NCBI GenBank assembly: GCA_026413885.1
Contig: JAOAKA010000003.1
Span: forward strand, 72,784 to 96,783
Reading direction: 5' to 3'
Length of the DNA: 24,000 bases
Origin: Sulfolobales archaeon
GTDB taxonomy: Archaea > Thermoproteota > Thermoprotei_A > Sulfolobales > NBVN01
This document shows, piece by piece, positions 1-24,000 of the stretch. Both the position numbers and the translations under genes were made by a program. How positions within the stretch are numbered: position 1 is the first letter of the stretch; the number at the start of each line of letters is the position of its first letter. The notes below the pieces were generated by a model. It worked only from the letters and a program-made list of their open reading frames with translations, did not search any database and was not told the DNA's origin.

Positions 1-114
1 TCTCTAAGCAAAATATTGGTAGACCACTGATTACTTCACCCTCTAGAGAAGACAGGAGCTCTCGAGGTACCTCCAACAATACCCGACATTTGAATGTGAC
101 AGTAGATTTAAAAG

Positions 115-642
115 CTATACATAAGTAAGCTCTCCTTCAACAACTCTAGCACACTTCGTATATCTATGCTCAAACTCGTTAGGCGGCACAATATGGATTA
201 CCTTAAACCCTCTGTACAGCAGCCAGTCAGATAGAATCTTTCTGTGGCATCTATAGGGTATCCTCTCACAGCATAGTAGTGCGGCTACTTTATTACTGCA
301 TATATCTAGTAGTCTCTTCAGAGCCTCTCTTGCTTCACTAGATGTGAGTATATATGTTGCGTAAGCTCTAAATCCCTCAGACTTAAAACACCTGCCGATA
401 CCTACATCCACTAGTGTGGAGCCAAAACTTCTAAAGCCGCCTAGCTCTGGAATCCATATGTATCTAATGCCGTTACGTGTAAGCTCTCTGGCTAGACTCT
501 CGGTTGAGTACTGAGGCATTCTTACAGACTTACCCCATCTTCTCACGTCAACTACTACCTCGACACAGTAGTGGAGAATTATAGCTACAAAGTCCTCTAT
601 CTCTAGGGTATCGTAACCTAGAGTGAATACCTCTCGTAGCAC
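115..642 (-). CDS. DUF488-family protein (function unknown)
   Basis: 175-aa ORF. N-terminal pattern TLGY..E.F......VVDVRR and C-terminal CCER-x5-CHR motif (LLCCERIPYRCHRKIL) are typical of DUF488/YeaO-like proteins. Confidence 0.75.
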   Translation of the reverse strand: MLREVFTLGYDTLEIEDFVAIILHYCVEVVVDVRRWGKSVRMPQYSTESLARELTRNGIRYIWIPELGGFRSFGSTLVDVGIGRCFKSEGFRAYATYILTSSEAREALKRLLDICSNKVAALLCCERIPYRCHRKILSDWLLYRGFKVIHIVPPNEFEHRYTKCARVVEGELTYV

Positions 643-816
643 AAAATACCTTCTCTGGAAGCCTATTTAATTACACATTGCTGAAGAGTGGTGTTAATAT
701 GTGATCCACTATGCTTCTGCGGGCTGTCTAATAGAATTAAGCACACAGGAGTTTGTGTGATAGTTCTACTAGAGTAAGCCTATTATTGCTGAATTCTAGG
801 AAGAACTGGTGGTGGA

Positions 817-1095
817 TTGCAGGTCCTACCAGTAGTGCTGGCAGCTATTTTCACAGCATTCATCTTGATGCTAGTCGGAGTCTTAGTCATGTTCATTTCA
901 ATGCTTAGAGAGAGAACTGAAGGTAGTGGGAAGAGAGGAGATATCGAGGGTGGTGCTGTAATTATTATAGGTCCTATACCAGTAGTTATAGGGACGAGTC
1001 AGAGAGTTAGTAAGTTACTCATGGTTCTAGCTATAGCTCTACTACTAGTCTCAGTACTCACCTACCTAATTCTCTCTCGGGGTGTGATAAGGTGA
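817..1095 (+). CDS. Small integral membrane protein, DUF131/TIGR00304-like (paralog 1)
   Basis: 92-aa ORF with TTG start. Hydrophobic helices flank a polar loop, followed by the Gly/Pro motif GGAVIIIGPIPVVIGTS. It has a 4-nt GTGA stop/start overlap with the next ORF. Family assignment is from memory of the motif only. Confidence 0.6.
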   Translation: MQVLPVVLAAIFTAFILMLVGVLVMFISMLRERTEGSGKRGDIEGGAVIIIGPIPVVIGTSQRVSKLLMVLAIALLLVSVLTYLILSRGVIR

Positions 1096-1385
1096 GTGTA
1101 GACCTATTTAAAGTAGGTTTAGCACTATTTATCGCAGGTTTCACACTAGCACTTATAGCTACACTAGCAGCTGCTATATTTCCCGCATTACAGGCAGAGG
1201 GTGGACCTACTGGTGTCTCGAGCGGCGGCTGTATTCTAATAATGTTCGTACCTATATGTTTCGGGGTGGGAGAGGCGGCCCTCCCGTTGATGGTTTTAGC
1301 AGTAGGACTAGCAGTAGTTCTCTTAATAGTTAGCTTAGTCTTACTCAGCGGTATTCGCAGAACTCTAAGAGAAATAGGAGTCTAA
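1092..1385 (+). CDS. Small integral membrane protein, DUF131/TIGR00304-like (paralog 2)
   Basis: 97-aa ORF with GTG start overlapping the upstream stop. Same architecture as 817..1095 (TM helix, polar loop, SSGGCILIMFVPICFGVG, TM helix), so the two look like tandem paralogs. Confidence 0.6.
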   Translation: MSVDLFKVGLALFIAGFTLALIATLAAAIFPALQAEGGPTGVSSGGCILIMFVPICFGVGEAALPLMVLAVGLAVVLLIVSLVLLSGIRRTLREIGV

Positions 1386-1420
1386 CCCTCGAATGCCGCA
1401 GACCTCCTTAAGCAATCAAC

Positions 1421-1427
1421 TTTAAAT
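1421..1427 (+). promoter_or_regulatory. TATA-like box for the YHS/TRASH ORF
   Basis: TTTAAAT is centred about 32 nt upstream of the ATG at 1456. This spacing fits a (near-)leaderless crenarchaeal transcript. Confidence 0.4.
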
Positions 1428-1455
1428 CTGAAGTGCAGAGTGTGTTGGGATATGT

Positions 1456-1626
1456 ATGGAGGTAGCAGACCCTGTATGCGGTATGAAGTTAGACCCAGCT
1501 AAAGCTAAGTATAAGAGTGTGTATAGAGGGGAGGTCTACTGCTTCTGCTCTATCCACTGTAAGAAAGCATTTGAAGAAAACCCTGAGTACTACCTCAAAC
1601 ACGGTCCAACCGGTATGCCTAAGTAG
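1456..1626 (+). CDS. YHS/TRASH-domain small metal-binding protein (CopM-like metallochaperone), absent from the ORF track
   Basis: Hand translation: MEVADPVCGMKLDPAKAKYKSVYRGEVYCFCSIHCKKAFEENPEYYLKHGPTGMPK (56 aa, ATG 1456, TAG 1624-1626). It matches the YHS pattern DPVCGM...Y.G..Y.FCS..C...F...P..Y and the TRASH spacing C8-x22-C31-x3-C35. It is convergent with the Cu-ATPase gene. Confidence 0.8.
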   Translation: MEVADPVCGMKLDPAKAKYKSVYRGEVYCFCSIHCKKAFEENPEYYLKHGPTGMPK

Positions 1627-1682
1627 ACTCTGGATACAGCCACCTACTTCTAACTGAAAACTACGTAGCTACACTCTCCAGC

Positions 1683-4091
1683 CTACTTAGGACTCCACTT
1701 AAGTAGTGTTAGAGAATTTAGAACTACGGAGATGTCGCTGAGTATCATTGCTATAGCAGCTGCCTCAGGTCTAAGGATTATACCGGTACTCTTGTAGAGT
1801 GCTCCCATAGCTATTGGAATTAGCAGTAAGTTGTATATGAAAGCCCAAGCAAGATTCTCTAGAGACTTCCTCCTCGATTTTCTCGCTAGCTTAAATAAGT
1901 CTATAACTGAGAGTAAGTTATCACTCATCACGACAACGTCTCCAGACTCCTTCGAGATATCTGAACCTCGCCCCATGGCGATACCGATAAAAGCTCTACC
2001 TATAGCTGCTGCGTCATTGATTCCATCACCGATAAACATAACTCTGCTTCCACTAGATTGTAGAGACTCAACTAGCTCAGCCTTATCCTCAGGTCTGAGT
2101 TCAGCATAGAATTTCTCTATTCCTAGCTCGGAAGCTATTGTTTCAGCCGATCTGCTGGTGTCTCCAGTTGCTAGAACAGCTTCTACACCAATACTGTTTA
2201 AGTGCTCTATGAAACTTCTACTCTCATTTCTCAGTCTATCACCAACTTCGAAGATAGCTGCAGGTTTTCTACCGACTACCACAACTACAGCTGTTCTCCC
2301 CTTAGAGGATATTCTGTCTACAATCAGTCTGACTTCATCTAGTGTGTTTCCACTAATACTCTCAACTAGTTTAAGTGACCCTACTGCGGCTTCTACTCCA
2401 TCTACTTTAGCTACTACCCCCATGCCGGGTATTGCTACGTAGTCCGCAGACTCTCTATAGTCTACACCCACCTTAGAGCAGTACTTAACGATCGCCTTAG
2501 CTATCGGGTGCTCACTCATTCGCTCTATAGAGCAAGCGTACTCGAGAACCTCCCTGAGGTCTCTACTGCTATCCAGTAGTACGACATCAACTACTTCAGG
2601 ACTGCCCACAGTTAGAGTGCCTGTCTTATCTAGTAGTACTCTATCTACCTTAAGAATTCTCTCCAGTACGTCACCACGCCTCATTAAGACCCCCAGCTGT
2701 ACGGCTTTAATTGAAGCAAGAGAGATAACCATAGGTATAGCTATTCCGAGAGGGCAGGGACAGGTAATAGCTAGAACTGAAACAGTAAATAGAAGAGCTC
2801 TATCTAAACCAACTCCCTCTAGAAGAAACCAGTAGGTAAACGTCACAATACTCAGAGCTATTACTACCCATGTAAGATAGCCTACAGCTATATCGGCGAT
2901 TTTCTGAACCCCTGGCTTATAGAACTGAGATTCCCTCACAGTTTTAACTATGTAGGCTAGAACAGTGTCTTCACCGACTCTAGTAGCTCTAATCACTAAG
3001 TAGCCGTTTACTAGGAGGCTTCCAGCGAGAACTGGGTCTCTTCTTTCCTCACTCTTCTCCCTGGGGACCGGCTCGCCAGTAAACATAGACTCATCTACGT
3101 AACCTACTCCTCCAACAACTACTCCATCTACCGGAAATCTCTCACCGGCTTTGACTTCCACAAGATCTCCGGGCTTAACTTGACTAGTTGAAATTTCTCT
3201 AACTACCCCACTACTATCTACTACTCTAGCAGTTCCTACAGCGAGTTCGGCGAGCTTCTTTAAAGCTCTCGAAGACCTATACCTCAACTTCTCCTCGAGA
3301 TACTTACCTAGAGATACAAATCCTAGAACACCGGCAGATACCTCAAAGAAGGTCTCACCGTGAGTTAGAAACAGCAGTGCTATTATACTGTATATATATG
3401 TAGTTAAAGATGAGAGAGATATTAGAGAATCCATCGTGGGGGTTCTACGTATTAGTGACTTAAGACCTTTAGATAGAATATCTAAATTCAGCACTATGAC
3501 TGCTGTAGCTATCGGAAGGAGTATGTAGGGAGCCCGACTCCAGAGAGGGGGATGTATGCCGAGTGCTCCCATAGTGTAGTAGGCTACTGCCGCAAGCCCT
3601 AGTGAAAAAGAAGTTACTTTAGTGAGTAATACATCACTTCTTTCTTCAACTACTAACTCGACTTCATCAGCTAACTCACTAACTTCAGGATATCTCCTCC
3701 CTATTTCACTGAGTAGAGAGCTTCTAGACGTAGTTAGAGGATTGAAGAGAATGCTGGAGACCTTAGAGATTGGTGAGTAGCGACACTCAAAAACTCCAGG
3801 TAGCTCAGATACGTATTTCTCGAAGAGAGGTATCTCACTATCTTCGAGGTCTACCGCTGCGTAGAGTCTCTCCTTCTCTACATCGTAGCCGGCTTCACGA
3901 ATAGCTTTAAATATATCTCTCAAAGTCACCCTATAGAATTCATATACAACTACAGCATCTCCAGAGCTCACATCTACCCTAAAATCTCTCACTCCAGCTA
4001 GTTTCTCTAAGTTCCTCTGAATAGAGTAAACACACGTCGGGCAGTCTACTCCAAGCACTCTAAGTCTCTCACTACGTGTTGAAGAAGTCAT
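1683..4091 (-). CDS. copA: Heavy-metal (Cu+/Ag+ type) translocating P1B-type ATPase
   Basis: 802 aa. N-terminal HMA domain with CPTC, TM CPC motif (ITCPCPLG), DKTGTLT phosphorylation site, SEHPIAKAIV, GDGINDAAA. The Cu(I)-type TM motifs are present: N-x6-YN-x4-P (NLAWAFIYNLLLIP) and P-x6-M-x2-S (PEAAAIAMILSD). Confidence 0.95.
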   Translation of the reverse strand: MTSSTRSERLRVLGVDCPTCVYSIQRNLEKLAGVRDFRVDVSSGDAVVVYEFYRVTLRDIFKAIREAGYDVEKERLYAAVDLEDSEIPLFEKYVSELPGVFECRYSPISKVSSILFNPLTTSRSSLLSEIGRRYPEVSELADEVELVVEERSDVLLTKVTSFSLGLAAVAYYTMGALGIHPPLWSRAPYILLPIATAVIVLNLDILSKGLKSLIRRTPTMDSLISLSSLTTYIYSIIALLFLTHGETFFEVSAGVLGFVSLGKYLEEKLRYRSSRALKKLAELAVGTARVVDSSGVVREISTSQVKPGDLVEVKAGERFPVDGVVVGGVGYVDESMFTGEPVPREKSEERRDPVLAGSLLVNGYLVIRATRVGEDTVLAYIVKTVRESQFYKPGVQKIADIAVGYLTWVVIALSIVTFTYWFLLEGVGLDRALLFTVSVLAITCPCPLGIAIPMVISLASIKAVQLGVLMRRGDVLERILKVDRVLLDKTGTLTVGSPEVVDVVLLDSSRDLREVLEYACSIERMSEHPIAKAIVKYCSKVGVDYRESADYVAIPGMGVVAKVDGVEAAVGSLKLVESISGNTLDEVRLIVDRISSKGRTAVVVVVGRKPAAIFEVGDRLRNESRSFIEHLNSIGVEAVLATGDTSRSAETIASELGIEKFYAELRPEDKAELVESLQSSGSRVMFIGDGINDAAAIGRAFIGIAMGRGSDISKESGDVVVMSDNLLSVIDLFKLARKSRRKSLENLAWAFIYNLLLIPIAMGALYKSTGIILRPEAAAIAMILSDISVVLNSLTLLKWSPK

Positions 4092-4121
4092 AGAGTCTTC
4101 CTCAGACGTGCGTTAAGTCCT

Positions 4122-4352
4122 CTACTTCTTCCGTAGAGTAGCTTCGTAGTAAGTCTCCCTATTCTCCACTCTAATCACTTCGTACCCACTCTTTGAAGCT
4201 ACTAGCTTCAGTATATTTAGCGGTAGGTCGTCTATCGAAGCTATAACGAAGACCTCTGGATCGGCGCCTCTATTTAAGATATTTAAAAACTTAACCATAG
4301 GGTTATCAGTGCAAGACTTAGAGACACCTCTAAGATCTAGAACTCTCACCAT
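4122..4352 (-). CDS. TusA/SirA-like small sulfur-carrier-fold protein (variant active-site loop)
   Basis: 76 aa. LDLRGVSKSCTDNPMVKF aligns with the TusA LDLRG..CP.P motif but carries the variant C-T-D-N-P. Its start overlaps the iscU 3' end by 23 nt. Confidence 0.6.
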   Translation of the reverse strand: MVRVLDLRGVSKSCTDNPMVKFLNILNRGADPEVFVIASIDDLPLNILKLVASKSGYEVIRVENRETYYEATLRKK

Positions 4353-4890
4353 TACTACTACCCTTAGGTATAGTCACTCTTAAATTATAGTTTCTTAAGT
4401 GCCCTGAGTACATTCTCTCGATCATCTGCTCTTCTTCTAGAGTCTGCTTCTCCTCAACGGTTAAGTCGTTAGGTAGCCACTCCGGGTGTCTACCTACCCT
4501 ACTATAGTAGGCTCTAATAGCTCTCTTAAGTGCGCCTACAGCTAGTATACTGCAGTGATACTTAATCGGTGGTAGACCTCCCAATTCGTCAGCAACACTC
4601 TTCCATGAAACTCCCCAAGCTTCCCTCAAGGTCTTACCGGTAATTAAGTCCGTCAAAATACTGGCGGCTGCGATATTAGCAGCACAGCCATAACTCTCAA
4701 AGGTAGCTCTCTCAATAACCTCCTCTCTACTTCCTGCAGATATCTTTAAATACAGTCTAATCATGTCGCCGCAAGCAGGACTTCCAGCAGACTCCACTAT
4801 ATCGGCATCTTCCATTGGACCAACATTTCTAGGATTCTTAAATATCTCCAACACCTTAGGTGTATAGGGCAGCGGTATTCGCGTACTCAT
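4330..4890 (-). CDS. iscU: IscU/NifU-like Fe-S cluster scaffold with a C-terminal extension
   Basis: 186 aa. The three scaffold cysteines are in canonical contexts (SPACGD, SYGCAANIA, KYHCS). About 55 extra C-terminal residues lie beyond the usual core. Confidence 0.9.
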   Translation of the reverse strand: MSTRIPLPYTPKVLEIFKNPRNVGPMEDADIVESAGSPACGDMIRLYLKISAGSREEVIERATFESYGCAANIAAASILTDLITGKTLREAWGVSWKSVADELGGLPPIKYHCSILAVGALKRAIRAYYSRVGRHPEWLPNDLTVEEKQTLEEEQMIERMYSGHLRNYNLRVTIPKGSSNGESSRS

Positions 4891-4966
4891 AGAACCCCCT
4901 ACAGTATATGGCTAGGTTCTTAATAAATCTTTAACACTGTTATAGGTCTTTAATATCTCCCTAATA

Positions 4967-6190
4967 CTACGTCTTTTTAGCCGCACTTATACTTCTCAGT
5001 CTAGATACAGCTCTTGGGACTACTTCTAGAGTGTACTCAATATCTTCTCGATTGTGGTATCGAGTAGTCTTAAAGAGTATGCTACCGTGAGCTTCCTCAT
5101 GTTTTCTCCCAATAGCTAGAAGCACGTGGCTCGGCTCTAAAATTCTTGAACTACAGGCGCTACCACTAGATACATAAACACCGTTAATGCTTAACTCAAC
5201 AGTTAGAGCCTCACCCTCTACATACAAGAAGCTTAAGTTAGCGTTATCTGGAGCTCTCCTACTGAAGTCTATAGGACCGTTCACTAAGACATCTGAAACT
5301 CTATCTGATATACCTTTAATTAGTAGATTCCTCAACTCACTCATTTTAGCTACATGACTATCGAAATTCTCGAAAGCTAACTCAACAGCTTTTCTAAATC
5401 CAGCTATAAGTGGGACGTTCTCGACACCCGGCCACAGTTTTTCAGAGCTTAACTGACCCTTTAGAATTGACTCTAATCTAACCCCCTCTCTAGTGAAGAG
5501 TATTCCAACACCTCTGGGGCCGTGTATCTTATGGCTACTCAACGTCACCATGTCGACATGCTCTAGCTTCTTGAGGTCTATTGCGAGCTTGCCGAAGGCG
5601 TCTGCGGCATCTGTATGAAAAACTACCTCAGAATTTACTTCTTTAGCTATCTTAGAAAGTTCGTAGATATTCTGGATTGTTCCAATCTCATGGTTAACCA
5701 TCTGAATACTGACTAGTGATGTATTTCTATCTATAAGCTCTTTAAAGACCTCCGGGTCTACGAAGCCTTCACTATCTACAGGCACTCTAACTACTTTAAA
5801 TCCGAGCAGTCTCTCAGCTTCTTCAGCTGGATGTATGACACTGAGGTGCTCTATAGCTGATACAACAATCTTTCCCTTTCTCTCTCTACTAGCTAGTGCG
5901 TAACCTAAGACAGCTAAGTTGTTAGCTTCAGTGCCGCTGTGAACTATGGAGAACTCATTTACACTACCGGTGTTCAAGACCTTAGCTAGCGCCTCCTTAG
6001 TCTTATAGACTACTTCGTAAGCCTCCCAGCCCGGTCTGTGGGTAATTGATGGGTGTCCGTAGCCTACAGAGTTGAAGTAGGGGATCATTTCCTCAACAAC
6101 TTCTCTCGGGACATAGCCGGAGTTCTCGTTATCAAAGTAGACTTCTCGAGAAGGTCTTCCGTGAGCTTTAAGTAGTTCTTCTACGGACAC
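4967..6190 (-). CDS. iscS: Cysteine desulfurase (IscS/NifS class, PLP-dependent)
   Basis: 407 aa with GTG start. PLP-lysine motif SSHKIHGPRG and catalytic-cysteine loop SSGSACSS. It lies directly upstream of iscU. Confidence 0.92.
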   Translation of the reverse strand: MSVEELLKAHGRPSREVYFDNENSGYVPREVVEEMIPYFNSVGYGHPSITHRPGWEAYEVVYKTKEALAKVLNTGSVNEFSIVHSGTEANNLAVLGYALASRERKGKIVVSAIEHLSVIHPAEEAERLLGFKVVRVPVDSEGFVDPEVFKELIDRNTSLVSIQMVNHEIGTIQNIYELSKIAKEVNSEVVFHTDAADAFGKLAIDLKKLEHVDMVTLSSHKIHGPRGVGILFTREGVRLESILKGQLSSEKLWPGVENVPLIAGFRKAVELAFENFDSHVAKMSELRNLLIKGISDRVSDVLVNGPIDFSRRAPDNANLSFLYVEGEALTVELSINGVYVSSGSACSSRILEPSHVLLAIGRKHEEAHGSILFKTTRYHNREDIEYTLEVVPRAVSRLRSISAAKKT

Positions 6191-6457
6191 AGACCCCCCT
6201 ATTTAAAGTGGGGATGTCACTTATAAACAGCGTTAAAGCTGTCTATATAGAGCTTGAACACCTAGTACACCTAGACGAATACAGCCAGCGGTTTTTAGTT
6301 CTGACCTCCTCGGAGTACTGAGTGTAAGACTTAACACTAACTAATAGTTGAAGCTACAGATAGCTTTCTACCGATTAATGCTAGTAACTTAACAGTGTGA
6401 GAGCTCTCTGCTGTAAGAACTATGTAGCTGTTAGATCTCTACGTAAATTAACCGTGT

Positions 6458-7594
6458 TTAAGTAGCGATCGCTATATAGAGACCAACAGCTATCAGTGCT
6501 ATACCTCCAGCTAGCTCAACTAGAGCAACTTTATCTATAAATCTCTCAACTAGCTTAATCAGCCTACTCGAAAATATTGAGAAGACTAGATACGGTGCTG
6601 TAAAACCCACTACATAAGTGAACATAAGGAGACCGAGGAGAGCATCAGAGCCTTCAGTAGCCGCCTGAAGTAAGACAAAGTAACCAGCACTACATGGAAC
6701 CGCACTGAGAGATGATAGTGACCCCATTAAGAATGGGAAAAGCTTACCGAATACCGCTGTTAGACCAGCACTAGGTAGGTGGGCTGCGTCTCGACAGGAC
6801 CTCCCACCGAGTAAACAGCCTAACATTCCTCTAGAGTGAAGAATCATGTAGGTCCCGAAGGCTACAATTAAAATCCAGCTAAACGGTTTAACAAACCATA
6901 GAACTCCACGTAGTCCTACCAATATGAGTGAGTACCCCAGTCCCAGACCGAGAACAAATAAGAGGAGTTTAGGTAGAGGATTCCCTATAGCAGAAGTAGA
7001 ATACGATAGCACGAGAGCTGTGTAGAGATACAGAATACACGGACTTAAAGCAGACACAGCTCCGAGAAAGATGGCTCCAGCCACCAATCCTGTAGTGCTG
7101 TAAGTCTCTTTTTTAATATCTCTCAAATAGCACTCTTCTACGTAGTCCCCGAAGAGAGCCTTCTCCCAGTACGTATTACTGTAGAACACACCTATAGAGA
7201 CAGCTATAACTGACGAATTTCTGACGACGAAGACTACCGGGACTTCTGTTATGTATCTATCTTCAACAAACCTACTGAGGAAGTTGACTATCTTCTTAAA
7301 GAAGTCACTGTGTTGAAGTATGTCTACGTAGGTAAACCTATCACCAGGTAGAAGATTTCTCAAATAGCGCTCCATCTCACCGCACTCCGGACATCCGTGA
7401 ATGCCGAAGAAGTATATAGCGCTCTCTCCAAAGAGTGCGGCCATCTCTACAGCTAGCTCTCTAGGTTGTTCAATACATCCAACTACAGACCCTCTGAACA
7501 GCACTGGAATCCCACGGGATTGAGATGAGAGCTCTGGGCTAAGCACCGTCAGCATCAATACGAGCGATAGGAGAGCTACTGCTCGAAGCTCCAT
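6458..7594 (-). CDS. Exported thioredoxin-fold domain (CPEC) fused to a CcdA/DsbD-type thiol:disulfide transporter membrane domain
   Basis: 378 aa. Signal-like N-terminus, then a Trx-like domain with CPEC, then multiple TM helices with the two CcdA-type cysteines (LSPCILY and VPCSAGY). Confidence 0.75.
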   Translation of the reverse strand: MELRAVALLSLVLMLTVLSPELSSQSRGIPVLFRGSVVGCIEQPRELAVEMAALFGESAIYFFGIHGCPECGEMERYLRNLLPGDRFTYVDILQHSDFFKKIVNFLSRFVEDRYITEVPVVFVVRNSSVIAVSIGVFYSNTYWEKALFGDYVEECYLRDIKKETYSTTGLVAGAIFLGAVSALSPCILYLYTALVLSYSTSAIGNPLPKLLLFVLGLGLGYSLILVGLRGVLWFVKPFSWILIVAFGTYMILHSRGMLGCLLGGRSCRDAAHLPSAGLTAVFGKLFPFLMGSLSSLSAVPCSAGYFVLLQAATEGSDALLGLLMFTYVVGFTAPYLVFSIFSSRLIKLVERFIDKVALVELAGGIALIAVGLYIAIAT

Positions 7595-8208
7595 TACTTC
7601 CTCCTCTTAATGAAAGCATACACCACTATAGACACTCCTGCGGCGATCAATACTATAGGAACTAGAGTGTATGAGCTGAAGATCTCTGTGGGTGTCGCAG
7701 TCTCCTTCGGAGTAGCTGCTGCTATATACTTACTCACTATCTCATATTGCTCGCTGAATGAAATAGGTATCTCGTAGGCGTTTGGTGGAACAACTAGTAG
7801 AACCCTCTCCTGAGGACCTCTCGAGGTTAAATTCCTCCAGAACTGAGTGTCTGTAACAGCACCTACTACTATTGCTAGTAGATACCTCCCATCTCTCACT
7901 ACGTATGTCTGAGGTATGCCTTCGAGATGTTTTTGTGAAACGCCTTTACTTATTAAAAGACTTCTCACAGAGTTAAAACTAGTTCTACAGCTCTCTAGAA
8001 CATCTACTTTACAGAAGTGGTAACTGCCTGAGTAGGTCTGACTTAGGAATTGATCTAGAGTCCGGCAGTGTGGGCACCAAGTAGCTCCGTAGAGATAGAG
8101 ATAGATGCTGCTGCCCGAGATTGAAATCGGTAATACCGCAGTAACAACTAACGCAGTAAGCAATACGCAAGCTACCAGAGTGTTTCGAGCAGCCACAGCG
8201 CGCACCAA
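7594..8208 (-). CDS. Membrane-anchored thioredoxin-fold protein with DsbA-like WCPHC active site
   Basis: 204 aa with TTG start. N-terminal signal/anchor, WCPHC motif, C-terminal TM helix plus KRRK. Its Trx-fold domain looks paralogous to the N-terminal domain of 6458..7594. There is a 1-nt overlap with that gene. Confidence 0.7.
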   Translation of the reverse strand: MVRAVAARNTLVACVLLTALVVTAVLPISISGSSIYLYLYGATWCPHCRTLDQFLSQTYSGSYHFCKVDVLESCRTSFNSVRSLLISKGVSQKHLEGIPQTYVVRDGRYLLAIVVGAVTDTQFWRNLTSRGPQERVLLVVPPNAYEIPISFSEQYEIVSKYIAAATPKETATPTEIFSSYTLVPIVLIAAGVSIVVYAFIKRRK

Positions 8209-8267
8209 TGTCTCTGTGGAATGAGATCTAAAAAGCGTTGAAGTCCTCTACCTACGAGGTGCTTCTG

Positions 8268-8798
8268 CTATCTCACTAGGAAGTATCTGAATGCCTTAAT
8301 ATTTAGATCAATCCACTCCCTCGACACTATCTCCTCAATGACTTTCTCAATAGCTTCAGGAGTAACTATAGACGTTATCTTGACTAAGTGTCCTAGAGCC
8401 ACTATATTCGCTACTCTACTACTGCCTATCTCTCTTTCTGCGATATCTGTGTAAGGCTCTAGATATATCCTCCAATTTCTCTGCGGTATGTTAGTGATAT
8501 TGGATTTATCGAGAAATACTGTAGCACCATCTCTCACTAAGTCTCTATATGCGTCTAACTGGAGTTGATGCATAAATAGAGCTATATCTGCTTTCGCAAC
8601 TTTAATGAAGTCAGCTTCTTCTTCTCTATCAGCTACTACAAGATCTACTCTAGAATCACCACCTCTAGTTTCAGCTGCGTAGATTTCGCTGCCGAGTACA
8701 TGTAGATCTGTGTATTTAGCTATCGCCGCACCCAGTATGTGTCCTAGAAGTAGGATCCCCTGACCACCTCTTCCAGCAATCAATACCTCAACTCTCAC
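8268..8798 (-). CDS. 2-oxoacid:ferredoxin oxidoreductase, gamma subunit
   Basis: 176 aa. GRGGQGILLLGHILG motif typical of OFOR gamma subunits. Last gene of a delta-alpha-beta-gamma operon. Confidence 0.9.
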   Translation of the reverse strand: MRVEVLIAGRGGQGILLLGHILGAAIAKYTDLHVLGSEIYAAETRGGDSRVDLVVADREEEADFIKVAKADIALFMHQLQLDAYRDLVRDGATVFLDKSNITNIPQRNWRIYLEPYTDIAEREIGSSRVANIVALGHLVKITSIVTPEAIEKVIEEIVSREWIDLNIKAFRYFLVR

Positions 8799-9640
8799 AC
8801 CGCACCACCTCCAAATGATTTAGATATATACTCACGGTAAGTATCGAGAAAGCCGGGCTCATCTCTATCTACAAACTCACCTATTACGAATCCCCTACCC
8901 CAGTCGTAGTCACTCTCCTCGATAGATGGATTAGTCTTCACGGTAACTTTCTTCTTGAGCTCCATATAGAGGTCGACCGGATTTCTCAGCCCTATATGTC
9001 TCCCGAAGATCTCCGGACACGTAGAGAGGACTTCCACGAAGGCTAGTCCACGCTTAGCGAGAGCTTTATAGATAGTTCTCTCAAGCAGTTGTGGATGTGT
9101 TATAGAGCTTCTAGCAACGTAGTTAGCTCCTAGAGCTGCTGCTAGTTTAATCACGTTTAACTCTCTCTCAGGGTTTCCGTAGGGAGTGGTCGTTGTATAG
9201 AGTCCTCTAGGTGTTGTAGGTGCTAGCTGCCCACCGGTCATACCGTAGGTCATGTTGTTGACCATTATCACTAGGAGGTCTGCGTTTCGCTTTAAAGCGT
9301 GCAGTAGGTGGTTCCCACCGATAGCAGCTATATCTCCATCTCCTCCTACAATAACCATCTTCATTTCTGGTTTAACTACTTTAACTGCTATTGCGAATGG
9401 AATAGCTCTTCCGTGGATTACGTGTGCGGAATCAAAGTACGGATATAGAGTCATTCTAGCAGTACACCCAATGCCGCCGACGAATGCTATGTTCTCTTTT
9501 TTAAGTAGGCCTTCCTCTATTCTTCTATCTATAGCTCTCAGTATAGCACCTAGAGCTATCCCCAGGCCGCAGCCTGGACACCACATTGTCGGTATTCTAT
9601 CTACTCTCAGGTAGGGGTCTAGTGGGTGTGTTACAGCCAC
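8795..9640 (-). CDS. 2-oxoacid:ferredoxin oxidoreductase, beta (TPP-binding) subunit
   Basis: 281 aa. WCPGCG, GIGC and GGDGD TPP/Fe-S motifs. 4-nt overlap with gamma. Confidence 0.92.
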   Translation of the reverse strand: MAVTHPLDPYLRVDRIPTMWCPGCGLGIALGAILRAIDRRIEEGLLKKENIAFVGGIGCTARMTLYPYFDSAHVIHGRAIPFAIAVKVVKPEMKMVIVGGDGDIAAIGGNHLLHALKRNADLLVIMVNNMTYGMTGGQLAPTTPRGLYTTTTPYGNPERELNVIKLAAALGANYVARSSITHPQLLERTIYKALAKRGLAFVEVLSTCPEIFGRHIGLRNPVDLYMELKKKVTVKTNPSIEESDYDWGRGFVIGEFVDRDEPGFLDTYREYISKSFGGGAV

Positions 9641-10755
9641 TTATCGACCACCCCAACTACTTCTTGAGGTAGAGGTACATCTAAATCTATAAGTGGAACA
9701 CTGACTACGTCTCTATCTTTTAGAATACCTCTCAGCTCTCTGTAGTAGAGCCCTACGTTGTTCTCGACTACAAACACTTTCTCGACGTTCTTCAGTAGCT
9801 TAGAGATGCCTTCTTCATATATTGGAAATAGTGTTTTAAGCTTAAGTGAGCACGCGCGAACACCTCTCTCTCTGAGTGTTTTAGCAGCTACCTGAGTTGA
9901 GAGAGCTGTAGATCCGTAGGAAACTAGAGCTACATCGCAGTCATCTAGATATAGAGATGAGTAGTCGAATAGCTTCCCAGAGCTCTCAGTGATCTTTCTA
10001 TACAGTCTCCACATAAGTTTTCTCTGGGCGTCCGATCTAGGTGCGTAGTAGCCTCTCTCATCGTGAGTTAGTGACTCTACTAGAACACTATATCCTTCAC
10101 CAAAGCAAGCCATTGGAGGCACTAATCCATCCACCGGGTCGTAGGGTCTATACTCACTCAATGGTGTTGAAGGCTTGCTGCGGTCTACTATCTCTACCTC
10201 ACTTCTCTCTCTAATAGCTACTTTTCCATATGTGTGAGCAACTACCGCATCTGAGAGGAGAACTACTGGAGTTCTCAGCTTCTCCGATATGTTGAAGGCC
10301 TTAACCGTCAAGTCGTATGCTTCCTGTGGTGTAGACGGTGCTAGCACCGGTATCACTAAGCCTCCGTGAAAACCGTAGGTACTCTGCAGTACGTCGTATT
10401 GACCGGACCTAGTTGGAACACCTGTCGATGGGCCGGTCCTCATGACGTAGGCTACAACAAGCGGGGTTTCAGTTATTACTGCTAGACTGAGAGCTTCAAG
10501 CATTAGTGAGAAACCTGGACCACTAGTTGCTGTCATAGCTTTCGCGCATGCCCAGGAAGCTCCTACGACAGCGTTTATTGAGGCTATCTCATCTTCAAAT
10601 TGTATGACGTGTCCTCCGTACTTCGGTAGCTCTCTAGCTAGGTGTTCGAATATATCTGAAGTAGGTGTTATCGGATATCCTGCGTAGAACTTGAGTCCGG
10701 AGACTATCGAGGCTTCAGCGATAGCTATATTTCCAGTTAGATACTCGTACCTCAA
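9631..10755 (-). CDS. 2-oxoacid:ferredoxin oxidoreductase, alpha subunit
   Basis: 374 aa with TTG start. N-terminus GN.AIAEA...G..FYAGYPITPTS is typical of KorA/PorA-type alpha subunits. Confidence 0.92.
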   Translation of the reverse strand: MRYEYLTGNIAIAEASIVSGLKFYAGYPITPTSDIFEHLARELPKYGGHVIQFEDEIASINAVVGASWACAKAMTATSGPGFSLMLEALSLAVITETPLVVAYVMRTGPSTGVPTRSGQYDVLQSTYGFHGGLVIPVLAPSTPQEAYDLTVKAFNISEKLRTPVVLLSDAVVAHTYGKVAIRERSEVEIVDRSKPSTPLSEYRPYDPVDGLVPPMACFGEGYSVLVESLTHDERGYYAPRSDAQRKLMWRLYRKITESSGKLFDYSSLYLDDCDVALVSYGSTALSTQVAAKTLRERGVRACSLKLKTLFPIYEEGISKLLKNVEKVFVVENNVGLYYRELRGILKDRDVVSVPLIDLDVPLPQEVVGVVDKWL

Positions 10756-10757
10756 CG

Positions 10758-11012
10758 CTAACCAGCCTCTACAAATATTGCGAAATCCGGGCAGCTGTAC
10801 TCACACATTTTACATCCAATGCATTTATCGGGATATGCCGGCACTACATATCTATAGCCTCTCCTATTTCTACTATCACCTCTCGCTAGAACTTTAGTTG
10901 GGCATACAGCTACACATATCCCACACTCCTTACATCTCTCAGTTATGACGTTAATTGCGTACTTACTGCTTTTCGTCTTTATAAGCGTGGCTGCTGGTGT
11001 ACTCAGCTTCAT
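10758..11012 (-). CDS. 2-oxoacid:ferredoxin oxidoreductase, delta subunit (2x[4Fe-4S] ferredoxin-like)
   Basis: 84 aa. Two CxxCxxCxxxCP motifs (CKECGICVAVCP, CIGCKMCEYSCP). The delta-alpha-beta-gamma order resembles archaeal 2-oxoglutarate-type (KOR) operons, but substrate cannot be read from the sequence. Confidence 0.9.
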   Translation of the reverse strand: MKLSTPAATLIKTKSSKYAINVITERCKECGICVAVCPTKVLARGDSRNRRGYRYVVPAYPDKCIGCKMCEYSCPDFAIFVEAG

Positions 11013-11139
11013 TCACCTATACATCTGTGTCTCGAGAACTTTAAAGTGTGTTTTACTATTTTTACTAAAAGTTAAAAACATATAGATGCAGGTGTCTAGC
11101 TGTGTGCTGGGTTTTAGATAAGGTTTGCTTGCTGAATAA

Positions 11140-11475
11140 CTAATCTAAACCTACTTCACCACTGTGTTTGAGGGGGCTGCTGGTTTCTGTACTTGCTATA
11201 CTTACTCTTAATATGTCTCTATCTACGTAGATAGTGATGTTTGTTGTCGAGTATTTCACCTCTATTTTAAGTAGTCTAGCTTTGAGTCTGGGTTCTATAG
11301 ATGAGAGAGCTGCTGTAGCTACTGCTGTAGCTTTAGCTATTGAGTCACTACTCTCTATTTTCTCGCCTAGTGTGTCTATTACCTCACCTGTAGATCTGGC
11401 TGCTATAACTACTGATTCGGAGAGTTCGAATTTAAATCTATGTGTTGCTTCAGTGCTAGCTGCCTCCAGTAGGTA
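11140..11475 (-). pseudogene. Open reading frame of 111 codons without any ATG/GTG/TTG start near its 5' end (possible gene remnant or non-canonical start)
   Basis: Hand translation of the minus strand: YLLEAASTEATHRFKFELSESVVIAARSTGEVIDTLGEKIESSDSIAKATAVATAALSSIEPRLKARLLKIEVKYSTTNITIYVDRDILRVSIASTETSSPLKHSGEVGLD, stop at 11140-11142. Codon choice (8 ATA, 0 ATT; AGA, GTA, GCT) matches clear genes here. The first canonical start is a late GTG. No family recognised. Confidence 0.3.
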
Positions 11476-11581
11476 TCACCGAGTTATTGCTTCGGTAGGT
11501 CTTTCTTTTAAAAACGCTTATTCGTTGCTAGTCTGGGTTAGGTGTTATTAAGCTGAGGTAGCTATATCTATGTGAGGAGCT

Positions 11582-12394
11582 GTGTGTTGGGGTGTTTTAG
11601 GGAAGCTTTTAATGGTTGACGGTGTTGAAGGTGAAGTTGAAGTTGGGGGGGCTACTGTTAGAGCTCTTGTAGCTATTGATGACGTTAAGCCGGGTGATGT
11701 AGTTTTAGTTCACGCTGGTGTTGTTATAGAGAAGTTAGATAGAGAGAGTGTTCTAGCTAATCTAGCTGTATACTACGACTTAGTTAAATATCACTACGTA
11801 TTTAATGGATTCAGTGAGGGTGAGGCTGGTGAGAGAGCTAGAGAGGAGCTCGCTAAGCTGGCTCGAGATCTAGGGGTTTCCGAGGGGGAAGTCTTGGCGG
11901 CTCTCACCGAGGGCTCTGGAAAGGTAGTTCGAGAGAGTATTGAGCAAGTAGAGATTCCTGAAGAAGCCTTCTACATCGACTACACAATTCAGCTAGCTGA
12001 AACAGACTATCTTCAAGTAACACACTACAGCAACTACCTGAGAGTCTGTGAGAGAGCCTTCATGTCTATGCTGGCTAGCGCAGGCACCAGCTACAGCAGA
12101 CTCATACACGAATACGGAGTCTTCATACCTACAGTAGAAGTTAGCGCTAAGATAAAATCACCCTCAAGACTAGACAACACACTGAGAGCATACGTCTGGA
12201 TAGAGGAAATAGGAAGAAAACACTTAAAATACAGATGCTTAATCTACAATCAAACAACCAAGAAACTAGCAGCAGACATAACCCACATAGCCGTATGCAC
12301 AGACACAGCAATAACAACAAGCCACGAAATACCGAAAGAAATAAAAACAACACTCGAAAAACTAGCAGCTAAAAAATCAAACACAAAACAATAA
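11582..12394 (+). CDS. HypC/HupF-like domain fused to a 4HBT/YbgC-type hotdog thioesterase domain
   Basis: 270 aa with GTG start. Residues 1-~75 (MCWGVLGKLLMVDG...PGDVVLVHAGVVIEKLD) align with HypC (Met-Cys N-terminus, GD.VLVH.G). Residues ~125-255 (YIDYTIQLAETDYLQVTHYSNYLRVCERAF...) match the hotdog thioesterase signature. The ORF is uninterrupted. Confidence 0.8.
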   Translation: MCWGVLGKLLMVDGVEGEVEVGGATVRALVAIDDVKPGDVVLVHAGVVIEKLDRESVLANLAVYYDLVKYHYVFNGFSEGEAGERAREELAKLARDLGVSEGEVLAALTEGSGKVVRESIEQVEIPEEAFYIDYTIQLAETDYLQVTHYSNYLRVCERAFMSMLASAGTSYSRLIHEYGVFIPTVEVSAKIKSPSRLDNTLRAYVWIEEIGRKHLKYRCLIYNQTTKKLAADITHIAVCTDTAITTSHEIPKEIKTTLEKLAAKKSNTKQ

Positions 12395-12395
12395 A

Positions 12396-14735
12396 CCTTC
12401 AATTCTATCATTTAGATTCACTCAAAAAATTGGAGATAGAAGTAAAAAGATTTATAGAACTTTCAATTCTATCGTTTAGATTCCCATGTATGTCTCCGTA
12501 TGTATCTGTATGTAAAACATATATACTTTCAATTCTATCGTTTAGATTCGCTCGTGGTAGCGGCAGGCAGACCGAGGTTGAACCCTATAGCTTTCAATTC
12601 TATCGTTTAGATTCCTGATTAACTACACCATCTAGCTGTAACCTTTCTACGTAAACTTTCAATTCTATCGTTTAGATTCGTGTTTCTAGCTACTAGACCG
12701 TTCCAGCAGTCGAGCCTCAAGCTTTCAATTCTATCGTTTAGATTCCAAGGACTTCTTCTCGTTGATTTGGGGGATGCTGAGCCTTGTTGCTTTCAATTCT
12801 ATCGTTTAGATTCAAGTGGAAAACGTATATAATATAGGGAGTAAGGTAATAACCTTTCAATTCTATCGTTTAGATTCATAACAAAGAGGAGAAAATGAAA
12901 ATATTCAATAACATCGACTTTCAATTCTATCGTTTAGATTCAGAAAGCTCTTCGGCGGTTATTACACGCCGCGTAGTGACTTTCAATTCTATCGTTTAGA
13001 TTCCGAAATTATAATTCTCTACATAGGCAATGGTATACCATCCTTTCAATTCTATCGTTTAGATTCAGATCTTAGAAGAGCTCAGAAAACTACTATCAGA
13101 GAAACTTACTTTCAATTCTATCGTTTAGATTCACGAAGCACTCGAAGCTGGACTACATCATAACGTACACACTTTCAATTCTATCGTTTAGATTCCCGCT
13201 TCGCGAATTAGCTAACTCCGTCACGCGTGTGATTCTTTCAATTCTATCGTTTAGATTCTCTGCAGAAAAGCAAAACCAAGAATGTTGCGTGAAATATTAG
13301 CTTTCAATTCTATCGTTTAGATTCGAAAAAGAGAGAGTTGGGGGGGAACAGGAACCGAACACCTCTTTCAATTCTATCGTTTAGATTCGGGGAGGACGGA
13401 GTGCTTCAGGTTGGGGGAGATTAAGGAGACTTTCAATTCTATCGTTTAGATTCTGGTGGTGGTATAATTGAACCCTCTGGACTCCCTCAGATTCGACTTT
13501 CAATTCTATCGTTTAGATTCGAGCAAGATAAAAACAATGGTGAAGGAGAGATTAAAGGCTAAACTTTCAATTCTATCGTTTAGATTCGGAAATTAATAAT
13601 AAAGTAGAAAGACTGAGGCTCGTGTTCTTTCAATTCTATCGTTTAGATTCCCGCAGCGAACAAAGACATAATGGGTAATGTAATTGTCGTCCTTTCAATT
13701 CTATCGTTTAGATTCATGAACCTGATCAAGAACTTCAGCAGCAAAGTTAAATCGATGCTTTCAATTCTATCGTTTAGATTCTAAGTGTAACACGTTTTTT
13801 ACATATATTTTCACATACGAGCTTTCAATTCTATCGTTTAGATTCAATACATTTATCTTGGTCGTGAACAGTTACAGTTACCCTTCCGATCTTTCAATTC
13901 TATCGTTTAGATTCATAAAGTTAAATGCTCCCTACAAACTGTTACATCTGGTGCTCTTTCAATTCTATCGTTTAGATTCCGTTGACCGCCAACAAGGACG
14001 TAGTCACCTACCTCGCGAGACTTTCAATTCTATCGTTTAGATTCAAACATGTTGAGAGAATTGTTGAAGTCAGTTGAGGGCGAGCTGCTTTCAATTCTAT
14101 CGTTTAGATTCTGGGTGGGGGCACGCCGTACTCCTCGGACTTCCTCGCGTCTTTCAATTCTATCGTTTAGATTCGGAGGCGTAGGCGGTGTTGGTAGGGG
14201 TACTGTGATATCCGGCCTTTCAATTCTATCGTTTAGATTCCACAATTCTTCTTTTTTCCGCCCCGTTGGAACTTGATGACTGCTTTCAATTCTATCGTTT
14301 AGATTCGCTAAGGCGGGGGTGATGGTGTAGTGCTAGCAGCGTACGGCTTTCAATTCTATCGTTTAGATTCACTCATAACCTCTCTCAATAAACTTGCTGT
14401 TAACGTATCTGACTTTCAATTCTATCGTTTAGATTCACTAGGACACAGAGCTCCCTATCTCTAAATAGAGACGGTGGTGCTTTCAATTCTATCGTTTAGA
14501 TTCAGGTCTACTTTTATCGAGGTGATAGGTGGTGGCTGAGATAAGCTTTCAATTCTATCATTTAGATTCACGCGTTCAGGGCTGCGTACGGCTACGTCCC
14601 CCTAGACCTCTTTCAATTCTATCGTTTAGATTCCGCAGTTGTAGACGGTAACCTCCCCGGTCGTCCACACCTCGATCTTTCAATTCTATCGTTTAGATTC
14701 TGTGTTTTGTTTTTCTTTCTCTATCGTTTAGATTC
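12396..14735 (-). CRISPR. CRISPR array: 36 full 24-nt repeats plus one truncated leader-proximal copy, 35 spacers of 38-45 nt
   Basis: The repeat reads CTTTCAATTCTATCGTTTAGATTC on the plus strand. Repeat starts: 12396, 12460, 12526, 12591, 12656, 12722, 12790, 12854, 12918, 12980, 13043, 13109, 13172, 13235, 13301, 13365, 13430, 13497, 13564, 13627, 13692, 13758, 13822, 13891, 13956, 14021, 14088, 14151, 14217, 14283, 14347, 14413, 14480, 14546, 14610, 14677. The reverse complement GAATCTAAACGATAGAATTGAAAG ends in ATTGAAAG, the 8-nt crRNA 5' handle known from crenarchaeal Cas6 processing, so transcription is on the minus strand from the leader at 14736 onward. The far-end repeat (12396) is degenerate with 2 mismatches. 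The repeat at 14546 has G->A at position 15. Confidence 0.98.
14715..14735 (-). repeat. Truncated CRISPR repeat (3-nt internal deletion) abutting the leader
   Basis: CTTTC---TCTATCGTTTAGATTC: the consensus lacking AAT (ATT on the transcribed strand), which destroys the ATTGAAAG handle. It is separated from the last intact repeat by only 14 nt (14701-14714). Confidence 0.85.
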
Positions 14736-14758
14736 TTCTGTGTTTCTAGTGTTTCTGG

Positions 14759-14767
14759 GTTTATAAG
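14759..14767 (-). promoter_or_regulatory. Candidate TATA box for pre-crRNA transcription
   Basis: CTTATAAAC on the minus strand, centred about 27 nt upstream of the truncated repeat boundary at 14735. Confidence 0.4.
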
Positions 14768-14852
14768 TTTTTATGTAAGCTATTTCCCGGTTTTTAAGAC
14801 TTGTTTTTAAATTAGTTTACTTAACTTCTCTCGGTAGCTCTCTACATAGAAA

Positions 14853-14871
14853 TCCCAAGACAGACATGGGA
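14853..14871. promoter_or_regulatory. Dyad motif copy A: TCCCA-N9-TGGGA (exact)
   Basis: TCCCAAGACAGACATGGGA. Part of the 23-nt bipartite motif TTCCCAT-N6-CTTGGGATTT read on the minus strand (14850-14872). Confidence 0.6.
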
Positions 14872-14951
14872 AAAACCCCCAGCAGCACAGACCACCATCA
14901 GACAGGAACTCGAAGCCAAGAACAGTAAGACTTATTAACTAGAGAACACAC

Positions 14952-14970
14952 TCCCATGTAGACCGTGGGA
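14952..14970. promoter_or_regulatory. Dyad motif copy D (central): TCCCA-N9-TGGGA (exact)
   Basis: TCCCATGTAGACCGTGGGA. It lies at the point where base composition switches and roughly midway between the inverted outer copies. Confidence 0.6.
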
Positions 14971-15006
14971 AAAACTAGGGAGGCTTCTAATGGTGTTTTA
15001 GAGGGG

Positions 15007-15016
15007 GTTTATATGT
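15007..15016 (+). promoter_or_regulatory. TATA-like 10-mer GTTTATATGT (also present upstream of csa3)
   Basis: Identical 10-mer at 17886-17895. If functional, the TSS would fall near 15040, just before dyads E, B and C. Confidence 0.3.
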
Positions 15017-15043
15017 TTTTCGGTTTTGTGCTCTCATGTGTGT

Positions 15044-15062
15044 TCCCATGGTGTTCATGGGG
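15044..15062. promoter_or_regulatory. Dyad motif copy E: TCCCA-N9-TGGGG (one mismatch)
   Basis: TCCCATGGTGTTCATGGGG. It is immediately adjacent to copy B, with centres 22 bp apart. Confidence 0.5.
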
Positions 15063-15065
15063 TGT

Positions 15066-15084
15066 TCCCATTTCTTACTTGGGA
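15066..15084. promoter_or_regulatory. Dyad motif copy B: TCCCA-N9-TGGGA (exact)
   Basis: TCCCATTTCTTACTTGGGA. Part of the bipartite TTCCCAT-N6-CTTGGGATTT on the plus strand (15065-15087). Confidence 0.6.
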
Positions 15085-15122
15085 TTTTCTCGAGTTTTTT
15101 TGTGTGTGTTCTGTTTTATTTT

Positions 15123-15141
15123 TCCTATTGCTTTCTTGGGA
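15123..15141. promoter_or_regulatory. Dyad motif copy C: TCCTA-N9-TGGGA (one mismatch)
   Basis: TCCTATTGCTTTCTTGGGA. Part of the bipartite TTCCTAT-N6-CTTGGGATTT on the plus strand (15122-15144), 57 bp from copy B. Confidence 0.5.
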
Positions 15142-15173
15142 TTTGCTTCTGCTTTCTTTACTGAATAGTTATC

Positions 15174-16082
15174 TTGTTTTTAGTCTCGGTAGTGTTCGGT
15201 GTCTTCGTGGTTGTGAGGACTGAGGTTTTGCTTAAGTGGTTGAGGGTTTTGAGGTCTCTTGCTGAGGGCTACCCGGTTGAGTCTGAGTTGAGGGGTTGGT
15301 CCTGGCAGTTCCCACCGGTTAGGCCGAGGTCCTATCTGGGGCTAGCGGTTCAGGACGCGGCTTCCTACTGTCCGACGAAGCGCGATGTCTGGTTGAGGAG
15401 AGTTGCCGGTGTTAGAGTTCAGCCTACACCCTCTATGAAGCTGGGTTCAGTTGTTCACGATGTAGTATTCTCAGTTGTATCTGTAGTTAGGAAGTACGTT
15501 AGTGTGGGTTTAGACTTCGAGAAGCTCTCTAGAGCTATCGGTAGAGCTATTGAGTTAAAGAGTCGTGAGTGTCCTTCAGATGAGTGTGTTAAGATAGCTA
15601 GGAGCATCGGGTGGCTGACGTACTACACAGCTACCTCAGAGTGGCTTTGGTCGAGTAGTGGGGTGATACCGACACCGGCAACAGCAGCTCTCAGTGAGGT
15701 GAGAGTTGATGGGTCACCGATAGGGTTGAGCAGCAGCTTGAGAATAGACTCACTACCGATTCCAAACGTAGTTGTCGATATAAAGACAGGTAGGAAAACC
15801 GAGGTACACGAACTATCGCTAGCAGCATACGCACTAGCTCTCGAATCAACACTAGAAACACCGGTAGACTTCGGGATACTGGTCTACGTATGGTGGAATA
15901 GCAGCCTACAGGTAGATATAAGAGGGGTTTACATAGGTCCAGACTTAAGAAGGGTTTTTCTAGACTCGAGAGATGAGGCTATAGACATCGTGCTATCGAG
16001 AAGAGAACCACCGAAAGCAGCTGAGTGCCCTCAGACATGTCCATACCTAGAGGTATGTGAACATGAAAATACTCGTAGTTAG
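15174..16082 (+). CDS. csa1: Csa1 (Cas4-like RecB-family nuclease of type I-A adaptation modules)
   Basis: ORF-track coordinates. One N-terminal Cys (SYCPTKRD), DIKTG(RK) nuclease motif, C-terminal Cys cluster CPQTCPYLEVC. Position is first in a csa1-cas1-cas2-cas4 operon. The true start is probably GTG 15207 or 15213, because the first 11 codons are T-rich and hydrophobic and lie under a TATA-like box. Confidence 0.85.
   Translation: MFLVSVVFGVFVVVRTEVLLKWLRVLRSLAEGYPVESELRGWSWQFPPVRPRSYLGLAVQDAASYCPTKRDVWLRRVAGVRVQPTPSMKLGSVVHDVVFSVVSVVRKYVSVGLDFEKLSRAIGRAIELKSRECPSDECVKIARSIGWLTYYTATSEWLWSSSGVIPTPATAALSEVRVDGSPIGLSSSLRIDSLPIPNVVVDIKTGRKTEVHELSLAAYALALESTLETPVDFGILVYVWWNSSLQVDIRGVYIGPDLRRVFLDSRDEAIDIVLSRREPPKAAECPQTCPYLEVCEHENTRS
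15176..15182 (+). promoter_or_regulatory. Candidate TATA box (GTTTTTA) for a leaderless csa1 transcript
   Basis: Centred about 28 nt upstream of the in-frame GTG codons at 15207 and 15213. The same heptamer occurs three times in the leader. Confidence 0.3.
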
Positions 16083-17049
16083 CGGATACGGAGTGAAGAT
16101 ATCGGTTAAGAAAGACTCTATAGTGTTGAAAACTAGGGAGGGAACTAGTAATATATCTCTAAGTGAAGTAGACTGTGTTACAGTAACTACCTCGGGAGTC
16201 TCCATAACGTCTAAAGCTATAAGGTACTTCACGAAGCTGGGGGTAATGCTAGTACTTCTAGACTCGAGAGGAATGCCCGCAGCAGTACTCCACCACCCAT
16301 TCACAACTAGAACAGTAAGCACTAGAAGAGCTCAGTATGAAGCTCTCCACAGCGGTAGAGCTGAGGAAGTTGTTAAAGCAGTAGCAGTTTCTAAGCTGGG
16401 AAATCAAGCAGGACTTCTGAGAAAACTGAGGAGAGAACTGAGAGTTAGTGAGCTAGCTGAAGTAGAGCAAAAAATACTGGAGCTAGCTAGTAGTGTAGCT
16501 AAAATCAAAAATAAGACATTGAGTGAGCTAAGAACTGAGGTGATAAATACTGAAGCCACATCTGCGAGACACTACTGGTCAGCTCTAGCTTCAGTACTAC
16601 CGAAGGACCTGGGGTTCGACGGCAGAGATCAGGAGGGCTGTGACGTAGTTAACTGCGCTCTCAACTACGGCTACGGAATTCTGTACTCAGCTATTTGGAG
16701 GTACCTATCGATACACGGTCTAGACCCTTACGCAGGATTTCTCCACGCAGATAGGTCTGGGAAACCTGTTCTAACATTCGATGTAGTAGAGGTATTTAGA
16801 GTACCAGCGGTAGACTTCCCGGTCGTTAGAGCTTTAAGACAGGGTGTGAAACTCGAAGTAAGAAACTGCCTTCTAGACCGCGAGTCTAGAGCTAGAGTAG
16901 TCTCGCTAGCAGCTAGAGCTATGAGAGAAAAATACTCTGCGTATGGAGAGGTGAGAGAGCTAGAGAGCTGGGTAAGTAATTTCACGTCATCACTAGCTTC
17001 CTACCTTAGAGGTGAGGTCCAGCTGAAGCCTCTAGTATTTAGGTGGTAG
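16057..17049 (+). CDS. cas1: Cas1 integrase
   Basis: 330 aa. Typical N-terminus (MKILVVSGYGVKISVKKDSIVLK), ALNYGYGILYS, and DPYAGFLHADRSGKPVLTFDVVEVFR with the conserved His/Asp. ATG 16063 is the more likely start. Confidence 0.95.
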   Translation: MNMKILVVSGYGVKISVKKDSIVLKTREGTSNISLSEVDCVTVTTSGVSITSKAIRYFTKLGVMLVLLDSRGMPAAVLHHPFTTRTVSTRRAQYEALHSGRAEEVVKAVAVSKLGNQAGLLRKLRRELRVSELAEVEQKILELASSVAKIKNKTLSELRTEVINTEATSARHYWSALASVLPKDLGFDGRDQEGCDVVNCALNYGYGILYSAIWRYLSIHGLDPYAGFLHADRSGKPVLTFDVVEVFRVPAVDFPVVRALRQGVKLEVRNCLLDRESRARVVSLAARAMREKYSAYGEVRELESWVSNFTSSLASYLRGEVQLKPLVFRW

Positions 17050-17342
17050 CTGTGAGAGTCCTCGTAGTGTACGATATATCAGATAACTTCATTAGAGAGG
17101 AATTCGCTAGAAAGCTGAAGCAGTTAGGGCTGGAGAGAATTCAGAGATCGTGTTTTCTAGGTAGAGGTGGTGTAGAGCTAGTGAAAACAGTGATTAGAGC
17201 TGCTGAGAGAACTGTGGAGGTAGGGAGAGACGTAGTTCACGTATTCCTCCTCGACGAGTACAGCTTTAAAAATATGAAGCACGTAGGCAGGCCCTTCAAC
17301 TGGAGGAGAGTCGAGGGAGTTGATTACGTTGGTGACTACTGA
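17043..17342 (+). CDS. cas2: Cas2
   Basis: 99 aa. The VLVVYDISDN... ferredoxin-fold N-terminus is typical of Cas2. It overlaps the cas1 stop. GTG 17052 is an alternative start. Confidence 0.9.
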   Translation: MVAVRVLVVYDISDNFIREEFARKLKQLGLERIQRSCFLGRGGVELVKTVIRAAERTVEVGRDVVHVFLLDEYSFKNMKHVGRPFNWRRVEGVDYVGDY

Positions 17343-17880
17343 ACGTAGATATGTAACATCCTGGGATGTAAAGGAGTACGTTTACTGTCCAGTGATAGTC
17401 TGGATTAAACACGTATTAAACGTAGAGGAACCACCGGACTTCAACATGATCTTCGGGAGTTCTAAAGTATACCGCCAAGATATTCTGGAGAGAGTGGGTC
17501 TACCGAAGCCCTGGTCTTTCGAGGTCTCCCTCAGAAACTCGTCTAGAGGTATTGCGGGAGTTGTAGATGTTATTGGAGGCTGTAGTAGATATGAGGTAGT
17601 AGAGCTTAAAGCATTTCGGAGGTGGAGCTACAGTCACTTCAGAATTCAGCTAATGTTTTACGCATACTTAGTATCTACTACAGTAGGACCAGTTACTAGA
17701 GCCCACCTAGTTCTCGAAGACAGAGTGAGAACTTACTCAGTGAATAACCACGCTATAAGAGATGTCGAGTGGGTTATTGAGAGAGTTAGAGAGATCAGAG
17801 ATTCTGAGAAACCTCCGCAGGTGCTTCAGAGTAGAAAGTGTCGCTTGTGTTGGTATAGAAGGTACTGCCCTAGTGTTTGA
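17320..17880 (+). CDS. cas4: Cas4 (RecB-like exonuclease with Fe-S cysteines)
   Basis: 186 aa. N-terminal Cys (YVYCPV), D...E.K nuclease core (VVDVIGG...YEVVELKAF), QLMFYAYL, and C-terminal C-x2-C-x5-C (CRLCWYRRYC). The start is uncertain (TTG 17320 or GTG 17332). Confidence 0.9.
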   Translation: MITLVTTERRYVTSWDVKEYVYCPVIVWIKHVLNVEEPPDFNMIFGSSKVYRQDILERVGLPKPWSFEVSLRNSSRGIAGVVDVIGGCSRYEVVELKAFRRWSYSHFRIQLMFYAYLVSTTVGPVTRAHLVLEDRVRTYSVNNHAIRDVEWVIERVREIRDSEKPPQVLQSRKCRLCWYRRYCPSV

Positions 17881-17885
17881 GGTGT

Positions 17886-17895
17886 GTTTATATGT
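17886..17895 (+). promoter_or_regulatory. TATA-like box (GTTTATATGT) for csa3
   Basis: Centred about 33 nt upstream of the csa3 ATG at 17923, in the 42-nt gap after cas4. This implies csa3-cas6 can be transcribed independently with a very short 5' UTR. Confidence 0.45.
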
Positions 17896-17922
17896 ATTGC
17901 TTAGAGAGTTCTGTGGAGACTT

Positions 17923-18561
17923 ATGGGGAGAGTATTCATAATGCCGCTAGGTTTTCACGAAGATAGAGCTATGAGGATGTTCATAGAGAACTCAGTTACT
18001 GAGAGAGACAGAGTCTACATAATAACTGCGAATAAGACTCTGTCGGTTGTGAGAGCCTATGAGTCACTAGTTGCTTTTTGCAGAAAAATAAGACTCCCAG
18101 ATCCAGAGCTCGTTGAAGTACCTATGGATTTATCCGGCGGTATTAGCAGGATTCTGCAGATCTTGAGGGAGACTGATGGAGAGGTCGTTGTAGATTTATC
18201 GAGAGGTATGAGGTACCTCATAGTGTACACTCTAATCGCACTGCTTCTATCTAATCGAACAGCAACGATACACATACAGCCGGAGAGTGGTGAAGCTACT
18301 GAGATAGTGATTCCAAAGCAGCTTCTTGAAGTTGCTAGAAACCCTCCGAGAGGTTTATACATTGAAATACTGAGAGTAGTTAGCGAGAGTGAGGGAGCTT
18401 CAGTAGAGGAGATATCGAGAGCACTAGGTAAGTCTGCTAAGACAGTCACTAACTGTCTTACAAAACTCGGTAAGCTCAAGCTGGTCTCGAGGAGGGGAAG
18501 AGAGAGAGGCATCTACTTAACCGATCTCGGTAAGTTGGTGCTAACACTTACCGGTGGTTAA
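17923..18561 (+). CDS. csa3: Csa3-type CRISPR-associated transcriptional regulator (CARF domain + winged HTH)
   Basis: 212 aa. The N-terminal Rossmann-like start VFIMPLGFHEDRAMR is typical of Csa3 CARF domains. The C-terminal wHTH is EILRVVSESEGASVEEISRALGKSAKTVTNCLTKLGKLKLVSRR. Confidence 0.85.
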   Translation: MGRVFIMPLGFHEDRAMRMFIENSVTERDRVYIITANKTLSVVRAYESLVAFCRKIRLPDPELVEVPMDLSGGISRILQILRETDGEVVVDLSRGMRYLIVYTLIALLLSNRTATIHIQPESGEATEIVIPKQLLEVARNPPRGLYIEILRVVSESEGASVEEISRALGKSAKTVTNCLTKLGKLKLVSRRGRERGIYLTDLGKLVLTLTGG

Positions 18562-19471
18562 AATGATGGTGCAGGTAGTTAAGATAGGTGTTACACCTAC
18601 TGCGGACTGTGTAGCTCCACCGGCTACTTCTAAAATAATGAAGTACTGCTTTGGAGAAGCTATACCTAGAAAGATCTCCAGTAGCATCGTCAATGTATCT
18701 ATCTCAATGCTCTTTGAAGGACGTAGAGCACTGTACTCTACAGAAGGAAAAAAGAGTCCGGTAGTGCTGAAAGCCGGTAAGACATATTCCGGTAGAGTGA
18801 CTATCGTAGATTCTTCAACAGAGTTCATAGAGAGAGTCAATAAGCTGGGACTAGACTCGTTTGTGTGTGATTCTGTCTACGGAGTATTTCACATATCGAT
18901 CTCGGAAATCGAGGTGACACCACTAGAGAAAGTCGACATGGAACTCCCCAAAGTGTTTAAAGTAGTATTCAACACCCCGACAATACTGAACTCCAAGCTT
19001 ATGTCACCCCCACCACTAGCTGATAAAGTAGCAGCAACACATAAGCTAATTCCTCAGCCATCCTTTATCTTCTCACACCTCCTCAGATTCTGGAATACCT
19101 ACGCACCACCAGAGCATAAGCTGGGAAAACCTAGTGAGTGGGCGCCCTACTTACTCGGAAGAATGGCTGACATATCTCTAGTAGAGCTAGACTACAGAGT
19201 TAGAGCTGTGACTGCGATAGTAGGTAAAGACGACAGAGGGAGGCTCAGAAAGTCTAGAGGCTTCGTAGGCTGGGTAATATACGAATCGAAAGCCAATAAA
19301 AAACTCCACAGCATAGTATCTAAACTACTAGCACTAGCATCGCTCGTAGGCGTGGGAAGGTCTAGAGGAATAGGGTTTGGACACGTCTCTATAGAGATTC
19401 CGAGTAAACCTGTTGAAGAGCGAGAGTCCCCATCTGAAAACAGAGCAGATGCAGTGGCTAGAAAGCTGTGA
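18554..19471 (+). CDS. cas6: Cas6 crRNA-processing endoribonuclease
   Basis: 305 aa in the ORF track; ATG 18563 or 18566 is the more likely start, just after the csa3 stop. It has the C-terminal glycine-rich Cas6 loop GVGRSRGIGFGHVSIE and sits in a cas context. Confidence 0.85.
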   Translation: MVKMMVQVVKIGVTPTADCVAPPATSKIMKYCFGEAIPRKISSSIVNVSISMLFEGRRALYSTEGKKSPVVLKAGKTYSGRVTIVDSSTEFIERVNKLGLDSFVCDSVYGVFHISISEIEVTPLEKVDMELPKVFKVVFNTPTILNSKLMSPPPLADKVAATHKLIPQPSFIFSHLLRFWNTYAPPEHKLGKPSEWAPYLLGRMADISLVELDYRVRAVTAIVGKDDRGRLRKSRGFVGWVIYESKANKKLHSIVSKLLALASLVGVGRSRGIGFGHVSIEIPSKPVEERESPSENRADAVARKL

Positions 19472-19500
19472 GTAGTTAGCTAAGTGTGTGGTAAAGATAG

Positions 19501-19585
19501 CGCCGGGGGCGGGATTCGAACCCGCGTGGGCTGTTGGCCCACCGGCTCTCCAGGCCGGCCCCTTAGACCGCTCGGGCACCCCGGC
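19501..19585 (-). tRNA. tRNA-Ser (anticodon GGA), class II with long variable arm, no intron, CCA not encoded
   Basis: Hand-folded from GCCGGGGTGCCCGAGCGGTCTAAGGGGCCGGCCTGGAGAGCCGGTGGGCCAACAGCCCACGCGGGTTCGAATCCCGCCCCCGGCG. The 7-bp acceptor stem is GCCGGGG/CCCCGGC. The anticodon stem is CCGGC/GCCGG with loop CTGGAGA. The variable arm is GGGC-CAACA-GCCC. The T arm is GCGGG-TTCGAAT-CCCGC. Confidence 0.93.
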
Positions 19586-19608
19586 TCCTTGTTGCTCTGG
19601 TTTTGTGG

Positions 19609-19617
19609 TATAAAAAT
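19609..19617 (-). promoter_or_regulatory. TATA box for tRNA-Ser
   Basis: ATTTTTATA on the minus strand, preceded by AAAG (BRE-like), centred about 28 nt upstream of the tRNA 5' end. Confidence 0.45.
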
Positions 19618-19632
19618 CTTTAGTGTATAGCT

Positions 19633-19941
19633 TTATTTTAATACCTCTATCTCTATGTATACGTCGTCCGGCACTCTTATCCTCATTATCTGCCTCATGA
19701 ATTTCTCGTCTGCTTCTACATCTATGAGTCTTTTATGGACCCTCATCTCCCATTTTTCATATACTTTAGTTCCCTCTCCGTGCGGCGGCACTAGGACTGG
19801 TACAACCATTTTCTTAGTCGGTAGTGGTACGGGGCCCGAGATCTTTATTCCGAGTTTTTTAGCGTGATCTACTATCTGCTCAGCTACCTGATTTAGGTGA
19901 GATACGTTTACACTCCACAATCTTATTCTTACTTTAGCCAT
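19633..19941 (-). CDS. rps10: 30S ribosomal protein S10 (uS10)
   Basis: 102 aa. [10 protein letters not shown]...[11 protein letters not shown]...HKRLIDV is a clear S10 sequence. It is immediately downstream of EF-1alpha. Confidence 0.95.
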
Positions 19942-19969
19942 CGGTAGCTACCCAATGAAATAGGGGTCT

Positions 19970-21289
19970 CTAAGCTTTCAACTCTACTTTAGCTGCTACT
20001 AGGTCGACGATCGTGCCTATACCGACAGTCTTACCCATATCTCTCATAGCGAATCTTCCGAGCTGTGGAAACTCACTGTATTTCTCAATAACCATCGGCT
20101 TAATTGGTTTGAATCTAACTAGAGCTGACTCACCAGCCTTAATGAACTGTGGATTCTTCTCAACTATCTGACCTGTCTTCGGGTCTAATCTACCGACTAT
20201 CTCAACGATCTTAGCGGCGATAGATGCTGTATGTGCGTGAATTACCGGTGTGTAGCCTACGTGTATAGCGGATGGGTGCCACATAACGAAGATTCTAGCA
20301 GTAAACTCTTCAACAACAGTTGGTGGTTTCTCCGGGTGGCCGACTACGTCACCTCTCTTAACCTGCTCTTTTGAGACACCTCTAACGTTTAGTCCTACGT
20401 TATCTCCCGGCAGAGCTTCATCAAGTCTCTCGTAGTGCATCTCGATAGATCTAACGTCACCAACGACACCGGGCGGCATGAAGACTACTTTATCACCAAT
20501 TCTAAGTCTACCTGTCTCCACCCTACCAACAGGTACCGTACCGACACCTGAGATACTGTATACCTCCTGAATCGGTAGTCTGAGAGGTTTATCGACTGGT
20601 TTAGGTGGTTCTTTAGACATATCTAGAGCTTGAACTATTGTTGGGCCTTTATACCAAGGCATTCGAGTTGATTGATTCATAACATTGTCTCCAAACCAGC
20701 CGGAGACCGGCACAAAGGGTATTTCATCAACTCTGTAGCCGAGAGTTCTCAGGAACTTCTTTAAGACATCTACTACCTGCTTATACCTGGCTTCACTCCA
20801 GGACGGGTCTGTTATATCCATCTTAGTTATAGCTACAACTAAGTTCTCAATACCCATAGTTCTAGCGAGAATTGCGTGCTCACGAGTTTGACCCTCAGGA
20901 CTCATACCTGCTTCAAACTCACCTGTTTTAGCTGAGACTACTAGTAGAGCAGCATCTGCTTGACTAGTCCCCGTGATCATGTTTTTAACGAAGTCTCTGT
21001 GTCCGGGGGCGTCAATGATTGTCCAGTAGTACTTAGGTGTCTCGAACTTCATGAATGAAAGAGCTATGGTCAACCCTCTCTCTCTTTCCTCCTTTAGTCT
21101 ATCTAGGAACCAAGCAAACTTCTCAGACTCCTTACCAGCCTTCTTAGCAGCTTCCTCAACTTCTTTAGCTGTCTTCGGGTCGATCGCTCCCAGTAGTAAG
21201 AGCATGTGTCCTACTAGAGTACTCTTGCCATGGTCTACGTGCCCGATTACCACCAGATTCATGTGGGGTTTAGTCGGTCTTCTACTCAT
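19970..21289 (-). CDS. tuf: Translation elongation factor EF-1alpha (aEF1A)
   Basis: 439 aa. G-domain motifs GHVDHGKST, DAPGHRDF and an NKMD-equivalent (ITKMD). It carries the eocyte-type insertion GEFEAGMSPEGQTREH. Confidence 0.98.
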   Translation of the reverse strand: MSRRPTKPHMNLVVIGHVDHGKSTLVGHMLLLLGAIDPKTAKEVEEAAKKAGKESEKFAWFLDRLKEERERGLTIALSFMKFETPKYYWTIIDAPGHRDFVKNMITGTSQADAALLVVSAKTGEFEAGMSPEGQTREHAILARTMGIENLVVAITKMDITDPSWSEARYKQVVDVLKKFLRTLGYRVDEIPFVPVSGWFGDNVMNQSTRMPWYKGPTIVQALDMSKEPPKPVDKPLRLPIQEVYSISGVGTVPVGRVETGRLRIGDKVVFMPPGVVGDVRSIEMHYERLDEALPGDNVGLNVRGVSKEQVKRGDVVGHPEKPPTVVEEFTARIFVMWHPSAIHVGYTPVIHAHTASIAAKIVEIVGRLDPKTGQIVEKNPQFIKAGESALVRFKPIKPMVIEKYSEFPQLGRFAMRDMGKTVGIGTIVDLVAAKVELKA

Positions 21290-21410
21290 CTACTGCTCAC
21301 CCTGCACCTTTATCCTCCATCTTATCACCACAAAGTATATAAAGCTTACTTCCAATCCGCTCGGTCTAGCTGCGATAAATCTAGCTATATATAGTGAGAG
21401 TGTTGGAGGG

Positions 21411-22484
21411 CTAGCTCTTTAGCTTCTGGAGACTTACTTCGAGAGGTTTTTCAGCAACACCTTTCTCAGTAATTACAGCAGATACGAGTTCTGGAGGGGT
21501 TATATCGAAAGCTGGATTGAGTACACGTACTGTTGGAATAGTTATGTAGAGCTTCGATAGAACTGTTCTAACCTCGTCTGGATTTCTCTCCTCTATAACT
21601 ACTTCCTCTATTCTACTGCTGAAGTCTATAGTTGAAGTTGGAGCTGCGACGTAGAAAGGTATTCTATGTCTATCAGCTAGAGCGGCTATAGTGTAGGTAC
21701 CTATCTTATTTATGATGTAGCCGGGTAGTACTATTCTATCAGCACCTACAATAACCTTTGAAACCAGTCTCTTACTCATAATATAGCCGACCATGCTATC
21801 TGTAATTAACTTCACCGGTATTCCCTCCTTCGTGAGCTCCCATACATTTAATCTAGCGCCTTGAAGCATAGGTCTGGTCTCGGTAGTTATAACCTCGATC
21901 TTCTTACCGGCCCACCACGCAGCTCTAATAACACCGAGAGCTGTTCCAATAGCTACAGTTGCTAGAGCGCCTGCGTTACAGTGAGTCAGCACTATATCGC
22001 CGTCCTCTATGAGTCTCGCACCTACTTCAGCAATCCTCCTATTTATCTCTACGTCTTCTTCATATATTCTGAGAGCTTCTCTTACTACAGCATCTCTAAG
22101 TTCGCTAGAGCTTGTGTAACTCGCTCTAATAACAGACTCAACCCTCTTTAAAGCCCAGAAGAGGTTTACCGCAGTAGGTCTAGTCCTCTCCATCCTCCTA
22201 ACTACCCGCAGTAGGTCCTGCCTCAGTTTCTCTACGTCTTCACCTCTGGACTTCGTGGCTGCTAGAGCTACTCCTAGTGCTGCTGCTACTCCTATAGCTG
22301 GTGCTCCTCTAATCTCCATTCTCTCTATAGCTATAGCCACTCTCTCCGGGTCTTCAGTCTCTACTATCTCCTCTTCCCAAGGGATCTTGAGGGTATTGAT
22401 CCATCTAACTCTATCACCAACCCACTCAATAGACTTCAACATATCGACACTTAACATACTATGTAAATATACGCTAATAAGCAC
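21411..22484 (-). CDS. mtnA: eIF-2B alpha/beta/delta-family isomerase, MtnA-like (5-methylthioribose-1-phosphate isomerase type)
   Basis: RGAPAIGVAAALGVALA, active-site THCNAGALAT, ETRPMLQGARL and VGADRI. The true start is probably the internal Met at 22442 (MLKSIEW...). The gene symbol is tentative. Confidence 0.8.
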   Translation of the reverse strand: MLISVYLHSMLSVDMLKSIEWVGDRVRWINTLKIPWEEEIVETEDPERVAIAIERMEIRGAPAIGVAAALGVALAATKSRGEDVEKLRQDLLRVVRRMERTRPTAVNLFWALKRVESVIRASYTSSSELRDAVVREALRIYEEDVEINRRIAEVGARLIEDGDIVLTHCNAGALATVAIGTALGVIRAAWWAGKKIEVITTETRPMLQGARLNVWELTKEGIPVKLITDSMVGYIMSKRLVSKVIVGADRIVLPGYIINKIGTYTIAALADRHRIPFYVAAPTSTIDFSSRIEEVVIEERNPDEVRTVLSKLYITIPTVRVLNPAFDITPPELVSAVITEKGVAEKPLEVSLQKLKS

Positions 22485-22570
22485 CTCCTATGGACTCAAT
22501 ACAGCGTATAGATAGAACACATATAGCTGCGGAATAGGTAGCTCTAGAATTAGCTAACTGGTTATTTATT

Positions 22571-22948
22571 GTGGAGACAGATACGTATCTGGGGGGTGAA
22601 GTGGAGGTTAAAAAAGCTGGTGGGATATTCTACGTAAAGCTAGATGATGGAAGTAAGGCATACGTAGCTACTGAAACCGGGAGTGGTGTAGTGAAGATAT
22701 TGGAGACATACGTACCGGATAAGTACCGAGGCAGAGGCTACGCTAGAATACTTACTGAGAAAGTCATTGAATACGCTAGAAGCAACAACCTGAAGATACT
22801 TCCCGTCTGTAGCTACGCTATAGGCTACTTCATGAAGAATAAGGAGTTAAGAGACATACTAGTAGATGAAGTTAAAAATCTCTCAGAGGATGAGTGGGGA
22901 AGACTCTATGAAGAGAGAGTTCGAGAAGAAGCTAGAAAGAGAGCTTAG
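22571..22948 (+). CDS. Small GNAT-fold N-acetyltransferase (YjdJ-like)
   Basis: 125 aa. YVPDKYRGRGYARILTEKVIEYARSNNLKILPVCSYAIGYF matches the short GNAT family with a conserved P.CS(Y/F) motif. The start is uncertain (GTG 22571 or GTG 22601). Confidence 0.7.
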   Translation: METDTYLGGEVEVKKAGGIFYVKLDDGSKAYVATETGSGVVKILETYVPDKYRGRGYARILTEKVIEYARSNNLKILPVCSYAIGYFMKNKELRDILVDEVKNLSEDEWGRLYEERVREEARKRA

Positions 22949-22982
22949 AGATCAAGTGCTGGTAGAAGTAGGGCTAGCCGAT

Positions 22983-23192
22983 TTACATGCCTAGTTTTAA
23001 TGCGTATCTGCCGGGCTTACTAATACCCATAAGCTTAGCTAGTCTAGACTTCTCTGGGTCGATTACGATTACTATTCCAGACCACGCTTCTGTAAACACA
23101 GCTGAGCCGCAGGACGGACATACCTCAACTTCGTGAGGTATCAGTAAGCGGCACTTAGAGCATGCTTTAAATGGTTTTCTCCTTCTACTCAC
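22983..23192 (-). CDS. spt4: Transcription elongation factor Spt4 (RNA polymerase subunit E'')
   Basis: 69 aa. Zinc ribbon CSKC-x11-CPSC, then W.G.V.VIDPEKS.LAK..GI..PG.YALK. It overlaps the upstream rpoE' gene by 8 nt, as is usual in archaea. Confidence 0.88.
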   Translation of the reverse strand: MSRRRKPFKACSKCRLLIPHEVEVCPSCGSAVFTEAWSGIVIVIDPEKSRLAKLMGISKPGRYALKLGM

Positions 23193-23721
23193 TGCTGCTC
23201 CCTGAAGCTATCTTACCTAATCCAGACTGTCTCATTGTGAGAGCTATTCTAATCATAGACGGTCTAGCTATAGATACAGCAGTTATTCTACCACGTACTA
23301 CATCTCCTTTAGATATCCTCAGCTTAGTTTCCTCGCCCTCGAGAACTCCTAGCTCTTCGTGGTAAACCATTCTATCGTCAGCTATCTGAGATACGTGAAC
23401 TAGAGCATCCATCGGGCCTATATTTACAAATATCCCAATGCGCTTCACATCAACAACAACTCCATCTACTACCTCGTTAACTATTGGGTAGAATGTCAGC
23501 AGCTCTAGAACTGCTCTATGGTATGTAGCTCCATCACCCGGCACGATGGTTCCCTCCGGTTCTACTTCGATATTTGTGATAGCTAGAATGAGTCCTAGAT
23601 CTGGGTGTAGACTGCCGACATATTTCTCACTAAGTACCTCACTAGCTGTTTTAACTATGTCTTCACCGAATCTACTGGGAGGTATCCTCACTACGTCTTC
23701 AACTACTACGAGTCTATACAT
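23185..23721 (-). CDS. rpoE: DNA-directed RNA polymerase subunit Rpo7 (E')
   Basis: 178 aa. N-terminus MYRLVVVEDVVRIPPSRFGED followed by an S1-like domain (VVDGVVVDVKRIGIFVNIGPMDALVHVSQI). Confidence 0.9.
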   Translation of the reverse strand: MYRLVVVEDVVRIPPSRFGEDIVKTASEVLSEKYVGSLHPDLGLILAITNIEVEPEGTIVPGDGATYHRAVLELLTFYPIVNEVVDGVVVDVKRIGIFVNIGPMDALVHVSQIADDRMVYHEELGVLEGEETKLRISKGDVVRGRITAVSIARPSMIRIALTMRQSGLGKIASGSSSE

Positions 23722-23875
23722 CTCTAGTCACTCAGTTCTCTATAAGTAAGTCTCGAAAAGTAGATATAAAAGCAGATGTCGGAGGCTTCGAATACTTAGG
23801 TGGTGAAGCATGTCGCGTGTTCTAAATCAGTAGCTATTTTTAGATTGAGTGCGGTGACTCTACTGGTGGTGCTAC

Positions 23876-24000
23876 TTGGGTGAGATCAAGAAGATTGAAG
23901 TAGTGGATGTTCCGCGAGCTGAAGGAGTTAACGTAATTCTCGGCCAGTCTCACTTTATAAAGACTGTTGAAGACATATATGAAGCACTAGCAACTTCTGT
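23876..24000 (+). CDS. Partial CDS (5' end only), conserved archaeal protein; resembles the N-terminus of the 'adenosine-specific kinase'-type family
   Basis: Hand translation from TTG 23876: [41 protein letters not shown]. It runs off the window end. There is an in-frame stop at 23855-23857 and a TATA-like CTATTTTTAG at 23833-23842. The family call is from memory and weak. Confidence 0.4.

Follow-up and report, generated by a model that had tools for sequence, protein, structure and literature searches.

HypC is a small chaperone on which the iron centre of [NiFe]-hydrogenase is carried while the enzyme is assembled. Plain HypC suffices for most organisms that possess such a hydrogenase, and an additional domain on the chaperone is therefore not generally required. 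The hotdog thioesterases of the YbgC/4HBT class are obligate dimers or tetramers, and their catalytic residue is the second Asp of a DTD motif (D18 in YbgC, D17 in the Pseudomonas 4HBT). Described proteins of the HypC/HybG/HupF family (2z1c and 3vyr-3vyu from T. kodakarensis, 2ot2 from E. coli) are 75-90 aa long, start with Met-Cys, carry a conserved His and consist of an OB-barrel followed by a helix. The YbgC/FadM and 4HBT enzymes (5v10, 1s5u/5t06, 1z54, 1lo7) share the hotdog fold, an Asp at the catalytic position within (D/E)-T-D, an E-R-A motif in the central helix and a C-x-D strand.

One further protein is close in idea to what is described below. HypX is the CO-ligand synthase of aerobes and converts formyl-THF via formyl-CoA into CO (Schulz et al. 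2020, summarised in PMC12134894). A 2025 review names the anaerobic origin of the CO ligand as the most pressing question of the field and discusses formyl-CoA as a candidate (PMC12134894). Native MS of E. coli HypC has revealed Cys2-dependent adducts of +26 Da and +28 Da, read by the authors as possibly acetyl-derived and formyl, and the same authors suggest that the CO precursor may first bind Cys2 (PMC10847431).

The window analysed here, a stretch of 24,000 nucleotides from a Sulfolobales archaeon, encodes a 270-aa protein in which a HypC domain is followed by a two-helix extension, a flexible linker and a complete hotdog domain. Our search of the published literature for a HypC-hotdog or HypC-thioesterase fusion found no paper. 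We consider it probable that the protein is the organism's working HypC joined to a catalytically competent hotdog domain, and that it acts as a bifunctional maturation factor with thioester acyl chemistry at the scaffold.

Architecture and reading frame of the fusion

Translation of positions 11582-12394 (+) bore out a single uninterrupted ORF of 270 codons plus stop, as the first-pass annotation of this DNA had reported; the ORF starts with GTG. An in-frame TGA at 11573-11575, read directly from the sequence, closes the frame upstream, and the GTG at 11582 is therefore the first possible start. A GAGGAG run at 11574..11579 (+), 3-8 nt 5' of the GTG and overlapped by the TGA, resembles a Shine-Dalgarno sequence and may serve as one.

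The HypC domain spans residues 1-74 (11582..11803, +), as delimited by PF01455, the matches to PDB entries 2z1c and 3vyr and the secondary structure of the AF2 model; its hallmark residues Cys2 and His44 are encoded at 11585-11587 and 11711-11713 (+). It is followed by the two-helix extension, residues 75-110 (11804..11911, +), and by the flexible linker of ~10-20 residues, placed at 111-129 (11912..11968, +), which is marked by gappy, unconserved alignment columns and is variable in both length and sequence. The hotdog domain of the YbgC/4HBT thioesterase class occupies residues 130-262 (11969..12367, +), on the combined evidence of Pfam, the alignment with 5v10 and Foldseek. Two acidic residues discussed below, Glu140 and Asp142, are encoded at 11999-12001 and 12005-12007 (+).

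That a HypC domain is fused to a hotdog domain had been proposed from the letters alone, together with a suggestion of profile searches, and both halves score above curated Pfam thresholds: HupF_HypC (PF01455) matches residues 1-63 with 47.6 bits (gathering cut-off 28.5), 4HBT_2 residues 138-255 with 39.8 bits (cut-off 25.5) and 4HBT residues 145-229 with 38.5 bits (cut-off 20.6). The fusion gene also passed the PF01455 cut-off in a scan of the whole genome. The more stringent NCBIfam cut-offs were missed by both halves. The HypC half reached 32.8 bits against a cut-off of 48 for TIGR00074, in a match that spans model positions 1-70 of 80, so that the low score reflects divergence and not truncation. 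The hotdog half obtained 46.7 bits for the YbgC/FadM subfamily model TIGR00051 (cut-off 68.7) and 39 for the YbgC equivalog model TIGR02799 (cut-off 141), and these scores place it within the superfamily without making it an equivalog of YbgC. Comparison of the family profile with PDB sequences retrieved the YbgC-like thioesterase 5v10 (E 6e-17) and the HypC structures 2z1c (T. kodakarensis, E 1e-14) and 3vyr (E 1e-14 to 1e-13 for the two), the sequence match to 2z1c covering residues 1-69.

Structure prediction, likewise suggested in the first-pass annotation, gave the barrel and helix of HypC as well as the hotdog fold. The AF2 model, built on 30 family members, has a mean pLDDT of 82.6 and a pTM of 0.55, the geometry between the domains being without confidence. 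A five-stranded beta-barrel at residues 5-51 (strands 5-13, 16-21, 24-30, 40-44 and 47-51) leads into the canonical HypC helix at 54-74. Helices at 79-97 and 101-110 follow, then residues 111-121, which are disordered (pLDDT <50), and finally the hotdog domain at 130-261, with pLDDT mostly 82-95 over residues 150-260. Foldseek aligned the hotdog domain with 5v10, 1s5u, 1z54 and 4k00 at target TM-scores of 0.86-0.93 (E 2e-12). The helical extension returned only insignificant HTH matches in the Pfam search (E 0.11-0.14) and no named fold.

Separate translation of the hotdog half was considered and rejected: the linker codons contain no in-frame ATG, GTG or TTG, and the earliest internal Met, M163, lies within a helix of the hotdog domain.

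Distribution, origin and genomic context

Among 5.8 billion protein clusters searched, 31 share this architecture, with identities of 36-73%. A scan in which each prokaryotic species was represented by one genome located 24 archaeal loci; all encode an intact fusion, in six cases confirmed by direct translation. The 24 assemblies are labelled Sulfolobales/Desulfurococcaceae, 'Nitrososphaerota'/Geoarchaeota and Hadarchaeota/Hadesarchaea, with one Hodarchaeaceae. Such proteins are rare: when 1.84 billion representative proteins were scanned exhaustively with HMMER, only ~4 full-length fusion clusters at 50% identity emerged. The first-pass annotation had proposed looking for the same fusion in other Thermoprotei, and among 351 genomes of the class the full-length form is confined to three genera of the window's family, where it is present in every genome (10/10, including that of the window, 2/2 and 1/1).

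The architecture looks like an extended HypC to which a linker and a hotdog domain were added. Stand-alone HypC proteins of 100-135 aa, encoded next to hypD in several other families of Thermoprotei, match the family model from position 1 to 100..115 (ORFs of 101-141 aa), that is, over the HypC domain and the helical extension. They are 36-50% identical to residues 1-110 of the fusion and, unlike it, have neither linker nor hotdog domain. Stand-alone thioesterases are well separated from the fused hotdog domains (E 1e-28 or weaker for the former, 1e-43 for the latter), and when 31 fused and 103 stand-alone domains were placed in one tree, a single origin of the fused group was not rejected (p-AU 0.94).

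These data bear on the idea of a neutral fusion, in which a housekeeping acyl-CoA thioesterase became joined to hypC by chance and the two halves function independently. Stand-alone relatives of the hotdog domain do exist in other families of the class, at seven loci with 29-35% identity and with no hyp genes within ~8 kb; we therefore rejected these homologues as hyp-linked orthologues. The gene also adjoins genes for an acyl-CoA-producing 2-oxoacid:ferredoxin oxidoreductase in the window's genus. A chance fusion nevertheless seems very unlikely to us, since the fusion persists in several lineages that are deeply separated, travels with hypD, carries hotdog domains that group tightly and at a distance from the stand-alone enzymes and lacks a start codon in its linker from which the second half could be expressed. 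A natural split version was not found either. The sole candidate, a 152-aa thioesterase-only protein (P0032), is a gene cut by the contig end and is followed by hypE and hypF.

The first-pass annotation had noted the absence of hyp and hydrogenase genes, which holds for the window, while the rest of the genome contains both. This genome (1.32 Mb, 23 contigs, 89% complete) encodes hypA, hypD, hypE and hypF and three [NiFe] large subunits, each with the RxCGxC and DPCxxC motifs, and the fusion gene is its one HypC-family match. At 89% completeness a small stand-alone hypC could sit in the missing part; none was detected in 12 related genomes. The single HypC-type match is the fusion in all 13 fusion-bearing genomes of the family, each of which also has hypD, and in four of five distant genomes, giving 17 of the 18 genomes examined overall.

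Gene order points in the same direction. The fusion begins 30-35 nt after hypD in both sister genera within the family and lies directly 3' of hypD in 16/16 loci of more distant lineages (L034-L043, L045-L049). Three loci have the order hdrA-mvhD-mvhG-mvhA-hycI-hypD-fusion-hypE-hypF. The examination of neighbourhoods and of co-occurrence with hypD, which had been recommended at the outset, thus places the orthologues in the hypC slot.

Two doubts raised in the first-pass annotation can be judged against this background, namely that two neighbouring genes had been merged by error, or that the protein is a moonlighting HypC paralogue outside hydrogenase maturation. The window's lack of hyp genes and a sharp switch in composition inside the ORF (see below) would fit one or the other. 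The stop codon between the halves that the annotation had envisaged in orthologues is absent from all 24 loci, and with the frame open in 24 independent assemblies it is very unlikely that a stop or frameshift was missed; a merged-gene or frameshift artefact was accordingly rejected. The paralogue idea finds no support in a protein that is the sole HypC of a genome with hypA, hypD, hypE, hypF and three large-subunit genes, and that in other lineages sits directly behind hypD, in the position of hypC. We regard artefact or unrelated paralogue as extremely improbable.

In the window's own genus the gene is unlinked from hypD and lies outside the hyp operon. This location and the NCBIfam cut-offs missed by both halves were counted against the reading of the protein as a working HypC with a competent hotdog domain. 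In nine of nine loci of the genus type, the fusion gene sits beside a four-subunit 2-oxoacid:ferredoxin oxidoreductase operon and a thioredoxin/DsbD pair, with iscS-iscU also nearby where the locus reaches that far. The synteny is suggestive because the oxidoreductase makes acyl-CoA. A second reason comes from E. coli, where the Isc machinery is proposed to supply HypC with iron (PMC10847431). The arrangement belongs to a single clade and does not constitute independent evidence.

Active site and proposed role of the hotdog domain

The HypC half retains its hallmarks throughout the family. All full-length members carry the MCWGV N-terminus, and His44, within a V-H-x-G motif, is conserved in at least 90% of them. 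The hotdog half is more conserved still: the 31 invariant alignment columns of the family all fall within residues 138-251, and distant orthologues are 47-61% identical in the hotdog domain compared with 40-49% over the whole protein.

In the profile alignment with 5v10, the family motif L-(S/A)-(D/E)-T-D aligns with Y-E-D-T-D of YbgC-type enzymes. D142, invariant in 30/30 aligned members, pairs with the second Asp of E-D-T-D and Glu140 with the first. The first-pass annotation had placed Glu at the position of the catalytic Asp; this was wrong, as the catalytic position is that of D142, and Glu140 occupies the non-catalytic first position, where most members outside the window's genus-level group have Asp. 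Polar residues around the catalytic Asp are also fixed (T141, D142, Y143, Q145, H148, N151, E157, R158, H176 and D241), and the E-R-A motif and C-x-D strand of the YbgC/4HBT class are both present, so far as the sequence goes apparently an intact thioesterase. The protein differs from YbgC in being fused to HypC and in lacking a tol-pal context. An invariant Y143-L144-Q145 moreover stands where YbgC has A-G-G after its catalytic Asp, a hint that the substrate pocket has changed and may be smaller.

An Asp at the catalytic position and a fixed ring of polar residues make a passive appendage unlikely. As the most conserved part of the protein, the hotdog domain has probably kept the ability to bind or cleave a thioester at the HypCD scaffold. 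A purely structural role has nevertheless to be weighed, in which the hotdog interface would join at least two HypC units or stabilise the chaperone against heat, catalysis being irrelevant. It is consistent with the obligate oligomerisation of the class, with the occurrence of the fusion mostly in MAGs whose labels point to archaea of hot springs, vents or the subsurface, and with the existence of relatives that have the helical extension without a hotdog domain. This explanation leaves the catalytic-position Asp and the surrounding polar invariance unaccounted for in lineages that are 40-49% identical overall, and we judge it unlikely.

Our preferred reading, a working HypC with a competent hotdog domain, suggests the following sequence of events, in which the initial steps are modelled on established HypC biology. 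After removal of the initiator Met, Cys2 would bind iron together with HypD, HypE and HypF would add the two cyanides, and HypC would then pass the Fe(CN)2CO group on to each of the three large subunits. The hotdog domain, tethered by the flexible linker beyond the two-helix extension, would bind a CoA or protein-Cys thioester at HypCD and cleave or transfer a small acyl group there. Its most likely task would be the loading or trimming of an acyl or formyl adduct on Cys2 of HypC. Hotdog domains pair, and the fusion should therefore also dimerise the chaperone.

Whether such chemistry could extend to the CO ligand is a matter of speculation, and the removal of off-pathway acyl adducts from Cys2 is a candidate alternative. 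In its explicit form, the proposal would make the hotdog domain the anaerobic counterpart of HypX: the acyl group of formyl- or acetyl-CoA would be transferred to Cys2 or decarbonylated, and CO delivered to the HypCD iron. The open origin of CO in anaerobes, with formyl-CoA under discussion (PMC12134894), and the formyl and possibly acetyl-derived adducts on Cys2 (PMC10847431) make room for it, and a domain of the CoA-thioester type tethered to that same cysteine is the kind of link that such proposals would predict. That no other part of this bona fide HypC is as conserved as the hotdog domain gives the connection better ground, and a smaller pocket around Y143-L144-Q145 might suit a small acyl group.

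Several points tell against this proposal. The likeness to HypX is one of idea only, that of a maturation-linked protein acting on a CoA thioester beside the HypCD scaffold. HypX is a separate protein of aerobes with a formyltransferase and a crotonase-fold part, whereas the fusion has no sequence or fold relationship to it, and Pfam and NCBIfam scans of the fusion found neither the HypX-type formyltransferase nor the crotonase-fold domain. Fusion-bearing genomes also differ in carrying Mvh/Hdr-type hydrogenase operons and 2-oxoacid:ferredoxin oxidoreductases. Enzymes of the YbgC class hydrolyse thioesters, which would give formate and not CO. Being so rare (~4 clusters among 1.84 billion proteins), the fusion cannot be a general anaerobic route to CO. 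We accordingly hold an anaerobic HypX counterpart to be rather doubtful. The same tentative standing applies to a related version, a dedicated anaerobic CO-ligand module that would take an acyl group of one or two carbons off a CoA thioester, place or process it at the protein's own Cys2 and so deliver the carbonyl to the HypCD iron.

The fusion, lying in hyp operons of Mvh/Hdr-type archaea as the only HypC, offers a defined protein with which to address the thioester hypothesis. If the CO-ligand proposal were true, it would be a natural 'Rosetta stone', and the anaerobic route to CO would also run via a thioester. Even with a hotdog domain that is just structural or editing, the protein shows a core maturation factor in a new architecture. 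Databases label these proteins as plain HypC, often with a start placed downstream of the essential Cys, an annotation that the present finding would correct.

Codon usage along the ORF

The fraction of G+T at third codon positions drops from ~0.73 at the 5' end of the ORF to 0.07 at the 3' end, averaging 0.61 in the first half and 0.18 in the second. The difference of 0.43 between the halves exceeds that of every other ORF in the genome with 200 aa or more (857 ORFs; mean 0.014, sd 0.066). Two sister-genus orthologues (L036 and L039) display the same gradient, which is absent from most others, and the switch leaves the verdict on the fusion unaffected. Long-range mRNA pairing between the G/T-rich 5' half and the A/C-rich 3' half was unsupported, with a native MFE of -208 kcal/mol compared with -202 +/- 6 kcal/mol when synonymous codons were shuffled within each half. 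A CRISPR array ends 1 nt after the stop codon, and antisense read-through from this array combined with a transcription-associated mutation bias is a possible cause of the switch.

Genomic contexts of the fusion gene

In three loci from more distant lineages (L034, L035 and L038), the HypC–hotdog fusion gene is embedded in the same complete hydrogenase and maturation operon. At L034 (3478-14181) this operon encodes an HdrA-like protein, MvhD, the small and large hydrogenase subunits, the HycI protease, HypD, the fusion protein, HypE and HypF, with the hydrogenase and maturation genes all transcribed in one direction. The hydrogenase of these operons is group-3c-like. The setting in the window's genus is an iscU, iscS, DsbD-like membrane protein, thioredoxin-like protein and four-subunit 2-oxoacid:ferredoxin oxidoreductase cluster, located on the minus strand at 4330-11012 of the window. 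The cluster and the fusion gene are syntenic in all nine genus-type loci (L026-L033 and L044), being inverted in two of the nine.

Related HypC forms

Other families of the class encode a stand-alone HypC of 101-135 aa, adjoining hypD, that carries the helical extension and lacks the hotdog domain (L056:7356-7763, L058:5554-5880, L059:8459-8764 and L060:5380-5685), and the fusion probably derives from this extended HypC. Among the five distant genomes tested, only that holding locus L045 (G354) has a HypC-type sequence besides the fusion. This second sequence (contig C18, 12436-12626) is broken across two frames of 43 and 36 aa; either decay of a stand-alone hypC or an error in sequencing could explain this. 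A short family member of 216 aa, P0031 (L065:899-1549), is devoid of the helical extension, and downstream of its gene are ndk, an FeS-assembly-P gene and a nifU-like gene.

Start codon and codon usage of the fusion gene

The database version of the fusion protein (P0001, 260 aa) begins at Met11 (ATG, 11612-11614) and thus lacks the essential Cys2; several orthologues are also annotated from residue 5 or later. The conserved MCWGV and an upstream GAGGAG favour GTG 11582 as the start.

Codon usage follows a strong gradient within the fusion ORF (11582-12394): third-position G+T is ~0.73 at its 5' end and declines to only 0.07 at its 3' end. The half-to-half difference of 0.43 ranks first among 857 ORFs of this genome of at least 200 aa each (genome standard deviation 0.066). 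The gradient is also present in the orthologues at L036 and L039, and is absent from most others. Long-range mRNA pairing does not account for it. A CRISPR array (window about 12396-14700) starts 1 nt past the fusion-gene stop codon, followed by cas genes (15174-19471), and one idea is that antisense read-through from this adjoining array could cause the gradient. The gene at 15174-16082 likewise has an intragenic third-position G+T shift (0.26), the fifth largest in the genome.

Follow-up and report, generated by a model that had tools for sequence, protein, structure and literature searches.

What protein reads a cluster of palindromes lying between a CRISPR array and the first of its adaptation genes, and what does it do there? 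The question is raised by a locus in a Sulfolobales archaeon, analysed here in a window of 24,000 nucleotides to which all coordinates refer. To our knowledge, the switching on of CRISPR adaptation and of CRISPR arrays is understood in very few organisms and, among archaea, essentially only in Sulfolobus islandicus. The array and genes concerned are the following.

12396-14700, minus strand: CRISPR array of 36 repeats (GAATCTAAACGATAGAATTGAAAG on the minus strand), transcribed leftward
14715-14735, minus strand: degenerate repeat (GAATCTAAACGATAGA-GAAAG, with a 3-nt deletion) at the leader-repeat junction
15207-16082, plus strand: csa1, Cas4-family type I-A adaptation gene (Pfam PF06023, TIGR01896)
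16057-17880, plus strand: adaptation genes cas1, cas2 and cas4, contiguous or overlapping with csa1
17887-17894: TATA-like box of csa3 itself, TTTATATG
17923-18561, plus strand: csa3, CARF plus winged-helix regulator (PF22662, TIGR01884, structure matches), the candidate binder
18554-19471, plus strand: cas6, crRNA processing, overlapping the end of csa3

A mutated repeat at 12396 marks the trailer end of the array. The repeats terminate on the minus strand in ATTGAAAG, which we take to be the 8-nt crRNA 5' handle of crenarchaeal type I-A/III systems. A 14-nt mini-spacer (14701-14714) follows the degenerate repeat, an arrangement that the six syntenic loci considered below all share in this position. 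A preliminary description of this DNA had given the order as 36 repeats followed by csa1, cas1, cas2, cas4, csa3 and cas6. That order stood, but the csa1 start was moved from 15174 to the GTG at 15207, where the gene call places it (PF06023 scored E 2.7e-69 on the 302-aa ORF 15174-16082, and TIGR01896 scored 247.7 bits on 15207-16082).

A pattern scan for TCCCA-N9-TGGGA with at most one mismatch returned five matches in the 24-kb window, all inside 14853-15141, between the leader of the array and csa1-cas1-cas2-cas4-csa3-cas6. The expectation from shuffled sequence was 0.35, and none of 100 shuffles reached five. The sites are numbered from the array toward csa1.

14853-14871: site 1, TCCCAAGACAGACATGGGA, exact dyad in the CRISPR leader, 118-136 bp from the degenerate first repeat
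14952-14970: site 2, TCCCATGTAGACCGTGGGA, exact dyad, the second in the leader
15044-15062: site 3, TCCCATGGTGTTCATGGGG, one mismatch, 28 bp from the TATA-like box at 15008-15015
15066-15084: site 4, TCCCATTTCTTACTTGGGA, exact dyad
15123-15141: site 5, TCCTATTGCTTTCTTGGGA, one mismatch, proximal to the csa1 promoter

Site 2 lies 217 bp from the degenerate first repeat, its centre 99 bp from that of site 1. Sites 3 and 4 are separated by 3 bp (22 bp centre to centre), and site 5 occupies -84 to -66 relative to the csa1 start codon. The rescan thus returned the five dyads of the preliminary description with the same coordinates and mismatch counts, and the 23-nt extension proposed there, TTCC(C/T)AT-N6-CTTGGGATTT, is correct at 14850-14872 (minus strand), 15065-15087 and 15122-15144; the extended consensus of the sites reads TCCCA.G-N5-C.TGGGA. 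Tolerating two mismatches added only two matches elsewhere in the window, against 6.06 expected (chance level), and the 43.6 kb examined of the 1.4-Mb source contig contained a single further one-mismatch dyad, within a coding region. In the intergenic region between array and csa1, neither dyad arms at other spacings (N6-N12) nor a copy of TCCC-N10-GGGA were found, all five sites being TCCC-N11-GGGA elements of 19 bp. Two ORFs in this region (14965-15168 and 15026-15223) were rejected as genes, their frames and lengths varying among relatives. Frame and length likewise vary for a 38-codon T-rich frame starting from an ATG inside site 3, and the ATG is ACG in one relative (L006).

The window was compared with five syntenic relatives (L003, L004, L006, L007 and L008; Csa1 61-80% identical). 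Sites 1, 2, 3 and 5 occupy the same positions in all five, site 3 being kept there as TCCYATGGT-N5-TTRGG. Site 4 is a full dyad in the window and L006 only; it is partial in L008 and reduced to its right arm in L003, L004 and L007. Inter-site lengths over the six loci are 80-84, 73-75, 38-40 and exactly 65 bp. Mean pairwise identity is 0.80 in the arm columns, against 0.49 in the spacers and 0.50 in the rest of the intergenic region, and the arms are more conserved than other intergenic columns at p = 4.5e-10 (Mann-Whitney, six syntenic loci). At the leader sites, arms and spacers stand at 0.91 versus 0.40 (site 1) and 0.85 versus 0.36 (site 2). In L008 an arm change is symmetric, TCCCA/TGGGA becoming TCCTA/TAGGA.

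The five sites had also been described as parts of a larger mirror-image structure. Its composition counts are exact (70% A+C in 14861-14960, 75% G+T in 15001-15100), and the long imperfect inverted repeat is real as a 29-nt ungapped core at 83%, flanking 180 bp; the 52/44-nt version, however, needs nine gap positions. The structure did not survive comparison: the segment between sites 1 and 2 has an A+C fraction of 0.74 here versus 0.27-0.54 in the relatives, and site 4, which contributes one half of that inverted repeat, has been lost from three of the five. The mirror-image composition is peculiar to the window genome and is not conserved. A simple inversion of the A+C-rich segment with respect to its G+T-rich counterparts was considered and discarded, since the short words common to them occur in unchanged order.

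The wider distribution of the motif was surveyed at 84 csa1 loci, setting 74 kb of leader, csa1-upstream and csa3-upstream DNA against 638 kb of other DNA. Exact TCCC-Nk-GGGA occurs in the former at 0.60/kb for k=10, 0.27/kb for k=11 and 0.13/kb for k=9, and in the latter at 0.013-0.024/kb for k=9-11, an enrichment of 10-25 times in CRISPR-leader and csa1/csa3-promoter DNA. All other spacings fall at 0.00-0.03/kb in both classes. The expectation that the motif would be confined to leaders and cas promoters was upheld at these 84 loci, with background levels elsewhere. One spacing dominates per lineage, N9 in 6 loci, N10 in 20 and N11 in 8; N10 and N11 sites are mixed in L014, L024, L034 and L082. 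Upstream of csa1 the dyads have a hot spot 84 bp from the start, exactly at -84 in the five closest loci and within 6 bp of it (-78 to -90) in 22 of the 31 proximal dyads listed, which come from several archaeal orders. In AT-richer loci a TATA-like box lies about 20-30 bp downstream of the proximal dyad, and leader dyads in L014 and L022 lie about 120 and 240 bp from the arrays.

An exact dyad precedes csa1 in 22 of 40 loci containing csa3 versus 4 of 32 without a detectable csa3 (Fisher p = 2e-4), a comparison of phylogenetically non-independent loci that is also confounded by phylogeny, many of the csa3-negative loci belonging to Archaeoglobi, Bathyarchaeia and Nitrososphaeria. All four dyad-bearing loci without detectable csa3 are on contigs under 5 kb, and no dyad was found upstream of csa1 in Thermoprotei loci devoid of csa3 (L039, L042, L065 and L074). 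Scanning metagenome contigs for the 23-nt TTCCCAT-N6-CTTGGGATTT yielded at least 120 stretches. Nearly all of the matches listed are isolated chance matches from unrelated habitats, so that the scan serves as a null for clustering only. A second dyad within 400 bp was present in 4 of the 120 stretches listed, and among the matches listed csa3 accompanied only L191, an archaeal locus in which array, leader, dyad, csa3 and a further dyad follow one another.

The preliminary description could match the motif to no described site; this was mistaken. Arms and layout are those of CAPPa, one base of spacing apart (PMC8699464). CAPPa, the CRISPR-associated promoter palindrome of Sulfolobales, was reported by Charbonneau et al. 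(2021) as TCCC-N10-GGGA, present twice per leader and once upstream of cas4a/csa1, and correlating with csa3a (PMC8699464). The window sites have outer arms, TCCC...GGGA, identical to those of the published oligonucleotides, with T/A flanks (three sites exact, two with one arm mismatch). Also common to both are two leader copies (sites 1 and 2; Table S5 of PMC8699464), a further copy ahead of cas4a (= csa1), the first adaptation gene (close to BRE/TATA in CAPPa, to a putative TATA-like box here), a csa3a-type gene at the same locus, and the lack of copies at unrelated promoters, here over the 43.6 kb of source contig and 638 kb of related DNA. CAPPa spans 18 bp (oligonucleotides TTCCCGAATTTACTAGGGAT and the idealised ATCCCGAATTAATTCGGGAT), whereas the sites here span 19 bp (N11) and have an extra conserved A/T inside each arm; there are three csa1-side sites instead of one; csa3 is placed downstream of csa1 in one gene string, not divergently; and the host falls outside the Sulfolobaceae genomes surveyed in PMC8699464. 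A text match to "CAPPa" in PMC10883916 turned out to be the word Cappable-seq, not the motif.

The csa3 product scores E 6e-28 with PF22662 and 94.2 bits with TIGR01884 (cutoff 60.2), and matches the S. solfataricus Csa3 structures 2WTE, 6W11 and 6WXQ over its full length (residues 5-209, E 5e-22). An N-terminal CARF domain with both ligand-pocket motifs (motif 1, PLGFHEDRAMR, has the T and N positions substituted; motif 2 is LSRGMR) is joined to a C-terminal winged helix. The recognition-helix pattern K-T-x-x-N is kept across the clade, from S. solfataricus Csa3a to the window protein, and parallels the invariant TCCC arms. A second, Csa3b-like paralogue lies beside csa5/cas7 in L003, and there is none in the window. 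No type III (cOA-producing) system was seen within the 43.6 kb examined.

In S. islandicus, Csa3a leaves a footprint on the csa1 promoter and also binds the leader, and it activates the two (Liu et al. 2015, PMC4333418; 2017, PMC5587795). Its site in strain REY15A is an imperfect palindrome immediately upstream of the csa1 promoter, with a footprint from -81 to -42 that can be set beside the -84 to -66 of site 5. Two leader motifs lie about 100-130 bp from the first repeat, a distance comparable to that of site 1 here. Binding in REY15A is cooperative over multiple sites and activates both adaptation genes and array. The S. islandicus consensus, TTCNTAACTAAANANGGNNNGAAA, is however written differently and is far less symmetric than the window dyads, and binding and activation, experimental findings there, are predictions from sequence here.

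We consider it very probable that a homodimer of the Csa3a-type regulator encoded at the locus binds the five dyads, which in this uncultured, Desulfurococcales-like archaeon would correspond to the CAPPa and Csa3a sites of Sulfolobus and Saccharolobus. The array would then be a Csa3-type operator, a spacing variant of a known element. The preliminary description had postulated an operator array for a dimeric winged-helix protein, most likely Csa3. As far as sequence goes the operator reading holds, backed by arms that are kept while spacers drift, positions held in six lineages, confinement of the motif to leaders and cas promoters at 84 loci, co-occurrence with csa3 and retention of the recognition helix, but the identity of the binder is still a prediction. 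One Csa3 wing-helix would contact each TCCCA half-site. Site 5, whose distance to the start codon is conserved across orders, would most likely activate csa1-cas1-cas2-cas4 from upstream, like the site that S. islandicus Csa3a footprints. With a gap of 3 bp and centres 22 bp apart, sites 3 and 4 should lie on roughly the same face of the DNA; they are probably occupied cooperatively and may serve a second, array-directed TATA module. Sites 1 and 2 would probably increase transcription of the pre-crRNA and may pass Cas1 on to the junction of leader and repeat. Cyclic tetra-adenylate could act as a modulator, given the retained ligand-pocket motifs of the CARF domain.

The sign and direction of such regulation depend on the promoters, for which the intergenic region offers several candidates.

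14757-14773, minus strand: BRE/TATA-like module (AAAAACTTATAAACCC on the minus strand) with the conserved block 14762-14773
14803-14815: conserved TTTTTAA(A/G), a putative TATA-like box 37 bp from site 1
14833-14849: conserved block GGTAGCTCTCTACATAG, adjoining site 1
14925-14938: conserved BRE/TATA-like block G-AAA-GCTTATT, 13 bp from site 2, readable on either strand
14974-14985: conserved block ACTAGGGAGGCT, adjoining site 2
15005-15027: TATA-like module, second copy, GGGTTTATATGTTTTTCGGTTTT, 37 bp from site 2 and 28 bp from site 3
15164-15173, plus strand: TATA-like box ATAGTTATCT (ACGTATATCC in relatives), about -43 to -34 from the csa1 start

The module at 14757-14773 is likely the pre-crRNA promoter, with a predicted orientation and a predicted start near 14736. 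The conserved box at 15164-15173, situated 22-23 bp downstream of site 5, is the probable csa1 promoter, and divergent control of these two putative promoters is plausible. The block at 15005-15027 is the longest conserved one of the intergenic region in the six-locus alignment. The TATA-like boxes themselves span 14761-14768, 14808-14815, 14931-14938, 15008-15015 and 15165-15172. Several of the conserved TATA-like boxes near sites 1-4 can be read both ways, which makes promoter orientations ambiguous; scored for BRE similarity as an orientation test, csa3's own promoter came out equal in both directions. Some sites could overlap or follow start sites and act negatively.

Such arrangements bear on a model in which Csa3 is mainly a repressor or roadblock that would silence the adaptation genes and the leader until lifted by a signal. 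If read on the plus strand, the 14925-14938 block predicts a start inside site 2, and the box at 15008-15015 a start at site 3 that would leave sites 3-5 in a 5' UTR. The family can also repress: S. islandicus Csa3b does so from cas-promoter sites (PMC7480081; PMC8844856). The Csa3b sites (CAPPb), in type I-A interference and csa1 promoters, are likewise palindromes served by a CARF-wHTH paralogue. The CAPPb motif is nevertheless unrelated in sequence (PMC8699464), Csa3b acts together with Cascade, and the window protein aligns with Csa3a-type structures and resembles Csa3a, the activator. Site 5, moreover, has the geometry of the footprinted S. islandicus activator site, immediately upstream of BRE/TATA, and an equal dyad-to-TATA distance recurs in the family. 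A mainly repressive role is a possibility, but on the unlikely side.

Sites 1 and 2 might instead, or in addition, act in spacer integration, docking a Csa3-Cas1 complex or bending the leader for Cas1-Cas2. In S. islandicus, efficient adaptation depends on the leader-distal Csa3a motif, Cas1 and Csa3a interact at the leader, and the leader-proximal end is where Cas1 binds (Liu et al. 2022, PMC9456107); the leader sites here are 118 and 217 bp from the conserved degenerate repeat. However, the same dyad is found upstream of csa1 or csa3 at loci with no adjacent array (L009, L010 and L012), and the constant distance that it keeps to the start codon speaks for a role in the promoter. We rate an integration function as rather unlikely; it would in any case complement operator binding by Csa3 without replacing it.

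It is more doubtful that the dyads are operators for a different DNA-binding protein, or for Csa3 with a partner, and that csa3 is merely co-inherited with them. This alternative draws on S. solfataricus, whose Csa3a showed comparable in vitro affinities for CAPPa and for control DNA (PMC8699464), little or no sequence specificity being found in two laboratories, and whose DNA binding was left unchanged by cA4 (PMC8699464, PMC8844856). Even for the model organism, then, it is not fully settled what binds this class of motif. Additional proteins have been suggested for the initial specific contact (PMC8699464), a partner has also been invoked elsewhere (PMC8844856), and the association of dyad and csa3 is correlative and phylogenetically confounded. 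On the other hand, S. islandicus Csa3a gave specific EMSA shifts, competition and footprints, and mutation of the motif abolished binding (PMC4333418, PMC5587795). The motif tracks csa3 even inside Thermoprotei, the K-T-x-x-N helix is conserved alongside the TCCC arms, and no other regulator gene is consistently present in the compared loci. The dyads do resemble operators of MarR/ArsR winged-helix proteins in general (16-20 bp, conserved outer half-sites, a free centre, multiple copies in divergent intergenic regions). They differ from these in that the DNA-binding domain of the window regulator is fused to a CARF sensor domain and that half-site spacing depends on lineage (N9, N10 or N11), an uncommon trait for one orthologous regulator.

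A function of the dyads at the RNA level, as hairpins that would signal processing or stability, for instance, in the leader transcript or in the 5' UTR of csa1, is highly improbable. The arms can pair, symmetric arm changes would keep the pairing, site 2 folds at -9.7 kcal/mol on the plus strand (z = -2.7), and sites 3 and 4 jointly reach -15.6 kcal/mol (z = -2.3). Three of the five hairpins are nonetheless no better than shuffles (z -0.7 to -1.0; single folds range from -3.9 to -9.7 kcal/mol), and a stem of 5-7 bp is weak, the more so at the high growth temperature suggested by lineage taxonomy. Arm sequence is invariant beyond pairing from Sulfolobaceae to the window lineage, the sites are found in either orientation as well as upstream of promoters, and an Rfam search of the region gave no match at E <= 1. 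A dispersed MITE/REP-like repeat or a chance low-complexity feature, which the 29-nt inverted repeat around 180 bp and the many exact metagenome matches might bring to mind, can be dismissed: the region is syntenic and length-conserved in six lineages, the motif is not scattered in 43.6 kb of the source contig or the 638 kb of related DNA, and the metagenome matches listed are isolated chance singletons save the lone archaeal one, L191.

Returning to Csa3 as the predicted binder, identical TCCC/GGGA arms and an unchanged recognition helix go with N9, N10 or N11 spacers, depending on the lineage. It is conceivable, though we offer it as a speculation with the odds strongly against it, that half-site spacing is a functional, tunable parameter of the Csa3 regulon: CARF ligand binding moves the wing-helices relative to each other, so that apo and cA4-bound Csa3 may prefer different spacings. 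If so, an operator would be occupied before or after type III signalling according to its spacing, the apparent non-specificity of S. solfataricus Csa3a in vitro could be explained, and the five-site N11 array would be a natural test bed.

By itself the five-site locus reveals no new mechanism. What it adds to CAPPa, in a heat-loving archaeon that is uncultured, is a spacing longer by one base and two extra sites. Even in Sulfolobus islandicus there is dispute over how specifically Csa3a binds DNA and how it responds to ligand, and a locus combining five strongly conserved sites and conserved inter-site distances with a compact regulator gene is a good substrate for questions of binding specificity, cooperativity and response to cyclic oligoadenylate. 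For the family, the finding means that the Csa3-associated palindrome is not confined to Sulfolobaceae but is widely conserved in type I-A adaptation modules across Thermoprotei, where its position at -84 of csa1 is conserved and its half-site spacing is lineage-specific.

A search of the window for TCCCA-N9-TGGGA, allowing up to one mismatch, returned exactly five sites, the number and positions given in the preliminary description. That count had been put far beyond chance, and shuffled sequence indeed averaged 0.35 matches and never reached five. With up to two mismatches just two extra matches appeared outside the five sites (6.06 expected); since this relaxation adds only matches at chance level, the five form a sharply separated class. 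No dyads with other spacings were found in the intergenic region that holds them. A scan of 43.6 kb of the source contig (GCA_033581075.1, contig JAVQTV010000001.1) gave one more one-mismatch match, within a ferredoxin-type gene, as many as chance predicts. The extension of some copies to 23 nt, TTCC(C/T)AT-N6-CTTGGGATTT, reads as described (direct and inverted repeats D7, I1 and I3 of the window). Of the long inverted repeat also proposed, an ungapped 29-nt core stands at 83%, whereas the longer version requires 9 gap positions.

The dyads lie between a CRISPR array and genes identified with Pfam and NCBIfam as csa1, cas1, cas2, cas4, csa3 (17923-18561) and cas6, the gene call placing the true csa1 start at GTG 15207. 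The array repeat on the minus strand is GAATCTAAACGATAGAATTGAAAG; its ATTGAAAG end, which we take to be the crRNA 5' handle, is therefore on that strand, and the sole doubly mutated repeat is the one at the far end (12396). On these two grounds the array is read leftward and the leader is assigned to 14701-15206. The features of the region are as follows.

12396-14700, CRISPR array of 36 repeats, left of the dyads
14757-14773, 14803-14815, 14925-14938 and 15005-15027, TATA-like modules of the leader, conserved in relatives
14761-14768, predicted TATA-like box for the pre-crRNA, its start predicted to fall close to the degenerate repeat (14735)
14853-14871, dyad site 1
14952-14970, dyad site 2
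15044-15062, dyad site 3
15066-15084, dyad site 4
15123-15141, dyad site 5
15164-15173, predicted csa1 TATA-like box, 22-23 bp downstream of the site 5 dyad
17887-17894, TATA-like box of csa3, TTTATATG, 29-36 bp upstream of its ATG

Csa3 aligns over its full length with the crystal structures of S. solfataricus Csa3a (2WTE, 6W11 and 6WXQ; E 5e-22) and both motifs of its CARF pocket, PLGFHEDRAMR and LSRGMR, are kept. Between cas4 and csa3, a 42-bp gap (17881-17922) holds GTTTATATGT, the same sequence as the core of the module at 15007-15016; csa3 therefore probably has its own promoter, one without a dyad and probably giving a near-leaderless mRNA. At the other end of the locus, an ORF (11582-12394) in which a HupF/HypC-like domain (residues 1-63) is fused to a 4HBT thioesterase domain (138-255) stops one base short of the trailer-end repeat. 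Where the leader meets the first full repeat, in the region 14701-14735, the minus strand carries a degenerate repeat that has lost 3 nt, GAATCTAAACGATAGA-GAAAG, and after it a mini-spacer of 14 nt, AAAAACAAAACACA. This arrangement is kept in all six syntenic lineages (see below) and partly co-varies with the repeat sequence of each; it may belong to the leader-repeat junction recognised in integration, or may be the first pre-crRNA bases transcribed.

The gene order array, leader, csa1, cas1, cas2, cas4, csa3, cas6 is common to five other genomes or contigs, whose Csa1 proteins are 80% (L006), 66% (L003, L004 and L007) and 61% (L008) identical to that of the window. When the leader-csa1 interval (about 510 bp) was aligned across the six loci, sites 1, 2, 3 and 5 held the same positions in all six; site 4 was complete in the window and L006 only. 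Mean pairwise identity was 0.80 in arm columns, against 0.49 in spacer columns and 0.50 in the remaining interval (p = 4.5e-10). Changes in the arms tend to be symmetric, as in TCCTA-N9-TAGGA of L008, and inter-site distances are near-constant (80-84, 73-75, 38-40 and exactly 65 bp), also across stretches whose sequence has diverged. Conserved arms with drifting spacers are the classic signature of a site for a dimeric protein.

The compositional mirror drawn in the preliminary description fared differently. Its counts are exact (70% A+C on one side, 75% G+T on the other), but the relatives do not share the feature: A+C makes up 74% of the segment between sites 1 and 2 in the window and 27-54% of it in the relatives. 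In L003 and L007 the counterpart of this segment (14872-14951) has 27-29% A+C, although it is of conserved length (80-84 bp) and lies between conserved blocks; short words are reverse-complemented (AAGCCAAGAA in the window, TTCTTGGCTT in L003/L007) with their order unchanged, which rules out a simple inversion. Two copies of the module GGGTTTATA(A/T)GTTTTT, offset by 248 bp, form a direct repeat (14757-14772 and 15005-15020; D9), and between the copies lie a related G-AAA-GCTTATT block (14925-14938) and a TTTTTAA box (14803-14815). The distance from TATA to dyad is exactly 37 bp in two cases (14815 to 14853 and 14970 to 15008). Conserved blocks GGTAGCTCTCTACATAG (14833-14849) and ACTAGGGAGGCT (14974-14985) abut sites 1 and 2. 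An ATG follows the latter block by 6-7 nt in 5/6 lineages, with a stop 1-3 codons further on in the window and L003; the arrangement looks like a Shine-Dalgarno sequence plus mini-ORF, with no peptide conserved across the six lineages.

The preliminary description could not match the motif to a described site. It has, however, the arms and layout of CAPPa, a "CRISPR-associated promoter palindrome" that Charbonneau et al. (2021, PMC8699464) describe as conserved in 27 Sulfolobales. CAPPa sits directly upstream of the cas4a (= csa1) BRE/TATA, occurs in two copies per Csa3a-dependent leader and correlates in its presence with csa3a. The window likewise has two sites in the leader and others at the csa1 promoter. 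The CAPPa oligonucleotides TTCCCGAATTTACTAGGGAT and ATCCCGAATTAATTCGGGAT (idealised) are TCCC-N10-GGGA, 18 bp; the Figure 1 legend of the same paper gives TCCCN8GGGA, in disagreement with the stated 18 bp and with both oligonucleotides (Table S3: N10), so that motif matching from the legend alone would set the spacing wrongly. In the window, in contrast, every one of the five sites is 19 bp long (N11) and has one more conserved A/T on the inside of each arm; the csa1 side has three sites where CAPPa has one; and csa3 stands downstream in the gene string with its own TATA-like box instead of being divergent from csa1. At the csa1 promoter of S. islandicus, the Csa3a footprint spans -81 to -42 (Liu et al., PMC4333418).

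Exact TCCC-Nk-GGGA (k = 5 to 17) was counted in 80 csa1 loci from species-representative genomes, fetched via Csa1 alignment. DNA counted as CRISPR context if it lay no further than 700 bp upstream of csa1, 200 bp upstream of csa3 or 450 bp from an array. Densities in CRISPR-context DNA (74 kb) and in other DNA (638 kb) were 0.60 and 0.024/kb for k=10, 0.27 and 0.017/kb for k=11, 0.13 and 0.013/kb for k=9, and 0.00-0.03 and 0.006-0.024/kb for all other k. Within the reach of these data, the refuting condition named in the preliminary description, a dispersed repeat, is thus not borne out. The position of the dyads shows a striking hot spot: in 22 of 31 listed rows, from Desulfurococcales, Acidilobales and other Thermoprotei, the dyad nearest the promoter begins no more than 6 bp from -84 relative to the csa1 start, and in AT-richer loci a TATA-like sequence follows about 20-30 bp downstream. 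Site 5 is the window's instance of this conserved dyad. Many dyads beyond the csa1-upstream window sit about 120 and 240 bp from the array edge and are therefore leader sites.

An exact dyad was present in 22/40 loci with csa3 against 4/32 without detectable csa3 (Fisher p = 2e-4), the four all being on contigs of less than 5 kb; no dyad was present in Thermoprotei loci that lack csa3 and lie on long contigs (L039, L042, L065 and L074). The recognition-helix pattern K-T-x-x-N is kept from S. solfataricus Csa3a to the window's Csa3 and is missing in divergent paralogues. A second, divergent Csa3 paralogue adjoins csa5/cas7 in L003 (2372-3043), a Csa3b-like position, and immediately downstream of cas6 this locus carries a full set of Cmr (type III-B) genes with Csx1 (11825-20756); no type III genes were seen in the 43.6 kb around the window. 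N10 was the dominant spacing at 20 loci, N11 at 8 and N9 at 6, and N10 and N11 sites occur together beside a single csa3 gene in four (L014, L024, L034 and L082). Symmetrised consensuses were tTCCCA.g-N5-c.TGGGAa for N11 and tTCCC.g-N6-c.GGGAa for N10 sites. Half-site spacing in this TCCC/GGGA operator family is thus lineage-specific and occasionally mixed within one locus, of which the literature searched made no mention.

The dyads, then, form a conserved, CRISPR-specific, csa3-linked array of fixed geometry, and it is quite probable that Csa3 dimers bind them. We lean, by a narrow balance, towards a division of labour in which site 5 would be the upstream activator site for the predicted csa1 promoter. 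Sites 3 and 4 are separated by 3 bp, and their centres by 22 bp (about two helical turns); binding to them may be cooperative, and they may in addition act on the conserved TATA module at 15008-15015. Sites 1 and 2 may stimulate the predicted pre-crRNA promoter and perhaps help deliver Cas1. The dyads may instead be repressive or act as a roadblock, because in some readings of TATA-like module orientation sites 2-4 overlap or come after start sites. A partner protein may also be needed, or another protein may bind, since S. solfataricus Csa3a shows weak or no sequence specificity in vitro and no cA4 effect (PMC8699464, PMC8844856). RNA hairpins were rejected: they fold weakly, in most cases no better than shuffled sequence, the arm sequence itself and not just pairing is conserved, and the dyad region has no Rfam match. 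A MITE or REP was rejected given synteny in six lineages and a motif not dispersed in the 43.6 kb of source contig and the 638 kb of other DNA scanned, and a coding role for lack of a conserved ORF in the leader-csa1 interval. Judged from sequence, the dyads are a real regulatory element of known kind that lacks the published 18-bp length of CAPPa. Rather than a new mechanism, the locus offers a useful model for Csa3 specificity and for the ligand question.
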